DNA of 64,000 nt. Origin: Bacteroidales bacterium (lineage in GTDB: Bacteria; Bacteroidota; Bacteroidia; Bacteroidales; UBA12077). The DNA lies in NCBI GenBank assembly GCA_021108325.1, contig JAIORB010000027.1, forward strand, positions 20,469 through 84,468, written 5' to 3'. Position numbers and translations under genes: made by a program. Each line of letters starts with the position of its first letter. Position 1 is the first letter of the stretch. The notes beneath the pieces are model-generated. The model saw nothing but the letters and a program-made list of their open reading frames with translations, had not been told where the DNA came from and searched no databases. This document shows positions 1 through 64,000 of this stretch, one piece after another.

Positions 1-2418
1 ATATTTTGATTCATCAATATCTGTTGAATTTACGAGTAAGTATATATTTGTTTCAATCTTATTGAAACTTGAAGCTATTTTTTCTATATCTACTAAAGTA
101 TGTTTAGTTGGTTCTTTTTCAGGATCAAGAAAACCAATAATATTTACTTGATCATTATGAATTGTTATTTCATTTTCCAATAGGTCTTTGAATTTTTCAG
201 GAAGCTGAATTTTAGCAATTGGTTTAAGGGATTCGGTATTCTTTCTGAGTTTTATTGTAATTTCTTTATGAATTCCTGCTTCTATATTGAAATATTGCAT
301 GGTAGTAAGAACAGTCCCACCTGGCTGTCTGTTTCCTGTTAAAAGAAGATAATTCCCGGTTTCTAATTCAAAAACTTCATTCATTTCACTAATTGGAGTA
401 TCCCAGCCATAATCTAAAGTATGATATTTCCCATCTTCGAATTTTGATAAAGCAAAATGAACCCTGTATTTTAAATCAGTATTGTTTTCTTTGCTATTTA
501 TCAGCTTTAATGTTCCGGTTTGTTTTATAATATCAGATTTAACTTCTTTAAAATTCACATCAGTCCATTTTTCTTTATAGTACTGTGGAGTTTTTGTTGC
601 CGGTTCAAGTCGTGAAGGTATTCCAAAGCTTCGGCAAGCTGCTACAAAAAATAAATCACGCGAATATTCATCCGCCTTTTTTAATTCATATACTCCTTTT
701 GCAGTAATTGGCACTCTGTAAAAGTTTTCATCTTTATAAATACTTATTTCTTTTGTAATCCAATTGCTTAAGTAAGTTATATCCTTTTTTGTATTTTCAA
801 TAAAGTCATTACTAAAAGCTCCTTGAAGAAATGCTTTATACGAAATCAGTTTTTCATTTTCTATCCTGGGATTAAGGATGTAATTCACAAATAACTCTCT
901 GTTTGTTTCTGGTAACTCTCCGGTAAAAATAAAGGAGTATTTAATATGAGAAAGTAAAATTTCAGATTTCCCGTCGCGTAAATCTTTAGGTGCAATTGCA
1001 TTAAGTACAGGAATTGTAAACTCATTGTTAATTTCGGCGGCTTTTTCTATAAAGTCAACAATTTCAGGATAATTACCACGGCTTTTTTCAATAAAATCCC
1101 AAACAACTAAAGGTTCAAACTTGTATTTTGTGGCAAGATTCTCAGCATCTTTTTTACTCATGAAAGTACTCGCATAAGTTTCGCGGATTGCATCTTCTTC
1201 TTTTAATCGTTTTTTATTTTCTTCTTTTCCTTCAGCTGATACTCCTTTTGGCTCTTTTTCAATTGGCGGAACAATATCAAAAAAATCTGTATATTCTTTT
1301 CCTGTGTGCGCTTGTAATTTTAAAATTACTGTATCAGTTTGTTCAACTGTAATTTTCTGATACGCGTAATTATTATTCTTGTATGCCCAAATTATCAAAT
1401 CGCCGAGTCCGGTCATTAATGATGCGAAGCCATTTTGATCTACTTGTTTTTTACCAATTGGATAAAACTCTGCATAATTATATAATTGAAATTCTACAGT
1501 AGCATCTTTTATAATTTCTTCGTTCTCGTCAATAACTCTGGCATAAATTGTTTTTACAGGAGCATAATTGCTTAGCATGTTAACCTTAGTATATTTTTCT
1601 TCTTTTCGAATAATTTCTTCCGCCCCGGAATATTTACCAAAAACATTAGAACTAACCATCATTGCTCTTAAAGCAGGAGCCGAAAACCATGCAATATCTA
1701 AATCCGGTGCCGGTTCGCAAGCACCAAGAAAGTGCCATTCACCATCAACCCAAACTTCAACCCATGCATGATTATCATCGCTATGTGCCCAGCGTGGAGT
1801 ATAACATTGGCGAGCAGGAATTCCTGCTGCACGCATTGCTGTTACTGTAAAAGTTGATTCTTCACCACATCTTCCGTAAGTTGATTTTATTACTCCTAAA
1901 GGAGAAATTGTTCGTATATCGGTTGGTTGATAAGTTATTTTTTCGTGACACCAGTGATTCACTTCCAGAATAGCTTCTTTTAACTCTAAACCATGCAGCC
2001 TTTCGCTTAATTCTTTATAAAATACGGCTCTTGAAGTATCTAAGTTTTCGTTGTTAACACGATAAGGTAAAACAAAATGTCTGAAAATATCTTCGGGAAT
2101 TTGACCTCCCCAATTGAATGTTTCACGGGTTTTCAGTGCCAGCCTGATGTTTTTCAAATAAAAATCACCATCGTAATCAGCTAAATCGCTTAAAGGCATA
2201 TAAGCATAAAGAAACATTAAAGCTTCTTTTTCTTCCAGACTCAAGTTTTTTTCAAAAACATTAAATAGTTCTGTTTGTCTGTTTGAAGCAAATTGTTTTA
2301 CTTTTTCAAAATCTGATTTTACAGTCTTTAAATATTCTTTATCGTTTATAAAATGAGATTGTCGAGTACATCCTGTAATTACTATAGTTACAAGAAGTAT
2401 AACAAGTGTTTTTTTCAT
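1..2418 (-). CDS. transglutaminase-like domain lipoprotein (first 806 codons; 3' end lies beyond the left window edge)
   Basis: Not in the supplied ORF track because it has no stop codon inside the window. My reverse-strand translation from ATG 2418-2416 gives MKKTLVILLVTIVITGCTRQ (signal peptide plus lipobox Cys). It continues into transglutaminase-core context YGRCGEESTF ... HSDDNHAWVEVWVDGEWHFLGACEP. Spot checks show the frame stays open to base 1 (last codons DIDESKY). Confidence 0.7.
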   Translation of the reverse strand, partial: MKKTLVILLVTIVITGCTRQSHFINDKEYLKTVKSDFEKVKQFASNRQTELFNVFEKNLSLEEKEALMFLYAYMPLSDLADYDGDFYLKNIRLALKTRETFNWGGQIPEDIFRHFVLPYRVNNENLDTSRAVFYKELSERLHGLELKEAILEVNHWCHEKITYQPTDIRTISPLGVIKSTYGRCGEESTFTVTAMRAAGIPARQCYTPRWAHSDDNHAWVEVWVDGEWHFLGACEPAPDLDIAWFSAPALRAMMVSSNVFGKYSGAEEIIRKEEKYTKVNMLSNYAPVKTIYARVIDENEEIIKDATVEFQLYNYAEFYPIGKKQVDQNGFASLMTGLGDLIIWAYKNNNYAYQKITVEQTDTVILKLQAHTGKEYTDFFDIVPPIEKEPKGVSAEGKEENKKRLKEEDAIRETYASTFMSKKDAENLATKYKFEPLVVWDFIEKSRGNYPEIVDFIEKAAEINNEFTIPVLNAIAPKDLRDGKSEILLSHIKYSFIFTGELPETNRELFVNYILNPRIENEKLISYKAFLQGAFSNDFIENTKKDITYLSNWITKEISIYKDENFYRVPITAKGVYELKKADEYSRDLFFVAACRSFGIPSRLEPATKTPQYYKEKWTDVNFKEVKSDIIKQTGTLKLINSKENNTDLKYRVHFALSKFEDGKYHTLDYGWDTPISEMNEVFELETGNYLLLTGNRQPGGTVLTTMQYFNIEAGIHKEITIKLRKNTESLKPIAKIQLPEKFKDLLENEITIHNDQVNIIGFLDPEKEPTKHTLVDIEKIASSFNKIETNIYLLVNSTDIDESKY

Positions 2419-2539
2419 AATGATTTTTTTCGGAATAGGATAAAAATACTTAAGATATTTTTAAATTAACATTTATTGAGTTCTTTTTTCGGAATCTGAA
2501 TTAACAACATTAAATTTGTTATATAATTATTGATTTTTG

Positions 2540-4639
2540 ATGAAATTAAGAATATCCATATTAACCGGTTTGTTTTTGTTGTTGTCGGTTTTAGTATTTT
2601 CCCAAAACGACAGCGCATTAGTTCCTGTTAAATATAAATTAGTTAAGCCCGTATCGCGAACAATACCAAATTATTCCGGCGATCTTCAAACGCAAACAGC
2701 TCGTTTAAAATCAGAAAAACAAATTAGGATTTTAGTTTTAGATCAGGATAATCAGCCTGGTAAAAATTTAGTTGTAAAACTTCAGATGTTTTCTGTTCCG
2801 GATGGCGATAAAAAATTTAAAATTATTGATACTCTTGCGTATACTGATACATTAGGAATTGCAGAAACATATGTTATTTTGGGCTCAAAAGAAGGAATGT
2901 ATGAAATTTCGGCTCAATTGGTAAAATATCCGGAAACTAATTTTTTGATTTATAAAGTTTTTGCACGGAAAACCAATTGGGTATTTCTTCTTATTGCCGG
3001 TTTAATTGGAGGATTGGGATTGTTCCTTTTAGGAATGAATATGATGAGTGACGGTATGCAAAATGCAGCTGGTGATAAAATGCGAACAGTTTTGAGTCAG
3101 ATTACGCACAATCGATTTATTGCAGTTGGAGTTGGAACATTTGTTACTATGGTTATTCAAAGTAGCAGTACCACAACGGTTATGCTGGTGAGTTTTGTTC
3201 ATTCTAAACTAATTAAATTTAAAAATACCATTGGCATAATTCTGGGAGCAGGAATTGGGACAACTATAACGGCACAGTTAATAGCATTCAAATTAACAGA
3301 CTATTCTCTTTTATTAATTGGAATTGGTTTTTTATTGAACTCATTTACTAAATCGGTATATATACGAAATATCGGCAAAACCATTTTAGGGTTTGGGATA
3401 TTGTTTTTTGGAATGCATATTATGTCAGAATCGATGTATCCATTGAGATCTTTCTCCCCTTTTATAGATTCAATAGTAAAACTTGAAAATCCGGTTTTGG
3501 GAATACTTATAGGTGCGGCATTTACTGCTTTAATACAAAGTAGTAGTGCATTTATTGGTATCATGATTGTATTGGCAACACAGGGCTTATTGAGTTTAGA
3601 AGCGTCTATTCCTTTGCTTTTTGGAGCAAATATAGGAACAGCAATTACGGCAATTTTAGCAAGTATAAAAACCGATCGTGAAGCAAAACAGGTTGCTTTA
3701 GCTCATACATTGATAAAAGTTATTGGTGTTCTTCTCTTTTTATTTTGGATTCCGCAATTTGCAAATATCGTTCGGATAATTTCACCTAAAAGCGTATTGC
3801 CTGATGGAGATTTTAATTCTTTAGCCGAAACGGTTCCGCGTCAGATTGCCAATGCACATACCGTTTTTAATATTGTTTTAACATGTTTAATTCTCCCTTT
3901 TACAAATGCTTTTGGAAAATTTATTGAAAAACTTCTTCCCGTAAAATTTGTTGAAAAACCAATTTTAAAACCGATTTATCTTGATTATGGAATGGTAAAG
4001 AATTCATCTTTGGCATTGAGCTTAGCAAAAAAAGAAACAATAAGGATGGGTAAGTTGGTTCAAAATATGACCGGAGATATTATTATTCCATATTTAGTTA
4101 AAAAAACAGAAGTTATAAATGAGATAAAACAAAAAGAGAAGGAGGTTAATTTTCTGCGTGATCAGATTAGTGATTATATATTGAAAATTACGCGCGAAAA
4201 CCTTAATGAAGAGCGTGTAAATGAATCATTCCAGTTACTATATGCGGTAAAAGAATTTGAACAAATTGCTGATATAGTATCTAAAAACATGATAAAAAAA
4301 GCGGCAAGATGGAGTAAAATGGATTTTGAATTTTCTGTTGATGGTAAAAATGAGATTATAAATTATCATACAAAAACCCAAAAACAGCTAAGCAGGGCAT
4401 TGGAAGTATTCGAAAATGTAAATTTGGAGAAAGCAAAAGCGATGAAAGAAAAATACCGACGATATCGAAATATGGAAATCGAATTAGAGAAGCAACATTT
4501 CAAAAGATTGCAGGATGAAATAATAGAAACAATCTCGAGTAGTAAAACACACGTTGAACTAATGACATATCTGAGAGCTATCAACGGTCATGCAACGAAT
4601 ATTGCCAGAATATTGTTAAAATGGCCGATAAAAAACTAA
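2540..4639 (+). CDS. Na+/phosphate cotransporter family protein with C-terminal PhoU-like region and an extra N-terminal secreted domain
   Basis: Two Na/Pi-cotransporter repeats (VIQSSSTTTVMLV and LIQSSSAFIGIMIV) in a polytopic membrane core, followed by a helical C-terminal part. The N-terminus has a signal peptide plus about 150 aa not expected for this family. ATG at 2540 sits directly after the TTG used by the track. Confidence 0.8.
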   Translation: MKLRISILTGLFLLLSVLVFSQNDSALVPVKYKLVKPVSRTIPNYSGDLQTQTARLKSEKQIRILVLDQDNQPGKNLVVKLQMFSVPDGDKKFKIIDTLAYTDTLGIAETYVILGSKEGMYEISAQLVKYPETNFLIYKVFARKTNWVFLLIAGLIGGLGLFLLGMNMMSDGMQNAAGDKMRTVLSQITHNRFIAVGVGTFVTMVIQSSSTTTVMLVSFVHSKLIKFKNTIGIILGAGIGTTITAQLIAFKLTDYSLLLIGIGFLLNSFTKSVYIRNIGKTILGFGILFFGMHIMSESMYPLRSFSPFIDSIVKLENPVLGILIGAAFTALIQSSSAFIGIMIVLATQGLLSLEASIPLLFGANIGTAITAILASIKTDREAKQVALAHTLIKVIGVLLFLFWIPQFANIVRIISPKSVLPDGDFNSLAETVPRQIANAHTVFNIVLTCLILPFTNAFGKFIEKLLPVKFVEKPILKPIYLDYGMVKNSSLALSLAKKETIRMGKLVQNMTGDIIIPYLVKKTEVINEIKQKEKEVNFLRDQISDYILKITRENLNEERVNESFQLLYAVKEFEQIADIVSKNMIKKAARWSKMDFEFSVDGKNEIINYHTKTQKQLSRALEVFENVNLEKAKAMKEKYRRYRNMEIELEKQHFKRLQDEIIETISSSKTHVELMTYLRAINGHATNIARILLKWPIKN

Positions 4640-4645
4640 AAAATT

Positions 4646-5827
4646 ATGAGTAAGTACAATTTAATTGAGGTGAAAAATAAAAATACACGGAAAGAATTTT
4701 TACTCTTACCTGTTCGGTTATATAAAAAAGAGAAGAGCTGGACTCGTCCTTTAGACCAGGATATAGAAAGTGTATTTGACCCTGTGAAAAACAAGCTTTT
4801 TCGAAACGGCGAAGCTGTTCGTTGGATATTAGTTAACAATAAAAACAAGATTGTTGGCAGGATTGCAGCATTTTACGATAAAAAAACTTCAGCTAAAAAT
4901 GATCAACCAACAGGAGGACTGGGATTTTTCGATTGCATAAATGATAAAGAAGCTGCATTTACGATGTTTGATGCATGTAAGAAATGGTTACAGGATCGTG
5001 AGATGGAAGCAATGGACGGACCTGTAAATTTTGGTGATCGCGATCGTTGGTGGGGATGCCTGGTTGATGGATTTGAATATCCTCCAAATTATTGTATGCC
5101 ATATAATTTTCCTTACTACAAAGACTTATTTGAAGCTTATGGTTTTAAAAATTATTTTAATCAATTTACATATTATAGGGCGGTAAATTCGAAAGGATTA
5201 AGTGATATAATTAAAGAAAAAGCAAATCGGCTAGAAAAAAATCCAAAATATCATTTTGAACATCTCGATAAAAAAACCCTGGAGAAATTTACGGAAGATT
5301 TTAGAACAGTTTATAATAAAGGCTGGGCAAAGTTCCCGGGTGTATCGGAAATGTCGAAAGTACACGCAAAAGGATTAATGAAAAGCCTAAAACCAATTCT
5401 TGATGAAAGACTTATGTGGTTTGCTTATTATGAGAACGAACCAATTGCATTTCTCTTGCAGGTACCGGAAATAAATCAAATAGTAAAATATTTGAATGGT
5501 AAGATGAACTTGTTTGGGAAGCTTAAATTTGTTTTTCTGAAATTAATTGGTAAATGTGATACTGCTCTGGGCTTGATTTTTGGGGTTGTGCCTGAACATC
5601 AGGCAAAAGGAATAGAAGGAGGAATAATTATGGCTTTTGCAAAAGTAGCCCTAAAAGAAAATTTCCCGTATAAACATCTCCAGTTTAACTGGATTGGCGA
5701 TTTTAATCCCAGTATGATGAAGGTATTCGATCAGGTTGGCGCAACGATATTAAAGACACATGTAACTTACCGGTATTTATTCGATAGAAACAAACCTTTT
5801 GAACGAGCTAAGAAAGTTAATATTTAG
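4646..5827 (+). CDS. conserved hypothetical protein, possibly GNAT-fold acyltransferase
   Basis: Clean 393-aa ORF 7 nt after the previous stop. The overall pattern recalls a conserved Bacteroidota family sometimes labelled N-acetyltransferase, but I cannot name a diagnostic motif. Confidence 0.35.
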   Translation: MSKYNLIEVKNKNTRKEFLLLPVRLYKKEKSWTRPLDQDIESVFDPVKNKLFRNGEAVRWILVNNKNKIVGRIAAFYDKKTSAKNDQPTGGLGFFDCINDKEAAFTMFDACKKWLQDREMEAMDGPVNFGDRDRWWGCLVDGFEYPPNYCMPYNFPYYKDLFEAYGFKNYFNQFTYYRAVNSKGLSDIIKEKANRLEKNPKYHFEHLDKKTLEKFTEDFRTVYNKGWAKFPGVSEMSKVHAKGLMKSLKPILDERLMWFAYYENEPIAFLLQVPEINQIVKYLNGKMNLFGKLKFVFLKLIGKCDTALGLIFGVVPEHQAKGIEGGIIMAFAKVALKENFPYKHLQFNWIGDFNPSMMKVFDQVGATILKTHVTYRYLFDRNKPFERAKKVNI

Positions 5828-5925
5828 CACGATTGTTAATAATTGCAATTTAGTTATCAAATAAGGATATATATACAATTGTAGGTTTTTTTAATAGATT
5901 TGTTCTTTAATATTAAAATATTTTT

Positions 5926-7131
5926 ATGCAATCAATTCGAGAATTATATAAAATTGGATTTGGACCTTCGAGTAGTCATACAATTGGACCTGTAAGGGCG
6001 GCAAATATTTTTATGGGTAAAAATCCGGATATTGAAAGATTCAGAGTTACTTTATTTGGGAGTCTGGCTGCCACAGGGAAAGGACACAATACGGATGTAG
6101 CCATTGAAAAGACTTTCTCTCCAAAAAATGTAAATATTATCTGGAACCCAAAAGAAGAATTGCCTTTACATCCAAACGGTATGTTATTCGAAGCTATAAG
6201 TGATGAAAATAAGGTTGTAGATGATTGGATTGTTTATAGTATTGGAGGAGGAGACTTGAGAGATGCTGAAGGAATTATAAATGATAAAATTGTGTATGAG
6301 CATAAAACTTTAGCAGATATTTTAGATTGGTGTAATAAGGAAGGAAAAACATTCTGGGAATATGTTGAAGATTGCGAAGGCCCTGAAATATGGGATTTTT
6401 TGAAGGAAGTTTGGGAAATCATGAAAGAAGCTATAGCAAATGGTTTAGATAACGAAGGAGTATTACCCGGAGAAATTAAACTTGCCAGAAAGGCCAGCAA
6501 TTATTATATGAAAGCGAAAAATTCAAAAGGAACCATTCAAAATCAAGGTTTGTTATTTTCGTTTGCACTAGCCGTTTCTGAAGAGAATGCTGCTGGCGGA
6601 AAAATTATTACTGCTCCAACATGTGGTTCCTCCGGAGTATTGCCTGCTATTTTATTTTATCTTAAAAGAGAAGAACATATAACTGATGCAAAGATATTAA
6701 GAGCTTTAGCTACTGCCGGTTTAATAGGAAATATAGTTAAACGTAATGCTTCAATTTCCGGGGCAGAAGTCGGATGTCAGGGAGAGATTGGAACTGCTTG
6801 TGCTATGGCTGCAGGAGTTGCTGCACAAATAATGGGAGGAACATTAAGGCAAATAGAATATGCTGCTGAAATGGGCTTTGAACATAATCTGGGTTTAACA
6901 TGCGATCCGGTTGGAGGGTATGTACAGATTCCGTGTATAGAGAGAAATGCAATAGCGGCAGGAAAAGCAATGGAATGTGCTGTTTATGCGTTATTTTCTG
7001 ATGGGGGACATAAAATTTCTTTTGATAAGGCAGTTGAGACTATGGTCGAAACAGGACGTGATATTCAAAGTGCTTATCGTGAAACAGGTATTGGTGGATT
7101 AGCAAAAAACTGGAAGCCATTTCAGGATTAA
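5926..7131 (+). CDS. sdaA: L-serine ammonia-lyase (iron-sulfur dependent L-serine dehydratase)
   Basis: N-terminal GFGPSSSHTIGP motif, APTCGSSGVLPA and CQGEIGTAC cysteine regions typical of Fe-S serine dehydratases. Confidence 0.85.
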   Translation: MQSIRELYKIGFGPSSSHTIGPVRAANIFMGKNPDIERFRVTLFGSLAATGKGHNTDVAIEKTFSPKNVNIIWNPKEELPLHPNGMLFEAISDENKVVDDWIVYSIGGGDLRDAEGIINDKIVYEHKTLADILDWCNKEGKTFWEYVEDCEGPEIWDFLKEVWEIMKEAIANGLDNEGVLPGEIKLARKASNYYMKAKNSKGTIQNQGLLFSFALAVSEENAAGGKIITAPTCGSSGVLPAILFYLKREEHITDAKILRALATAGLIGNIVKRNASISGAEVGCQGEIGTACAMAAGVAAQIMGGTLRQIEYAAEMGFEHNLGLTCDPVGGYVQIPCIERNAIAAGKAMECAVYALFSDGGHKISFDKAVETMVETGRDIQSAYRETGIGGLAKNWKPFQD

Positions 7132-7224
7132 TTTTGAACTTTTTTGTTATGATCTTGTTTGGTTCAATTATACCAATTAAAAAGATTGCATAAATTTATC
7201 TTGAGAACTCATAATTATTAATGT

Positions 7225-8040
7225 ATGATTAACGAAACCGTATTATTCGCATTTGGACTAACTTTATTTGCAGGTTTATCTACAGGAATAGGAAGCGCGT
7301 TAGCTTTTTTTACAAAAACAACAAATACTAAATTCCTGTCGGTTGCTCTGGGCTTTTCGGCGGGTGTAATGATTTATGTATCAATGATTGAAATCTTTTT
7401 TAAAGCTAAAGATTCTTTGGTAGCAGAACTAGGAGAAAAAACGGGTTCGTGGATAACTGTTGCTTCTTTTTTTGGAGGTATATTTTTTATAGCAATTATC
7501 GATAAGTTAATCCCTTCAATAGAAAACCCACATGAAATTCGAATGGTTGAAGAAATGGACGAAAAAGCAAAAAAAGAACATAAGAGTAAAAAACTTATGA
7601 AAATGGGAATGTTTACTGCTTTAGCAATTGCTATTCATAATTTTCCTGAAGGTTTGGCAACATTTACTGCCGCACTTACTGATCCTAGTTTAGGTATTGC
7701 AATTGCGGTGGCAATTGCTATCCATAATATTCCTGAAGGAATTGCTGTTTCAGTGCCAATTTATTTTGCAACAGGTAATAAAAAGAAAGCATTCTGGTAT
7801 TCGTTTTTGTCGGGTTTAGCAGAACCTGTAGGTGCTTTAATAGGTTATCTAATATTAATGCCATTTCTGTCTGATACTCTTTTTGGGATTTTGTTTGCAG
7901 GAGTGGCCGGCATTATGGTATTTATTTCTATTGATGAGCTTTTACCTGTTGCACGAGAATATGGTGAGCACCATTTGTCTATTTACGGTTTAGTATTAGG
8001 AATGATGGTAATGGCAGTTAGTTTGTTGATGTTTATATAG
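7225..8040 (+). CDS. zupT: ZIP-family zinc transporter ZupT
   Basis: Polytopic membrane protein with duplicated HNxPEG motifs ([20 protein letters not shown]). Confidence 0.8.
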
Positions 8041-8138
8041 AAAAAAGTATCAAGATGCGAGATAAGAGTATCAAGATATACTTAACCAAGTATTTTTTTT
8101 GATCTCAATACTTGATACTTGTATCTCAAAGCTAATAT

Positions 8139-9128
8139 CTAAAAAGGCTTAAACCCTATAATTTTTCTTACTTCTTTAATTGTTTTAGATGCGCTTTCTC
8201 TTGCTTTTTCCGCACCCATGTTTGCTACTTTCCTTAAATAATCGTTATCAGCAGAAATTTCCAGTATTTTTTCCCGAATAGGAGATGTGAAATTTATGAT
8301 ATCTTCGGCCAGCTGCTTTTTTAAATCACCATACCTGATTTCGCAATTAGCATATTTTCCTTTAAAAAAATCAATCGTACTTTTTTCTGAAACAACGTCC
8401 ATTAATGTAAATAAGTTTTGTATAGGTTCAGGCATTTCTGTATTCATTTCAGTGGGACCACTATCAGTAACAGCACGCATAACTTTTTTTCTAATATCTT
8501 TAGGATCATCAACTAGGTAAATTCCATTTCCTTCTGATTTTCCCATTTTTCCCGTACCGTCTAAGCCTGGAATTTTTATTAATGCCTGACCAAAATTATA
8601 TGGTTGAGGTTCAGTAAAATATTCAACTTTATACAAGTTATTGAAACGACGTGCAAATTTACGGGCCATTTCCAGATTTTGTTCCTGATCTTTTCCCACA
8701 GGAACTTTTGAAGCGTTATGAATAATAATGTCAGCAGCCATTAGAACAGGATAAGTTAAAAGACCCGCGTTTACATTTTCGGGCTGCTTTCGTACCTTAT
8801 CTTTAAATGATGTTGTTCGCTCAAGTTCCCCAACATAGGCATTCATGTTAAGAAGCAAATATAATTCTGTTACTTCCGGAACATCGCTTTGTAAGTATAA
8901 AGTAGCAACTTCCGGATCTAAGCCACAAGCCAGGTATTCTGCCAGAACTTGCTTAACGCTGCCATGTAAATCCCCCGGAGTGGGATGTGTGGTTAATGAA
9001 TGATAATCCGCAATAAAGAAAAAACACCTGTTCTCGTGTTGCATTTTTATGAAATTTTTTAATGCCCCAAAGTAATTTCCTAAATGTAGGTTTCCTGTCG
9101 ATCTAATTCCACTAACAACCGTTTCCAT
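8139..9128 (-). CDS. trpS: tryptophan--tRNA ligase
   Basis: Class I signature GNLHLGNYFGA (HIGH-like) and KMGKS (KMSKS); 329 aa is typical of TrpRS. Confidence 0.9.
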   Translation of the reverse strand: METVVSGIRSTGNLHLGNYFGALKNFIKMQHENRCFFFIADYHSLTTHPTPGDLHGSVKQVLAEYLACGLDPEVATLYLQSDVPEVTELYLLLNMNAYVGELERTTSFKDKVRKQPENVNAGLLTYPVLMAADIIIHNASKVPVGKDQEQNLEMARKFARRFNNLYKVEYFTEPQPYNFGQALIKIPGLDGTGKMGKSEGNGIYLVDDPKDIRKKVMRAVTDSGPTEMNTEMPEPIQNLFTLMDVVSEKSTIDFFKGKYANCEIRYGDLKKQLAEDIINFTSPIREKILEISADNDYLRKVANMGAEKARESASKTIKEVRKIIGFKPF

Positions 9129-9207
9129 AAAGATTTTATTTAATTTATTGATTGAATATAGTACTTTTACAAAAGTAAAAAATGTTTGTTAATAAAATAA
9201 AGTTAGT

Positions 9208-9444
9208 ATGGCTTTAGTTAGATTTTTATTGATATTATTCCTGATTTATTTTATTGTCAGAATTTTCACCCGATATATATTTCGATCTTATTTTAAAAAG
9301 ATGCAAGGTAATTTTGAAAATCAACAAAACCAACAAAACAACAAGAAAGAAGGTGATGTTACCATAAATACAAAATCCGGTAAGGGTAAAAAAATAGACA
9401 AAGATGAGGGTGACTATGTTGACTACGAAGAAATAAAAGAATAA
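9208..9444 (+). CDS. small membrane-anchored protein, DUF4834-like
   Basis: N-terminal TM helix, Q/N-rich linker and acidic tail (DYVDYEEIKE), an architecture recalled from the Bacteroidota DUF4834 family. Confidence 0.5.
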   Translation: MALVRFLLILFLIYFIVRIFTRYIFRSYFKKMQGNFENQQNQQNNKKEGDVTINTKSGKGKKIDKDEGDYVDYEEIKE

Positions 9445-9606
9445 TTTCTAATTAAATATCCATTTTCGAGGTATAATGTAAGTAAGCTATTGGCATTTTT
9501 TCCTTAATGGTCAGAATGTAGTACCCTGAATGCTAAACTTATAGGTTTTAAGAAGAGATCTCAAATATTATCCAAAATAGTTAGGTTTTTTTGATATAAA
9601 TCAGAT

Positions 9607-10077
9607 TTAAAAAAGTGTTTCATCAGAGTTTTCGTAAGCTTCATCAATTAATATATTTGATTTTTTAGATGCTTCAACAGCAAGCTGGTCACATCGTTCA
9701 TTTTCGGGGATATTGGCGTGTCCTTTTATCCAATGGAATTTTACCTGATGTTTTCTGTAAATTTTTAAAAATCTGATCCATAGGTCCGGATTTTTCTTTT
9801 TCTTAAATTGTTTTTTCTCCCAATCAAACACCCAGCCTTTTTCAACTGCATCGGCAACATATTTCGAATCAGTATAAATTTCTGCAGTACTGTTTTCAAA
9901 CTTTAAGGTTTCTAAGGCAACTATAACAGCTAATAATTCCATTCTGTTATTTGTTGTTTTTCTAAATCCTTCTGAAAGTTCTTTTCTGTGCTGTCCTGAT
10001 TTCATTACAATTCCGTATCCTCCCGGACCGGGATTTCCGCGGGCAGCGCCATCGGTATATATTATTATTTTAGACAT
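9607..10077 (-). CDS. rnhA: ribonuclease HI
   Basis: TDGAARGNPGPGGYG, NNRMEL, TDSKY, HWIKGH and NERCD catalytic DEDD context. Confidence 0.9.
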   Translation of the reverse strand: MSKIIIYTDGAARGNPGPGGYGIVMKSGQHRKELSEGFRKTTNNRMELLAVIVALETLKFENSTAEIYTDSKYVADAVEKGWVFDWEKKQFKKKKNPDLWIRFLKIYRKHQVKFHWIKGHANIPENERCDQLAVEASKKSNILIDEAYENSDETLF

Positions 10078-10404
10078 AAGTTTTATTTAAGGTATAAATA
10101 TAAAAAATATTAGTCCAATCTAAAAACCCTGCCAGAGTTAATCTTGTTGAAAATTCTAAATTATATTAAGCAGATTGTCAGTTAGTTAATACAACTCTGG
10201 CAGGGCTGATAATAAAAATAATGCTTAACAAAGGCTCTATGTCGAATAAGGTGGGTGATATTTATTTCGATATTAACTACTGATGTTATTTAGACAAAAC
10301 ACTCAATAAAAAAGTTAAAAGAAAGTCGAATATGCAGAAATAATAAAAATTGAATATTGTATGTTGGGTGTTGAATGTTTAATTCCTATAATGAAATTTG
10401 AGTA

Positions 10405-10443
10405 TAAAAAAATGGCAGGTTCAGAATATTCTAAACCTGCCAT
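10405..10443 (-). terminator. rho-independent terminator of the S46 peptidase gene
   Basis: 10-bp stem atggcaggtt / aacctgccat (10412-10421 / 10434-10443) about 20 nt after the stop. A run of 7 T follows on the minus strand (A-run 10405-10411). Confidence 0.7.
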
Positions 10444-10461
10444 GAATTATCTCGATTTTTT

Positions 10462-12609
10462 TTATTTAACAATAGTCATTTCTTCAATCAAGTGTTTCGC
10501 TTCGGCAAATTTGTCAATAATAAATAGAGTATACCTAATATCAACATTAATACAACGTTGTAATTTCGGTTCGAAAACAATATCACCACTCATAGCTTCC
10601 CAGTTACCGTCGAATGCTGTTCCAATAAGCTCTCCTTTTGCATTTATTACAGGGCTTCCTGAATTTCCTCCTGTAATATCATTCGTAGATAAGAATGCAA
10701 CAGGCATTTCACCATTTTCTAATGCATACCGACCATAGTCTTTATTATTATAAAGTTCTTTTAATTTATCAGAAACTACAAATTCCCAGTTATCCGGATC
10801 TTCTTTTTCCATTACTCCTTTAAGAGTAGTTATATAATCGTAATGTACAGCATCCATTGGGTCGTAATCTAAAATAGAACCATAGGTCAAGCGCATAGTG
10901 AAGTTTGCATCCGGATATATAGCTTTACCTTTGTTCATTTCCATAATACCGCCAACGTACAATCTGTGTCCTTTATCAAAATCAGCATAAAATGGTGTTA
11001 AATTTTCGTGTAATTCCCGGTATTTATTATATATCGATTTTGAAGCAATATATGCAGGGTCTTTTGCTAATGTTTTAGCTGAAGGTTTTTCTAAAAACGC
11101 CCATAATTTAGTTGAATCTGTAAAAACCGATTTATTGTACATATTATCAACGAATTTGGAATAATCGTTTTTATATTTTGTTTCAATAGTATTAAAAATT
11201 TCCGGTTGATATTTCTTATCCACATTTTCAGCAAAGATTTTAAACATGGCTTTAGCTACTTTTTGATCTGTAGGTGTGTTGTAGTTTTTATAAAAACTTC
11301 TGGCTTTTTCTTTAGATTTACTAACTAAAGATTCAATTTCTTCCTTATTTCCTGAATTTAATACTTCTTCAAGATTTTTTGCTCCTGAAGCAAAATACAC
11401 AAGTTCTGTACCTCTTAACAGAGTTTCGGAAATATATTGATTGGCATGAGTATATTCTCCCCGAGACTTAACAGAGTTATCTATTAATGATAACGCATTT
11501 CCATATTTTTCTTTAAGTTCTGGTGATGAATTAAACCAGTCAGTAAATGTTTTCTCATTAACTTTTTTCTTATCAACGATTTTCAAACGTTTTAAAGCTT
11601 TATTCATTCCTATTGAATACTTCCAATAATTTGTTGATCTTGAATATTTTGACGCATATTTAATTCGAATAGCATCATCAGCAAGCATATCTTCTAAAAG
11701 AATTTCCTGACGTATACCACGGATATAAATTCTGTTTGCATTGCTTATGTTAATTGCTTCTTCAACTTCCGTTGATGTCATATATCTGTTAGTTCCTCCG
11801 GGGTAGCCTAAAATCATTGCAAAATCATTTTCCTCAACTCCTTTTAACGAAACAGGTAAATGATGTTTTGGTTTGTAAGGAACATTATCCGGAGAATAGT
11901 CAGCCGGTTTATTATCTTTATCGGCGTAAATTCTAAAAATAGAAAAATCACCGGTATGACGAGGCCACATCCAGTTGTCAGTATCAGCACCAAATTTCCC
12001 AATTGATGATGGAGGAGCTCCAACCATTCTTACATCAGTAAATTTTTCATAAACCAAAAGAAAAAACTGATTACCTCCATAAAAGCTTTGAACTTTTGCA
12101 TTGTAATGTGTTCCCTCAGTAGCTTCTTCAGCAATTTTACTTCCTACTTTATAAGCAGTATCTTGTCTTTCTATTTCAGACATTTCTTGTGTGAGAACAG
12201 AATTGATTTGGTCAGTTACATCTTCAATACGAACTAAAAATGTTACTGTTAGTCCCGGTGTTGCAATTTCTTCGTCCTTCGACATTGCCCAAAAACCTTC
12301 TTTCAAATAATCATGCTCGGGAGTACTATGTTGCTGAATAGCTCCATAACCACAATGATGGTTGGTTAACACTAATCCTTGATCAGAAATTACTTCACCT
12401 GTACATCCGCGGCCAAAAATTACAATTGCATCTTTTAAACTGGTTTTGTTTACACTGTAAATTTCTTCTGCTGATAGCTCGCAACCCATTTGTTGCATTT
12501 TTTCAATATTAAATTGTTGGATAAGTGATAATAACCACATTCCTTCATCAGCTTTTACTGAAATATTCAAAAGCAAAATGATACTTAAAATCGATAATAA
12601 TTTTTTCAT
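10462..12609 (-). CDS. S46 family dipeptidyl-peptidase (DPP7/DPP11-like)
   Basis: Signal peptide followed by DEGMWL, catalytic His context LVLTNHHCG and Ser context TGGNSGSPVIN; 715 aa. Confidence 0.85.
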   Translation of the reverse strand: MKKLLSILSIILLLNISVKADEGMWLLSLIQQFNIEKMQQMGCELSAEEIYSVNKTSLKDAIVIFGRGCTGEVISDQGLVLTNHHCGYGAIQQHSTPEHDYLKEGFWAMSKDEEIATPGLTVTFLVRIEDVTDQINSVLTQEMSEIERQDTAYKVGSKIAEEATEGTHYNAKVQSFYGGNQFFLLVYEKFTDVRMVGAPPSSIGKFGADTDNWMWPRHTGDFSIFRIYADKDNKPADYSPDNVPYKPKHHLPVSLKGVEENDFAMILGYPGGTNRYMTSTEVEEAINISNANRIYIRGIRQEILLEDMLADDAIRIKYASKYSRSTNYWKYSIGMNKALKRLKIVDKKKVNEKTFTDWFNSSPELKEKYGNALSLIDNSVKSRGEYTHANQYISETLLRGTELVYFASGAKNLEEVLNSGNKEEIESLVSKSKEKARSFYKNYNTPTDQKVAKAMFKIFAENVDKKYQPEIFNTIETKYKNDYSKFVDNMYNKSVFTDSTKLWAFLEKPSAKTLAKDPAYIASKSIYNKYRELHENLTPFYADFDKGHRLYVGGIMEMNKGKAIYPDANFTMRLTYGSILDYDPMDAVHYDYITTLKGVMEKEDPDNWEFVVSDKLKELYNNKDYGRYALENGEMPVAFLSTNDITGGNSGSPVINAKGELIGTAFDGNWEAMSGDIVFEPKLQRCINVDIRYTLFIIDKFAEAKHLIEEMTIVK

Positions 12610-12716
12610 GTTTTATTAATTTTGATTAAATAAATTTCCAATAAATGGTAGAATATTCTTAGATTAATTAATTCGTGTAAAGTTTAATTTAAAACTAAAA
12701 ATATTGTTTTTTAATA

Positions 12717-12724
12717 TACCTTTG
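12717..12724 (+). promoter_or_regulatory. candidate Bacteroidota -7 promoter box (TACCTTTG)
   Basis: Matches TAnnTTTG. It lies 43 nt upstream of ATG 12768 of rlmN and inside the longer ORF-track start, which argues for the downstream ATG. Confidence 0.4.
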
Positions 12725-12767
12725 TTTCGAGTTTTTGTTCAATAAATTTCGAATTTATCAACTAATT

Positions 12768-13811
12768 ATGGCAGAAAATAAAACTGATATCCTGACTTTA
12801 TCTCTTGGCGAAATTAAAGATTTTTTGATTAAAAAAGGAGAAAAAGCTTTTCGGGCAAAACAAATTTATGAATGGTTATGGAAAAAGCCGGTGAATAGCT
12901 TCGAAGGAATGACCAATATATCAAAAGATCTCAGGACTTTATTAGATGATAATTTCGTTATTCAGGCGGTTCAAGTTGAGGATTTACAAATAAGTAAGGA
13001 TAAAACCATAAAAGTAGCATTGAAATTATTCGATGGGGTAATAGTAGAAAGTGTTTTAATTCCTGTGGACAACAGAGCAACTGCATGTATTTCGTCACAG
13101 GTTGGGTGTAACTTAGGATGCGAATTTTGTGCAACAGCTAAATTGGGATTAAGAAGAAATTTAAGTGTCGGTGAAATTTATCATCAGGTTGTTGAAATTA
13201 TGAAACTGGCAAATGAAAAATATAACCTCTCATTAACAAATATTGTATTAATGGGAATGGGAGAACCATTATTAAATTACGACAATGTTCTGAAATCAAT
13301 GGAAATGGTTTCATCTGAAGATGGACTTGGAATGTCGCCCCAACGGATTACTCTTTCTACAGTTGGCTTACCACGAATGATAAAAAAACTTGCAGATGAC
13401 AAGGTTAAATTTAATTTAGCTGTTTCGTTGCATTCGGCAAACGACAGAAAAAGAAGTGAGTTTATGCCGGTTAATAAAAGGAATTCATTATCTGAACTGA
13501 GAGATGCTCTGGTATATTTTAATGAAAAAACAAATCAACGAATAACTTTTGAATATTTGATGATGGCGGGTATAAACGATTCATTAAAAGATGCGCAGGA
13601 GTTTGCTGAATATTGTAAAAGTTTTCCTGTAAAAATCAATATTATCGAATACAACTCAACAAGTGATAAACGATTTAAAAAATCATCGAACGATACATTT
13701 AATGAGTTTGTAACATTCATGAAAAGCAAAAACCTTGTTGTGAATGTACGACGAAGCCGCGGTCAGGATATTGATGCAGCTTGTGGACAATTAGCGGGGA
13801 AGAAAAAGTAA
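12768..13811 (+). CDS. rlmN: 23S rRNA/tRNA (adenine-C2)-methyltransferase RlmN (radical SAM)
   Basis: Radical SAM motif CNLGCEFCATA, GMGEPLLNY and C-terminal DIDAACGQL. Start moved to MAENK (ATG 12768). Confidence 0.85.
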   Translation: MAENKTDILTLSLGEIKDFLIKKGEKAFRAKQIYEWLWKKPVNSFEGMTNISKDLRTLLDDNFVIQAVQVEDLQISKDKTIKVALKLFDGVIVESVLIPVDNRATACISSQVGCNLGCEFCATAKLGLRRNLSVGEIYHQVVEIMKLANEKYNLSLTNIVLMGMGEPLLNYDNVLKSMEMVSSEDGLGMSPQRITLSTVGLPRMIKKLADDKVKFNLAVSLHSANDRKRSEFMPVNKRNSLSELRDALVYFNEKTNQRITFEYLMMAGINDSLKDAQEFAEYCKSFPVKINIIEYNSTSDKRFKKSSNDTFNEFVTFMKSKNLVVNVRRSRGQDIDAACGQLAGKKK

Positions 13812-13812
13812 T

Positions 13813-13908
13813 AATCACCCCTAAAGTCCCCTCAAGGGGACATAAACTCCAATTTTAAAAAATGCATATTCTCCCTTGAGGGAGATGCCCAAAGGGCAGA
13901 GGGTGAAT
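13813..13908. repeat. composite GC-rich palindromic element between convergent rlmN and rnhB
   Basis: Three mini-hairpins: gtcccc-tcaa-ggggac (13826-13841), tctccc-ttga-gggaga (13870-13885) and tgccc-aaa-gggca (13886-13898). They are bracketed by inverted termini tcaccc (13815-13820) / gggtga (13901-13906). Confidence 0.6.
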
Positions 13909-13920
13909 TTATGAAATATT

Positions 13921-14532
13921 TTAAAATTGAATTCCCAATTGTTTATCCAGTAGCCTGAATGTCATTCGATGAAATGGCGTTGTTCCAAAATCTCTGATTG
14001 CCTGTCGGTGTTCTTTTGTTGGATATCCTTTATTTCTTTTCCAGTTATATTCGGGATGTTTTTGGTGTAAATCACACATAATATCATCACGGTAAGTTTT
14101 TGCCAGAATTGAAGCTGCTGCAATAGAATAATATTTTGAATCACCCTTAATAATACATTGATGTGGTATATTTTTATATTTTATAAATTTATTTCCATCG
14201 ATAATAATGTGATAAGGCAACATATTAAGTGAATCAAGAGCCTTGTGCATTGCCATAATTGACGCTCTCAAAATATTTAATTCGTCTATTTCTTTATTAT
14301 CAATAATTCCAATAGCATACGAAATGGCACATGCCTCAATTTCTTTGCGAAGTAAATACCTGTTTTTTTCGTTTATTTTTTTTGAGTCGTTTAAAACCGG
14401 ATGAGTAAAATCTCCCGGAAGAATAACTGCTGCAGCAACAACAGGTCCGGCAAGACAACCCCGGCCGGCTTCATCGCAACCAGCTTCAATAGTTCCTCTC
14501 TTATAAAAGCTTAATAGTTGAGCCTTGTTCAT
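13921..14532 (-). CDS. rnhB: ribonuclease HII
   Basis: [16 protein letters not shown]-terminal catalytic motif, DSK and [10 protein letters not shown] motifs. Confidence 0.9.
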
Positions 14533-14606
14533 TTAAGTAAAACTAAGTTGGTTGAAATTTGGTAAATTATAATTGAGTCTGGTATAAAAACTAAAACAAT
14601 TGCACT

Positions 14607-14710
14607 CCTGGTCTGCCGACAGGCAGGCTAGGTGCTTAGCGGATTTGCTAACAAATTGATAATAAGATTGCTGATTTTGTAGCATTTTATAAAAATAGCC
14701 GCTTAGCACC
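14607..14710. repeat. MITE/REP-like intergenic element (hairpin plus GGTGCTTAGCGG-type inverted termini)
   Basis: Hairpin ctgcc-gaca-ggcag at 14613-14626. ggtgcttagcgg (14631-14642) and gccgcttagcacc (14698-14710) form a near-perfect inverted repeat. A second copy sits at 58477-58575 in the opposite orientation and shares ggtgctaagcggctat. Confidence 0.6.
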
Positions 14711-14730
14711 TTTTTAAACTAAACTAATAA

Positions 14731-15888
14731 TTATTTCTTAATACGTTTTTCAGGCATTGCCTGTTCATTTAACACTTTTTCTATACTTTTCCAGAATTTT
14801 TCAGCAGTTTTATCCCAGCTAAATTTTTGTCGTTGTATTTTACCCTTTTCTATTAACTGATTTCTCAGATGTGGACCATTATATATTTTTATCATTGCAT
14901 CGGCAATGGATTGTACAGAAACAGGATTCACAAATAAGGCTGCATCTCCTGCCACTTCGGGCATTGATGTGACATTTGATGTTATTACTGCTGTGTCACA
15001 ATTCATAGCTTCAATAATAGGAATTCCGAATCCTTCAAAATATGGAACATAAGTTAAGGCAAATGCTGCGCTATAAAGATTTTTTAACTGAAAAGGATCC
15101 ATTCTACCTGTAAAAACGATATCATTTTTAAAGCTCATTTTATTAAAAACATCTTTTATGTTTTTTGTCTTAAACATTTTCTCACCAACTATAACAAGCT
15201 TTAAATTACTTTTAGTTTTGGACTTAAACAGATCAAATGCAGAAAGAAGATTAGCTACATTTTTTCGTGGACTTAAAGCACCAACAAATATGAAAAAATC
15301 AGCTCCTCCTGTGTATTGTTGTTTGGCTTTTAATATTTCATCATTTAAGGAAGGTTTGTAAATCTCATTTGATCCATTATAAACTACATCAATATTTTCG
15401 GCATTTAAATTATACTGTTGGGCAATATCCTGTTTTGAAAATTCAGAAACTGTTACAATTTTATTTGCCTTTTGTGCAAAACGAGGAAAGAAATACTGAT
15501 AATAATTGCGTATACCGAAAGGGAAATCCTTTGGGTTATGAACAAAACTGATATCGTGAATAACAGCTATAGATTTTATATTTGATCTTAATGATAAGAA
15601 TCCATCAGGAGAAATAAAGATATCGGCATTAATTTGTTTAAGAATTTTAGAAACTGACTTTTCGAACCAGTAATAAAACAAAACCGGATGTCGCGCTTGC
15701 GGACCGATAACAATAGCTTGAACATTATCAGAAAAGATGAATTCCTTGCTATATGATCTGTCAAAAATAAAATAGAAATTATGTTCAGGATGATTTTGCG
15801 TAATTCGTTTCAAGGTTTCGTAAGTAAACCACCCGATACCTTCCAGTTTATTTTTTAATAAAACTCTTGTGTTAACAGTAATATTCAA
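14731..15888 (-). CDS. glycosyltransferase family 4 (GT-B fold)
   Basis: C-terminal FEGFGIPIIEAMNCDTAVITS motif. The longest ORF reaches ATG 15963 but would overlap the divergent neighbour. TTG at 15888 gives MNITVNTRVLLKNKLEGIGWF, the usual N-terminus for this family. Confidence 0.7.
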   Translation of the reverse strand: MNITVNTRVLLKNKLEGIGWFTYETLKRITQNHPEHNFYFIFDRSYSKEFIFSDNVQAIVIGPQARHPVLFYYWFEKSVSKILKQINADIFISPDGFLSLRSNIKSIAVIHDISFVHNPKDFPFGIRNYYQYFFPRFAQKANKIVTVSEFSKQDIAQQYNLNAENIDVVYNGSNEIYKPSLNDEILKAKQQYTGGADFFIFVGALSPRKNVANLLSAFDLFKSKTKSNLKLVIVGEKMFKTKNIKDVFNKMSFKNDIVFTGRMDPFQLKNLYSAAFALTYVPYFEGFGIPIIEAMNCDTAVITSNVTSMPEVAGDAALFVNPVSVQSIADAMIKIYNGPHLRNQLIEKGKIQRQKFSWDKTAEKFWKSIEKVLNEQAMPEKRIKK

Positions 15889-15913
15889 AAGGGAACATTT
15901 TAATGGATTATTA

Positions 15914-15921
15914 TATCTTTG
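15914..15921 (+). promoter_or_regulatory. candidate -7 promoter box (TATCTTTG) within a 17-nt palindrome
   Basis: TAnnTTTG match 20 nt upstream of TTG 15941. It overlaps the palindrome atctttgt-a-acaaagat (15915-15931) located between the two divergent genes. Confidence 0.4.
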
Positions 15922-15940
15922 TAACAAAGATGCTAAAAAA

Positions 15941-16687
15941 TTGAAGAACTTTATAAAATACATACTTCAAAAAATTCTGGGCCTGCATAATTACCTTTTT
16001 TTATTTGCTCGATTTGTAATTTTAAAATTACCATATGATAAAAACGAAAAAGATTTTTTAAGATTTATTGATTTAATTGAAGATGGCGGACATGTATTGG
16101 ATATTGGTGCCAATATTGGTGTAATGACATACCATTTTTCAAAAAAACTTTCTGAATCTACGGTGTATGTTTTTGAACCAATACCTGATAATTTAAAAGT
16201 ATTAAGAAGAATAGTCGAAAAATTTAATTTGTCAAATGTGAAGATTTATCCATACGCACTTGGGGACAAAAATGATATTGTAAAAATGGTAATGCCTCAA
16301 TTTAATAAGGTGTATTTTCATGGATTAAGTCATGTTGAGGAAGTAAATAAAGTAAATAAAGGACATTTATATGATGTTGAGATGAAACGTTTGGATAATC
16401 ATGAAGAATTTAAGAATGTTAAAATTAATGCTGTTAAAATTGATGTAGAGGAGTATGAGTATAATGTGCTCAGAGGTGCTGAAGAGTTAATACAAAGAAA
16501 CAGACCATTGATTTATTGTGAGCTTTGGGAAAGTGAAAATCGAGAAAAAAGTTTTAAGCTTATTAGCAAATTAAACTATAAAGTATTTATAAATCAGGAA
16601 AATATTTTAAATGAATACAAAGAACAAAAAGGATATCAGAATTTTTTCTTTATCCCGGCAGAACATTGTGATTCCCTGAAACTTTAG
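15941..16687 (+). CDS. FkbM-family SAM-dependent methyltransferase
   Basis: SAM-binding VLDIGANIGVMT. There is no in-frame ATG near the 5' end. TTG 15941 gives (M)KNFIKYILQKILG; the alternative is GTG 15869 (the track start). Confidence 0.65.
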   Translation: MKNFIKYILQKILGLHNYLFLFARFVILKLPYDKNEKDFLRFIDLIEDGGHVLDIGANIGVMTYHFSKKLSESTVYVFEPIPDNLKVLRRIVEKFNLSNVKIYPYALGDKNDIVKMVMPQFNKVYFHGLSHVEEVNKVNKGHLYDVEMKRLDNHEEFKNVKINAVKIDVEEYEYNVLRGAEELIQRNRPLIYCELWESENREKSFKLISKLNYKVFINQENILNEYKEQKGYQNFFFIPAEHCDSLKL

Positions 16688-16714
16688 TAACTTTATATTT
16701 CTAATTTATTTGTT

Positions 16715-18157
16715 TTGAAAAGAAAGTTTTTTACCAACCTTTCATTATTAGTATTGCTTAATCTGTTGATTAAGCCATTCTGGATATTCGGTATCGATCG
16801 AACCGTTCAGAATGTTGTTGGTGCAGAAGAGTACGGATTGTACTTTTCACTTTTTAACTTTTCCTTATTGCTGAATATGCTACTCGATTTTGGCATTACT
16901 AACTATAATAACCGGAATATTGCTCAAAATCATCAGTTATTAAGTAAGTCATTATCAAATATTGTTGGCTTAAAACTGCTTCTGGCAATATTGTATGCAA
17001 TAGTAACTATTGTTGTAGGGTTCTTTATTGGCTACGAAGGGAGGCAGTTCCAGTTATTGTTATTCCTGATTTTAAATCAGTTTATAGCATCTTTTATTTT
17101 ATATCTCAGGTCAAATCTAAGTGGTTTGCATTATTTTAAAACCGATAGCTTTATTTCAGTTCTCGATCGCGCACTAATGATTATAATTTGCGGGATTTTA
17201 CTCTGGGGTGGGGTAACAGAAACTGATTTTAAAATTGAATGGTTTGTTTATGCACAAACAGTAGCTTATGTGTCGACTGTGTTAATTACGATGGTTATTG
17301 TATACAGTAAAGCAGAGTTATTGAGTTTAAATTTCGATAAAACATATTTTATTGCCACCTTAAAAAAGAGTTATCCATACGCTTTATTAGCGCTTTTAAT
17401 GGTTTTTTATTACAGGGTCGATTCGGTGATGCTTGAAAGAATGTTGCCTGACGGGAAAGAGCAGGCAGGAATATATGCACAGGGTTTCAGAATTTTAGAT
17501 GCAGCAGCTATGTTTGCATTTTTGTTTGCTGTGTTACTTCTTCCAATATTCTCACGAATGATAAAACAGAAAAACCCGGTTAATCAGTTAACACTTTTCT
17601 CGTTTTTATTATTAATTGTTCCTGTTTTGGGTGTTACTTTCGCATCGTATTTTTACAGAACAGAACTAATTGATTTACTGTATCATCAGCATGTTGAAAC
17701 ATCAGCATCAATTTTTGGAATATTGATATTATGTTTTATTGGAATATCTACAAGTTATATTTTTGGAACATTGTTAACTGCTAACGGAAGTTTAAAAGAG
17801 TTAAACATTATGGCTACAGGAGGCGTTATAATTAACATTGTACTTAATTTGATATTGATTCCAAAATATTACGCTTTTGGTGCTGCAATAGCCAGTTTAA
17901 TTACTCAATCATTTACTGCAATTATACAGATTGTTCTTGCAAAAAGAATATTTGGATTTAATATTAATATTAAAAGAATTACGATATTAACACTTTTTGT
18001 AGCAGGAGTTTTTGTTATTGCAAAACTTTCACTACAAGTAAATTTATTCTGGATTTATAAATTTGTCGGAATTATTGTGTTCTCGTTAATTCTGGCTTTT
18101 GTATTCAGATTAATAAATCTGAAAGTATTATACGATCTTGTTAAAAATGGTGATTAG
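16715..18157 (+). CDS. polysaccharide/oligosaccharide flippase (Wzx / MOP superfamily)
   Basis: 480-aa polytopic membrane protein with many TM helices, sitting beside glycosyltransferase and methyltransferase genes. Confidence 0.65.
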   Translation: MKRKFFTNLSLLVLLNLLIKPFWIFGIDRTVQNVVGAEEYGLYFSLFNFSLLLNMLLDFGITNYNNRNIAQNHQLLSKSLSNIVGLKLLLAILYAIVTIVVGFFIGYEGRQFQLLLFLILNQFIASFILYLRSNLSGLHYFKTDSFISVLDRALMIIICGILLWGGVTETDFKIEWFVYAQTVAYVSTVLITMVIVYSKAELLSLNFDKTYFIATLKKSYPYALLALLMVFYYRVDSVMLERMLPDGKEQAGIYAQGFRILDAAAMFAFLFAVLLLPIFSRMIKQKNPVNQLTLFSFLLLIVPVLGVTFASYFYRTELIDLLYHQHVETSASIFGILILCFIGISTSYIFGTLLTANGSLKELNIMATGGVIINIVLNLILIPKYYAFGAAIASLITQSFTAIIQIVLAKRIFGFNINIKRITILTLFVAGVFVIAKLSLQVNLFWIYKFVGIIVFSLILAFVFRLINLKVLYDLVKNGD

Positions 18158-18163
18158 TAAAGA

Positions 18164-18196
18164 ACCTTTTCCAAAGTTTAAAACTTTAGAAAAGGT
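18164..18196. terminator. bidirectional palindromic terminator between flippase and phosphohexomutase genes
   Basis: accttttccaaagttt-a-aaactttagaaaaggt: 16-bp arms with one mismatch. Nearly the same sequence as the palindrome at 54210-54239. Confidence 0.6.
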
Positions 18197-18206
18197 TTAA
18201 AAAATA

Positions 18207-19544
18207 TTATTTGAATTTCTTAAGAATCGTTTTAATATCTTTTATTCTTTCTTTTAGTATTTCTTTATTATCAGCTTCAACTAATAATCGCAAATAGGGC
18301 TCAGTATTGGAAGGGCGAACATTGAACCACCAGTTTTTAAATTCGATACGATAACCATCAAAATCAAGAATTTCCATAGGTTCTTCTTCGGTAACGAAAT
18401 AATCTTTTAAAGCTTCCATAGCTTCTTGTTTTTGCTCAATTTTAAAATTGATTTCGCCGGAATTTGCGTATTTACTAATATTTGAAATTATCTCCGACAT
18501 GGTTTTTCCTTCTTTTTTAAATTGTGAAAGCAGATTTAAAACAATTAATGAGGCTAAAATACCTGAATCGGAATAAAAGAAATCGCGGAAATAATAATGA
18601 CCTGCTAATTCGCCGCCGTATATACCGTTTATTTCTCTTAATTTTGGCGTAGCATAAGCTCTCCCCACTCGCCAGGTGTGCATTTTACCACCTAGCTTTT
18701 CAACATATTCTTTTACAGCTTTTGATGTACGGATATCTTCAAGAACAGCACCGTTTTCTTTTTCAAGAAAATAATGTGCCATAAATCCAATAATTAAATC
18801 CGGAGAAATGAACTTGCCTTTTTCGTCAACAAACATTACACGATCCGCATCGCCATCGAAAATAACTCCAATATCACATTTTTCACTTAAAACTGTTTTT
18901 TTAAGGTCAGCAACATTTTCTTCGATTAAAGGATTTGGTTCATGATTTGGGAAGCTGCCATCCAGGTCTTCATATAAATAAACAGGTCTTTTGCCTAAGA
19001 ACTTTTTAATTAAAAACCCGGCCATCCCATTAGAACAATCTACAGCCATTTTCAGGTTTGAGTAATCCTGAACATAAGTTTTTAAAAACTCAACATATTC
19101 ACCTTTAACTTTATAGTCAACTATTTTCCCTTTCTTATCTGCAATAACAATATCACGGGTTTGGATCATTTCTAAAAGCTTTTTCAATCCTGTATCATAA
19201 CCAACGGGCAAAGCATTGGATTTAGAAATTTTCATTCCGTTATACTCACGTGAATTATGCGATGCTGTAATTTGCACCGATGCAGCAAAATTATGTTTTG
19301 CTGTAATGTAATATACCATTGGAGTAGTTGAAATACCAATATTATAAACATTTGCTCCACTATCAATAATTCCCTGAGCAAGATTTTCAAAAATTTCATC
19401 AGAAGAAATCCTAACATCTCTTCCAACAAGTACATTGTCGGCTTGTAAAAGTTCTGGCAGAAAATACCCGATTTTATAAGCATCATCTTTATTGAAATCC
19501 TCGTTATAAATACCTCTGATGTCGTATGCCTTAAAAGCTTTCAT
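18207..19544 (-). CDS. phosphomannomutase/phosphoglucomutase (alpha-D-phosphohexomutase family)
   Basis: Phosphoserine loop TASHNSREYNGMK and metal-binding loop FDGDADRVMF; 445 aa. Confidence 0.85.
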   Translation of the reverse strand: MKAFKAYDIRGIYNEDFNKDDAYKIGYFLPELLQADNVLVGRDVRISSDEIFENLAQGIIDSGANVYNIGISTTPMVYYITAKHNFAASVQITASHNSREYNGMKISKSNALPVGYDTGLKKLLEMIQTRDIVIADKKGKIVDYKVKGEYVEFLKTYVQDYSNLKMAVDCSNGMAGFLIKKFLGKRPVYLYEDLDGSFPNHEPNPLIEENVADLKKTVLSEKCDIGVIFDGDADRVMFVDEKGKFISPDLIIGFMAHYFLEKENGAVLEDIRTSKAVKEYVEKLGGKMHTWRVGRAYATPKLREINGIYGGELAGHYYFRDFFYSDSGILASLIVLNLLSQFKKEGKTMSEIISNISKYANSGEINFKIEQKQEAMEALKDYFVTEEEPMEILDFDGYRIEFKNWWFNVRPSNTEPYLRLLVEADNKEILKERIKDIKTILKKFK

Positions 19545-19645
19545 AATTAAATTTACATTAATAGAACTGATAATTTAGAAAGAAAGAAGCCAGATTTTAA
19601 ACTGACTTTCAAAAGTTTTCGATGATGCAAAAATGCGATTTTTTT

Positions 19646-20932
19646 TTATTTTGTTAAAGCTTTAACGGGTTCAATTCCCAAGGTTGTTCCTTCCTGAATT
19701 GCTTTTAAAACAGCTCCACCTCCCGTAAATATATAATACTTAGGACTGTCGAGTGCAACAATATATAATCCCGGCAATAATCTTTTTAATTCCTGCATGG
19801 TATCGCCGCCGCCATAAAGTTTTACTGCTTCAATATTTTCATCAATTAATTCGTCGAGAGCAATTGTACCTTCATTAAAATGTGGTGTGAATCCCATTAC
19901 TGCATTTACAAAAATGGTTCTTGCCGAAGAAAATATTTTATGGATATCGTCTTCGTAGAATGATTCTTTTGCAACATCAAGAACATAATTGAGCTTAGTT
20001 CCGGGCTTTAATTCATGAATGTTATGTATCCTGTTTTTACCTTCAAATTTACCTTCCATGGTGTCTGATTCAATAATAAACGGGAGCTCAACTAATTTGC
20101 CGGGATATTTCTCACTGAATTCAGCAAACTTTTTTGCATGAGCCAAATCATCTTCAGAAATACCTTTTATTTCAATATCGTATTTTGCGCATAAATATGC
20201 GTTATAAATAACACCTCCTAATACCAGGTAATCAGCCTTTTTAATTAAAGCATAAAGTGAATCAATTTTTGTGTCGAATTTTGAACCAGCAACAACAGCA
20301 ATAAACGGAGATTGAGGACTATAAATTCTTTCAAGGTTTTCAATTTCTTTTTGCATTAAGAATCCGGCATAAGAAGGAAGATATTTATTTACTCCAACAG
20401 TAGAAGCATGTGCTTGCCACGATCCAAAAGCATCGTTTACAAAAATATCTGCTAATCCGGCCAGTTGATTTGAGAAACGATCCATATCAGCTCCTTTTGC
20501 TTCTTCGCCTTGAAACCATCGAGTGTTTGGTAAATAAATCCCATCAATTTTACCATCTTTTAATTCACGAATAGAATGATTTATTGATGTTTCTATTCCA
20601 ATGTATCCTTTATTTTCGTGAGGATAAAAATCCGGAATTTTCATGTTAATATGGAGCTTGTTACGCAGGTATTCAACAATTGGCTCAACAGACGTATCCT
20701 TACTTATTTTAATATCTCCGGTTTTTTTATCTTTTGGTCGCCCAACATGCGACATTAAAATTATTTTACCACCTTTAGCGTTGATGTGGTAAAGCGTTCC
20801 AATTGTGGCATCTATTCTGTATGGATCATGAATAATCCCTTTTTTAACTACATTATGATCAACACGAACCAAAACAATCTTGCCGTTAAGATCAGCATCC
20901 TGAATTAATGGAATATTATATTTATCGAGCAT
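19646..20932 (-). CDS. divergent phosphoglycerate kinase family protein (PGK-like paralog)
   Basis: PGK landmarks are retained: RVDHNV, SHVGRP, NDAFGS..AHAS, AGSKFDTK, GGGDT and TGGGA. The canonical AHRAH is replaced by WQAH and WNGPxGVFE by VNAVMGFTP (alignment by eye). Confidence 0.7.
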   Translation of the reverse strand: MLDKYNIPLIQDADLNGKIVLVRVDHNVVKKGIIHDPYRIDATIGTLYHINAKGGKIILMSHVGRPKDKKTGDIKISKDTSVEPIVEYLRNKLHINMKIPDFYPHENKGYIGIETSINHSIRELKDGKIDGIYLPNTRWFQGEEAKGADMDRFSNQLAGLADIFVNDAFGSWQAHASTVGVNKYLPSYAGFLMQKEIENLERIYSPQSPFIAVVAGSKFDTKIDSLYALIKKADYLVLGGVIYNAYLCAKYDIEIKGISEDDLAHAKKFAEFSEKYPGKLVELPFIIESDTMEGKFEGKNRIHNIHELKPGTKLNYVLDVAKESFYEDDIHKIFSSARTIFVNAVMGFTPHFNEGTIALDELIDENIEAVKLYGGGDTMQELKRLLPGLYIVALDSPKYYIFTGGGAVLKAIQEGTTLGIEPVKALTK

Positions 20933-20935
20933 TTT

Positions 20936-20942
20936 ACCTCCT
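20936..20942 (-). promoter_or_regulatory. perfect Shine-Dalgarno AGGAGGT in front of the PGK-like gene
   Basis: The minus strand reads aaaaacAGGAGGTaaaATG. I found no comparable SD in front of the other start codons inspected in this window. Confidence 0.6.
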
Positions 20943-20952
20943 GTTTTTAAAG

Positions 20953-20972
20953 CCTGTCTGCCGACAGGCAGG
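20953..20972. repeat. GC-rich palindromic hairpin repeat (cctgtctgccgacaggcagg)
   Basis: Overlapping palindromes cctgtc/gacagg and ctgcc/ggcag. A 16-nt identity links it to copies at 14611-14626 and (reverse complement) 45125-45140. Confidence 0.7.
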
Positions 20973-21101
20973 TTTGAAAATTGTTATCTGAAAGGGAACA
21001 CAATTTAAAGCAAAATTGTTTTTTAAACAATAAAATTGTTTTGAATAAACAAGAATTGCCTTAAATTTAGTGACTTTAAATTGAAAGATGAATTGTGTTT
21101 C

Positions 21102-23486
21102 TCAAATATCCTCATTAATAGCTTTTAAAGCAGGCAGTTCCTTTCCTTCAATATATTCCAGTAAAGCTCCTCCGGCTGTCGAAATATAACTTATTTTATA
21201 AGCTAGACTAAATTTATTTACAGCAGCAATGGAATCACCGCCTCCGATTAAGGAAAATGCTCCTTTATCGGTAGCACGAGCCACTGCCATGGCAATTTTT
21301 AAGGTTCCCATTGAGTAATTTGACATTTCAAAAACTCCTATTGGCCCGTTCCAGAGTATAGTAGATGAGTTTTCAATTACTTCGGTAAATTCATTGGCCG
21401 ATTTTATTCCGATGTCCAAACCCATCCATCCATCTTTAATCTGACCTATTTCGCAATGTTCAATATTTGCATTATTATTAAATTCGTCAGCAATAATACA
21501 GTCGGTAGGTAAATACAGGTTTACATTATTTTCTTTAGCTTTTGTAATAATGTTTTTTGCAACATCAAGGTAATCATCTTCAACTAAAGAATTTCCAATT
21601 TTACCACCCATAGCTTTAGCAAAAGTAAAAGCAATTCCACCGGCAATAATTAAATTGTCAACTTTTTCAATTAATGCTTCAATGATGTGTATTTTAGTTG
21701 ACACCTTCGATCCTCCCAGAATTGCAGTAAATGGTCTTTTCGCTTGTTTTATTACTTTATCGATATTATTAATTTCATTTTCCACCAGGTAGCCAAACAT
21801 TTTGTCTTCAGGAAAAAACTTGGCTAAAGTGTATGTTGAAGCATGTGCTCTGTGTGCTGTTCCAAAAGCATTAAAAACATAAGTATCGCCAAGTTCAGCC
21901 AATTGTTTAGTGAAATTCTCATCTGCATCGATTTCCTCAGTATGGAATCGAAGATTTTCAAGTAACAGGCATTCTCCCGGTTTTAGAACTGTTGCGGCAA
22001 TTATTGCTTCTTCTCCGATGCAGTTAGCAGCAAATTTTACTTTTTTATCAAGAGCTTTTGATAAATAAGGTAATATATGTTTTAATGAAAAATCTTCGTT
22101 GAACTTTCCTTTTGGTCTGCCTAAATGAGTTAAGAATATAACAGAACCACCTTCGGCTAATATTTTACGAGCTGTCGGTAATGCAGTAATAATTCTTGTG
22201 TCATCGGTAATTTTCCTGTTTTCGTCCATAGGAACATTGAAATCAACACGCATTAAAACTTTTTTGCCCTCAAAGTTATATCGGTCAATGGTTAAGTTTT
22301 GCTTAATAGCTTTAATACTTGGCAGTTCCTTTCCTTCAAGGTATTCCAGTAATGCACCGCCGGCTGTCGATATATAGCTGATTTTATGAGCTAAACTATA
22401 CTTGTTAATTGCAGCTATTGAATCACCTCCGCCAATCAAGGAAAACGCCCCTTTATCAGTTGCACGGGCTACTGACATAGCAATTTTTAGTGTTCCCATC
22501 GAAAAACTTGGCATTTCAAAAACACCTATCGGGCCATTCCAAAGTATTTTTTCGGAGTTTTCGATCACTTCTGAAAAGCGATTTGCAGATTTAATTCCAA
22601 TGTCAAGACCCATCCATTCATCAGGTATTTCATTAATATCACAATGATCAATTTGGGCATCATTTTTAAAATCATCTGCAATAATGCAATCGCTTGGTAA
22701 ATATAATTTAACTTTATTTTTTTCAGCCTCTTTAATAATATGTTTTGCAAAATCTAAAAACTCATCTTCAACTAAAGAATTTCCGATTTTACCACCCATA
22801 GCTTTAGCAAATGTGTATGCAATTCCTCCCGCAATAATTAAATTATCTACCTTTTCTATTAATGTTTCTATAATATGGATTTTAGTAGATATTTTCGATC
22901 CTCCGAGAATTGCTGTAAAAGGATGCAAAGGTTGGTGTAAAATTTTGTCTATATTATTTATTTCACTTTCGACAAGATACCCAAACATGCTGTTTTTTGG
23001 AAAATGTTTAACAATAGTGTAAGTCGAAGCATGTGCTCTGTGTGCAGTACCAAATGCATTATTTACATATACATCACCAAGGCTGGCAAGGTGTTTTGCA
23101 AAATCTTCATCAGCATCTGTTTCTTCTTTATAAAACCTTAGATTTTCTAATAAAAGAATTTCACCGGGTTTTAGGGTTTTAGCTAGTTTTTCTGCTTTAA
23201 TCCCAATACAATCCGTTGCAAATTTAACTTCTCGATCAAGGACTTTGCTTAAATGAGGAAGGATTATTTTTAAGGACATTCTCTCATTAAATTGACCTTT
23301 TGGTCTTCCCAGGTGTGTTAAAAGAATTATAGATCCACCTTCAGCTAAAATTTTTTGAATCGTTGGTATTGCAGTAATAATCCTTGTATCATCGGTTATT
23401 TCAAGTTTTTCATTTAACGGAACGTTAAAATCCACGCGCATTAATACTTTTTTTCCTGTAAAATTATAGTTGTCGATAGAATACAT
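21102..23486 (-). CDS. pgk: tandem phosphoglycerate kinase fusion (two complete PGK modules in one ORF)
   Basis: 794-aa ORF. Module 1 is codons 1-397 (23486-22296) and module 2 is codons 398-794 (22295-21102). Both carry [38 protein letters not shown](I/V)[13 protein letters not shown] and GGGDS. The junction reads [14 protein letters not shown] with no stop and no start codon. Confidence 0.85.
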
Positions 23487-23610
23487 GCCTGGTGCTTTTA
23501 TGTTGATATGTTAAAGATAGAAAGATTTGACATTTTTCAAAAACACCTAAAAGTAGTTAACATTTTTGAATTGTATTAACTTTGACCCGTTATAGTAGCT
23601 GAAATTTGTA

Positions 23611-23691
23611 CCGAAAGTTTTCGGGATGAAATTGGGAAAAGGCTTGGTCTCCTGTCTTGTCGGCTGGCAGGCTAATCAAATTTCCAATTTC
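23611..23691. repeat. composite intergenic palindromic repeat cluster
   Basis: ccgaaa-gt-tttcgg (23611-23624), cctgtcttgtcggctggcagg (23651-23671), and flanking inverted repeat gaaattggg (23628-23636) / tccaatttc (23683-23691). Confidence 0.55.
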
Positions 23692-23864
23692 TAATTTCAG
23701 ATGATTAACACACAAAATAATATTATACATTTAATAATCTAAATTGTAAACAGGAATATGAAAAATGCCAAATATTTATTTGTGGTTTGTATTTCGTTTA
23801 TTGTTATTTTTGCTCATTATCTGTTTTTGAAGTTAAAATATCTAAGTAAAATTATTTAACATTT

Positions 23865-24992
23865 ATGCAATTTAAAGAAGTAGTTGGACATCATAAAATA
23901 AAGGAAAAATTAATACATACTATAAAGGGAAACAGGGTAAGTCATGCTCAACTTTTTTTAGGTTCTGAAGGCTCAGGGAATCTGGCTTTGGCAATAGCCT
24001 ATGCTCAATATGTTTCTTGTGAGGACAAACAGGAAAATGATTCTTGTGGAGTTTGTCCGTCGTGTATAAAGTTTCAAAAATTAGTTCATCCCGATCTGCA
24101 TTTTGTTTATCCGGTGTCAACATCAAAAACCGTAAAAAAAAATCCTGTTAGCGATGATTATATAACTCTGTGGCGCGAAATAATTATTGAAAATCCATAT
24201 ATAAATCAGAACAAGTGGTATGAAATAATTGATGTTGAAAATAAACAGGGAATTATTAGCAAGAACGAAAGTAAAGAAATTTTAAAAAAACTGAATCTCA
24301 AAACTTTTGAATCAGAATATAAGATTATGATTATATGGTTGCCGGAAAAGATGAATGCCGCCGCCGCCAGTAAATTATTAAAATTAATTGAAGAGCCTCC
24401 TGCGAAGACATTGTTTTTAATGGTTTCGGAAAATTCGGAGCAAATATTATCAACTATACTTTCAAGAACTCAATTAATAAAAATTCCTAAAATTGATAAT
24501 GAAAGTATGCGTAACGCACTTTGCGACAGATTGGGATTATTACCAGAAAAGGCCGGCGATATAGCTCATCTGGCAAACGGAAATTATTTCGAAGCACAAA
24601 ATCTGATAAGCTCAACTGAAGAAGATAATGATAATTTTGATCAGTTTACACAATTTATGCGATTGTCTTATCAGCGAAAAGTTATTGAAATAATTAATTG
24701 GGTTGATGAAATTTCCAGGATAGGACGAGAAAAACAGAAGAGCTTTTTAGCCTATTCTCTTAGGCTTATTCGAGAAAATTTTATGCTAAATATTAAAAAT
24801 AAAGACCTTGTATATCTGACAAAGAAAGAATTAGAATTTTCTGAAAAATTTTCTCAGTTTATTAATCAGGAAAATATTTATCAGATTTATGAAGCATTGA
24901 ATCGAGCTCATTCCGATATTGAAATGAATGCTTACAATAAAATTGTGTTTTTAGATTTAGCTTTAAAGATTATAAAATTGATAAAAAAGTAA
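23865..24992 (+). CDS. holB: DNA polymerase III subunit delta-prime
   Basis: AAA+ clamp-loader fold: SHAQLFLGSEGSGNLALAIAYAQYVSC, zinc module CGVCPSCIKF, and SRT-type sensor motif ILSRTQ. Confidence 0.8.
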   Translation: MQFKEVVGHHKIKEKLIHTIKGNRVSHAQLFLGSEGSGNLALAIAYAQYVSCEDKQENDSCGVCPSCIKFQKLVHPDLHFVYPVSTSKTVKKNPVSDDYITLWREIIIENPYINQNKWYEIIDVENKQGIISKNESKEILKKLNLKTFESEYKIMIIWLPEKMNAAAASKLLKLIEEPPAKTLFLMVSENSEQILSTILSRTQLIKIPKIDNESMRNALCDRLGLLPEKAGDIAHLANGNYFEAQNLISSTEEDNDNFDQFTQFMRLSYQRKVIEIINWVDEISRIGREKQKSFLAYSLRLIRENFMLNIKNKDLVYLTKKELEFSEKFSQFINQENIYQIYEALNRAHSDIEMNAYNKIVFLDLALKIIKLIKK

Positions 24993-25080
24993 TTTTCATT
25001 ACTTTTGCTAAGTGAAATATCTCTATCTTTCAAAGTTAATGTAAGGTGAGAATGATTTTGTAGAGTATAACATGTAAGTT

Positions 25081-26218
25081 ATGGATAATATTGATAAAGA
25101 AAAGTCAGGTAATCAGTCTGAATTAAATATATCTTCTTGTAATTGTTTAAAACCTGAAAGTTGTAGTAAATTAGAAGCTTTTGATTGGCTGAACAATATC
25201 CCGGAGCCATCTAAAAAGCTGGATATTATAGAGGTTCGGTTTAAAAATACACGTAAGGATTTTTTTATAAATTCAAATTTGTTACGCCTAAAAAAAGGAG
25301 ATATTGTTGCCGTTGAAGCATCTCCGGGACATGATATTGGTATAATTTCATTGACAGGGGAAATAGTTGGCTTTCAACTAAAAAAACAAGGAATTAATTC
25401 GGCAGAGTATGAGTTCAAAAAAGTATACCGAAAAGCTAAACCTGCTGATTTTGAAAAGTGGCATGAGGCAATATTGCTTGAAGATTCTATCATGTTTAAA
25501 ACCTAATTTAGAGATGAAGATTGGTGATGTTGAATATCAGGGAGATAAAACAAAAGCAATTTTCTATTACATTGCTGATGAGAGAGTTGATTTCCGTGAG
25601 TTAATAAAAATTTTAGCTGAAAAATTCAAAATTCGAATTGAGATGCGCCAGATTGGTGCGCGACAAGAGGCTGGAAGAATTGGAGGAATTGGATCATGTG
25701 GCAGAGAACTTTGTTGTTCAACCTGGATAACAAATTTTGTTTCGGTAACAACAAATTCAGCACGTTACCAGGAGATATCGTTAAATCCACAAAAATTAGC
25801 CGGGCAATGCGGGAAATTAAAGTGTTGTTTAAATTATGAGCTGGACTGTTATGTCGATGCTCAAAAAGATTTTCCTTCAAGAGAAATTGTGCTGGAAACA
25901 AAAACAGGACAAGCTTATCATAGCAAAACAGATATTTTCCGTGGACTAATGTGGTATACTTTTGATCCGGTTAATTTGGTGAATTTTACTCCGGTTCCTG
26001 TCGAAAGAGTAAAGGAAATAATTGAACTTAACAAAAAGGGTGTTAAAGTTGATGTATTAGTAGATATATCAAATGCTCCAACGGAAAAAGCACTGGATTT
26101 TAAAAATGTGGTCGGACAAGAAAGCTTAACTCGTTTTGACGACAAACAGGCTAAAAGGAAAAAGAAAAAAAATAATAAACGTAGAAGACCCAGAAATGAA
26201 AAGCATCAGAAGCCTTAG
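25081..26218 (+). pseudogene. ricT: PSP1-domain protein RicT/YaaT homolog split by a frameshift into two overlapping ORFs
   Basis: ORF 25081-25506 carries the N-terminal part (VRFKNTRKDFF ... WHEAILLEDSIMFKT-stop). The conserved PSP1 core (LEMKIGDVEYQGDKTKAIFYYIADERVDFRELIK ... CGRELCC ... CGKLKCC) continues in the +1 frame (25409-26218). The switch point is at tttaaaacctaa (A4 run 25498-25501). Confidence 0.6.
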
Positions 26219-26687
26219 TGTCTTTTTTTTTGCATCCCTTATATTAATCATATATTCGTGCGACCCAAATCAGGTTTTCGAAAGAAATATTGAAATTGAA
26301 GATTTCACGTGGCATAAGGACTCAATTATAAAGTTTCAAGTTGATATTCAGGATACGACCAGTTTTCATAATATTTACATCAATGTTCGAAATACGTCCA
26401 GATATAAAATGCAGAATTTGTTTCTTTTTGTTCAAACAACTTCGCCTAGAGGATCTACACTTCATGATACTTTTGAATGTTATTTAGCCGATGAGCGAGG
26501 GAAATGGACAGGTAGTGGCTGGGGAGATATATACGATAACCAGTTTATTTATAAAAGAAATATTCGTTTTCCTGTTTCAGGAATTTATACTTTTGAATAT
26601 GTGCAGGCTATGCGTACTGATAAATTGGAATATATTTCTGATATCGGTTTAAGAATTGAAAAAGTTGAAATTAGTAACAACCCCTGA
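26196..26687 (+). CDS. gldH: gliding motility lipoprotein GldH
   Basis: MKSIRSLSVFFFASLILIIYSC lipoprotein signal. About 160 aa with the GldH-like pattern (NIYINVRNTSRYKMQNLFLF ... GWGD), in the conserved position after holB-ricT. ATG 26196 chosen inside the longer track ORF. Confidence 0.65.
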   Translation: MKSIRSLSVFFFASLILIIYSCDPNQVFERNIEIEDFTWHKDSIIKFQVDIQDTTSFHNIYINVRNTSRYKMQNLFLFVQTTSPRGSTLHDTFECYLADERGKWTGSGWGDIYDNQFIYKRNIRFPVSGIYTFEYVQAMRTDKLEYISDIGLRIEKVEISNNP

Positions 26688-26727
26688 GTATTTGTTACAA
26701 TTCCTATAATTTAAAATAATCATTAAA

Positions 26728-27426
26728 GTGGGAAAAAATAAATTGTCGAGGTTTGCCGAAATGGGAACTTTTAATCATGTTGTTCAGCCTCCCTTTGATG
26801 AAATTTTCAAGAAAGATTACAGGTTAAAAGGAAAATGGAGTAAAGAGTTTTTTGATAATGAAAATCCTTTAATTTTAGAGTTAGGATGTGGCAAAGGTGA
26901 ATATACAATTGGTCTGGCTAAACAAAACCCGCATATAAATTTTATTGGGATTGATATTAAAGGAGCCAGGATGTGGAGAGGAGCTAAAACAGCTCTTGAT
27001 GAAGAAATAAAAAATGTTGGGTTTTTAAGAACAAGAATTGACCTGACAAATTCTTTTTTTAGCGAGAAAGAGATTTCTGAAATTTGGATAACTTTCCCCG
27101 ATCCGCAGCAAAAAAAATATTATAAACGACTTACTTCGACACGATTTTTAGGATATTATCAGGAATTTATTAAACAAGATGGATTTATCAATCTGAAAAC
27201 TGATAATGCAGATTTGTATGCCTATACAAAAAGAGTTGTTGAAATAAATAATTTGGAACTAATTATTGATACTGATAACCTTTATGATTCAGGAATTGTT
27301 GATGATATTCTTTCTATAAAAACTTTTTACGAGCAGCAGTTTTTGTCTCAGGGGAAACCCATTCATTATTTAAGATTTAAATTGAATAAATCCATTAAGC
27401 TTGAAGAACCAGAAGACGAAAAATAA
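26728..27426 (+). CDS. trmB: tRNA (guanine-N7)-methyltransferase
   Basis: MGKNKLSRFAE N-terminus (GTG start), SAM motif LELGCGKGEYT and FPDPQ motif. Confidence 0.85.
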   Translation: MGKNKLSRFAEMGTFNHVVQPPFDEIFKKDYRLKGKWSKEFFDNENPLILELGCGKGEYTIGLAKQNPHINFIGIDIKGARMWRGAKTALDEEIKNVGFLRTRIDLTNSFFSEKEISEIWITFPDPQQKKYYKRLTSTRFLGYYQEFIKQDGFINLKTDNADLYAYTKRVVEINNLELIIDTDNLYDSGIVDDILSIKTFYEQQFLSQGKPIHYLRFKLNKSIKLEEPEDEK

Positions 27427-27748
27427 CGAGGGATTTTTTAACCGGGTTTACGATATTGCACGTCAAATTCCCTACGGGCGTATTACAAGTTATGGAGCAA
27501 TAGCAAATTATTTAGGGACAGCTCAATCGGCCAGAGTGGTTGGTTGGGCAATGAATAATTCACATCATCAGAATGAATATGTTCCTGCCCACAGGGTTGT
27601 AAATCGAAACGGTCTTTTAACAGGCAAACATCATTTTGGCAATTCAAATACCATGAAACAACTTCTCGAAAACGAGAGTATTAAAATTGAAAATGATAAA
27701 ATCATCGATTTTGAAAAACACTTTTGGGATCCTGTAAAGGAGTTGTAA
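27401..27748 (+). CDS. MGMT-family DNA-binding protein of the alkyltransferase-like (ATL) type
   Basis: YGRITSYGAIANYLG and ARVVGWAMN helix-turn-helix region. The active-site motif reads PAHRVV instead of PCHRV. TTG start overlaps the trmB 3' end by 26 nt. Confidence 0.65.
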   Translation: MKNQKTKNNEGFFNRVYDIARQIPYGRITSYGAIANYLGTAQSARVVGWAMNNSHHQNEYVPAHRVVNRNGLLTGKHHFGNSNTMKQLLENESIKIENDKIIDFEKHFWDPVKEL

Positions 27749-27844
27749 TATTTCTCTAGTATTCAGGTAGTTGTCTAATTTGGTCAATGCTATTTAATCA
27801 TGGGAAACTTTGAGCTTTAAACTCAAAACTCAAAACTATTTTAT

Positions 27845-27852
27845 TATCTTTG
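27845..27852 (+). promoter_or_regulatory. candidate -7 promoter box (TATCTTTG)
   Basis: TAnnTTTG match 40 nt upstream of ATG 27892. Confidence 0.4.
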
Positions 27853-27891
27853 CTGCGTTAATTTAAATTAAATAAAAATAAGGACGAAAAC

Positions 27892-29007
27892 ATGTCATAT
27901 TCTAAAAAACAAATATTAGATGCCTTAAGGAATGTAAAGCATCCTGAAACAGCCCAGGATATTGTGGCAATGGGAATGGTTGATGATGTTTGGATTGAAG
28001 GAAATAAAGCTGGTTTCACACTAAGTTTTAAAAAGCCTACCGATCCATTTATTAATTCAATGCAAAAAGTTTGTATTCAAGCTTTGGAACAGCATTTAGG
28101 CAAAGATCTTGATTTTACAGGTAATATTAAAATTAAAACTCCTGAAAAGAAAGCACCAAAAGGTGATTTGAATACGCAATCAATGAAAGATGTGAAAAAT
28201 ATTATCGCTGTAGCTTCCGGCAAAGGTGGTGTTGGAAAATCAACAGTGGCTACCAACCTGGCAATTTCGCTTGCAAAAACAGGAGCTAAAGTTGGATTAA
28301 TTGATGCTGATATTTACGGACCGTCAATTCCTAAAATGCTAAATGTCGAAGGCCAAAGACCTCTTGTTCGTAAAGTTGATGATGTTGATATTATAACTCC
28401 AATTGAAAACTATGGAGTAAAAATATTATCGATAGGATTTTTTATTAATCCCGAAGATGCTTTGGTTTGGCGTGGGCCTATGGCCACAAATGCTTTAAAA
28501 CAACTGATACATCAGGCTGAATGGGGCGAGATTGATTATCTTGTTGTCGATTTACCTCCCGGAACAAGCGATATTCATTTAACTTTAGTTCAGGAAGTTT
28601 CTTTAACAGGCGCTATTATTGTTAGTACTCCGCAGGACGTGGCACTTGCCGATGCTATTAAAGGAATAAAAATGTTTACCGGAAAAAACATAAATGTTCC
28701 TGTTTTAGGGTTAATTGAAAATATGTCGTGGTTTACACCCGAAGAACTGCCAGATAATAAATATTATATTTTTGGCAAAGATGGTTGTAAAAATCTTGCA
28801 GAAAAGGAAAATCTTCCTTTTCTTGGTCAAATTCCAATAGTTCAAAGCATTCGAGAAGGAGGTGACTTTGGAAACCCTGCTGTAATGGACGAAGGTTCTT
28901 TAGTAGAAAAAGCGTTTAAAGAATTATCAGCGTCTATTATTAAAGCAGTTGATGATAGAAATGCTAATTTAGAACCAACGAAAATAGTTGAGATAAAAAC
29001 TAAATAA
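27892..29007 (+). CDS. apbC: Mrp/NBP35/ApbC-family Fe-S cluster carrier ATPase
   Basis: N-terminal DUF59-like domain, deviant Walker A ASGKGGVGKST, and a ParA/MinD-like fold. Confidence 0.85.
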   Translation: MSYSKKQILDALRNVKHPETAQDIVAMGMVDDVWIEGNKAGFTLSFKKPTDPFINSMQKVCIQALEQHLGKDLDFTGNIKIKTPEKKAPKGDLNTQSMKDVKNIIAVASGKGGVGKSTVATNLAISLAKTGAKVGLIDADIYGPSIPKMLNVEGQRPLVRKVDDVDIITPIENYGVKILSIGFFINPEDALVWRGPMATNALKQLIHQAEWGEIDYLVVDLPPGTSDIHLTLVQEVSLTGAIIVSTPQDVALADAIKGIKMFTGKNINVPVLGLIENMSWFTPEELPDNKYYIFGKDGCKNLAEKENLPFLGQIPIVQSIREGGDFGNPAVMDEGSLVEKAFKELSASIIKAVDDRNANLEPTKIVEIKTK

Positions 29008-29033
29008 TAAATATAATTTAAAAATAATTTAAA

Positions 29034-29279
29034 ATGGACGAAGCTAGAAGACAAGATTTTGAAAAAAGAATAAATGAATCAATTGAAATGGTAAGACCTT
29101 ATCTTGTTGCAGATGGTGGAGATATCAGATTTGTGGAGTTAACTGACGATATGGTTGTGAAGGTAGAATTATTAGGTGCGTGTGGGTCATGCCCTTATAG
29201 TATCCAGACTTTAAAAAATGGCGTTGAACAAGCAATGAGAAAACAAATTCCTGAAATAAAAGAAGTTGTTTCTGCTTAA
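29034..29279 (+). CDS. NifU C-terminal-domain (Nfu-like) protein
   Basis: 81 aa with GACGSCPYS CxxC motif, directly downstream of the Mrp gene. Confidence 0.8.
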   Translation: MDEARRQDFEKRINESIEMVRPYLVADGGDIRFVELTDDMVVKVELLGACGSCPYSIQTLKNGVEQAMRKQIPEIKEVVSA

Positions 29280-29310
29280 ATAGTAAACGGTATTTTATTA
29301 ATATTTGAAG

Positions 29311-29340
29311 AAAATGGATGTTAAATTTAACATCCATTTT
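29311..29340 (+). terminator. perfect 30-nt palindromic terminator after the Nfu-like gene
   Basis: aaaatggatgttaaa / tttaacatccatttt followed by cttttat. Confidence 0.65.
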
Positions 29341-29475
29341 CTTTTATGTGATATTCAATTTATTTACTAGTTTTATACTTTTCATATTTATTGAAATAAA
29401 TTTACAATTTAAATAATATTTCAAAGAAATTACGGTTTAAAATAATTGGGTTACAATAGTTAAAATAATCATCTG

Positions 29476-32184
29476 GTGAATCGAATTTTTAAATATTGCT
29501 TTTTTATAATCATTATATTTTCTGTTGGGTCAGGTTGTTCAACTAAGAAGAATACCGGGCTTACCAGATTTTATCATGGATTGACCACTAAATACAATAT
29601 CCTTTTTAATGGTACTGAAAGTTACAAGGAAGGGATAAAAAAGTATAAAGAATCGTATGTGGATGATTATTCACAAGTATTACCCGTTTTTATTTATGGA
29701 GATGAGGAGTTAGCTGCAAGTACTAAACCACAAATGGATAGAACAATTGAAAAATCTACAAAATCAATAAGATTACATTCCATTACCAAAAAGCCGGATC
29801 AGGATAAAGGTGCTATGTCGCAAAAAGACAAGGACTTCTATAGTAAAAATGAATATAACGCTTATATCGATGATTCCTATTTAATAATGGGGAAAGCTTT
29901 TTTTTATCAGGCCGATTACGGAAGTGCGATCAGAATATTCGATTTTATAATAAAGCAATTTGATGATGAAAAAACAAAATACCTTGCATACAATTGGCTT
30001 GTACGTTCGAATATTGAAATAAAGGATTATCGCGAAGCTCAAAGTATTATCGATTTTTTAATGAGTGATATGGATTATCCTGAAAAGCTAGATTATCAAC
30101 TTAACTCAACCCAGGCAGACTTTTACTTAAAACAACAAAAATTTACTGAGGCAGAACCGTATGTTGCAGAAGCTTTAAATCTGGTTAAAAAGAAAAAAGA
30201 AAAAATTCGATTAACTTTTATTCATGCACAACTAAAAGAAGAAATAGGTAGCTCCAAAGAGGCCTCTGAATTATATGAAGCGGTCATAAAAATGAATCCT
30301 TCTTATGAAATGGCTTTTAATGCAAAAATTAAAAGAGCAACACTATTTACCGGGGGAAAATCAGCAAAATCTATAAAAGCTGAATTATTGGATATGCTCA
30401 AGGATGATAAAAATATTGAATATCAAGACCAGATATATTTTGCTCTTGGTGAGCTTGAAATGAAAAATAACAATGTTATACAAGCCATTAAGTATTACCA
30501 GATGTCAGCGAAAACAAGCATTTCAAATACAAATCAGAAGGCATTAACATTTCTTGCTCTTGCTAATATATTTTTCGATAGAACCAATTATGTGGAGTCA
30601 CAAGCATACTTTGATAGTGCGGTTGTATCATTGGATCCTGAATTTCCCGGATATGCAGAACTTGCCAGGAAAAATCAATATTTATCAAAACTTGTAAAAA
30701 ATTTAAAAGAGGTCAATTTTCAGGATAGTGTACAAATGGTTGCTGCGATGACCGAAACAGAAAGAACCAGGTTTATCCAAAAAATTATTCAAGACCTTCA
30801 GGAAAAAGAGGCAGCCGAGCTGGAAAGGCAAAGAGCCCAGGAAATGGCAGGGATGAATGATTTAAGCAGAACCAGTACTCGTCCCACAACTTCGTTAACA
30901 GAAAGCGGGAAGTGGTATTTTTATAATCCATCGGCTAAAAGTTTTGGGGAACCTGAATTTAGAAGACGTTGGGGTAACAGAAAGCTTGAAGATAACTGGC
31001 GACGAAAAAACAAACAAATTGCTGGTATTGAACAAATCTCCGAAGAAGAATTTTCTGATGAAGTTATTGATAATAAGATTGGCTTAGATAAGAAATCACC
31101 TGAATATTACATGATTGATTTACCACTGACAGATTCTGCCATGAAAATGTCGCATAAAAAAATTCAAACAGCATTTTTTAATATTGGGGAAGTTTATCGA
31201 AACGACTTAAAAGATTATCCAATGGCTGTAGATGCTTATAAAGAGCTTATTGAAAGATATCCCGAAAGTGAATATAAAGTGCCTTCATATTATAGCCTAT
31301 ATAAAGTATATTCTCAACAGGGAGATAATGCTCAGGCTGATGTGTATAGAAATATGATTATACGTAATTATCCTGATTCAAAATATGCTAAAGTCTTAGT
31401 TGATCCAAACTTTTTTAAACAATTTGAACGGGAGGAGAATGAGCGAAAAGAGCATTATTCAAAAACATTAGATTTATACAAACAGAGAAAATATTCTGAT
31501 GTAATTCGTCGAAGTAATTTGGCTCTTAATAAAGATCCCAATACTGAATACACCCCTAAATACAGATATTTAAGAGCTTTAGCAATGGGAGAGATTTATG
31601 GAGTTACCGTTTTAAAATCTGAATTAGAAAAGATAAAAGAAGAATTTAAAACAGATCCTGTAGCAAAATCATCTGAAGATTTATTGGCAGCAATACAAGA
31701 AAATGAGTTGAAAAGTTTAAAAGATTTAAATACCAAGCAAATAGCAGATACCACAAGCGATGGAGAAATTATAGATGATGAAATTGCTCAAAAAACCATC
31801 GAGGAAATCGAAAAAATATATAAGTATAATCCTGAAGCAAAACATTATTTAGCTATAATAATAGCAAAGAGAGCCGATATTAACCAGTTAAAATTTAATA
31901 TTATAAACTTTAATCTCGATTTTTATATACAGGAAAGTTACGATATTGAAAGTAAAGAGCTTAATAAATTCTTTACAATTATTACTGTTAATCAATTTAA
32001 AAATTCAGAAGAAGGATTAGAGTATTACAATAAATTTGATGCCGAACAAGAAAGAGTTTTTACAGATGTAAAAAGTTCTGAGTACCAGTTTTTTATTATT
32101 TCTGAAGCGAATCTAACGAATCTTGCCAAAGAAAAAATGGTTCGTGATTATTTATTGTTTTACAGGAATAATTATCAGGAATAA
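29476..32184 (+). CDS. sprE: TPR-repeat lipoprotein, probable T9SS/gliding protein SprE/PorW
   Basis: Lipobox VGSGCSTKKNTGLTRFYHGLTTKYNILFNG, the N-terminal pattern I recall for SprE/PorW. About 900 aa with TPR-like repeats, adjacent to porX. GTG start. Confidence 0.6.
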   Translation: MNRIFKYCFFIIIIFSVGSGCSTKKNTGLTRFYHGLTTKYNILFNGTESYKEGIKKYKESYVDDYSQVLPVFIYGDEELAASTKPQMDRTIEKSTKSIRLHSITKKPDQDKGAMSQKDKDFYSKNEYNAYIDDSYLIMGKAFFYQADYGSAIRIFDFIIKQFDDEKTKYLAYNWLVRSNIEIKDYREAQSIIDFLMSDMDYPEKLDYQLNSTQADFYLKQQKFTEAEPYVAEALNLVKKKKEKIRLTFIHAQLKEEIGSSKEASELYEAVIKMNPSYEMAFNAKIKRATLFTGGKSAKSIKAELLDMLKDDKNIEYQDQIYFALGELEMKNNNVIQAIKYYQMSAKTSISNTNQKALTFLALANIFFDRTNYVESQAYFDSAVVSLDPEFPGYAELARKNQYLSKLVKNLKEVNFQDSVQMVAAMTETERTRFIQKIIQDLQEKEAAELERQRAQEMAGMNDLSRTSTRPTTSLTESGKWYFYNPSAKSFGEPEFRRRWGNRKLEDNWRRKNKQIAGIEQISEEEFSDEVIDNKIGLDKKSPEYYMIDLPLTDSAMKMSHKKIQTAFFNIGEVYRNDLKDYPMAVDAYKELIERYPESEYKVPSYYSLYKVYSQQGDNAQADVYRNMIIRNYPDSKYAKVLVDPNFFKQFEREENERKEHYSKTLDLYKQRKYSDVIRRSNLALNKDPNTEYTPKYRYLRALAMGEIYGVTVLKSELEKIKEEFKTDPVAKSSEDLLAAIQENELKSLKDLNTKQIADTTSDGEIIDDEIAQKTIEEIEKIYKYNPEAKHYLAIIIAKRADINQLKFNIINFNLDFYIQESYDIESKELNKFFTIITVNQFKNSEEGLEYYNKFDAEQERVFTDVKSSEYQFFIISEANLTNLAKEKMVRDYLLFYRNNYQE

Positions 32185-32231
32185 TTATTGTAGTGACCAG
32201 AACGGAAGTATAAAATCAAAAATTGTTTTAA

Positions 32232-33785
32232 ATGAAGAAGGTTAGCATTTTATGGACTGATGATGAGATTGATCTTTTAAAGCCATATATACTTTTTTTA
32301 GAAGAAAAGGGTTTTGAATTGTCAACAGCAAGTAATGGTGATGATGCAATTGAAATGGTTAAAGAACAGGACTTTGACCTTGTTTTTTTGGATGAAAACA
32401 TGCCGGGTTTAAGTGGTCTGCAAACATTAACTTACATTAAAGAAATAAAACCTGATATTCCTGTTATAATGATTACCAAAAGCGAAGAAGAGAATATTAT
32501 GGACGAGGCTATCGGGTCAAAAATTGCAGATTATTTAATTAAACCGGTAAATCCTAAACAAATTCTTCTAAGCATTAAAAAGAATATTGATACTAAAAGA
32601 TTAATCTCTGAAAAAACATTGTCGGGTTATCAATCAGAATTTGGGAAGATAGGATTGAAAACTTCCGAAGCAAATTCATTTAACGATTGGGTTGAACTCT
32701 ATAAGAAACTTGTTTATTGGGAACTCGAACTTGAGCAAAATGAAGAAACCGGGATGCAGGAGGTTTTTAAAATGCAAAAATCTGATGCCAATAAGGAATT
32801 TGCCAGGTTTATAAAAAATAATTACGAATCCTGGTTTGCTGGTTCAGAAGAGAAACCAATGATGTCGCCAAACTTATTTAAAGATCGGATATTCCCGATG
32901 CTTGATAAAGGCCAAAAAGTATTTGTTTTGGTAATAGATAATTTCAGGTATGATCAATGGAAATTAGTACAGCCTTTAATTAACGATTATTTTATAGTAG
33001 AATCCGAAGAATTATATTGTGGTATTTTACCAACAGCCACCCAATATGCTCGAAATGCAATTTTTGCGGGTTTAATGCCGTATGAAATTGACAAACTTTA
33101 TCCTGAATACTGGTTACATGATGAGGAAGAAGGCGGGAAAAATATGAAAGAAGAAGAGTTGTTTCAAACACAACTTTCGCGGCATGGGAAAAAGTATAAG
33201 TATTTCTACGAGAAAATAAGCAAGTTGAAAACTGGCGAAAAACTCGTTGAAAACATAAAGGATTTACTTAATAATCAGTTAAATATTTTAGTTTACAATT
33301 ATATTGATATGCTTTCGCATGCAAGAACCGAAATAGAAATGATTCGTGAACTTGCAAATGATGAACCGGCCTATCGGTCTTTAACTTTATCGTGGTTTAA
33401 ACATTCGCCTTTGTTTGCTTTAATAAAGGAATTGCAGCAACAGGATGTTAAAATTGTTATTACAACAGATCATGGAACTATTAGAGTTAAAAACCCGGTT
33501 AAAGTAATCGGAGATAAGAATACATCAACGAATCTTCGATATAAAAACGGACGGAATCTAAATTATAATCCAAAAGAGGTTTTTGAAATTCGCGACCCGC
33601 AAAAAGCACACTTGCCAAAATCGCATATCAGCACAAGCTATATTTTTGCTATAAACGATGACTTCCTTGCCTATCCGAATAATTTTAATTACTATGTAAA
33701 TTACTACAAAGACACCTTTCAGCATGGCGGAGTATCTTTAGAGGAAATGATAATTCCATTCATCAAATTAAAACCAAATAGTTAA
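32232..33785 (+). CDS. porX: response regulator with PglZ/alkaline-phosphatase-superfamily domain (PorX type)
   Basis: Receiver domain (ILWTDDEIDLLKPYILFLEEKG ... DLVFLDENMPGLSG ... KP) fused to a C-terminal PglZ-like domain (TTDHGT); 517 aa, matching PorX architecture. Confidence 0.75.
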   Translation: MKKVSILWTDDEIDLLKPYILFLEEKGFELSTASNGDDAIEMVKEQDFDLVFLDENMPGLSGLQTLTYIKEIKPDIPVIMITKSEEENIMDEAIGSKIADYLIKPVNPKQILLSIKKNIDTKRLISEKTLSGYQSEFGKIGLKTSEANSFNDWVELYKKLVYWELELEQNEETGMQEVFKMQKSDANKEFARFIKNNYESWFAGSEEKPMMSPNLFKDRIFPMLDKGQKVFVLVIDNFRYDQWKLVQPLINDYFIVESEELYCGILPTATQYARNAIFAGLMPYEIDKLYPEYWLHDEEEGGKNMKEEELFQTQLSRHGKKYKYFYEKISKLKTGEKLVENIKDLLNNQLNILVYNYIDMLSHARTEIEMIRELANDEPAYRSLTLSWFKHSPLFALIKELQQQDVKIVITTDHGTIRVKNPVKVIGDKNTSTNLRYKNGRNLNYNPKEVFEIRDPQKAHLPKSHISTSYIFAINDDFLAYPNNFNYYVNYYKDTFQHGGVSLEEMIIPFIKLKPNS

Positions 33786-33807
33786 AAATTTTCCTTAAAT
33801 TGCATAT

Positions 33808-34224
33808 ATGGATTCATTGATTTTAAAATCTTTGTCGGATTTAAATATTATTGCTGATAAGTTTCTTCGATTAATGCGCGATAAGAAGGTGTTCGCATTT
33901 TTTGGTCCGATGGGTGTTGGGAAAACAACTTTTATTAAAGCTTTATGCAACGAGTTGGGTGTTGTTGAAATTGTAACAAGTCCTACGTTTGCTTTGATTA
34001 ATGAATACCAAACAGGAAAAGGAGAAATTATTTACCATTTTGACTTTTACAGGATAAAAAAGATTGAAGAAGTATATGATTTTGGTTACGAAGAATATTT
34101 CTTTTCCGGAAATTATTGTTTTATAGAATGGCCCGATAAAGTAGCTGAAATTCTTCCTGAAAATGTGGTGTTTGTGCAAATGGTAGAAAACGAGGATGGA
34201 TCAAGAACGATAAACATCCGTTAA
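33808..34224 (+). CDS. tsaE: tRNA t6A37 biosynthesis ATPase TsaE
   Basis: 138 aa, P-loop GPMGVGKTTF, SPTFALINEY and HFDFYR motifs. Confidence 0.85.
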   Translation: MDSLILKSLSDLNIIADKFLRLMRDKKVFAFFGPMGVGKTTFIKALCNELGVVEIVTSPTFALINEYQTGKGEIIYHFDFYRIKKIEEVYDFGYEEYFFSGNYCFIEWPDKVAEILPENVVFVQMVENEDGSRTINIR

Positions 34225-34335
34225 TTTTTCACTTTAATTTACAAAAGTTCATCATAAAATACTTGAAAATGCCAAGTATTTATGTTATTTTGGAAATCTT
34301 CTTTAGTTATAAATTCATCCCAAACCAGAGTAAAT

Positions 34336-35556
34336 ATGTCTGATAAAGAGGAAAAAACAGGATACACATTTGGAAGAACGGGGTTCTTACCACAGGAAGA
34401 AATGCTTGAAACAGGTAAAAAGAAACAAAAACTTGTAATAGGAATTTCCAAAGAAAACAAAAAACACGAAAGTCGTGTAGGGTTAACTCCTGAAGCTGTT
34501 GATATTCTTGTAAATAACGGGCATGAGATAATAATTGAAAAAGGAGCGGGCTTAGCAGCAAATTATACCGATACAGATTATAGTGAGAATGGAGCTCAAA
34601 TTGTTGATAGTAAATCGGAAGTGTATCAGTGCGATATTATTTTAAAAATAGCTCCTCCTACAATTGAAGAAATAGAACTTTTTAAAACTAACCAGATTCT
34701 TTTATCATCCTTACATTTTCCATCTCAAAGCGAAGAATATATAAGAAAATTGATGCGAAAAAAAGTTACTGCAATTTCTTTCGAAGGATTAAAAGATCGG
34801 GAAAATTGTTATCCTGTTGTTCGTTCTATGAGCGAAATTGCAGGAACAACATCAATATTTATTGCTGCGGAATATCTTAGTAATGTTCATGAAGGCAAAG
34901 GCGTTTTGCTTGGAGGTATTACAGGAATTACACCAACAGAAGTTATTATTTTAGGAGCAGGAACAGCAGCTGAATATGCTGCCAGAGCTGCATTGGGTTT
35001 GGGAGCTTTTATAAAAGTTTTTGATCATTCTGTTGCAAAATTAAAAAGGTTGCAAACAAATCTTTCAAATCGATTATTTACCTCTGTGTTTCATCCGAAA
35101 GTTATGAAAAAACATTTAAAATCGGCTGATATTGTTATCGGGGCAATACATCTGGGAGATAGAGGCCCTCAGTTCCTTATTACAGAAGAAATGGTAAAAG
35201 GAATGAAAAAAGGTGCTGTTATTATTGATTTAAGTATTGACCAGGGTGGGTGTATCGAAACTTCAGAATGCAGGAATCATTCAAATCCGATTTATACAAA
35301 ATTTGGTGTTATACATTATTGTGTTCCAAACATTGCCTCACGAGTGGCCCGAACGGCTTCTATTGCTTTGAGTAATGTTTTTAATCCATTATTGTTAAGT
35401 ATTGCAGATGCCGGGGGTGTTCAGAGGCAACTTAAAGACGACCTTGGTTTGAGGCACGGAGTGTATATTTACAATGGAATATTAACAAATAGTAGAATTG
35501 GAGATCATTTTAGTATTCCGTCTAAAGATATTAATTTATTGATGGCTGCGTTTTAA
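34336..35556 (+). CDS. alanine dehydrogenase / PNT-family NAD(H) enzyme
   Basis: AlaDH/PNT N- and C-domains with Rossmann motif ILGAGTAAEYAARAALGLGA. ATG 34336 (MSDKEEK) preferred over the longer track start. Confidence 0.65.
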   Translation: MSDKEEKTGYTFGRTGFLPQEEMLETGKKKQKLVIGISKENKKHESRVGLTPEAVDILVNNGHEIIIEKGAGLAANYTDTDYSENGAQIVDSKSEVYQCDIILKIAPPTIEEIELFKTNQILLSSLHFPSQSEEYIRKLMRKKVTAISFEGLKDRENCYPVVRSMSEIAGTTSIFIAAEYLSNVHEGKGVLLGGITGITPTEVIILGAGTAAEYAARAALGLGAFIKVFDHSVAKLKRLQTNLSNRLFTSVFHPKVMKKHLKSADIVIGAIHLGDRGPQFLITEEMVKGMKKGAVIIDLSIDQGGCIETSECRNHSNPIYTKFGVIHYCVPNIASRVARTASIALSNVFNPLLLSIADAGGVQRQLKDDLGLRHGVYIYNGILTNSRIGDHFSIPSKDINLLMAAF

Positions 35557-38500
35557 TTAGAAAAAAGCTCTTAATTGAAGACTCCCGGAATGAATTGTCT
35601 TTATATTTTCTGAAACTCGTCCATTATATATTATGTTCATCTCGATATTTCCGGCCAGTTTTTTTTGAAACATTAAACTCCAGGTAGCATTATGTCCGGG
35701 CTTTAGACCTTGTAACATTTCATAGGCTATTGATGTATTCGGATCAGAATTATAGTTAATATTCAGATAATTACCTTTAACAAGCAAATTCCCTTTTTTA
35801 GCAATAGAATAATTTATCTCGGTTCCAATTTTATGAATTTCGCTTTTCTCAGTTAATAACTTATTGTTTTTATCAGAATAGCTGTAATTTAATTCAATTT
35901 TCGTTTGAAATCCGGGTTGATACTGAATCTTAAGTTCGTTTGTCATATTTTCAATTTGATAATTTTTTAAACTAAAAAACTCCGATTCATATTTTTTATT
36001 CCCAATTTCAAAATAATATTGAAAATTGAAATCCTGGACGAATTTCCACCTTAATTTAAATCCATGCGAATATTTTTCACGTGTATCAAACCCGTTGGAT
36101 AATAATATTTTGTTCGTATTTTCTTGATAAATGTAATCTGCTCCAAATTTAGAACCGGACCGATTAAACGAAAAAATATTTCTAATACTTTGATTTAAAC
36201 TGATAACAGTACTGTCGTCTGATTTTAGATAAAAGGGATTTAAACTGTGCTCCAGCATTTTATTTGTTGATTTTTGATTTGTTTGAAAAGCAAAACTGTT
36301 GGAGAATTTTGATAATATTTTTTTAAATCCTTTTTTTGATTTCCAAACCACCTCTGGTCTTATGTTAAGCACTTGGCTAAATTCATTCTTATATGTTTTT
36401 AAATATTCATTACCGGGCGAGTAAATTCTAATATAGTTTGCCTCGTCTTGAAATTGTGCAATTTCAAATTCGTCTAATTCTGCAATTCCATTGTTGTTAT
36501 AATCTTCCCATTTATAAATTCCTTGTCCGGTTGATACTTTAAGATATGAGTATTCTCTTTTTGGCTCGAGGCCGGAACCTGCTTCGTAAAATGTTAAGGA
36601 TGAAATTGCTCCTTTAAAAATCCGCAAATTATAATCAATTCGACCTGTAATAGTATTTTCTCCTTTTTCCTGTGATATAGTTGTGTCTGATATTTCTAAT
36701 TTTCGATATGTAACATTTGTTTTTAATATGCTGGATGGATTTTTTAACAGACTAAATCCAATCTGGAAATCTTCGGCTTTTGTACTTTGTATGAGTTTGT
36801 TGTCTGTTGGTAATAAATCATTCCTTAATTTATAACTTATCGAGTATTTGTTTATTGTTGAATCAGGGTTTTGAATATATATACGATAAGATGAAAAGCT
36901 AAAGCTATTATTTAATAAACTGTCTGTTTGATTATTTTTCCATTGATTATGTTCAAGTTCATTTTCAAATCCGAGTTCAATATTTTTATAAGATTTAGAT
37001 AAACCGGCTAAATATCTGACGAATTGGGTATTATTAATTTTAGTATCTGTATTTAATAAACTGGAATTAAAATTGAAAGCAAAACCAGATTTATTTATTG
37101 ATGTATTCAGTTGTTGCTTGTAGCCGGTATAATCATCATTACTTGATAATAATCCGAATCCATAATTGCTATAAAAAGATTTCTTATGTCGATACAACAA
37201 ATTAACTTCCGCAAAATGTTCGTCCTGTACAAATGGTGTTTGTATGTTCCAATCTCTTTCGAATTCAACTGTTCGGAATCTTTCGACAGACGTAAAATAT
37301 TTATTTATTAGTTGATACGAAATTGCTGTTTTTAATGAGTTTTTAATTGTATCTGATTTTAAAATACTTTTTAAAACATTTAGTTTTAGTGCATATCCGG
37401 TATTATCAGCAGCATCTTTGGTCGAAAAAGTATTCAAATCATAATTACTTAAAGCAAATTCAAAATTTGTATTAGTTGTGTTGTTTAGTTTTAATTCTCC
37501 ACCAATACTAACCATCTGTTGCTTTTTAGGAGCAATTAATAAACGAACAGGTTCGTAATTACCTTGCGGGATTCCCGAGACAGGGGCAATCCATTCAAAA
37601 ACTTTTCCGTTAGCCGAATTCTGGATTTGTATATAATTACCTTTATTTTCGCCAATTAAGCTATAGCCAACCTGGTAAATTGCAAGGGAAGGATTTGTTG
37701 AGTATTCGTAAATCTCGTAATTGATGCTATTTACAATTGTATCTTTTCGGGCATATAAAACATAATCACTTCTGAAATCAACACTATCAACATTTGGCAC
37801 AAAAGCATTTTCAATGTTATCGCCCGATTCTGAAAGTAGTTGTTTTTGTTCATTAGTCAGATCCTGGTTTATAGTTTGGTTTTTACTATCCTGTTCGGAG
37901 TAGATATTTAACCAAAATGTACCATTTTGTGTTTTTAATTCATTGGCACTATAAATTAAAAACCTGGCATAACTTCTTTCTGAATATTCGAATTCAACGG
38001 AAATTCTGGAATCTTTGGTAATTGGCTTGTTTGCAGTAAAAGTAACTTCACCTGTATTGTAGTCAATTACATAATCATATTCTTTACCCCTGGTTTGTAT
38101 TTTGCCATCAATATATACTTTTTCTGTTCCTGCTAAAACAATAATATATTGTTCGTTTTCGCATCCGGTTAATTTATAAGGTCCTTGATTTCCTTCCTGT
38201 CCTTGAAATGTCTTTCGACAATATTTACCCTTTGTAACGGCTCCGCTTATTGTAGTTTCAAAACTATTTGATTCGTTTTTTTTACTTTTAAACTTGGTGT
38301 TTAATAATCCTCCCTGGGCTTTTTTATTAATATTCATGAAATGTCCCTGAGGTTTATAGATTTCAAAATCTCCGGCGATTAATTTTGTTCTTTCATTATA
38401 TAGTTGGATAAAAACCTTATCAAAATCTTGTATTTGTTGTGAATTTCCATCGGGCTGTATCGGAATGTTTTCATCCGAAATGGCAGCTAAAATGTGCATG

Positions 38501-39012
38501 TTATTACTTATCTTTCCCGATATTTGAAGATTAAGGTTTGAGTTTATTACAGCATCCTGGTTATTGCCAATAGTTATTCCTCTGGCTATACTTCCTCTCT
38601 TATTTAACTGATTATCTGAAAAAAAACTATTTTGAGCATTAATTTGATTTGTTGTTGCTTTGGCTAATACTGGTCCAACAATAATAGTTTCTTTTTTCTT
38701 CCTTCGGTAAAATGATTCCGAAAAGTTAACAGGAAATACCCGAAATGTCACATGAATAACAGACTTGTTTTTCATTAAAAATTTTGATGGAACTAATAAA
38801 GCTTTTGTGTAATCTATGGTATAAGCAGAATCTGGAACAACTGACTTGTTTTTATCGAAAATAATTTCTGAGCCCGGAATAATACTTAAAGAATCTAATA
38901 AGATAGTATCTGTTGTACAATAAAAGGATTTAGTGCGAAAATTACTCAGTTCTTGTGTTTTCGCAGTAAAACTAATTAATAAAACAAATATTAAAATAAT
39001 TGCTTTTCGCAA
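35557..39012 (-). CDS. large uncharacterised outer-membrane beta-barrel-like protein
   Basis: 1151 aa with signal peptide [20 protein letters not shown], alternating-strand composition throughout and C-terminal LQLRAFF (aromatic terminal residue). I could not assign a family. Confidence 0.45.
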   Translation of the reverse strand: [1151 protein letters not shown]

Positions 39013-39026
39013 AATGTATAAATTAA

Positions 39027-39110
39027 AATTTAGTGCGTTTTAGTGTTTTTGTGCCTTGGTGGCAAGAAAAAAAATGCCACAAAAACACTAAAACACCAAA
39101 TTACACAAAA
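39027..39110. repeat. long perfect-arm hairpin repeat (tgccac / ctaaaacac family)
   Basis: 17-bp perfect inverted repeat gttttagtgtttttgtg (39037-39053) / cacaaaaacactaaaac (39078-39094), with inner tggca/tgcca pairing. The flank gccacaaaaacactaaaacaccaaattacacaaaa resembles 46549-46585. Confidence 0.65.
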
Positions 39111-39568
39111 TATATTAATATAAAATGTACATGTCAACTATTGGATATTGTGCCACGTGTCTATCAAAAAAACCAAATGGCACAAATATTAGGTTGACAG
39201 GTTAAGTACTGATTAGTTACAGAACGGAAAATATTTGGAAATGTTGAAAAATTTTAAATCAAAATTTTTAAAGAAAAAAAGGCCTTCTTTAAAGGAAGAC
39301 CTTTGGGTTTAAATTTTAGGATTAGGGTATCAAGAAATCCATATTGAGGCCTAAAAATATAAAAAATCTTTAAAAAACAAGAAAAAACATGATATTTATT
39401 AGCTTTTTTATGGGGGGAGTTCATTTTTATTTTTACATTTTCTTTTAATGTTAATGGTAATAAGTTGGTAATAAGGGAAATAAAAACAAAAAAGAATTTA
39501 TATTTAAAAATCTTATTAAAAACAATTTTTGACCATTAAATTTGTTGCTACCATTCAAATCATATTTT

Positions 39569-40810
39569 ATGGCCGTTTTATATTTATTTGGAATTAGAAT
39601 CTTCTACATTTTAGTAACTATTGTTTCTATATTTAATCCGAAAGCAAAATTGTGGATTAAAGGAAGAAAAAAGATTTTTAAAGAATTAAGTAAAAATATT
39701 CATTCTAATGATAAAATAGCATGGTTTCATTGTGCTTCGTTAGGCGAGTTTGAACAAGGCAGGCCTGTAATAGAATCTTTTAGACAAAAGTATCCCGATT
39801 ATAAAATTCTTCTGACATTTTATTCTCCTTCGGGTTATGAGATTCGAAAAAATTATGAAAAAGCAGATTTTATATTTTATCTGCCTTTAGATACTCCCCG
39901 AAATGCTAAGCGATTTTTAAATATTGTAAATCCCAAATTTGTTTTTTTTATAAAATATGAGTTCTGGCATTTCTTTTTACATGAGATTTGGGAAAGAAAG
40001 ATTCCTCTTTATTTGGTTTCAGGTATTTTTAGAAGAAATCAAAGATTTTTTAAAAAGTATGCTGTAAAGTCAAGAAAAATGCTGGCTTGGTTTACTCATT
40101 TTTTTGTACAAAATGAAGAATCTAAAAATCTACTTAATACAATACATATTAATAATGTAACTGTAACCGGTGATACAAGATTTGACAGAGTTTATGCAAT
40201 TACTCAACAATCTAAAGACTTGCCATTTATTGAAAGATTTGTCAAAAATAATTTGGTGATTGTTGCCGGAAGTACCTGGAAATCCGATGAAGATATTCTA
40301 ATCAAATATTTTAATGAAAGCAATACACGCTTTAAACTGATTATAGCACCACATGAAATTCATAAAGAAAACATAAATAGAATTATTAAATCTGTTTTGA
40401 AAGAGAAAGCTGTAATGAAATATTCTGAAGCTAACAAAGAGAGTGTTTCAAATGCCGATGTTTTAATTATTGACAGTATTGGCCTGTTATCATCAATATA
40501 CAAGTATGGCCACATTGCATATATTGGTGGTGGATTTGGTAAAGGAATACACAATATTCTTGAGGCTGCTACATTTGGCTTACCAATTATTTTTGGGACA
40601 AATTATAAAAAATTCCGGGAAGCAGTTGATCTTATAAAATCTGGAGGTGCATTTTCAATTGTTAATTATAACGAATTAGAGAATAGTTTAATTAACTTAT
40701 TAAAAGATCCAGATAAGTTAAGGGAGTGTGGTAAAATTTCTTCGAACTATGTTGAAAAAAACAGGGGAGCGACTGATACAATTTTAAGAATGGTTAAAAT
40801 TGACATATAA
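39569..40810 (+). CDS. waaA: 3-deoxy-D-manno-octulosonic acid (Kdo) transferase
   Basis: N-terminal anchor followed by WFHCASLGEFEQGRPVIE and a GT-B C-terminal half. ATG 39569 (MAVLYLFG) preferred. Confidence 0.8.
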   Translation: MAVLYLFGIRIFYILVTIVSIFNPKAKLWIKGRKKIFKELSKNIHSNDKIAWFHCASLGEFEQGRPVIESFRQKYPDYKILLTFYSPSGYEIRKNYEKADFIFYLPLDTPRNAKRFLNIVNPKFVFFIKYEFWHFFLHEIWERKIPLYLVSGIFRRNQRFFKKYAVKSRKMLAWFTHFFVQNEESKNLLNTIHINNVTVTGDTRFDRVYAITQQSKDLPFIERFVKNNLVIVAGSTWKSDEDILIKYFNESNTRFKLIIAPHEIHKENINRIIKSVLKEKAVMKYSEANKESVSNADVLIIDSIGLLSSIYKYGHIAYIGGGFGKGIHNILEAATFGLPIIFGTNYKKFREAVDLIKSGGAFSIVNYNELENSLINLLKDPDKLRECGKISSNYVEKNRGATDTILRMVKIDI

Positions 40811-41003
40811 ACGAACTTAAAAGTTTCGCTTTTTGCATGTAAGTTATTAACAATTGTTAGTTTTCGTTAAATTAAATTTGTGAAAACTTCGCTATTTAAA
40901 AGATAGAAGCAAATTGATGATTTTAACATCTGTTAATATGTTTATAAGGTATAATTTAACCTAAACTTAATATTTTCAATATATTTGATATCCCAACAAA
41001 GTC

Positions 41004-41011
41004 TACATTTG
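41004..41011 (+). promoter_or_regulatory. candidate -7 promoter box (TACATTTG)
   Basis: TAnnTTTG match about 57 nt upstream of ATG 41068. Confidence 0.35.
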
Positions 41012-41067
41012 TATTCTTGTTAATTTTTTAATTTAATTAATATAAACCCAAACCTTAAAACAATTCT

Positions 41068-43713
41068 ATGATGAAAATCTTTAAATCTAAAATTTTAATT
41101 TTGGCTTTGATGCTGGTATCTTTTGCATCATTTAGCCAATCGAACGTAAAAGGAGTCCTCGTTGATGCACAAAATGGCGAGGTGCTTATTGGCGCTTCAG
41201 TTGTTGTCGATGGTACAACCATTGGTACTGCAACTGCTTTGGATGGTAGTTTTAAAATAACTGTTCCATCCGGAGATCAAAAACTAATATTATCTTATGT
41301 GGGATATTTAGAAGTAGTTAAAGATCTTACAGTTACTTCTGGCGAAGAAATTGATTTAGGCAAAATTGCTCTGGATGCAGATGCCGTTAACATTAATGAA
41401 GTAAAAGTTGTAGCTTCTATTGCTATTGCAAGAGAAACTCCTGTTGCAATTTCAACCATTAAACCGGCACAGATTGCTGAAAAACTTGGAACGCAGGAAT
41501 ATCCCGAAATTTTAAAATCAACTCCTGGTGTTTATGTAACTAAGCAAGGTGGAGGCTTTGGTGATTCAAGAATTAATATTCGTGGTTTCGATCAAAGAAA
41601 TACAGCAACCATGATTAATGGTGTTCCTGTAAATGATATGGAAAACGGATGGGTATACTGGTCAAACTGGGCAGGATTAGCTGATGTTACACGTTCAATG
41701 CAGGTACAAAGAGGTCTTGGAGCTTCAAAAGTAGCGGTGCCTTCTTTAGGAGGAACCCTTAATATTCTAACTAAGACTACTGATGCTAAAAGGGGAGGAA
41801 GTGTTTTCTCATCTGTAGGAGCTGATGGTTATAATAAAATTGGTTTTACATTATCAACTGGTTTATCAGAAGACAATTGGGCTGCTACCATTTCCTTAGC
41901 AAAATCAGAAGGCGATGGTTTTGTTGATGGAACAGAGTTTGAGTCTTATTCTTATTTTGTAAATATTTCAAAAAGACTTAATGATAAACATACTTTAGCT
42001 TTCTCAATATTTGGTGCTCCTCAATGGCACGGACAAAGATCATCGGATCATTCTATAAAAACATTTGAAGAAGAAGGTATTAAATATAATTCTGATTGGG
42101 GTTATAAAAACGGAGAAGTATATTATTTAAGGAAAAACTTTTATCATAAGCCACAGGCTATATTAAACCATTTTTATACTGTGGATGAGTCTACCTTTAT
42201 TAGTACTGCAATATATGCATCTATTGGTACAGGAGGTGGTACAGGACCTTATGGTAATACGTCACCATTTTATAATAATTTAAGAGAAGGCCAGATTGAT
42301 TTTGATCAAATTGTTGATGACAACATAGCCGATGGTGGAGTGTTTGGTTCATCATCAATTATGAGGTCTTCAAATAACAATCATCAATGGTATGGTTTAT
42401 TGACTTCTTACAATAAAGATTTAGGAAACCTTGACATTATGATAGGTGTTGATGGACGTTATTATGTTGGAGAACACTATAGAGAAGTTACAGATTTGTT
42501 AGGAGGAGAATTCTATCTTGAAGATGGAGTTGATGTAAATAATTATAGCAAAGTTGTTGGAGTAGGCGATAAAATTGCTTATGCTAATGATGGCCATGTT
42601 GCTTGGGGCGGATTATTCGGCCAGGCTGAATATAAAGTTGATAAATTATCATCCTTTGTTGCTTTGTCTATTTCCGATAAGTCGTACAAAAGAGTAGATT
42701 ATATGAACTACCTTACAGATGATTTAATTAATGAGATTAATAGCAGTGCAGCTCTTGAACAACAATACAGAGACGATCTTGGAGATACAAAATTTATTGA
42801 GGCAATGAAAGGCCAGGAATCTGATTGGGTAAACTTCTTAGGCTATATGATTAAAGGTGGTGCAAACTATAACTTAACCGATAATCATAATGTTTTCTTT
42901 AATACCGGATATTTCGAGCGTCAACCTGATTTTGATGCAGTTTTTCTTAACTATATAAACCTTATAAACGATCAGGCTGAAAACGAAAGAGTATTTAGTT
43001 TTGAATTAGGATATGGTTATAGATCAAGTATCATTACTGCTAATGTGAATGGTTATTACACTAAATGGGGTGATAAAACATTTACAAAATCAATTTCTGA
43101 AACAGATCCAGCAACAGGAGATAGAGTATATTATATTGCTAATATTCTTGGTGTTGATGCAGCACATATGGGTGTTGAAATGGATTTCGTTGTTCAACCA
43201 ATTAAAAAACTTCAGGTAACCGGTTTTGTTTCTGTTGGTGACTGGAGATGGTTAGACGATATTAAAGATGTTGGTATATTTGATGAAGAACAGGTACAGG
43301 TTGGTACTATTGACTTATATGTTAAAGATATTCGTGTTGGTGATGCTGCTCAAACAACAATGGCTTTAGGTGTAGATTATGAATTATTAAAAGGCTTAAA
43401 ATTTGGTGCTGATTATAATTATTATGATAATCTATTCGCTGATTTTGATATTTTGGGTAGAGGAACAGAAGACCCGAGTGGCAAAAATCCTGATTCTTGG
43501 GAAATGCCGGCTTATAGCTTAATTGATTTGAACCTTCGTTATGATTTCGAAGTTTCAGATATGAAAGCAACTTTATACGGTAATGTAAACAACCTGTTTG
43601 ACACAGAATATATATCTGATGCAAATGATGGTGGAAACCATGAATGGAATACCGCAACAGTTTATTATGGTTGGGGTCGTGTTTGGTCAGTTGGTTTAAA
43701 AATTAGATTTTAA
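41068..43713 (+). CDS. TonB-dependent outer-membrane receptor with N-terminal carboxypeptidase-regulatory-like domain
   Basis: Signal peptide, then VKGVLVDAQNGEVLIGASVVVDGT (CarbopepD_reg-like). Plug region IRGFDQRNTATMINGVPVND, a long barrel, and C-terminal WSVGLKIRF. Confidence 0.8.
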   Translation: MMKIFKSKILILALMLVSFASFSQSNVKGVLVDAQNGEVLIGASVVVDGTTIGTATALDGSFKITVPSGDQKLILSYVGYLEVVKDLTVTSGEEIDLGKIALDADAVNINEVKVVASIAIARETPVAISTIKPAQIAEKLGTQEYPEILKSTPGVYVTKQGGGFGDSRINIRGFDQRNTATMINGVPVNDMENGWVYWSNWAGLADVTRSMQVQRGLGASKVAVPSLGGTLNILTKTTDAKRGGSVFSSVGADGYNKIGFTLSTGLSEDNWAATISLAKSEGDGFVDGTEFESYSYFVNISKRLNDKHTLAFSIFGAPQWHGQRSSDHSIKTFEEEGIKYNSDWGYKNGEVYYLRKNFYHKPQAILNHFYTVDESTFISTAIYASIGTGGGTGPYGNTSPFYNNLREGQIDFDQIVDDNIADGGVFGSSSIMRSSNNNHQWYGLLTSYNKDLGNLDIMIGVDGRYYVGEHYREVTDLLGGEFYLEDGVDVNNYSKVVGVGDKIAYANDGHVAWGGLFGQAEYKVDKLSSFVALSISDKSYKRVDYMNYLTDDLINEINSSAALEQQYRDDLGDTKFIEAMKGQESDWVNFLGYMIKGGANYNLTDNHNVFFNTGYFERQPDFDAVFLNYINLINDQAENERVFSFELGYGYRSSIITANVNGYYTKWGDKTFTKSISETDPATGDRVYYIANILGVDAAHMGVEMDFVVQPIKKLQVTGFVSVGDWRWLDDIKDVGIFDEEQVQVGTIDLYVKDIRVGDAAQTTMALGVDYELLKGLKFGADYNYYDNLFADFDILGRGTEDPSGKNPDSWEMPAYSLIDLNLRYDFEVSDMKATLYGNVNNLFDTEYISDANDGGNHEWNTATVYYGWGRVWSVGLKIRF

Positions 43714-43733
43714 TTAAGAAAACACAATAAATT

Positions 43734-45053
43734 ATGAAAAAAATATTATCACTATTTATTTTATCGGGTTTAATCGTATTTAGTGCGTGCGACCCTATGG
43801 AAGACATCTATAACGAAATAGATGCAGATAGAGAACCTGTAAATGCAGAAGTTTCTTACACATTTACTGCTGATGATTATGCTGCAGCCTCTGAATATGC
43901 AATAAAAGATGCTGTTACTGTTGAAGATACAGCAAATGCTGAAGATATTGAAGATATGGAAGCATTTAATATGTATTATACTGCAGAAACATATGTTCCT
44001 TATGTGCTTACGGATATGTATGATGTTTTAAATGATGGCTCAGTTGCCACAGTTACATATGATAATTACATTGGAGGATTAGACTATTTAGATAATTTCG
44101 GTAGTGCAGATGCATATGAATTAGTAACTGCAGATTATGATGCAATGGGAGAAGGTGAAGATGAACCAGGAGAGTGGGATAATTTTTCAAGCTCTTGTTC
44201 TCCGGAAGATTATTTACCTGATTGGTTATTAACTAAATATCCTTCTGCAGTAGCTGATGACATGGTTGCTATAACATATGCCTATTATAGTGGAGGAGTT
44301 GTTGACCTAACCGATTATTACAGTTTTGACGGAACTGAATGGGCTCCTGTTTCTGGGGTATACGTTCTTACAGACGATGATTATGATGAAATGGGTGCTC
44401 CTGGGGCCTATAGTAATTTTGCATATTATGAAGGTGATGGCCCAGAATATTATTTACCTGCATTCTTAGAGGATACGTACACATATGCACAAGCTGGAGA
44501 TATTAAGGTTATTGTATATAATTTCTACGAAGGTGGAGGTGTTACGAGTATATGTGCAAAAGAATATCATTTTGATGGCTCAGAATGGACAGAATATGAT
44601 GCTATAATTGAAACAACAAATCAGTTTATTCATAATGGAACAGGTTGGGTGTTTGATCCAACAGAAACAATAACTATGTCAAATAGTGATTTCCAAATTG
44701 TTGTTGATTATGTTGGAGCAAATATAAGTGTTGATTATGTTGATTCTTATGGAACTGCCGAATCTTATTATGGAGCAGGTGCATATTATGGTAACTTTGA
44801 CTTGAGAGCAGGTAAATGGGATGCTGAAGTATTTAATAGCTGGGAAGAGGCAATTGAAGACGCCCTAGGAACAGCATTGCTTCCTATATTATATCCAAGT
44901 GCAACATTACAAGTTAATGGTGTAGATATGTATTATAGAGTAATATTTGCGACGTACAGTGGTGCTGCAGCTGATTATGCAATGAAGTTTCAGGTTACAA
45001 AAGCTGGTCCGGATCCGGAATTTACATTAGATGAAGGTCCAATTTTACAGTAA
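43734..45053 (+). CDS. acidic surface lipoprotein with internal repeats (receptor-associated, not SusD-like by eye)
   Basis: Lipobox LIVFSAC. At least three repeats of about 65-75 aa with the pattern LTxDDYDxMG ... NF ... PE(D/Y)YLP ... Y..Y.GG. Sits 20 nt downstream of the TonB receptor. Confidence 0.55.
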   Translation: MKKILSLFILSGLIVFSACDPMEDIYNEIDADREPVNAEVSYTFTADDYAAASEYAIKDAVTVEDTANAEDIEDMEAFNMYYTAETYVPYVLTDMYDVLNDGSVATVTYDNYIGGLDYLDNFGSADAYELVTADYDAMGEGEDEPGEWDNFSSSCSPEDYLPDWLLTKYPSAVADDMVAITYAYYSGGVVDLTDYYSFDGTEWAPVSGVYVLTDDDYDEMGAPGAYSNFAYYEGDGPEYYLPAFLEDTYTYAQAGDIKVIVYNFYEGGGVTSICAKEYHFDGSEWTEYDAIIETTNQFIHNGTGWVFDPTETITMSNSDFQIVVDYVGANISVDYVDSYGTAESYYGAGAYYGNFDLRAGKWDAEVFNSWEEAIEDALGTALLPILYPSATLQVNGVDMYYRVIFATYSGAAADYAMKFQVTKAGPDPEFTLDEGPILQ

Positions 45054-45073
45054 TTTATTTTTATTATATTTAG

Positions 45074-45098
45074 AAAGGGGCAATTTGCCCCTTTTTTT
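45074..45098 (+). terminator. rho-independent terminator
   Basis: aaaggggc-aattt-gcccc followed by ttttttt, 20 nt after the stop at 45053. Confidence 0.8.
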
Positions 45099-45110
45099 AA
45101 CTTTAAGTAC

Positions 45111-45150
45111 AACGGACATTTCTACCTGTCGGCAGACAGGCTTGTCCGTT
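45111..45150. repeat. nested palindromic repeat (aacggaca ... cctgtcggcagacagg ... tgtccgtt)
   Basis: Outer 8-bp inverted repeat at 45111-45118 / 45143-45150. The inner hairpin 45125-45140 is the exact reverse complement of 20953-20968. Confidence 0.7.
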
Positions 45151-45189
45151 GATTTAGGGTGTATTGTATAATGATTATAAGATAAAGCT

Positions 45190-46413
45190 ATGAAAACAAA
45201 AATATTTGTATTACTGGGTTTGTTAATTATTTCTTTTGCATGTAAAAACGCCGATAATAATAACATAAATTCAGAGCAACCATACGTAGTTATGCTATCA
45301 GTGGATGGTTTCCGATGGGATTATCCTGAAAAAGCAAATACTCCTAATTTGGATTATATTGAAGAAATTGGTGTTCGGGCCGAGGCAAGTATTCCTTGTT
45401 TTCCAACCAAGACTTTTCCAAATCATTATTCAATGGCTACAGGTTTATATCCTGACAATCATGGGATAATTTTGAATAGTTTCTATGCTCCTGATATTGA
45501 TAAATATTATTCAATAGGAAACAATGAGGCTGTAACCGATTCTGAATTCTATTTTGGAGAACCTGTTTGGGTAACAGCAGAAAAACAGGGAATTAAAAGT
45601 GCATCCTATTTTTGGGTTGGATCCGAGGCGCCACATGATAGTATTTTTCCTACTTATCATTATGCTTATAATGGTTTAGTCCCTTTCGAAGAAAGAATTG
45701 ACGGAGTTATTGAATGGCTTAAATTACCTGAAAGTGAAAGACCTCATTTAATTTTATGGTATATCCAGGAGCCTGACAGTAAAGGCCATGATGTTGGGCC
45801 AGACCATCCGGAAATTGTTATAATGCTTGAGTATTTAGATAGCTTAGTCGGTGTGTTTAATAGGAAAGTAGCAGAATTGCCTATTGCCGATAAAATTAAT
45901 GTAATTATTACTTCAGATCATGGAATGGGAGAAATAAGTAAAGATAGGGTTGTTTATTTGTACGATTTAATTCATAAAGATTGGTGTGAACATATCGACG
46001 GAGGGAATCCTGCATACACAATTGATGTAAAAGAAGAATATTACGATACTATATATAATATATTGTCGACAACAGAAAATATTACTGTTTGGAAAAAGAA
46101 CGATGTTCCTGAAAGATTGCACTATGGTTCGAGTGAACGCGTAAAAGATTTTGTTGTGGTAGCTGATAGTAGTTGGAGTTTATTGAAATCATCCAAAAGG
46201 AAAAGTTATTCGGGAGGCACACATGGTTATGATAATATGAATAAGGATATGCATGCTATTTTTTATGCTTACGGGCAGGCATTTAAAGAAGGACATAAAC
46301 ATCATGCAATAAATAACATCGACCTATATCCTCTAATTTGTGAAATCCTTGAACTTGAACCGGCAAAAGTTGATGGCAAACTGGAAAATACCTCTGAAAT
46401 GTTAAAAGAGTAA
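45190..46413 (+). CDS. ectonucleotide pyrophosphatase/phosphodiesterase (NPP, alkaline-phosphatase superfamily)
   Basis: VVMLSVDGFRWDY, nucleophile-Thr motif FPTKTFPNHYSMATGLYPDNHGI, and TSDHGM and GTHGYDN metal-ligand motifs. Signal/lipoprotein N-terminus (IISFAC). Confidence 0.85.
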   Translation: MKTKIFVLLGLLIISFACKNADNNNINSEQPYVVMLSVDGFRWDYPEKANTPNLDYIEEIGVRAEASIPCFPTKTFPNHYSMATGLYPDNHGIILNSFYAPDIDKYYSIGNNEAVTDSEFYFGEPVWVTAEKQGIKSASYFWVGSEAPHDSIFPTYHYAYNGLVPFEERIDGVIEWLKLPESERPHLILWYIQEPDSKGHDVGPDHPEIVIMLEYLDSLVGVFNRKVAELPIADKINVIITSDHGMGEISKDRVVYLYDLIHKDWCEHIDGGNPAYTIDVKEEYYDTIYNILSTTENITVWKKNDVPERLHYGSSERVKDFVVVADSSWSLLKSSKRKSYSGGTHGYDNMNKDMHAIFYAYGQAFKEGHKHHAINNIDLYPLICEILELEPAKVDGKLENTSEMLKE

Positions 46414-46490
46414 TTTTTCTGATTTTTCATTCAAATTATTATAAAAATTAACTGTTTCGTTCTAGTTTAGAAAAAAGCGGCATAAATATT

Positions 46491-46572
46491 TTTGTGTTTC
46501 TTAGAGTCTTGGTTCCGAAAGTTTTCGGGATAGTGGCTGAAAATTATTGCCACCAAGATACTAAAACACAAA
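46491..46572. repeat. composite long hairpin repeat upstream of nrdJ
   Basis: Arms tttgtgtttcttagagtcttggt (46491-46513) and accaagatactaaaacacaaa (46552-46572). They enclose tccgaaagttttcggga (46514-46530) and gtggc..gccac. Confidence 0.6.
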
Positions 46573-46973
46573 GATTCACTAAAATTAAACCAGAATCGCT
46601 ATTATTTATAACAACCAGCAAATTAGCGACTTAACAGCTACAGGATAGTGGTTAATATCTATGTTAATAAATTTTATTTTATCCAAAACCCTTCTAAAAT
46701 TGATGTTCTTGATGTTATTAACAATCCTTGTGAAGATTAAAATTAAACATAATTTTTAATTCTGAATTTTTTTCCTTATGGTGCTATAATCCTTTAATAA
46801 CAAGGCTTACAGTGATTTATACAAATCGTTAATAACTATTAAGAAATGTTGAAAAGTACGAATACAAACTCCTTGCCCAAACTTATAAGTATGCTTAATT
46901 TAGCATTACCTTTTCTGAAAGTGTTACAAAAACATAATCGATTAATCATAAACTTATTATAAATCTGCTTTAA

Positions 46974-49571
46974 ATGGATGTAAAAGGAATGGCGACGGAT
47001 GAAAAAACAACCAGGGTTTCGCAAGAAAAAATATCCCGAAAGCTTTCGGGACAAAGAACATATACTTTTGATGAGGCTTTTAAAAGCTCAAAAGAGTATT
47101 TTGGTGGGGATGAACTTGCTGCTCGTGTTTGGGCAAACAAATATGCATTAAAAGATTCGTATGGTAATTTATTTGAAATAAATCCAATTGAAATGCATAG
47201 AAGACTTGCAAAAGAAATTGCAAGAATTGAAAATCGCTATTCAAACCCAATGAGTGAAGAAAAAATTTATGGGCTTTTAAAAGATTTTAAATACATTATT
47301 CCTCAGGGAGGTCCAATGTCGGGTATTGGAAATAAATACCAGATTGCTTCATTATCGAATTGTTTTGTTATTGGACATAAAAATCCTGCTGATTCTTATG
47401 GTGGAATTATGAAAATAGATCAGGAACAGGTGCAATTAATGAAACGTCGTGGTGGTGTTGGCCATGATTTATCACATATACGCCCACAGGGGAGTCCCGT
47501 ATTAAATAGTGCACTTACTTCTACAGGAGTCGTTCCATTTATGGAAAGATATTCAAACTCGACTCGTGAGGTTGCTCAGGATGGACGAAGAGGAGCACTT
47601 ATGCTTAGTATTTCAAGTAAACATCCTGATGCAGAAAAATTTATTGATGCAAAACTTGAAACAGGAAAAGTTACCGGTGCAAATATTTCTGTACGAATTG
47701 ATAATGAATTTATGCAGTCGGTAGTAGAAAAGAAACCATATACTCAGCAGTATCCAGTTGAGTCAACAGAGCCAACTTTTAAACAAACTACTGATGCCGG
47801 GAAAATATGGAAAAAAATCGTACATAATGCATGGAAATCTGCAGAGCCGGGTATTTTATTTTGGGATACAATAATAAATGAATCAGTAGCAGATTGTTAT
47901 GCGGACTTGGGATATAAAACAGTTTCTACAAATCCTTGTGGCGAAATTCCTCTTTGCCCTTACGATAGTTGTAGATTATTAGCAGTTAACTTATATAGCT
48001 ATGTGGAAAATCCATTTACTACGGATGCAAAATTTAATTTTGAACTATTCAAAGAACATGTGGGTTATGCCCAAAGAATAATGGATGATATTATTGATCT
48101 TGAGTTAGAAAAAATTGATGCTATTTTAAGTAAAATCGAACGCGATCCTGAAGATTATGAATTTAAAATGGTTGAAGATAAGCTTTGGAGAAATATTCGA
48201 ACAAAAGCTGTAGAAGGAAGAAGAACAGGTGTAGGTATTACAGCCGAAGGTGATATGTTGGCTGCTTTGGGTTTGCGTTATGGAAGTGAAATTGCTGTTG
48301 ATTTTTCAGAAGAAGTTCATAAAACAATAGCTTTAGCGGCATATCGTTCGTCTGTTGATATGGCTAAAGAGCGTGGAGTTTTTGAGATATATGATGTTCA
48401 GAAAGAAAAGGATAATCCTTTTATTTTAAGATTAAAAGAACAAGATGAGCAACTATATGCTGATATGGTTCAGTACGGAAGAAGAAACATTGCTTTATTA
48501 ACTATTGCACCAACAGGTACTACAAGTTTGATGACTCAAACTACATCTGGTATTGAGCCAGTATTCATGCCTGTGTATAAGCGAAGAAGAAAAGTTAATC
48601 CAAACGATTCGGATACAACAGTTTCATTTATCGATGAATTAGGAGATTCATGGGAAGAATATAATGTATTTCACCACAAGTTTATAGATTGGTTAAATAT
48701 TAATGGTTACAAGCCCGAAGAAATAAAAACCATGTCTGATGATGAGATTGAAGCAATTATCGAAAAAACTCCATATTATAAAGCAACATCAAATGATGTT
48801 GATTGGGTTAGTAAAGTGAAAATGCAAGGCAGAATACAAAAGTGGGTTGATCATTCAATTAGTGTAACTATTAATTTGCCGGAAGATGCTACGGAAGAGC
48901 TGGTAGGACAACTATATGTCACAGCTTGGGAGAATGGATGTAAAGGAGTCACTGTTTACAGAGAAGGTTCCCGGACGGGAGTTTTAGTTTCAAATAAAAA
49001 AGGAAAGAAAGCAGGAGAGCAATCTACTAATAGACGTCCAAAAGTATTAAAGGCAGAAATAATTCGATTTAATAATAATGACGAAAAATGGATTGCTTTT
49101 GTTGGTATAAAGGATGACAGTCCATACGAAATTTTTACAGGATTGGCCGATAAAGAGATGTTTCCGATTCCGGAATCAATAAAAAAAGGAGAAATCATAA
49201 AAGTTAAAGATAGAGAAGGTAAGAGTCGTTATGATTTCCAATACATAGACAAATATGGTTATGAAAATACTATGGGAGGATTATCTCATATGTTTCAAAA
49301 AGAATTTTGGAATTATGCTAAATTAATTTCCGGAGTATTACGTCACGGAATGCCTATTCCTTATGTTGTTAATTTGGTTCAGTCATTAAGATTAGATAGC
49401 GAAACGATAAATACCTGGAAAAATGGTGTTGAACGTGCATTAAAAAGATACATTCCTGACGGAACAAAACCAAAAATGGGAACAAAATGCCAGGAATGTG
49501 GATCAGAAAGCGTTGTATATCAAGAAGGATGTTTAATTTGTCAGGATTGTGGACATTCAAAATGTGGATAA
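46974..49571 (+). CDS. nrdJ: adenosylcobalamin-dependent (class II) ribonucleotide reductase
   Basis: YTFDEAF..YFGGDELAARVWANKYALKD N-terminus, active-site STNPCGEIPL, and C-terminal zinc ribbon CQECGS..CLICQDCGHSKCG. Carries about 25 extra N-terminal codons that include a palindromic repeat. Confidence 0.85.
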   Translation: MDVKGMATDEKTTRVSQEKISRKLSGQRTYTFDEAFKSSKEYFGGDELAARVWANKYALKDSYGNLFEINPIEMHRRLAKEIARIENRYSNPMSEEKIYGLLKDFKYIIPQGGPMSGIGNKYQIASLSNCFVIGHKNPADSYGGIMKIDQEQVQLMKRRGGVGHDLSHIRPQGSPVLNSALTSTGVVPFMERYSNSTREVAQDGRRGALMLSISSKHPDAEKFIDAKLETGKVTGANISVRIDNEFMQSVVEKKPYTQQYPVESTEPTFKQTTDAGKIWKKIVHNAWKSAEPGILFWDTIINESVADCYADLGYKTVSTNPCGEIPLCPYDSCRLLAVNLYSYVENPFTTDAKFNFELFKEHVGYAQRIMDDIIDLELEKIDAILSKIERDPEDYEFKMVEDKLWRNIRTKAVEGRRTGVGITAEGDMLAALGLRYGSEIAVDFSEEVHKTIALAAYRSSVDMAKERGVFEIYDVQKEKDNPFILRLKEQDEQLYADMVQYGRRNIALLTIAPTGTTSLMTQTTSGIEPVFMPVYKRRRKVNPNDSDTTVSFIDELGDSWEEYNVFHHKFIDWLNINGYKPEEIKTMSDDEIEAIIEKTPYYKATSNDVDWVSKVKMQGRIQKWVDHSISVTINLPEDATEELVGQLYVTAWENGCKGVTVYREGSRTGVLVSNKKGKKAGEQSTNRRPKVLKAEIIRFNNNDEKWIAFVGIKDDSPYEIFTGLADKEMFPIPESIKKGEIIKVKDREGKSRYDFQYIDKYGYENTMGGLSHMFQKEFWNYAKLISGVLRHGMPIPYVVNLVQSLRLDSETINTWKNGVERALKRYIPDGTKPKMGTKCQECGSESVVYQEGCLICQDCGHSKCG
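47034..47051. repeat. perfect 18-nt palindrome tcccgaaagctttcggga inside the nrdJ 5' coding region
   Basis: Same family as the intergenic ccgaaagttttcgg copies at 23611 and 46514. It translates to SRKLSG on both strands (compare track ORFs 46974+ and 46839-47054 minus). Confidence 0.75.
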
Positions 49572-49620
49572 AAGTTTACTGTTAGTATTTATAATGAGAG
49601 CCTAAACAGGCTGGATTAAT

Positions 49621-49647
49621 AAAAACCCGGGTTTAACCCGGGTTTTT
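49621..49647 (+). terminator. rho-independent terminator of nrdJ
   Basis: aaaaacccggg-tttaa-cccgggttttt: perfect 11-bp arms including the A/T tracts. Confidence 0.8.
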
Positions 49648-49755
49648 CGTTTTAGAAAAGACTAAGTGTTGTAAAAGATAATTTTGAATTTCATAAAGAA
49701 GCTTTTATACCTTATTTTTGCTTTATAAATTCATCAATAATAAAATTAATATATT

Positions 49756-50790
49756 ATGGCAAATAAAATGAAAGCTCTTGTAAAATCTAAACCTGAAAAA
49801 GGTTTGTGGATGGAAGAGGTTGATATCCCTGAAGTTGGAGTTAACGATATTCTTATTAAAGTTAAAAAATCAGCTATTTGCGGAACTGATTTGCATATAT
49901 ACCGCTGGGATGAGTGGTCGCAAAATACAATTAAAACACCTATGACTATTGGCCATGAATATGTTGGAACAGTGGCTGAAATGGGTGTGGGAGTTACGGG
50001 ATTTGAAGTTGGCGAAAGAATTACAGGCGAAGGACATATAGCATGTGGTCATTGTAGAAATTGTCGTCGCGGACGTAAACATGTCTGTGAAAATACTGTT
50101 GGAATAGGTGTTAACAAAAATGGCTCATTTGCAGAATATGTTGTTGTTCCTGCATCTAATGTTATGAAAATGAATCCGGCTATTCCTGATGAAATGTTAG
50201 CTATCATGGATCCGTTTGGAAATGCTACACATACAGCTCTTTCATGGTCGTTGATAGGAGAAGATGTACTGGTTACGGGTGCCGGCTTAATTGGTAGCAT
50301 GTGTGTTGCTATAGCTAAATTTGCAGGAGCACGCTATGTTGTTGCAACAGAGACTAATGAATATAGAATAGAACTTGCAAAAAAAATGGGTGCTACAAGA
50401 GTAGTTAATCCATTGAAAGAAAATCTTGGTGATGTTGTAAAAGAACTTGGGATGGTTGGTTTTGATATTGGACTGGAATGTTCGGGTTCGCCACATGCAT
50501 TTAACGATATGCTGGATCATATGTATAACTCCGGTAAAATATCATTGCTGGGAATACTGCCTCCAAAAACAGGAATTAATTGGGATAAAGTAATTTTTAA
50601 AGGACTTACTTTAAAAGGAATTTATGGTAGAGAAATGTTTGAGACATGGTATCAGATGGAACAAATGTTACATTCCGGATTAGACTTAAGCCCAATGATT
50701 ACGCATCAATTCCCAATTAATGAATTTGAAAAGGGATTTGAAATTATGGATGAAGGAAATTGCGGTAAAGTTATTTTGAACTGGGAGTAA
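49756..50790 (+). CDS. tdh: L-threonine 3-dehydrogenase (zinc-dependent)
   Basis: [44 protein letters not shown], and structural zinc cluster [15 protein letters not shown]. Confidence 0.85.
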
Positions 50791-50802
50791 AATATTATTA
50801 TC

Positions 50803-52338
50803 ATGAATAACAGAAAAGTAAGAGTACGTTTTGCGCCAAGCCCTACAGGGCCACTACATATGGGAGGAGTCAGAACAGCATTATTTAATTATCTTTTTGC
50901 AAAGAAAAATAATGGACGATTTATTCTAAGAATAGAAGATACAGATCAAACCAGGTATGTGGATGGAGCTGAAGATTATATCGTAGAGTCGTTGAGGTGG
51001 TGTGGAATTGAAATAGATGAAGGTATAGAAGAAGGAGGTGCTTATGGTCCGTATCGTCAGTCAGACAGAAAAGAAATATATAAGGAGTTTGCAGAAAGGT
51101 TGGTAAATTCAGAAAATGCATATTATTCGTTTGATACTGCCGAAGAATTAGAAGTAATGCGTGAAAAACTGAAAGCAGAGAAAAGTAGTGTTCAACAATA
51201 TAATGCTATTACCAGAAGCAATATGAAAAACTCTCTTACTTTATCCGAAGACGAAACAAATAAACTTCTGGATGATGGAGCCCCTTTTGTAATAAGGTTT
51301 AAAATGACTGAAAATGAGGAGGTAATCGTTGAAGATCTTATTCGGGGAACTGTTAAAGTAAACACTGATCAATTAGATGATAAAGTCCTTTTTAAATCGG
51401 ATGGGATGCCAACATATCATTTGGCTAATATTGTTGACGATCATTTAATGAAAATTTCACATGTAATCAGGGGTGAGGAGTGGCTTCCTTCATTGCCATT
51501 GCATGTTATGTTGTATAGAGCATTTGGTTGGGAAGAAACGATGCCTGATTTTGCTCATCTTCCACTATTGTTAAAACCCAGTGGTAAAGGAAAGTTAAGT
51601 AAGCGAGATGGTGATGCATTAGGTTTTCCTGTGTTTCCGCTTGAATGGACTGATCCTAAAACAGATGAAGTTTCAAGAGGTTATCGTGAAGATGGATATT
51701 TCCCCGAAGCTTTTGTTAATATGTTAGCATTATTAGGTTGGAATCCGGGAACGGAAAAAGAAATTATTTCAATGAGAGAGCTTATTTCTTCTTTTGATTT
51801 ATATAAAGTGCATAAAGCCGGAGCTAAATTTGATCATGAGAAAGCCAAGTGGTTTAACCATAAATATCTTGTTGGAAAATCAGATGAGAAATTGGCAAGA
51901 GCATATCAGCTTATTTTAAGAGAAAAAGGAGTTAATGTTGATGATAGTTTTGTAATTAAAGTTGTAAAGTTGATTAAAGAGCGAGCTAACTTTGTATTTG
52001 AATTTTGGGATCAGTCTTTTTTCTTGTTTCAGGCTCCAAATGAATATGACCAGAAAGTTGTTAAGAAACGCTGGAAAGAAAACACTCCTGGATTACTATC
52101 GGAATTAAAAGAGCAATTAGAGAAGCTGGAAACTTTTGATCATGAAAGTATGGAAAAAGAAATTCAGGATTTTCTCGAAGGAAAAGAAATTGGAATGGGA
52201 CAAATAATGAATCCATTCAGATTAACATTGGTAGGTGCCGGAATTGGCCCGGGAGTATTTGAAATTGCTGAATTATTAGGTAAAGAAGAAACCTTAAAAA
52301 GATTGCAAGCTGGTATAATTAATATAAAAAGGGAGTAA
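50803..52338 (+). CDS. gltX: glutamate--tRNA ligase
   Basis: RVRFAPSPTGPLHMGG (HIGH) and KLSKR (KMSKS); 511 aa. Confidence 0.9.
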   Translation: MNNRKVRVRFAPSPTGPLHMGGVRTALFNYLFAKKNNGRFILRIEDTDQTRYVDGAEDYIVESLRWCGIEIDEGIEEGGAYGPYRQSDRKEIYKEFAERLVNSENAYYSFDTAEELEVMREKLKAEKSSVQQYNAITRSNMKNSLTLSEDETNKLLDDGAPFVIRFKMTENEEVIVEDLIRGTVKVNTDQLDDKVLFKSDGMPTYHLANIVDDHLMKISHVIRGEEWLPSLPLHVMLYRAFGWEETMPDFAHLPLLLKPSGKGKLSKRDGDALGFPVFPLEWTDPKTDEVSRGYREDGYFPEAFVNMLALLGWNPGTEKEIISMRELISSFDLYKVHKAGAKFDHEKAKWFNHKYLVGKSDEKLARAYQLILREKGVNVDDSFVIKVVKLIKERANFVFEFWDQSFFLFQAPNEYDQKVVKKRWKENTPGLLSELKEQLEKLETFDHESMEKEIQDFLEGKEIGMGQIMNPFRLTLVGAGIGPGVFEIAELLGKEETLKRLQAGIINIKRE

Positions 52339-52604
52339 TACAATACTTAAAGTGAACTAAAGTTTAAAGCCTGCCTGACGGCAGTCAGGTTCTGAGTTTT
52401 TAGTTCAAAGTTTGTTAAATGGTTTACTAGGTTACTTGTATTTTTTACTTAAAAACATAAGTTAGACTAATGCCGTATCAAAGGAGTTTTCGTAAAATTC
52501 GAAATATAATTTATGTGGGATTGTACTAAAGCATCCCTAAGTTTCGAGCTATAAATTATAAATGGAATACTAAACCATTCATCGAAACGACTTGGGATGC
52601 GCAG

Positions 52605-52682
52605 GAAGATAAATTTCATGTAGAATTTAGAAAATTCATTTGTGACGGTGAGTTCACCGCCTTTCGGCAGTTCATGTTACTT
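52605..52682 (+). repeat. approx. 78-nt repeat, copy 1 (inverted partner at 58807-58884)
   Basis: The 35-nt core tgtgacggtgagttcaccgcctttcggcagttcat (52641-52675) matches the reverse complement of 58814-58848 with one mismatch. It contains hairpin cggtga-gt-tcaccg. Confidence 0.75.
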
Positions 52683-52800
52683 TTTTGTGTAGGAGACAAA
52701 AAAGTATATAATATAAATACTCGTAACGAAAATAAGTACTTAGGAATCCCAAACTTTAGGTACTGAGTAGTAAAAAAAGAATAAAATTATATGATGTATA

Positions 52801-53478
52801 ATGAATTTTTCTGAAAATGTGTTTTTGAATTTTCATGCACATCAGCAGATGCCAGCTGAAAATGAAATTGTTATACAAAGTTTATTTTTACAAAATGATC
52901 TTATCACTAAAAATAGTGATAAGATTTTTTTTACAGCAGGTTTACATCCCTGGCATGCTGATCAATTATCGGAAAGCAAAATTATAGAGCGTTTAGAGAC
53001 GTTATTACAAAATAAATCAATAATTGCTATTGGAGAAACTGGTTTGGATAAATTAAAGGGGGTGGATTGGGAAACTCAAAAAAAAGTTTTTAGAGCTCAT
53101 ATTGAGATTGCTGATAAATACAATTTACCTTTAATAGTACATTCAGTTAAGGCACATAATGAAGTTTTAAAGTTGAAAATTGAATCAAAATCTAAAATTC
53201 CCTGGGTAATACATCATTTTAACGGGAGTAAGCAAATGGCAATGGATTTTATTAATCATGGATTTTATTTATCGCTATGTAATCATATAAATAATTCCGG
53301 TTCAAAATTAAGTGGCTATCTTGGTGAATTACCTGTCAATAGAATTTTTCTTGAAACAGATGATTTTAATATTGATATTAAGGATTTATATTCTGTAGCA
53401 GCAAAAAAGTTTAATATGAATATTGAGAATTTTAAAAAACAATTAATTAATAATCTTAATAGTTTATTGAATGGGTAG
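52801..53478 (+). CDS. TatD-family metal-dependent hydrolase (short form)
   Basis: NFHAH, AIGETGLD, PLIVHSV, IHHF and LETDD motifs in TatD order; 225 aa. Confidence 0.65.
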   Translation: MNFSENVFLNFHAHQQMPAENEIVIQSLFLQNDLITKNSDKIFFTAGLHPWHADQLSESKIIERLETLLQNKSIIAIGETGLDKLKGVDWETQKKVFRAHIEIADKYNLPLIVHSVKAHNEVLKLKIESKSKIPWVIHHFNGSKQMAMDFINHGFYLSLCNHINNSGSKLSGYLGELPVNRIFLETDDFNIDIKDLYSVAAKKFNMNIENFKKQLINNLNSLLNG

Positions 53479-54193
53479 TGAATACTGGCAAGAGCGAACA
53501 GAATTGTTAATTGGAAAAGACAAAGTTAAGATACTTAAAAATTCTCATGTTCTGGTTGTTGGATTAGGTGGTGTAGGGGCTTATGCTGCAGAAAGCCTTT
53601 GCCGTGCAGGAATTGGAGAACTTACCATTGTTGATGGCGATTTTTTACATCTCTCTAATAAAAACAGGCAGCTTGTAGCTTTAGAAAGTACAATGAATAA
53701 ACCTAAAGCCGAAGTTGTTGGTAAAAGACTTCTTGATATAAATCCTAAGTTAAAGCTAAATATTATTCAGGAATATATTAAAGATGATCGAATGATTAAG
53801 ATTTTAGATAAACCATTCGATTATGTTGTTGATGCAATTGATACCTTATCTCCCAAAGTTTTATTAATATATCATAGTTTACAAAAGGGTTTAAAGATTG
53901 TTAGCTCGTTAGGGGCTGGGGGGCGTTTGGATCCAACAAAAGTAACTATTAAAGATATTTCAAAATCATATAATTGCCGATTAGGATTATTTTTAAGAAA
54001 ACGATTACGAAAACTAGGGATATCAAAAGGATTTAAAGTAGTTTTTTCTGAAGATAAAGCCGATGGAAATGCGGTAATAGTTGATGAGCCAGGAGAAAAT
54101 AAAAAATCTACTGTTGGAACAATATCTTATATGCCACCAATTTATGGCTGCTTTTGTGCATCTGTTGTTATTAGGGATTTAATCGAGAAGTAA
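53471..54193 (+). CDS. tcdA: tRNA threonylcarbamoyladenosine dehydratase (ThiF/E1-like)
   Basis: VVGLGGVGAYAAESLCRAGIGELTIVDGD Rossmann motif; 240 aa; 8-nt overlap with the upstream gene. Confidence 0.75.
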   Translation: MGSEYWQERTELLIGKDKVKILKNSHVLVVGLGGVGAYAAESLCRAGIGELTIVDGDFLHLSNKNRQLVALESTMNKPKAEVVGKRLLDINPKLKLNIIQEYIKDDRMIKILDKPFDYVVDAIDTLSPKVLLIYHSLQKGLKIVSSLGAGGRLDPTKVTIKDISKSYNCRLGLFLRKRLRKLGISKGFKVVFSEDKADGNAVIVDEPGENKKSTVGTISYMPPIYGCFCASVVIRDLIEK

Positions 54194-54209
54194 TTACTTA
54201 TTAATCAAG

Positions 54210-54239
54210 CTTTTCCAAAGTTTTAAAACTTTGGAAAAG
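54210..54239. terminator. perfect 30-nt palindromic bidirectional terminator
   Basis: cttttccaaagtttt / aaaactttggaaaag between convergent tcdA and glnS. Sequence twin of 18164-18196. Confidence 0.65.
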
Positions 54240-54251
54240 ATATTGTAAATG

Positions 54252-55958
54252 TTAGTTATTTTTTTTACTCCAGGAATCCCGTAAAGGAACAGTTCTGTTG
54301 AAAACCATGTTGTCTGGTTTTGAGTCTCTTCTGTCCACACAGAAATAGCCTAATCGTTGGAATTGATATTTTGATTCCGGTTCAGTATCTTTCAAGCTAG
54401 GTTCTAATTTGCATCCATTAAGAACTTTTAAAGAATCAGAGTTAATAAATTCTTTAAAATCTTTTTCTTTATGTCCTGCAGGATCTTCATCATTAAATAA
54501 ACGATCATATAATCGAACTTTAGCATCAATAGCATGCTTAGAAGAAACCCAATGTAATGTACCTTTAACTTTACGTTTGCTAGCTTCAGAGCCACTGCCA
54601 CTTTTCGAATCAGGATCGTAAGTACAACGAAGTTCAGTAATGTTACCCTTATCATCTTTAATTACTTCTTCGCACTTAATAATATATGCTGCTTTTAAGC
54701 GAACTTCTTTGTCAGGTGCTAAACGGAAAAATTTCTTAGGAGCATCTTCCATAAAATCATCCTGTTCAATAAAAATCTCACGTGAAAATGGCATCTCGCG
54801 AGTTCCCATGCTTTCATCTTCCGGATTATTTTCAATTCTAAGCCATTCTTCTTTATCCTCAGGATAATTAGTAATAACTATCTTTAATGGATTTAAAACA
54901 GCCATAACACGTGGAGCTATTTTATTTAAATCATCGCGTAAGCTATGTTCCAATAAAGCTACATCAATTACATTATCGCGTTTAGCAACTCCTATTGTAT
55001 CGGCAAACTTTCTGATTGATGCTGGAGTAAACCCTCTTCTTCTAAGCCCGGAAATTGTTGGCATTCGTGGATCATCCCAACCAGATACCAGATTCTCTTG
55101 AACCAACTCAAGAAGTTTTCGCTTACTCATTATCGTATAACTTAAATTTAAACGAGCGAATTCAATCTGTCGTGGCCTAATAGTGCCTTCAGTATATAGA
55201 TGATTTAGTAACCAATCGTATAATGGGCGATGTACTTCAAACTCCAAAGTACAAACCGAATGAGTTATACTTTCAATATAATCAGACTGCCCGTGTGCAA
55301 AATCATACATCGGGTATATACACCATTTATTTCCCGAACGATGATGTTCCTTATGTAATATCCTGTAAATTATAGGATCACGCATGTGCATATTTGGTGA
55401 TACCATATCAATTTTTGCTCTTAAAACCCGTTTGCCGTTTTTAAATTCTCCATTTTTCATTCGGGTGAAAAGATCTAGATTTTCTTCAACGGAACGGTTT
55501 CTGTATGGACTTTCAATTCCTGCTTGTGTGGGTGTTCCTTTTTGTTTGCTGATTTCTTCAGAAGCCTGATCATCAACGTATGCGAATCCGGTGTTGACTA
55601 ACTTTAAGGCCCATTCGTACAATTGATCAAAATAATCTGAAGTGAACCTGGCTTCGCCCTCCCAGTTAAATCCGAGCCAATTAACATCTTCTTTTATTGA
55701 TTCAACGTATTCAACTTCTTCTTTTTCAGGATTGGTATCATCAAATCGCAGGTTTGTTTTTCCATTGTATTTTTGAGCAAGACCGAAATTTAAACAGATT
55801 GATTTTGCATGGCCAATATGTAAATATCCGTTTGGTTCAGGAGGGAAACGGGTACATACCACGCTATTGTTTTTGTTGTTTTTTAAATCTTCTTCAATAA
55901 TACTTTCAATAAAGTTTAAAGATTTTCTTCCTTCTGTTTCTTTGTTTTCAGCGTTCAT
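54252..55958 (-). CDS. glnS: glutamine--tRNA ligase
   Basis: [17 protein letters not shown] (HIGH) and IMSKRKL (KMSKS); 568 aa. Confidence 0.9.
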
Positions 55959-56072
55959 CTAGAATCAATTTATAATTTCGGTCGTTATTTTTTTGAACTT
56001 ACAAAAGTACAGGATTTTATCCAATGCTGTATATATTGTATTAAAAAATATGTAAAACTGATTTTATAAACT

Positions 56073-56080
56073 TAAATTTG
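56073..56080 (+). promoter_or_regulatory. candidate -7 promoter box (TAAATTTG)
   Basis: TAnnTTTG match 24 nt upstream of ATG 56105. Confidence 0.4.
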
Positions 56081-56104
56081 AAATGAATTAATATTTTGAA
56101 ACGA

Positions 56105-56455
56105 ATGGGACTGATAAAGATTGAAAATATGGAGTTTTACGCGTATCATGGGCATTTTAAAGAAGAACAGATTGTAGGAAACCGTTTTCTTGTAGATTTA
56201 GAGATTGAAACAGACATGCAGGTTCCTGCAAAATCAGATGATCTGGATGACGCATTAAATTATCAGGTGGCATATAGTATTGTTAAGGAAGAGATGCAAA
56301 TAAAATCGCATCTGTTAGAACATATTGCCGGTCGAATATTAGATTCTTTATACCATAATTTTAGTACTATTAAAAAAGCCACGGTTAAAGTTTCTAAAAT
56401 GAATCCACCTATGGGAGGTAAGATGGATTGTGTTAGCGTAACTCTTAGCCGCTAG
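56105..56455 (+). CDS. folB: dihydroneopterin aldolase
   Basis: IENMEFYAYHGHFKEEQIVGNRF ... NYQ ... KMNPP pattern of FolB; about 116 aa from ATG 56105. Confidence 0.8.
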   Translation: MGLIKIENMEFYAYHGHFKEEQIVGNRFLVDLEIETDMQVPAKSDDLDDALNYQVAYSIVKEEMQIKSHLLEHIAGRILDSLYHNFSTIKKATVKVSKMNPPMGGKMDCVSVTLSR

Positions 56456-56587
56456 AATTTGGTTGTTAGCTTTTGGCTAAAAGCTAAGAGCTAATTGCTA
56501 AAAGCTTTCTAAACAAGGCAAAACAGTGAAAAAATAACTGAAAGGCAGAAAAAAAGATAATTAAGTTAAAGTTTGTAGATTTTTTTC

Positions 56588-56595
56588 TATTTTTG
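56588..56595 (+). promoter_or_regulatory. candidate -7 promoter box (TATTTTTG) for tRNA-Cys
   Basis: TAnnTTTG match 16 nt upstream of the tRNA 5' end. Confidence 0.4.
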
Positions 56596-56611
56596 CTGTC
56601 CAAATAAAAAC

Positions 56612-56682
56612 GGTCGCGTGGCCGAGTGGCTAGGCAGCGGTCTGCAAAACCGTCTACGGCGGTTCGAATCCGCCCGCGACCT
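56612..56682 (+). tRNA. tRNA-Cys (anticodon GCA)
   Basis: Manual cloverleaf: acceptor GGTCGCG/CGCGACC; anticodon stem GCGGT/ACCGT with loop CTGCAAA; T arm GGCGG-TTCGAAT-CCGCC. The discriminator is T, as expected for tRNA-Cys. CCA is not encoded. Confidence 0.9.
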
Positions 56683-56700
56683 CAATTAGAAACTATAAAG

Positions 56701-56736
56701 CGCAGAAAATAAAGATGTATTTTCTGCGTTTTTTTA
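56701..56736 (+). terminator. rho-independent terminator after tRNA-Cys
   Basis: cgcagaaaat (56701-56710) / attttctgcg (56719-56728) followed by a T run. Confidence 0.8.
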
Positions 56737-56844
56737 TTTTGAAAGCAATTTATGCGGATTGAAAATGAAATTGTTTATATATATTTAATGTATTAAATTA
56801 CATCATTGAAATAATAAAAAGGTTTTATCTAAAAATTAAATGAA

Positions 56845-57513
56845 ATGCGAAAAGTTAGTCTAATATTTTTAATTAGTAGTTTATTATTCGGTTGTGTAAA
56901 TACAAAGCTTACCGTATCATGGACACAGGAAAACATACAAGCAAAAGAGTATAAAAATCTGGGCGTTAATGTTATGTTTCCTTCTGACCCTAACAGGTTA
57001 TTGGTAGAAGAATCTATCACATCTGAATTCAATAAATCGGGAGTAAATTCAACAATAACTTTTTATTCTTTCCCTTTGGCAGGGAAAAAAGATATTGTTA
57101 AAAATTTGAATTATGAACCGGGGGAGCTTAAAAAGCTAATAGTAGAAAAAATTAAAGCAAATAAAATAGATGCCTTGCTTATTGTTACTCTTCTTGATGC
57201 AAAGCAAGAAGAGCGTTATGTTAAAAAGGGGATTGCTTTTACTGCATACTATGACCCTACATATCCGGTTTATAATCAAACATATTACGATTATTATTCA
57301 TATGTTTATAATACAACCTATTCTACAGGGTACTATACTACAGAAACTACCTACTTTGTTGAAACAAATTTATATGATATTGAAACTGAGAAATTGCTCT
57401 GGACAGCACAAACTCAAACCGAAAATATGAGTTGCCTGGCAGAAGAAGCAAAACAGTTTGCAAAAATTATTGTTAAGGATATAATTGAAAAGGATGTTTT
57501 AATTGTCAAGTAA
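56845..57513 (+). CDS. lipoprotein with Tyr/Thr-rich central segment (DUF4136-like architecture)
   Basis: Lipobox SLLFGC. Central YYDPTYPVYNQTYYDYYSYVYNTTYSTGYYTTETTYF. Paralogous pattern to the 58905-59528 product. Confidence 0.5.
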   Translation: MRKVSLIFLISSLLFGCVNTKLTVSWTQENIQAKEYKNLGVNVMFPSDPNRLLVEESITSEFNKSGVNSTITFYSFPLAGKKDIVKNLNYEPGELKKLIVEKIKANKIDALLIVTLLDAKQEERYVKKGIAFTAYYDPTYPVYNQTYYDYYSYVYNTTYSTGYYTTETTYFVETNLYDIETEKLLWTAQTQTENMSCLAEEAKQFAKIIVKDIIEKDVLIVK

Positions 57514-57776
57514 TACCGATTGCATTTCAAAATGTCATACTTGTTCATCTATTCAGATTCCAAGTACTCCTTTGAAATTGCATTGGCATTAATAATTCTA
57601 ATTTTCAAAATACCATTATTTTATACGTCATTTTGAAAAAGGATTTGGTATAATTTGCATTTAGGTGTAGAAGTAAACAATAAATTAAAATAAAGACTAA
57701 TTAAACAATTTAATACTCGATATCTATTATTTTCGGATACAGGGAACAGTATAGTTAGAATATATCTTATATTTAA

Positions 57777-58427
57777 TTATGCTTTTTCATTTTTTTGAGA
57801 AATAAATTTCCCAACCAAAATAGCAATGATAATGGTTAAATATAGCTGTCCGACAACACCAAATGTGATAGAATGTAGCCTGGCTAAATCTGAAATCGGT
57901 GAAATATCTCCATAGCCAATTGTTGTTTGAGTAATAAAACCATAATATATAAAATCCGAGAAGCTTTCATTTACAGTATTTGAAAAAGAGTAAGCAGTTT
58001 CTGAGATTCTATTAATTAAAGCTGCCAATATGCTATTACTTAATCCTATTAGTAAGTAAGCATTAATTGATTCCAGAATTACAACACTGTTTACTACTTT
58101 GCTTTTAGCAACTTGAAAAATCAGTTTGTAAACTATCACTAAAAAGAAGATAAAAATAATAACAGTTGCAAATATGTATATGAGTGTATTGTCAGTTATG
58201 TGGTCTGATATTAATCGAATTACAATTATTCCCAAAGCAAAATATAACAAGCGATTATTTATTGTTTTTACAGAAAATGCTGCAACCAAAAAAACTATGC
58301 TAAAGAAAAAACTGTTAATAGCACTTATAATTATATCATCCTTGATTAAAAAGTTGAGAGATATCAAAAGTATAATGCATATTATGAGAATTTTATGATA
58401 ATATGAATCTAAAATTTTTTTAAGCAT
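57777..58427 (-). CDS. potassium channel family membrane protein
   Basis: Several TM helices followed by the pore-helix/selectivity filter TQTTIGYGD and a final TM helix. Confidence 0.7.
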   Translation of the reverse strand: MLKKILDSYYHKILIICIILLISLNFLIKDDIIISAINSFFFSIVFLVAAFSVKTINNRLLYFALGIIVIRLISDHITDNTLIYIFATVIIFIFFLVIVYKLIFQVAKSKVVNSVVILESINAYLLIGLSNSILAALINRISETAYSFSNTVNESFSDFIYYGFITQTTIGYGDISPISDLARLHSITFGVVGQLYLTIIIAILVGKFISQKNEKA

Positions 58428-58476
58428 AGAATAACTTATTATGATTATCAGATTGATTTCCTATAATTTAAAAGAA

Positions 58477-58575
58477 GGTGCTAAGCGGCTATGTCTTATA
58501 GACTTTTCAGCAATTTTTAAAAGGTATTTAATTTATAAATAAACCCTTGCCTGCGACAGGCAGGCGCTAAGCACC
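58477..58575. repeat. MITE/REP-like intergenic element, second copy
   Basis: ggtgctaagcgg (58477-58488) and gcgctaagcacc (58564-58575) as inverted termini, with internal hairpin tgcctg-cga-caggca (58548-58562). Homologous to 14607-14710. Confidence 0.6.
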
Positions 58576-58806
58576 TAATATTCAAGGATAATAACAAATT
58601 ATAAAATATGGATTAGGTATATAATCCGATAGTCATATAACTTATTATTAATCCATTAAAAATCTATATTTTCTTAAACAAATAAATTTAAGCAAAAATT
58701 TTTCTTAAACAAACACCTAACACGTATTTGAAATTAATGTATTGGATTTGCATTACTTAAAGCTATTTTAAACTAGAGCTTTTAAAAATTACAATTTGGG
58801 TCATGC

Positions 58807-58884
58807 AAGTAATATGAACTGCCGAAAGGCAGTGAACTCACCGTCACAGATAAAGTTGCTAAAATCTACAATTTTTTTTTCTTC
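58807..58884 (-). repeat. approx. 78-nt repeat, copy 2
   Basis: atgaactgccgaaaggcagtgaactcaccgtcaca (58814-58848) plus weaker flanking similarity. It starts about 20 nt after the stop of the minus-strand lipoprotein gene. Confidence 0.75.
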
Positions 58885-58904
58885 ATCTAATTCCTCTATT
58901 CATA

Positions 58905-59528
58905 TTATTTAATAATTTGAGATTCTAAAAGAGTTTTTACCAGTGTTTTTGCATACTGTTTAGATGCTGATTCGTATGAAGATGGATCTGTGATTGAAGA
59001 TTGACCAGACCACACGATAGCATCTTCTTTTGTAGAAGCAGAAGTGTCAAATAACCGGGTTTCCAGCACATAAGACTTTTGCGTGCGATAGTAATCCGGA
59101 GTGTAGGTATAAGAATAACCCGTATGAATATACCTTCTGGATCTATAAGTAACAGGATAATAGGTATTTGTTCCACTTTCATAAATCTCCTGTGTATTAA
59201 TATCGACCAGTGAGGAAACTAAAACTGCATCGTAATTACCGGATTTAATCCTTGATTCAATTTGCTCTTCAGTTAGTTCTGTCATATTTTTAATAGGAGG
59301 AAAGAGTATTAAACTATTGCTGGCAGTGATACCTTCTTCTTTTAGCATTTCGACAATCGTGTTTTCAAAAATGGAACGGGCTGCCAGGTTTTTAGAAATA
59401 CCAATGACCAGAATATTTTCAAAATGTTTTCCCTGATAGTTTTCTTTAACCCAGGTGTAATTCATTGTAGATGCGCATGACCATAAAAATAACATAGCGA
59501 TCATGATCAAAATAATTCTATTTTTCAT
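58905..59528 (-). CDS. lipoprotein with Tyr-rich segment (DUF4136-like architecture), paralog of 56845-57513
   Basis: MKNRIILIMIAMLFLWSC lipobox from ATG 59528; TNTYYPVTYRSRRYIHTGYSYTYTPDYYRTQKSYVLETRLFD. The track start 59627 is probably too long. Confidence 0.5.
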   Translation of the reverse strand: MKNRIILIMIAMLFLWSCASTMNYTWVKENYQGKHFENILVIGISKNLAARSIFENTIVEMLKEEGITASNSLILFPPIKNMTELTEEQIESRIKSGNYDAVLVSSLVDINTQEIYESGTNTYYPVTYRSRRYIHTGYSYTYTPDYYRTQKSYVLETRLFDTSASTKEDAIVWSGQSSITDPSSYESASKQYAKTLVKTLLESQIIK

Positions 59529-59641
59529 AATGTTAAGTTTTAGTAACACAATTAAATATTTATTTCTCGTTATAATCTGGTAATTCTTATTTGTAAATTT
59601 ATGAAAATTTACAAAACCTTTTTTCATAAATTTATTTAATT

Positions 59642-60130
59642 CTATTTTGAATTCTTGGTTTCCTTTTCTCCTTTTCTGATAAAAAAAATACTGAGTGAGA
59701 TGAGAAAAATAGAACCAGGAACCAATCCCATTTCCCAGTTGTAATGTCCTTTGCTTTTAAAGACTTGTTCCACAAACATTAATACCAGATATGTAAGCAT
59801 TGTTTCCCAAAGAATCAGTTTTAATTCTGTAAAGTTTTTTACATGTAACCAATTTGGAGTTATACTATCCAGTACAGTTGAAAGCTTAGATTCCGGAAGA
59901 AAAAGTTGGGAAAATCCCAATGAAAAGATAATAAAGAGAAAGCCAAAGAGAAACAAATCTAATGCGTGCAACAGTTTAAGACCCGGAGCAGACTCAGTAC
60001 CCATCTCACCTAAAGCTATACCCATTATCCCTGTGCAGGTATTATAAATTCCAATTCCTATAAAAATCAAAGCAATTAACTGGGAAAAAATAATAGGAAG
60101 TGCTACAACAATTTTATAATATAGTTTCAT
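59642..60130 (-). CDS. small 4-TM membrane protein, possibly YqhA/UPF0114-like
   Basis: 162 aa with four hydrophobic helices. The pattern LLHALDLFLFGFLFIIFSLGF loosely recalls UPF0114. Confidence 0.35.
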   Translation of the reverse strand: MKLYYKIVVALPIIFSQLIALIFIGIGIYNTCTGIMGIALGEMGTESAPGLKLLHALDLFLFGFLFIIFSLGFSQLFLPESKLSTVLDSITPNWLHVKNFTELKLILWETMLTYLVLMFVEQVFKSKGHYNWEMGLVPGSIFLISLSIFFIRKGEKETKNSK

Positions 60131-60174
60131 GATCGTTTGTTGTTAAAATGTTTTCGTAATACCAGATATTGAAT

Positions 60175-60762
60175 TTAATAAATAAAACCAATATTTATTC
60201 CCAATGATGAAAATTCAGGTACAGAAGAGGTTTTAAATGCATAATTATACTTTATGCTTAGCAAAATATCTGCATCTAAGGGACCTGGAATCGCAAATCC
60301 TATTTCGGGAGCAAATCCAAATTGCCAGCCATTATTAGTTTCTGTCCATATTGAGTAATCTTTCTTTGTTTCTACATAATATGGACCTATTCCGAAACCA
60401 GTATAAAAACTTAAGCCTTTTGATGAAAGAGTAAAGTATTTATAACCTGAGACTAATAATGGATAAGCATTAATATATCGGTACTGAGTTGTTGAAGTTG
60501 TTCTTGTTTCATTTACAAATGTACCTTTTTCAGATTCATAGAAAACAGTCCAGGCTCCACTTACTCCAACATAAATTTCATCAGCTACCTCCCATCGACC
60601 TTCCATGCTAAAACCCCGAAAACTGTATTTACTAATAAAGTCATTAGTTTCACCAAGTGCTATGGATGTATTATAATTTATCACAAAATCCCCTTGTGCA
60701 TAAGCATGAGAACCAATAGCAAATGCTATATATAATCCTAAAAATAAAATTAATTTTTTCAT
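60175..60762 (-). CDS. small outer-membrane beta-barrel protein
   Basis: Signal peptide ...SHAYAQ, alternating aromatic/small residues and C-terminal GINIGFIY. Its start is 1 nt from the upstream stop. Confidence 0.55.
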   Translation of the reverse strand: MKKLILFLGLYIAFAIGSHAYAQGDFVINYNTSIALGETNDFISKYSFRGFSMEGRWEVADEIYVGVSGAWTVFYESEKGTFVNETRTTSTTQYRYINAYPLLVSGYKYFTLSSKGLSFYTGFGIGPYYVETKKDYSIWTETNNGWQFGFAPEIGFAIPGPLDADILLSIKYNYAFKTSSVPEFSSLGINIGFIY

Positions 60763-60763
60763 A

Positions 60764-61420
60764 TTATTGGATGTTTAAATAAGGTGAATTATAGAATGCT
60801 TTATCAATTTGATCTGAAAGAACTTTTTCATTTGTTTTAGAGCTTTCACGTAGCAGTCCATCAATGCCGGCAACCCATACAACATCTAGATTCTTATTTA
60901 CGGTATCAATAGAGTGGTAATCAACCATTTCAAGAATTACCGTACCTACTGAGAAACTATAAGCAACGGGTATATATCCCCAATAATAATCGTACCAATA
61001 GCCTGACCAGTAAGGATAATATCCATCCCACCATGGATACCAGGGGTAATATCCTCCATATGTAACTTTTACAACTAATACTTGCGAAAATAAAACAAGA
61101 TCAGGTTGATTAAATTCGTCAATGGTATCCAAACGATTATAACCCAGAGTTGTCATGTTTTCTTCTACAAGTTCTAAGATAAGGTCACTATCATTTATGG
61201 AAATGGTGTCATTATTATCCGGATCGTCTCTGTCAATAATATATCCTAAGGAATCGGGCATAAAATAAGTCATCGGACTATTATTGTCCCAAAATTCAGG
61301 ACTATAATTTGTTGTTACAAGGTCGAGATCAGAATAATATTCAGGTCCGCCAGGGTAACAACCATATGCCAGGATAATTATTCCTGACAAAATAATAAAA
61401 TAGTTTATTTTTTTTTGCAT
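60764..61420 (-). CDS. DUF4136-like lipoprotein with extreme Tyr/Trp-rich segment
   Basis: Lipobox ILAYGC; YSDLDLVTTNY; YGGYYPWYPWWDGYYPYWSGYWYDYYWGYIPVAYSF; ILEMVD ... VVWVAGIDG. Confidence 0.55.
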   Translation of the reverse strand: MQKKINYFIILSGIIILAYGCYPGGPEYYSDLDLVTTNYSPEFWDNNSPMTYFMPDSLGYIIDRDDPDNNDTISINDSDLILELVEENMTTLGYNRLDTIDEFNQPDLVLFSQVLVVKVTYGGYYPWYPWWDGYYPYWSGYWYDYYWGYIPVAYSFSVGTVILEMVDYHSIDTVNKNLDVVWVAGIDGLLRESSKTNEKVLSDQIDKAFYNSPYLNIQ

Positions 61421-61470
61421 AATCGAAATTTTTTAAAATTTTACATTTTATGTTAGAATGAAGAAAGGAC

Positions 61471-62100
61471 TTACTCTGACTGTTTCCCAAGTCGGAATAC
61501 TAAACCTCCACCAACGTCTCCCTGAATGATCTCAGATCCTGCACTTACAGTGGTTCCTGAACCACCGGATCCGAAATAGAAACCGAAACCGCCCCATTGA
61601 ACAGGCATAAGCATTCGAGCATGTAAACGGATTCCTATTTTATCATTTATATAATATTTTAATCCAATTTGTCCGATTAAAGAAAATCTTACCTGATCAT
61701 CAACTTCGTTGGTTCTTGCATTAAAATGGACAACTCCTAAAGATATACCCCCAAATGGTACGAGATTTCCCTTCGGCAATTGTTTAAGAAATCCCAGTTG
61801 GTACCAATCCATGTTTACATCATAACGTTCGTACCAGTCTTCAAAAATGCCATATTCCCAAACATCTATTGTGGTTGGTTGCCTCATATATTCAAGTTGA
61901 ACGGCTGTGGCCCTTGGAGTATTTATATTCATGGCTATTCCATAATTGGCACTTTCGTGAAATTTCACCTGTCCATCGTGGAATAGAACTTTTCCACCCC
62001 ATTGAAAACTTGAATAAGGTATAATTTCTATGTTTTGTGTATATCCAAAATATACACTACATAAAGCAAAAAGTACGGTAAAAATAATTTTATGTTTCAT
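61471..62100 (-). CDS. small outer-membrane beta-barrel protein
   Basis: Signal peptide, beta-strand periodicity and Gly-rich loops (FYFGSGGSGTT); 209 aa. Confidence 0.5.
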   Translation of the reverse strand: MKHKIIFTVLFALCSVYFGYTQNIEIIPYSSFQWGGKVLFHDGQVKFHESANYGIAMNINTPRATAVQLEYMRQPTTIDVWEYGIFEDWYERYDVNMDWYQLGFLKQLPKGNLVPFGGISLGVVHFNARTNEVDDQVRFSLIGQIGLKYYINDKIGIRLHARMLMPVQWGGFGFYFGSGGSGTTVSAGSEIIQGDVGGGLVFRLGKQSE

Positions 62101-62193
62101 GCTTAGTTTAATTTATTAGTTTACACTTTATTCTTTGTTAAAGAAATAAAACAATATATTAACATAAAGTTAATGAAATTGTTTAGTAATATC

Positions 62194-62913
62194 CTAATTA
62201 GCATTAGCTTTTTTCTCTTCTTTTCCAACTCCAATAGGGATCCCTGCACAGATGTAAATAGACGAGTTTAGTTGTTTAGATTCTGAGTTGTCCTTAAGAA
62301 TGTCTACCATACCATAATAATAGCGGACTCCCAGATTAACACCATGCCCTTTGTACAGACGATATCCTAATCCCACTGTTATCCCGGCATCTATACGTTT
62401 GTATTGATCAGTAACATTGTTTTTAAACGCAACATCGCTTTTGTCAGTTATATCAACACTAAAATTATCGTAAGCCTTAGTTAATAATCCTAGTTGGGGT
62501 CCTGCTTCCACATAAAATTGGTCTAGAAAACGGTACTTAAGTAATATTGGAACATTGAAATACCGCAAGTCCCTGATTACTGTAGCAGTAGCCAGTACAG
62601 AATCAAGATGAGGGTCTCCAATTGTGTAAGATTCTAATCTTTTAGCACCCATTGGTGATTTTAAGATTAAACCGGTATGCAAAAAGAGGTTTTCCTTCAT
62701 TTTGATATCAAAATAAAAACCGAGATGGAGTCCCATATTTAAACCTGAATTTTCCAGATTGCTGATATTTGACCAATTAAAACCTCCATCCATACCATAT
62801 TCAATCTTATCAGAATTCAGTTTATCACCAAAAACAAGTGAAATAAGTATTTGGCTTTTTGAAATGGTAGAAACCATTAAAAATGCTATAAGTAATAATA
62901 AAGCTCTTTTCAT
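62194..62913 (-). CDS. porin-family / PorT-like outer-membrane beta-barrel protein
   Basis: Signal peptide ...STISKSQ, GMDGGFNWSN and LHLGFYFD strands, and the pattern of the Bacteroidota OMP_b-brl_2 type. Confidence 0.55.
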   Translation of the reverse strand: MKRALLLLIAFLMVSTISKSQILISLVFGDKLNSDKIEYGMDGGFNWSNISNLENSGLNMGLHLGFYFDIKMKENLFLHTGLILKSPMGAKRLESYTIGDPHLDSVLATATVIRDLRYFNVPILLKYRFLDQFYVEAGPQLGLLTKAYDNFSVDITDKSDVAFKNNVTDQYKRIDAGITVGLGYRLYKGHGVNLGVRYYYGMVDILKDNSESKQLNSSIYICAGIPIGVGKEEKKANAN

Positions 62914-62974
62914 TTTTGTAATTTTTATTTATATATTTTTTACTAAATCGATCAGTTCTTTCTTTTTTCGTATT

Positions 62975-63261
62975 TTAAAAATCATAATAAAACAAAGCCC
63001 ATAAACGGCTGGCATTGCCTCTTGAACCATCTATATTAAAACGTTCGCCATAAATATATTCTAAACCGATTCTTAATCCTTCCACTATTTTCCAGAAAGA
63101 ATTTCCGGAAATACTATAGCTAAAATCAAAGTCACTACCTGGCTGAAAGTTACGATTGGTAATAGATGCAATACCAACAGACTATACCCGAGAGTTGAAA
63201 TAAAGACAAGAATTAATAATGTGATAACTTTGCTATAAGTAATGGATTTCCTAAAGTCCAT
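62975..63261 (-). pseudogene. remnant of an outer-membrane porin gene (signal peptide plus last strands, in different frames)
   Basis: My translation from ATG 63261 gives MDFRKSITYSKVITLLILVFISTLGYS and then nonsense up to a stop. Frame +1 from 63181 reads SVGIASITNRNFQPGSDFDFSYSISGNSFWKIVEGLRIGLEYIYGERFNIDGSRGNASRLWALFYYDF-stop, a typical barrel C-terminus ending in F. Confidence 0.45.
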
Positions 63262-63480
63262 ATTTTTATTTTTTGCGTTATATCAAATTAAATAATTCCA
63301 ATTGGCGTCTAATAAAGACTAAGACAAATATAAGTCAAATATATTTTTCATATAATGAATTTTATCTGTATAAATGATTTATCCTATTTTTATATTCTGC
63401 AAGTTAATAAATTACTTGCAATACAGTATATTAACTTGATTTTCTTACACATGCAATTTTTTCATTATCGTTTATTTTAC

Positions 63481-64000
63481 TTATTTAAAAGGTATAATAT
63501 AAGGTTCGCCAACTTGAAGATTATCGAAAGTTTCGGGATCACTTGTTTTCGAAATAAACTTGAATTTTTCATCTCCTGTAGGATTATGGGGGAAATATAT
63601 AAAACTAAAATCTATTGTTTGTATAACAAAACTTTCGTTTCTGATTCGGACTCCAATCCCAATGCCTGTGTGTAATTCTCCTGTGTAAATAACAGGATCA
63701 TTATACCTGATTAATCCGAGATTAGCAACGGCGTATGGTGCGAATCTAAAACCATATAAATAAGCGTTAGAAAAATAAATAGCTTCAGTAGTTAAAGTTG
63801 TTTTTGATGTGCCTCGAGTGTTATAACTAGACAGCCCTTCAATTTCATCTTTTAAATTAATCCATTCATAATTATATCTATCAATTCCTTCATTATATTC
63901 AAGGCTAATAAAATAGCGCATTTTTGACCGATTTAAATTGATTAATGGAGAGTAATAAAGCATTTGACCAGTAAAAACCCCTTGCAAAGCATTTTTAAAA
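63481..64000 (-). CDS. C-terminal part of a larger beta-barrel (Omp85-like?) protein; gene continues beyond the right edge
   Basis: The reading frame stays open upstream of the track start (codons F K N A before TTG 63987). GIGIGVRIRNESFVIQTIDFSF resembles terminal strands of Omp85-type barrels. Confidence 0.35.
   Translation of the reverse strand, partial: FKNALQGVFTGQMLYYSPLINLNRSKMRYFISLEYNEGIDRYNYEWINLKDEIEGLSSYNTRGTSKTTLTTEAIYFSNAYLYGFRFAPYAVANLGLIRYNDPVIYTGELHTGIGIGVRIRNESFVIQTIDFSFIYFPHNPTGDEKFKFISKTSDPETFDNLQVGEPYIIPFK

Follow-up and report, generated by a model that had tools for sequence, protein, structure and literature searches.

The locus analysed here raises the question of what a third, divergent homologue of phosphoglycerate kinase (PGK) does next to a gene that already encodes two PGK domains. 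It is situated in a 64,000 nt stretch of DNA from a Bacteroidales bacterium (GCA_021108325.1 JAIORB010000027.1:20469-84468), which as a whole is referred to as the window. A preliminary description of this DNA had laid out three open reading frames on the minus strand, and all three were recovered as described: a PGK-PGK tandem fusion of 794 aa (21102..23486), a protein of 428 aa, here named PGKL (19646..20932), and an alpha-D-phosphohexomutase of the PMM/PGM type with 445 aa (18207..19544).

PGKL is a divergent member of the phosphoglycerate kinase family

The protein matches the Pfam family HMM PF00162 with 277.4 bits (E = 2e-82, gathering cutoff 27), and its residues 10-413 cover the profile positions 1-377 of 379. 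Each domain of the adjacent canonical fusion scores about 500 bits on the Pfam PGK profile, compared with 277 for PGKL. The only NCBIfam match of PGKL was PRK13962, a PGK/TIM fusion model that is itself two-domain, with 203 bits versus a cutoff of 883. The AF2 model (pLDDT 93.3, pTM 0.88) displays the two-domain PGK fold, and its top matches in the PDB were exclusively PGKs with TM-scores of 0.77-0.87; the fold is shared with the canonical enzymes of T. maritima (1vpe), G. stearothermophilus (1php) and man (PGK1, 2xe6). The PGK motifs listed beforehand were all located in PGKL (RVDHNV, SHVGRP, NTRW, NDAFGS, WQAH, AGSKFDTK, VNAVMGFTP, GGGDT, and TGGGA). ORF prediction, the full-length Pfam match and the subfamily search described below agree with the proposal that PGKL is a third, divergent PGK paralog, and judged from its sequence PGKL is a member of a distinct, very strongly conserved and uncharacterised branch of phosphoglycerate kinase. 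In all sources and databases the protein is named phosphoglycerate kinase.

The fusion reaches 993 bits in Pfam over two PGK stretches, and both of its halves contain the motifs AHRAH and WNGPIGVFE. It is probably the housekeeping PGK; the converse assignment, with PGKL as the ordinary enzyme and the fusion as the oddity, does not agree with the finding that the canonical motifs are present in the fusion and not in PGKL.

Kept and changed active-site residues

Residues were assigned by aligning PGKL to T. maritima PGK (1vpe) with HMMER and to 90 diverse canonical PGKs plus human PGK1 with MAFFT; the human sequence was confirmed to be identical to PDB 2xe6_A. HMMER placed the NDAFGS-WQAHAS segment with high posterior probability and revealed a His to Trp and an Arg to Gln exchange together with a one-residue deletion. 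MAFFT gave the same picture and in addition showed the ribose-binding Glu343 to be deleted. The conversion of AHRAH to WQAH, first read by eye, withstood this analysis: the canonical Arg was not found in either alignment, and the exchange to Gln is invariant throughout the subfamily. Likewise, the segment VNAVMGFTP, suggested to replace WNGPxGVFE, is present and invariant across the subfamily.

Taken together, a signature of His169Trp, Arg170Gln, Gly238Val, Leu256Gly, Gly337Ala, Pro338Val, and a deleted Glu343 is invariant in 87 members; F123W and F24H are also invariant. In PGKL numbering W172/Q173 are situated at the distal 3PG-phosphate site, and V241, G257, A344, and V345 in the rebuilt adenosine pocket. 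Further differences from canonical PGK are W335V, S392F, the deletion of Thr167, and several insertions comprising about 30 extra residues in total, and the overall identity amounts to only about 30-35%. The pattern R-x-D-x-N-[SACV]-P, which we take to be typical of canonical PGK, is found in 66 of the 90 canonical sequences but in none of the 87 PGKL members.

Nineteen of 59 near-invariant canonical columns are changed in PGKL and 40 are kept. Most changes fall into three places, namely the adenine cleft and sugar contacts (G238, L256, P338, E343), the pair H169/R170, and the hinge residue S392. The roles of the cleft and sugar-contact residues, including V341, have been described (PMC2441801), and H169/R170 belong to the basic patch of PGK (PMC7729029). 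When the 36 non-redundant members were considered, H169W was found in 97% and R170Q in 100%, so that the complete basic patch for 3PG (H62, R65, R122, and R170, with H169) is not present; H62, R65, and R122 are retained. The canonical adenosine pocket is not preserved either, with G238V, L256G, P338V, V341F/L/Y, and the E343 deletion each occurring in at least 92% of the members. The human E343A mutant is still active, being about 270-fold less efficient (PMC2441801), from which it is to be expected that canonical adenosine binding by PGKL is impaired and catalysis is not abolished.

The residues identical to canonical PGK comprise D23, N25, R38, H62, R65, R122, K215, K219, N336, GGGD[ST], and TGGG. 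R38, K215, K219, N336, G371-373, D374, T375, and G394-396 are conserved at 97-100% in the 36 non-redundant members, and PGKL has the phosphoryl-transfer and phosphate-binding residue set of canonical PGK (EC 2.7.2.3). D23, N25, and R38, which contact the carboxylate/2-hydroxy-acid head of the substrate, are also retained. Two conserved residues, His26 and Lys69, the latter situated in an insertion, are specific to the PGKL subfamily.

Distribution and conservation of the subfamily

A homology search of 1.84 billion representatives retrieved full-length PGKL relatives with 278-502 bits, whereas canonical PGKs start only at about 155-198 bits. The PGKL group is a discrete PGK subfamily, set apart by this bit-score gap and by the invariant signature. 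The carriers seen are solely metagenome-assembled genomes of anaerobes and belong to Bacteroidales, Cloacimonadota, Spirochaetota, Desulfobacterales, and Thermodesulfovibrionia; one is an Altiarchaeales contig. A second homology search, starting from a Cloacimonadaceae member, gave metagenome-assembled genomes only and no cultured carrier. In the plasmid and phage collections only canonical pgk genes were found, with less than 35% identity to PGKL.

Between Bacteroidales, Desulfobacterales, Spirochaetota, and the Altiarchaeales contig PGKL is about 80% identical, and in the crown of the PGKL tree the phyla are intermixed; both observations point to horizontal transfer. The deepest diversity is found in Cloacimonadota, to which PGKL may be native. 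PGKL and a canonical PGK were seen together only in the lineage carrying the three-gene array and in the locus L087.

In every genome pair compared PGKL was more conserved than both the canonical fusion and the mutase and was the slowest-evolving gene of the neighbourhood. For one pair the identities of PGKL, fusion, and mutase were 94.9, 87.0, and 90.3%, respectively; for another they were 80.1, 76.4, and 66.8%. This pattern suggests strong purifying selection on PGKL over its whole length.

Predicted expression signals of the PGKL gene

The start codon of PGKL (ATG at 20932-20930, minus strand) is preceded at a distance of 3 nt by the Shine-Dalgarno (SD) sequence AGGAGGT (20936..20942, position -13..-7). 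As claimed before, this is a rare perfect SD: none of the other genes among the 47 predicted in the window has a real SD 5-mer at -20..-4 of its annotated start. A second 5-mer match at 26761 was rejected, as it concerns an internal ATG of the ORF that starts at GTG 26728. Pairing with the 3' tail of the 16S rRNA was calculated as -11.7 kcal/mol versus a median of -1.3 kcal/mol, the tail sequence being assumed since the window contains no rRNA. Among the 30 distinct leaders compared within the lineage, 28 share GGAGG, although they vary elsewhere.

The ribosomes of Bacteroidia normally sequester the anti-SD; SD-led genes are rpsU and rpsR, and AGGAGGU is the strong SD that rendered reporters responsive to bS21 depletion (PMC9976891, PMC7797042). 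PGKL resembles these genes in having a strong, conserved and properly spaced SD despite the sequestration, but it is a metabolic and not a ribosomal-protein gene. Its pairing energy of about -11.7 kcal/mol, for the assumed tail, lies in the range of the rpsR type (-8 to -12 kcal/mol) and does not reach the extended pairing of rpsU, typically under -13 kcal/mol (PMC9976891). We infer that the SD of PGKL is a regulatory signal.

Upstream of the SD the alignment of 30 upstream regions disclosed a promoter-like block on the minus strand (20999..21030). It consists of TTG (21030-21028), a 20 nt spacer, and TAAATTGTG (21007-20999); in the aligned regions TTG and TAnnTTGTG are kept, with variation at the 'nn' positions. 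The element fits what we take to be the Bacteroidetes promoter consensus, -33 TTTG and -7 TAnnTTTG, and TTG-N20-TAnnTTGTG is the predicted, promoter-like element of PGKL itself. Within the block lies a dyad, ACAATTT-N6-AAATTGT (21019-21000, minus strand), that is unique in the window. As an RNA stem it was rejected because its changes are not compensatory, and it is better read as a putative promoter or operator acting at the DNA level.

Between promoter and SD, in the 5' leader, there is a REP-like palindromic hairpin, GCCTGTCGGCAGACAGGC (20952..20969, minus strand). The palindrome noted earlier upstream of the SD is thus real, but it is a dispersed intergenic repeat rather than a regulator specific for PGKL: the window contains four copies (at 14607, 20952, 45124, and 52373; 0.01 expected by chance), all between predicted ORFs, and the copy at 52373 has compensatory changes in the stem. 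Upstream of PGKL the palindrome occurs only in the window and in two other loci (L009, L010), and L034 and L071 carry variants of it. Rfam searches revealed no riboswitch or leader RNA, neither between 17.5 and 24.5 kb at E <= 1 nor in the whole window at the gathering score. They also returned one tRNA (at 56612) and a sub-threshold snoRNA match inside the coding sequence.

Between PGKL and the mutase a terminator-like hairpin followed by a T-rich tract was identified (19577..19608, minus strand). Scanning for sigma-70 promoters and terminators alone gave sites at chance level; the weight given to the hairpin comes from the comparison across loci, in which AAAGAAGTCAG-loop-CTGRCTTCTTT is kept in almost all loci of the lineage with variable loops (dG -7.5 to -18 kcal/mol). 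Given the promoter-like element in front of PGKL and the conserved hairpin in front of the mutase, the co-directional array is not read as an operon, and PGKL is predicted to be transcribed separately from the mutase.

Genes adjacent to PGKL

The mutase contains four PGM_PMM Pfam domains, and its best solved relatives are the Xanthomonas PGM (5bmn) and the P. aeruginosa PMM/PGM (1k35). When the ORFs of 88 PGKL loci were clustered all-vs-all, the mutase cluster was found to adjoin PGKL in 35 loci; all come from one Bacteroidales lineage, and their PGKL identity is 80% or more. None of the clustered loci from Desulfobacterales, Altiarchaeales, Spirochaetota, Cloacimonadota, or other Bacteroidales showed this adjacency. 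Outside this lineage PGKL has no conserved neighbour: a Pfam census of 121 neighbour proteins, taken from 34 non-array loci, showed no enrichment except for a T9SS tail domain of generic type (6 members), and the tight same-strand neighbours (GcpE, NqrA, histidine kinase, nitroreductase, DUF498, DUF3187, and GNAT) were not recurrent. Its spread as a lone gene speaks for substrates that are ubiquitous. Next to the mutase the window contains a gene for a multi-pass membrane protein and two ORFs, one methyltransferase-like and one glycosyltransferase-like. These genes look like a polysaccharide-biosynthesis cluster, for which the Pfam families were seen only in the orthologues of relatives.

Discussion

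What could be the function of PGKL? We tentatively favour the reading that PGKL is a kinase that is competent in catalysis, has a transcript of its own, and stems from a horizontally spread, discrete PGK subfamily, being active on a glycerate-type acid with an altered phosphoryl partner. From the residues that are kept and changed we infer its activity, substrate, and partner as follows. In the reaction of PGKL a glycerate-type acid would most likely accept or donate the phosphoryl group at its carboxylate, with 3-phosphoglycerate/1,3-bisphosphoglycerate as prime candidate pair, since the residues recognising the acid head (D23, N25, R38), the larger part of the basic patch, and the whole transfer apparatus are kept. 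Throughout the subfamily the part of the nucleotide site that binds adenosine is remodelled, as is one end of the 3-phosphate site; this suggests that the phosphoryl partner is probably bound differently from, or is other than, the ADP/ATP of canonical PGK. PGKL would act alone, with no dedicated partner gene and with a canonical PGK alongside. In the Bacteroidales lineage it would be expressed from its own promoter, with its own terminator and the strong conserved SD, a signal that in Bacteroidia would be regulatory and not serve general initiation.

A doubtful but serious alternative is that PGKL is a neofunctionalised kinase that phosphorylates some other 2-hydroxy acid at its carboxylate, the distal group of this acid being less negatively charged or bulkier than phosphate, e.g., a sulfonate, a carboxylate, or a glycosylated glycerate. 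In favour of this, the subfamily has lost one of three phosphate-binding arginines (R170Q), and H169W, F123W, and F24H are invariant. The absence of conserved neighbours is compatible with another equally ubiquitous acid as well. A precedent is the algal PGK3, which is encoded beside ArsJ/GAPDH and needed for arsenate tolerance (PMC7826186). On the other hand, H62, R65, R122, D23, N25, and R38 are retained, so that a 3PG-like ligand is well provided for, and the nucleotide side rather than the acid side is most remodelled; moreover, no conserved reductase, transporter, or upstream enzyme was found in the 34 diverse loci.

Second, PGKL could be an ordinary PGK isozyme that depends on ATP and represents a second type of sequence; the pocket changes would then be compensated, and only regulation or kinetics would differ. 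The uniform annotation as phosphoglycerate kinase, the intact catalytic core, and a lone-gene context like that of a housekeeping gene fit this explanation, as does the retained activity without E343 (PMC2441801). PGKL may even serve as the principal PGK of certain lineages, e.g., Cloacimonadota, where its diversity is deepest and where it is possibly native, and His26 and Lys69 could restore a normal basic patch, making PGKL a plain PGK. We nevertheless consider an ordinary isozyme unlikely: H169, R170, G337, P338, and E343, 91-100% invariant in the 90 canonical PGKs, are replaced in every PGKL member, fully canonical PGKs coexist in the array lineage and in L087, and redundancy does not explain a purifying selection stronger than that on the canonical enzyme.

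Still less probably, the partner of PGKL would be pyrophosphate/phosphate or polyphosphate rather than an adenine nucleotide. Such a partner is allowed by the intact phosphate-handling residues and by the replacement of the adenine cleft and the ribose contacts in every member; the polyphosphate version would presumably match the orphan activity EC 2.7.4.17 (3-phosphoglyceroyl-phosphate:polyphosphate phosphotransferase). Kinases with a switched donor exist in anaerobes, namely PPi-dependent phosphofructokinase and the PPi-dependent acetate kinase and GTP-preferring PGK of Entamoeba. Like PGKL they have kept the phosphate-handling residues, show an altered nucleoside pocket, and are patchily spread among anaerobes via horizontal transfer. 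For PGKL they are an analogy only, and a PPi, polyphosphate, or GTP specificity of the subfamily is putative.

A functional link to the mutase had been called conceivable; PGKL might, for example, provide 1,3-bisphosphoglycerate or produce the sugar-1,6-bisphosphate activator. The pair does survive two-sided rearrangements within the Bacteroidales lineage (L005, L021, L030, L031, L032, and L070) and is kept even where the fusion is not adjacent. However, the adjacency is missing from every other PGKL lineage and phylum, a conserved predicted terminator hairpin separates both genes, and in the window the mutase abuts polysaccharide-biosynthesis-like genes; the coupling is very improbable, and the activator idea is pure speculation. 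Finally, a pseudo-enzyme that lacks catalysis and serves regulation or structure is the least likely reading; a non-catalytic role had been considered earlier in view of the two altered substrate-contact motifs, but the residues contacting the transferred phosphate or Mg2+ are retained at 97-100% subfamily-wide (R38, K215, K219, N336, GGGDT, and TGGG all being scored as 100% conserved), and PGKL, under very strong purifying selection over its whole length, evolves more slowly than the fusion.

To our knowledge, PGK generally counts as a family with one function and with substrate-site residues conserved in all enzymes studied, a pattern from which the PGKL subfamily consistently departs. Among the papers searched, none dealt with a PGK-like subfamily in prokaryotes, with a PPi-dependent PGK, or with PGK in Cloacimonas. 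Non-canonical paralogs beside a canonical PGK are known from algae (PGK3/PGK4, PMC7826186) and trypanosomatids (PMC4106842, PMC7729029), and at least one of them, PGK3, has a non-glycolytic phenotype (PMC7826186). These proteins are eukaryotic and are set beside PGKL by description, not by sequence comparison; the ArsJ/GAPDH neighbours of PGK3 have no counterpart near PGKL.

PGKL is under a constraint above that of the housekeeping enzyme and appears to have moved as a single gene between phyla, possibly between domains. Its strong conserved SD makes this metabolic gene a rare candidate for a non-ribosomal target of the anti-SD sequestration and specialised ribosomes described in Flavobacterium. 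If PGKL uses a different donor or substrate, it would represent a clean repurposing of the active site in a classical glycolytic fold, and reconstructions of central carbon and energy metabolism would have to be revised for many uncultured anaerobes. A non-adenine partner would add another donor-switched glycolytic step to those of the pyrophosphate-economy anaerobes, alongside PPi-PFK and PPDK, and PGKL would be the first prokaryotic case in which the PGK fold has diversified in function.

The PGK-like subfamily

Three adjoining genes are encoded on the minus strand. The fusion gene (21102-23486) is a single ORF of 794 aa in which Pfam recognized two complete PGK domains (993 bits), both fully canonical. 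The 428-aa PGK-like protein (PGKL, 19646-20932) matched one full-length PGK domain (277 bits, E = 2e-82), and the 445-aa mutase (18207-19544) contains four phosphohexomutase domains, being nearest to the bacterial PMM/PGM enzymes of Xanthomonas (5bmn) and P. aeruginosa (1k35). None of the three proteins passed an NCBIfam equivalog. The motifs quoted in the preliminary description were all found in the ORF sequence. The fusion length of 794-795 aa is conserved throughout the window's Bacteroidales lineage, and the representative library holds two separate 50%-identity clusters of PGK-PGK fusions (P0141, 795 aa; P0143, 797 aa). Nearby, a frameshift near 25480-25505 breaks a PSP1/YaaT-family gene (25081-26218, plus strand) into two overlapping ORFs, one of 141 aa and the other of 269 aa. 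Its relatives are single proteins of ~385 aa, whose residues 1-141 tblastn located in frame 1 and whose residues 143-385 it located in frame 2; recoding, a pseudogene, or an error in sequencing or assembly could each account for the split.

Among 1.84 billion cluster representatives, full-length relatives of PGKL scored 502, 406, 327, 283 and 278 bits. PGK-PGK fusions ranked below them with ~195 bits, and ordinary PGKs reached ~155 bits at 35% identity. By this score gap to the canonical PGKs, PGKL defines a distinct PGK subfamily, a possibility already raised in the preliminary description. Every member recovered carries the signature RVDHNV / DPYRID / [ST]HVGRP / NTRW / NDAFG-SWQ[AP]H / AGSKFDTK / LGGV / VNAVMG[FLY]--[TV]P / GGGDT / TGGGA, the deep branches being no exception.

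The carriers are metagenome-assembled genomes throughout; the homology searches yielded no cultured isolate, and no PGKL was found in the known plasmids and phages searched. They comprise many Bacteroidales (gut and faecal lineages among them), Cloacimonadota, Spirochaetota and Leptospirales, Desulfobacterales, Thermodesulfovibrionia and 'Nitrospirae', Armatimonadetes and one Altiarchaeales contig. The proteins of Desulfobacterales, Spirochaetota and the Altiarchaeales contig share ~80% identity with the window PGKL, but those of some other Bacteroidales only 68-70%. In a rough NJ tree a shallow crown of mixed phyla was seen beside deep Cloacimonadota and Thermodesulfovibrionia branches. Cross-phylum identity and tree together suggest that the subfamily has been transferred horizontally. 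Cloacimonadota often possess two tandem PGKL genes 0-39 nt apart (L042, L045, L049-L052, L074), both with the full signature; copy 1 falls within the mixed-phylum crown, copy 2 within a deep Cloacimonadota clade. In the window's lineage no other gene of the neighbourhood evolves as slowly as PGKL: each comparison showed it to be more conserved than the mutase and the canonical fusion.

Two loci deserve mention concerning their assignment. A contig labelled Thiohalospira sp. (L022, JBKHIH010000069.1) shows the complete Bacteroidales synteny (GldH, PSP1, HolB, fusion, PGKL, mutase) and is therefore probably a mis-binned Bacteroidales contig. The Altiarchaeales PGKL (L002/L003, WOR_SM1_SCG) is 79% identical to bacterial ones and lies beside archaeal-type HTH (DUF7343) genes, reflecting either cross-domain transfer or mis-binning.

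Putative expression signals and gene neighbourhood

We compared 30 distinct PGKL upstream regions of the window's lineage. A block TTG-N20-TAnnTTGTG (21030-20999, minus strand) with variable 'nn' positions is conserved. In the Bacteroidetes -33/-7 promoter consensus these positions are likewise variable, and we regard the block as promoter-like. A perfect dyad ACAATTT-N6-AAATTGT (21000-21019, minus strand), lineage-conserved and unique in the window, overlaps the block and may be an operator for a regulator. The leader itself (in the window ...GCCTGTCGGCAGACAGGCtttaaaaacAGGAGGTaaaATG) varies in length and sequence across the lineage. The palindrome described upstream of PGKL is indeed present (20952-20969), but it is a dispersed REP-like element (consensus GCCTGTCGGCAGACAGGC) with further copies at 14607-14624, 45124-45141 and 52373-52390. 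All four lie between predicted ORFs, with 0.01 copies expected by chance in the window; the stem of the 52373 copy is kept by compensatory changes. In the PGKL leader the element is confined to the closest relatives.

GGAGGT is almost invariant 3-5 nt before the PGKL ATG, and GGAGG occurs in 28 of the 30 leaders, missing only in the outlying L031 and L033; other PGKL-carrying Bacteroidales lineages are without a Shine-Dalgarno sequence (SD). That this SD is exceptional was borne out: among 47 window genes, PGKL alone has one in front of the annotated start. Its predicted pairing with the anti-SD is -11.7 kcal/mol versus a median of -1.3, an assumed 16S tail being used. In Bacteroidia, bS21, bS18 and bS6 sequester the anti-SD, rpsU and rpsR are the main genes known to carry a strong SD, and an AGGAGGU reporter went up when bS21 was depleted (PMC9976891). 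Because of this sequestration and the bS21 response, a regulatory role of the PGKL SD would be plausible.

Across the lineage PGKL is followed by a conserved hairpin (dG -7.5 to -18 kcal/mol) of the form AAAGAAGTCAG-loop-CTGRCTTCTTT and a T-rich tail. Right after the stop codon and before this hairpin (19615-19645, minus strand), nearly all lineage loci share an A-run and, behind it, TCGCATTTTTG(C/T)A, resembling the -7 box TAnnTTTG; the stretch might belong to the terminator context or be the promoter of the mutase. Given the promoter-like block upstream and the conserved hairpin downstream, PGKL looks monocistronic. Of the proposed co-directional array the shared strand stands, but the order fusion / PGKL / mutase is restricted to one Bacteroidales lineage (~35 loci, PGKL identity at least 80%).

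In that lineage the PGKL-mutase pair is kept despite insertions between fusion and PGKL or a fusion located elsewhere. This lineage-restricted synteny lends weak support to a dedicated link with the mutase, as had been considered; in all other lineages PGKL is solitary with unrelated neighbours. Among 121 neighbour proteins drawn from 34 loci, a Pfam census revealed no enriched family except a T9SS sorting domain of generic type. In L087 a canonical 396-aa PGK adjoins PGKL in divergent orientation. Going by deposited gene calls, unusually long non-coding stretches of 0.5-1.2 kb precede PGKL in several loci outside the Bacteroidales, namely L001 (8788-10001, Desulfobacterales CP070789), L038, L058, L076 and L087.

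Active-site residues and predicted function

HMMER placed NDAFGS-WQAHAS of PGKL opposite the canonical motif of T. maritima PGK, and VNAVMGF..TP opposite WNGPMGVFE, confirming that the latter segment is altered. In addition, human PGK1 (reference identical to PDB 2xe6_A) and 90 diverse canonical cluster representatives were compared with 87 subfamily members. Of 59 near-invariant canonical columns, 40 are kept and 19 changed. D23, N25, R38, H62, R65, R122, K215, K219, N336, G371-G373-D374-T375 and G394-396 (canonical numbering) are kept in 97-100% of the subfamily; they include two of the three basic-patch arginines and the ligands of the 2-hydroxyl (D23 and N25), and between them they bind the acid head, Mg2+, the phosphates of the nucleotide and the phosphoryl group being transferred (PMC7729029, PMC2441801). 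Essentially every member shows H169W and R170Q with residue 167 deleted, F123W, E119P, F24H, G212A, G238V, S255K, L256G, W335V, G337A, P338V and S392F, and lacks E343 and residue 344. In human PGK, G238, L256, P338, V341 and E343 contact the adenine cleft and ribose (PMC2441801). Both alignments therefore uphold the Arg-to-Gln change noticed earlier, which by these comparisons belongs to a wider, coherent remodelling that mainly concerns the adenosine side. The AlphaFold model (pLDDT 93.3, pTM 0.88) matched only PGKs in the PDB (TM 0.77-0.87).

The intact transfer chemistry and acid head, with the adenosine pocket and one phosphate ligand replaced, argue for an active enzyme rather than a pseudo-enzyme. 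Single-gene transfer without a partner points the same way, and so does purifying selection that exceeds that on the housekeeping PGK. The substrates would then be ones already present in every cell, as the data suggest, and 3PG/1,3-BPG is accordingly the foremost candidate acid. It is more likely in the phosphoryl partner than in the acid that PGKL differs. Serious rivals are a different acid substrate and a plain ATP-dependent PGK isozyme with compensated pocket changes; as to the latter, the exchange E343A in human PGK lowered kcat/Km ~270-fold but did not abolish activity (PMC2441801). The non-catalytic role once suggested is unlikely in view of the retained transfer residues and the strong selection.

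By HMM and fold PGKL is a member of the PGK family, but it differs from all characterised PGKs in its incomplete basic patch and in the adenosine and ribose contacts, which are not conserved. Our literature search found no description of this prokaryotic subfamily; the nearest non-canonical precedents are eukaryotic, namely trypanosomatid PGK-like proteins and algal PGK3/4, the latter with an arsenate-tolerance phenotype (PMC7826186). Proof of a new substrate or of a donor other than a nucleotide would make PGKL far more significant.

Follow-up and report, generated by a model that had tools for sequence, protein, structure and literature searches.

Phosphoglycerate kinase (PGK) is a textbook monomeric hinge-bending enzyme. 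The locus analyzed here lies in a 64,000-nucleotide stretch of DNA from a Bacteroidales bacterium (hereafter, the window) and raises the question of whether one gene can encode two complete PGK units in a single polypeptide and, if so, whether both units are working enzymes. The reading that we favor, and that we consider probable, is that the gene encodes a covalent tandem or pseudo-dimeric PGK with two active sites that serve glycolysis and gluconeogenesis, which would have originated by duplication in situ and whose modules would have undergone concerted evolution. The features of the locus are listed in Table 1.

Table 1. Features of the PGK-PGK locus (positions are those of the window)
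Feature	Position	Strand	Basis and remarks
Phosphohexomutase of the PGM/PMM family, 445 aa	18207..19544	minus	Four PGM_PMM Pfam domains; ends the run of genes on this strand
Divergent PGK-family gene, 428 aa	19646..20932	minus	PF00162 at 277 bits; 169 nt downstream of the fusion gene
PGK-PGK fusion gene	21102..23486	minus	794 codons plus stop (stop codon 21102-21104); ORF list and translation, two full-length PF00162 matches
Module C, complete PGK unit (aa 398-794)	21105..22295	minus	Same residue checks as for module N; omega
Junction codons AAC, TTA (N397, L398)	22293..22298	minus	Codon reading; position constant across related species
Module N, complete PGK unit (aa 1-397)	22296..23486	minus	Binding and catalytic residues, AF2 fold, Foldseek, omega
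holB (DNA polymerase III delta')	23865..24992	plus	PF13177; divergent from the fusion gene; marks the ancestral pgk locus in synteny comparisons

The fusion ORF starts with ATG, has a single stop codon, which is terminal, and lies on the minus strand, on which the earlier note on this DNA was silent. The exact 794-aa protein is found in NCBI, Logan, and ENA assemblies. The Pfam profile for PGK (PF00162) matched two stretches of the protein with a total of 993 bits (cut-off, 27), and the better stretch, aa 4 to 386, covers profile positions 1 to 379 of 379. With 794 aa and two units, the protein departs from the usual PGK architecture of a single unit of ~45 kDa. In a gap-free alignment, modules N and C show 76% identity and 88% positives, and the motifs DDTRI, HLGRP, ENLRF, AHRAHAS, GGSKx[12 protein letters not shown], and GGGDS are all found in each of them. 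At the DNA level, the modules are 73% identical, with 77, 43, and 196 differences at the first, second, and third codon positions, respectively. Using the Nei-Gojobori method, we obtained a dS of ~1.9, which is near saturation, a dN of 0.167, and a dN/dS, the calculation of which the earlier note had proposed, of 0.087. These results bear out what had been read from the sequence by eye, i.e., that two complete PGK modules of 397 codons each are fused in frame, that both carry the listed motifs, and that they are about three-quarters identical in protein while their DNA has diverged at third positions. Together with between-species omega values of 0.02 to 0.08, they also support an old duplication under purifying selection. 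The PGK-PGK fusion is a duplication-fusion of a known enzyme.

By codon inspection, the junction has no linker, stop codon, ATG, GTG, or TTG. The absence of a stop and a start at AAC and TTA had been claimed previously, and the TTA Leu had been equated with the former initiator Met. In the module alignment, M-Y-S-I-D lies over N-L-T-I-D with a one-residue offset, and the residue matching the old Met is therefore N397, followed by L398. The earliest in-frame ATG past the junction is codon 412 (position 22253), within the motif of the first beta-strand, [10 protein letters not shown]. Two observations could suggest an artefact, i.e., two adjacent pgk genes, an assembly duplication, or translation of module C alone from the codon 412 ATG: the NCBI record for locus L086 annotates just a 384-aa product from an internal Met, and in P0409, an unrelated two-PGK protein that may be an artefact, the halves are 100% identical in protein. 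However, the DNA of L086 equals that of L085 and carries an intact 795-codon ORF, so that the short call is an annotation choice, and a start at M412 would cost module C ~14 N-terminal residues, up to the Met in the beta-strand motif. Moreover, the DNA of the two halves is different at 27% of the nucleotides and dS is saturated, which speaks against an assembly duplication, and an unfused two-gene intermediate was found in 0 of 80 loci.

An entire group of uncultured, low-GC Bacteroidales shares the PGK-PGK layout; the window modules come from a genome with 32% GC that belongs to a clade of MAGs. We found an uninterrupted fused ORF with the same junction in >110 full-length cluster representatives and in ~23 species-level genomes. 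In each of 21 complete related loci, 794 to 797 codons are read through with the junction at 397/397, and none has a Met or a stop codon there. The fused locus L021 comes from a complete chromosome of 3.94 Mb. Likewise, no Met is present at the junction in those of the 112 full-length representatives (64 to 98% identity; sources, NCBI, JGI, ENA, and Logan) that are aligned there, and across related species the junction reads IKQ[NS] on the N side and [LYF][TS][IV]D on the C side. The fusion is, as had been proposed, real, and the conserved in-frame junction together with the saturated dS refutes the artefact and two-gene versions; with translation of module C alone included, we give this alternative almost no credence. 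In two loci (L087 and L088), module N is interrupted. We rejected the idea that this module is dispensable, as the lesions, which consist of local compensating indels and an A4-to-A5 homopolymer insertion, are most likely sequencing errors.

The earlier note knew of no PGK-PGK tandem. The window protein is not unique in this respect: the fused family is sizeable and is already in public databases, in which it is named plainly "phosphoglycerate kinase". Among 1.84 billion representatives, however, proteins of the PGK-PGK kind are very rare. A description of such a protein did not surface either, in that our literature search, with most subscription journals outside its coverage, returned nothing relevant on PGK-PGK or tandem PGK fusions.

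To assess the two active sites, residue roles in PGK were taken from PMC5594045 and PMC3900376. The residues for 3-PG/1,3-BPG, D23, N25, R38, H62, R65, R122, and R170 (human numbering; PMC3900376), are present in both window modules and in all 22 species-level sequences, and those for phosphoryl transfer and nucleotide binding, K215, K219, N336, E343, G373, D374, and G395/G396 (PMC5594045, PMC3900376), are present in both window modules. Among the 112 representatives, D23, N25, R38, H62, R65, R122, R170, K219, E343, G373, and D374 are constant in both modules wherever aligned. Residue 375 is S or T, which is conservative, and the two non-conservative exceptions are K215Q and N336D. K215Q occurs in module C of L009 to L011 and of 8 of the 110 cluster representatives, while N336D, together with AHRNH, GGDK, and HWGRP, occurs in module N of group B2, for which dN is ~1.7 times higher. 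The catalytic residues are otherwise invariant in both modules, with K215Q limited to a minority of C modules and N336D to the N modules of group B2, which supports the earlier claim that both modules are intact. Based on these residues, both sites are predicted to be catalytically active. Alanine at the hinge position 394 is invariant in all fused modules, while 27 single Bacteroidota PGKs have Gly. We rejected G394A as a fusion-specific adaptation, as a set of 118 unrelated single PGK representatives includes 10 with Ala at this position.

K215 contacts the transferring phosphoryl group (PMC5594045), and N336 is reported to be essential for domain closure (PMC3900376). The substitutions suggest that a few sub-lineages show an early asymmetry between the modules, i.e., K215Q in module C or N336D and faster evolution in module N, and it follows that two equivalent active sites need not be present everywhere in the family. 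In the mammalian 100-kDa hexokinases, a kinase of ~45 to 50 kDa was duplicated in tandem and fused; both halves of hexokinase II are catalytic, while one half of hexokinase I turned regulatory. By analogy, the K215Q and N336D sub-lineages may represent early steps toward a split of the hexokinase I type, and they appear to have been caught as one half starts losing a catalytic residue. The fusion offers a prokaryotic parallel to these proteins, with the analogy limited to the evolutionary route, as the hexokinases have another fold and belong to another family (actin-like ATPase versus PGK). In such a division of labor, only one module would be a working PGK and the other would be regulatory, substrate sensing, or purely structural and stabilizing. 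The one-sided changes, which include the motifs neighboring N336D, fit with this idea, but in the window protein and in ~90% of the family, neither module lacks a catalytic or binding residue.

The two modules are under equal selective constraint, which also argues against a division of labor. The between-species omega values fall in the same range for N modules and for C modules, and the mean pairwise identity is 0.676 for N modules and 0.665 for C modules (rounded, 0.68 versus 0.67). There is a single alignment column that consistently tells N modules from C modules. In addition, repeated homogenization of the modules, as considered below, speaks against a long-standing specialization. Altogether, we regard a division of labor as unlikely.

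The fused clade is nested inside single-module Bacteroidota pgk in 100 of 100 bootstraps, and the N and C modules of group A group together in 99 of 100. A comparison of groups A and B in 50-column windows revealed neither an N/N nor a C/C signal. The junction length is identical, and the shared junction tail IKQ[NS] is unlike the tail of module C itself. Because no N/N or C/C signal is left over, the argument for a single origin rests on this shared junction. These data are consistent with a single fusion followed by concerted evolution of the modules, while the topology by itself would also fit repeated re-duplication. In the history that we propose, a tandem duplication of pgk in situ would have been the first step. 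Next, ~two C-terminal codons, the stop codon, the spacer, and the start codon would have been lost in frame, giving head-to-tail units. After fusion, the modules would have been repeatedly homogenized by concerted evolution, with both under strong purifying selection.

The gene neighborhood bears on the role of the fusion. The fused gene shares its upstream neighbor, holB, with single pgk genes of other Bacteroidota, and it occupies the ancestral housekeeping pgk locus. In L012, a transferred fused copy lies directly upstream of gap-pgk-tpiA and coexists with a normal pgk. Because the clade nests in Bacteroidota pgk, because of the holB-pgk synteny, and because of the glycolytic linkage in L012 and of the P0124 gene, which is found beside tpiA, the fused gene is most likely the housekeeping pgk of its Bacteroidales clade.

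The retention of the fused form after its transfer into L012, despite the normal pgk there, suggests a property that the monomer lacks. This raises the possibility that both modules are active but specialized, e.g., for a glycolytic versus a gluconeogenic optimum, in nucleotide preference, in coupling via the N-domains, or in partnering a PGK-like paralogue. That such a paralogue is syntenic in most of the Bacteroidales loci and that the same architecture evolved independently in a second bacterial lineage are in line with this possibility. On the other hand, there is no consistent N-versus-C sequence signature, the nucleotide- and substrate-binding residues are identical between the modules, and the paralogue occurs alone in Desulfobacterales and other MAGs and is, therefore, not an obligate partner. 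We consider specialization of two active modules quite unlikely and continue with a pseudo-dimeric PGK with two active sites as the preferred reading.

Regulatory sequences were searched for around the gene. An Rfam scan of positions 20800 to 24000 gave no match and, hence, no known leader RNA. A sigma-70 and terminator scan of positions 18000 to 24000, which is ill-suited to Bacteroidota promoters, gave counts close to those expected from shuffled sequence (34 versus 26.7 and 3 versus 3.5, respectively), and, with this restriction, nothing in it pointed to an internal promoter ahead of module C. The GC-rich palindrome CCTGTCT..GGCAGG is present upstream of the fused gene and of the third paralogue, and these are its only two sites in the window. 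It was rejected as a shared operator, as it is unconserved in relatives apart from a partial copy in L005.

We analyzed the architecture of the protein using an AF2 model, which has a mean pLDDT of 89, a confident PGK fold, and no disordered linker. In Foldseek comparisons with solved PGKs (3q3v and 1php), ~390 to 415 columns, i.e., about one module, were aligned with a TM-score of 0.95 to 0.97 relative to the target. None of the solved PGK structures spans both modules (TM-score relative to the query, ≤0.48), and the longest PGK chain among the PDB hits is 511 aa. The yeast PGK 1fw8, which is circularly permuted, gives an alignment that crosses the junction, consistent with termini that lie close together. 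Based on the model, the fusion is predicted to adopt the two-domain hinge-bending fold, and each unit would retain an N-domain for 3-PG/1,3-BPG, a hinge, and a C-domain for the nucleotide. The 87-kDa protein would, according to this scheme, have two independent sites for the reaction 1,3-BPG + ADP <-> 3-PG + ATP in glycolysis and gluconeogenesis. Because both termini of a PGK unit are on the N-domain, the linker-free join should set the substrate-binding domains side by side, and the modules may pack as a pseudo-dimer. With a pTM of only 0.68, the model does not demonstrate a defined packing of the modules.

Comparison with characterized PGKs places each module close to the canonical enzymes. 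The monomeric PGKs of Geobacillus stearothermophilus (1PHP), Campylobacter jejuni (3Q3V), and Thermotoga maritima (1VPE) resemble one module (~45 to 48% identity; TM-score, 0.95 to 0.97 relative to the target; rmsd, 1.3 to 1.7 Å) and share its catalytic and binding residues. The canonical single pgk of Bacteroidota occupies the same genomic locus as the fusion, which differs in having two linker-free units per polypeptide. In the PGK-TIM protein of Thermotoga (NCBIfam NF010569), a PGK unit is likewise fused in frame, C-terminally, to a glycolytic enzyme, but the partner is TIM there and a second PGK here. The fusion scores 1001 bits against NF010569, which is above the cut-off of 883, with matches only to profile positions 5 to 394 of 645, and Pfam revealed no TIM domain (PF00121) in it. 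The Thermotoga PGK-TIM is a tetramer, and T. neapolitana makes PGK both alone and as fusion proteins (PMC7729029). The NCBI record with the second half of the gene alone and the PGK/TIM equivalog that passes without a TIM domain together expose an annotation problem.

At least two PGK units per particle, as in the fusion, are also present in the non-covalent homodimers of Corynebacterium glutamicum, Methanothermus fervidus, and Pyrococcus woesei and in the non-covalent tetramers of Sulfolobus solfataricus and Trypanosoma brucei. In these oligomers, the units are individual chains made from a single gene. In the window protein, by contrast, the pairing is fixed by gene fusion, and the modules are of the ordinary bacterial type. 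Dimerization of PGK has been proposed to add stability (PMC3996851). The non-covalent oligomers are likely a functional analogue of the fusion, and, by comparison with the dimeric enzymes, the benefit of the fusion could be stability or dosage.

The PGK-PGK architecture arose independently in a second bacterial lineage, as judged from the sequences of a family of seven clusters only (P0124 and P0402 to P0407) from genomes with 68% GC. These proteins have 797 to 799 aa, no linker, a Met-to-Leu change at the junction, and two intact halves that are 72 to 73% identical. P0124 is encoded directly upstream of tpiA, i.e., in a housekeeping slot. The family has only 42% identity with the window protein. 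Its modules group in a clade of their own that is far from Bacteroidota and in which N and C modules are separate orthologous clades with no sign of homogenization. The fusion is a natural linker-free PGK tandem that has been long conserved, evolved twice in bacteria, and survived horizontal transfer, and it therefore provides a ready system for studying the effects of pairing on a domain-closure enzyme, i.e., on stability, cooperativity, and GAPDH channeling.

Proteins with at least two PF00162 units are also found in eukaryotes, and none is related to the Bacteroidales family. They include a 2090-aa protein of the dinoflagellate Amphidinium carterae (KAL9138824.1) with related transcripts, and plant and snail gene models. 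In the dinoflagellate/marine transcripts (P0414 to P0416, P0451, and P0460), the units are 88 to 100% identical, which suggests polyprotein-style arrays or recent copies. The halves of the plant entries are ~84 to 87% identical and equally close to a single plant-like PGK (P0141), and we suspect that these entries are read-through models of neighboring genes. In the snail protein, the second unit is degenerate.

The earlier note missed a third PGK-family ORF, which lies downstream of the fusion gene and is the paralogue considered above. This protein carries H169W, R170Q, ENLRF to PNTRW, P338V, a loss of E343, and an insertion of 7 aa, all of them shared by 13 orthologues, while R38, K215, K219, and GGGDT are retained; it does not have the complete 3-PG basic patch and nucleotide site. 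It belongs to the PGK superfamily but is probably not a standard PGK; the phosphoryl-transfer residues were kept, and the substrate and nucleotide pockets were remodeled. We found no curated family or solved structure for it other than PGK itself. The paralogue is syntenic in most fusion-bearing loci, and members of its family with at least 76% identity are encoded by MAGs named Bacteroidales, Desulfobacterales, and Altiarchaeales; the fusion draws attention to this neighboring PGK-like family, whose conservation is very strong and whose pocket is altered. A more far-reaching and rather unlikely scenario is that the tethered units are mechanically or allosterically coupled, or that one is becoming a sensor, and that with the paralogue (and, in group A, the phosphohexomutase) they form a specialized three-module PGK-family system of anaerobic Bacteroidales. 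If this were true, the retention of the fused form in L012 would reflect a property that the monomer lacks. The phosphohexomutase scores below every NCBIfam equivalog cut-off, and in group A loci its place downstream of the third paralogue is conserved.

In agreement with the earlier note, which had described two PGK modules fused in one ORF, the 794-amino-acid (aa) product of the fused gene contains two full-length matches to PF00162 (PGK; 993 bits; Pfam) in an uninterrupted frame. This description was correct, but it left out that the gene is on the minus strand and that a third PGK-family gene is located immediately downstream. The N module (aa 1-397) and the C module (aa 398-794) align without gaps at 76% protein identity, and each of the PGK motifs that had been listed is present in each half. 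The alignment register of the halves is shifted by one residue, with N397 at the position of the would-be initiator Met of the C module, followed by L398; the first in-frame ATG past the junction is codon 412, within a strand motif. The coding sequences of the two halves share 73% identity, with 77, 43, and 196 differences at codon positions 1, 2, and 3, respectively, and dS of ~1.9, dN of 0.167, and dN/dS of 0.087 (Nei-Gojobori).

Features of the fused gene and its downstream neighbors (window coordinates)
Feature	Coordinates	Strand	Remarks
PGK-PGK fusion gene	21102..23486	minus	ATG start, 794 sense codons, one terminal stop
Junction codons AAC/TTA (N397/L398)	22298-22293	minus	
Third PGK-family paralogue, 428 aa	19646-20932	minus	directly downstream of fused gene
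PGM/PMM-type phosphohexomutase	18207-19544	minus	downstream of fused gene

The fusion is not an artefact, nor is it confined to the window. When 5.8 billion proteins were searched with a word index, at least 120 cluster representatives were obtained, 112 of which are full length (785-830 aa; 64-98% identity; sources NCBI, JGI, ENA, and Logan assemblies). Among GTDB species, each scanned as one genome, ~23 were found to have the fused gene (L001-L023), nearly all represented by metagenome-assembled genomes (MAGs) labelled Bacteroidales or Bacteroidota. One of these loci is on a complete chromosome of 3.94 Mb (OY781043.1). In all 21 loci with a complete gene, the frame is open over 794-797 codons with the junction at exactly 397|397; in the loci as well as the cluster representatives aligned at the junction, N, S, Q, T, D, or a comparable residue occupies the former Met position and is followed by L, Y, H, or F, and Met is found at neither site. 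Two separate adjacent copies of this pgk were not found in any relative examined. In two assemblies (L087 and L088), the N module is interrupted by local compensating indels and an A4-to-A5 homopolymer insertion, which look like sequencing errors. With the same-place junction in 21 of 21 loci and 112 full-length representatives, the claim that the fusion is real is borne out, and an artefact, two genes, or internal translation is highly improbable.

Annotation can conceal the fusion. In the NCBI record of Bacteroidetes bacterium GWF2_33_16 (L086, 2713-3867), only a 384-aa PGK starting at an internal Met is annotated, while the identical DNA in an ENA contig (L085, 1480-3867) has an intact 795-aa fused ORF. 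Similarly, the window protein reaches 1001 bits with NF010569, the NCBIfam equivalog for bifunctional phosphoglycerate kinase/triosephosphate isomerase (cut-off 883), despite the absence of a TIM domain, because the scores of two PGK units add up. PGK-PGK proteins are, thus, at risk of being wrongly named by automated pipelines.

An exhaustive HMMER search (E-value at most 0.001) identified 27,805 PGK-family proteins among 1.84 billion representatives at 50% identity. Among the best hits, two were full-length bacterial tandems, i.e., P0121 from the Bacteroidales fusion family and P0124. The P0124 family comprises seven clusters (797-799 aa) from genomes with 68% GC; its halves are 72-73% identical, Met is replaced by Leu at the junction as in the Bacteroidales fusion, and the gene is directly upstream of tpiA. 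Its modules are placed far from the Bacteroidota clade in trees, with the N and C modules in separate clades; P0124 is a second, independent bacterial PGK-PGK family. A single bacterial-like contig (P0409), in which the halves are identical in protein, represents either a very recent duplication or an artefact. In products from dinoflagellates and marine eukaryotes (P0414-P0416, P0451, P0460, and P0470, the last being the 2090-aa KAL9138824.1 of Amphidinium carterae), there are at least two PGK units with 88-100% identity to each other, an arrangement that recalls tandem arrays of the polyprotein type. Two-PGK gene models in plants may be read-through fusions of neighboring genes, and the second unit is degenerate in the one such model from a snail. 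Full-text literature searches returned no description of a PGK-PGK fusion, and a 2020 PGK review gives only PGK-TIM and kinetoplastid multidomain PGKs. The architecture appears to be undescribed, although sequences are already public as "phosphoglycerate kinase"; it is a variant of a known enzyme and not a new kind of system.

To assess the integrity of the modules, we used human PGK1 numbering as a guide, with a reference sequence whose anchor residues match the literature numbering. The transferring phosphoryl group is contacted by R38, K215, K219, G373, and G396 (PMC5594045), 1,3-BPG is bound by R122, R65, R170, H62, D23, N25, and R38, and domain closure requires N336 and E343 (PMC3900376). 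Among 22 species-level sequences and 112 representatives, D23, N25, R38, H62, R65, R122, R170, K219, E343, G373, and D374 are constant in both modules wherever aligned. Besides conservative S/T variation at position 375, only two changes, both non-conservative, were observed, which are lineage specific and each in one module only. K215Q (GGAQVSTK or GGSQVSTK) occurs in the C modules of L009-L011 and in 8 of 110 cluster representatives, and N336D, together with AHRNH, GGDK, and HWGRP/HRGRP, occurs in the N modules of the fusion-bearing loci of group B2 (L014, L016, L017, L020, and L023), for which dN is ~1.7-fold that of the partner module. Apart from these sub-lineages, both modules are intact, as had been claimed. 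Omega between orthologues is 0.02-0.08 and equal for the N and C modules, which have mean pairwise identities of 0.676 and 0.665, respectively, and N and C modules can be told apart consistently at no more than one alignment column. Together with the dS and dN/dS between the halves, these values uphold the proposal of an old duplication under purifying selection and, at the level of sequence, support that both modules are maintained as enzymes.

We consider it probable that the protein acts in glycolysis and gluconeogenesis as a covalent pseudo-dimer in which each of the two PGK units is catalytically competent, in overall support of the earlier interpretation; both sites would be active, with the modules packing together and the pairing being of selective benefit. 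The pairing resembles the non-covalent PGK dimers of C. glutamicum, M. fervidus, and P. woesei, for which added stability by dimerization has been proposed (PMC3996851). A split as in hexokinase I, with one catalytic and one regulatory half, would fit the K215Q and N336D sub-lineages but is unlikely given that the modules are symmetrical in most members, including the window protein; that both modules are active but specialized or coupled is no likelier.

The AlphaFold2 model of the protein, based on an alignment of 58 full-length fusion proteins, has a mean pLDDT of 89 and a pTM of 0.68; both modules have the same secondary-structure pattern, with no disorder at the junction (block pLDDT 73). 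In Foldseek searches against the PDB, solved PGKs matched over approximately one module (~390-415 aligned columns; TM-score up to 0.97 relative to target), no solved chain spanned both modules (query-relative TM-score at most 0.48), and a sequence search of the PDB found no PGK chain of >511 aa. In PGK, both termini are near each other on the N-domain, and a linker-free head-to-tail join would therefore be tolerable. The alignment of circularly permuted yeast PGK (1fw8) across the junction fits this proximity.

In a neighbor-joining tree, the fused modules form one clade (100/100 bootstraps) nested among single-module Bacteroidota PGKs. The N and C modules of group A (the window and L001-L011) cluster together and apart from those of group B (99/100 bootstraps), the N and C modules of group B are in separate clades (bootstraps 86 and 96), and the two modules of L012, a contig binned as Candidatus Aminicenantes, pair with each other (bootstrap 84). 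Between groups A and B, N/N or C/C signal was absent from every 50-column alignment window. Junction length is identical everywhere, and the junction tail IKQ[NS] is common to groups A and B2 and L012, while the C module's own C-terminal tail differs (NEDI or RTKI). These data are explained most economically by a single fusion, after which the modules underwent concerted evolution through unequal exchange or conversion between them; repeated re-duplication is a less economical but conceivable alternative. In L003, the stop codon of the fused gene is closely followed by what is left of another PGK C-terminal end, in degenerate form (~8386-8545; ...ISSTGGALLEYTEGKELPA*), which is evidence of a further partial duplication and suggests that the locus is still prone to such events.

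The fused gene is probably the housekeeping pgk. In genomes of groups A and B2, it and holB are transcribed divergently, and the same arrangement is found with an ordinary single pgk in seven Bacteroidota loci (L027-L029, L038, L039, L042, and L044), which argues for duplication in place at the ancestral locus. In L012 (55% GC; 6001-11410), the fused gene immediately precedes gap, a normal 400-aa pgk, and tpiA, all on the same strand. Thus, a monomeric pgk can be present along with the fusion, which was probably moved as a unit into this glycolytic cluster by horizontal transfer. For L007, which is labelled Thiohalospira, the flanks are of the Bacteroidales type (holB and PMM, 75-84% identity), and mis-binning is probable.

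The third paralogue is located 3' of the fused gene in most Bacteroidales loci (L003-L010, L013, L015, L018, L019, L021, L082, L083, and L085). It retains R38, K215, K219, and GGGDT, while H169W, R170Q, ENLRF to PNTRW, P338V, loss of E343, and a 7-aa insertion are kept in 13 orthologues, i.e., the pocket is remodelled and the phosphoryl-transfer residues are kept. It probably acts as a kinase on another substrate, and the fusion can be explained without it. We found no specific curated family or solved structure for it beyond PGK itself. The family is unusually well conserved over at least 120 clusters (76-100% identity), including MAGs named Desulfobacterales, Desulfobulbaceae, and Altiarchaeales, where the gene is not accompanied by the fusion; at ~80% identity, it occurs without the fused gene in a complete genome labelled Desulfobacterales and in contigs labelled Altiarchaeales.

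We note that exactly two copies of a GC-rich palindrome, CCTGTCT(N)GGCAGG, are present in the 64 kb window (0 expected), one just upstream of the RBS of the third paralogue (20953-20972) and the other ~165-185 nt upstream of the start of the fused gene (23651-23671). The palindrome, which may represent a small REP-like element, is not conserved among relatives apart from one partial copy in L005. Conserved A/T-rich inverted repeats with the core ACAAT/ATTGT, AACAATTTTATTGTT and ACAATTTTGCTTTAAATTGT, are located in the spacer that separates the third paralogue from the fused gene (~21000-21040, minus strand), and ACAATTTTGCTTTAAATTGT recurs in the spacers of five close relatives (L003-L007); these repeats are a candidate operator or hairpin ahead of the third paralogue.
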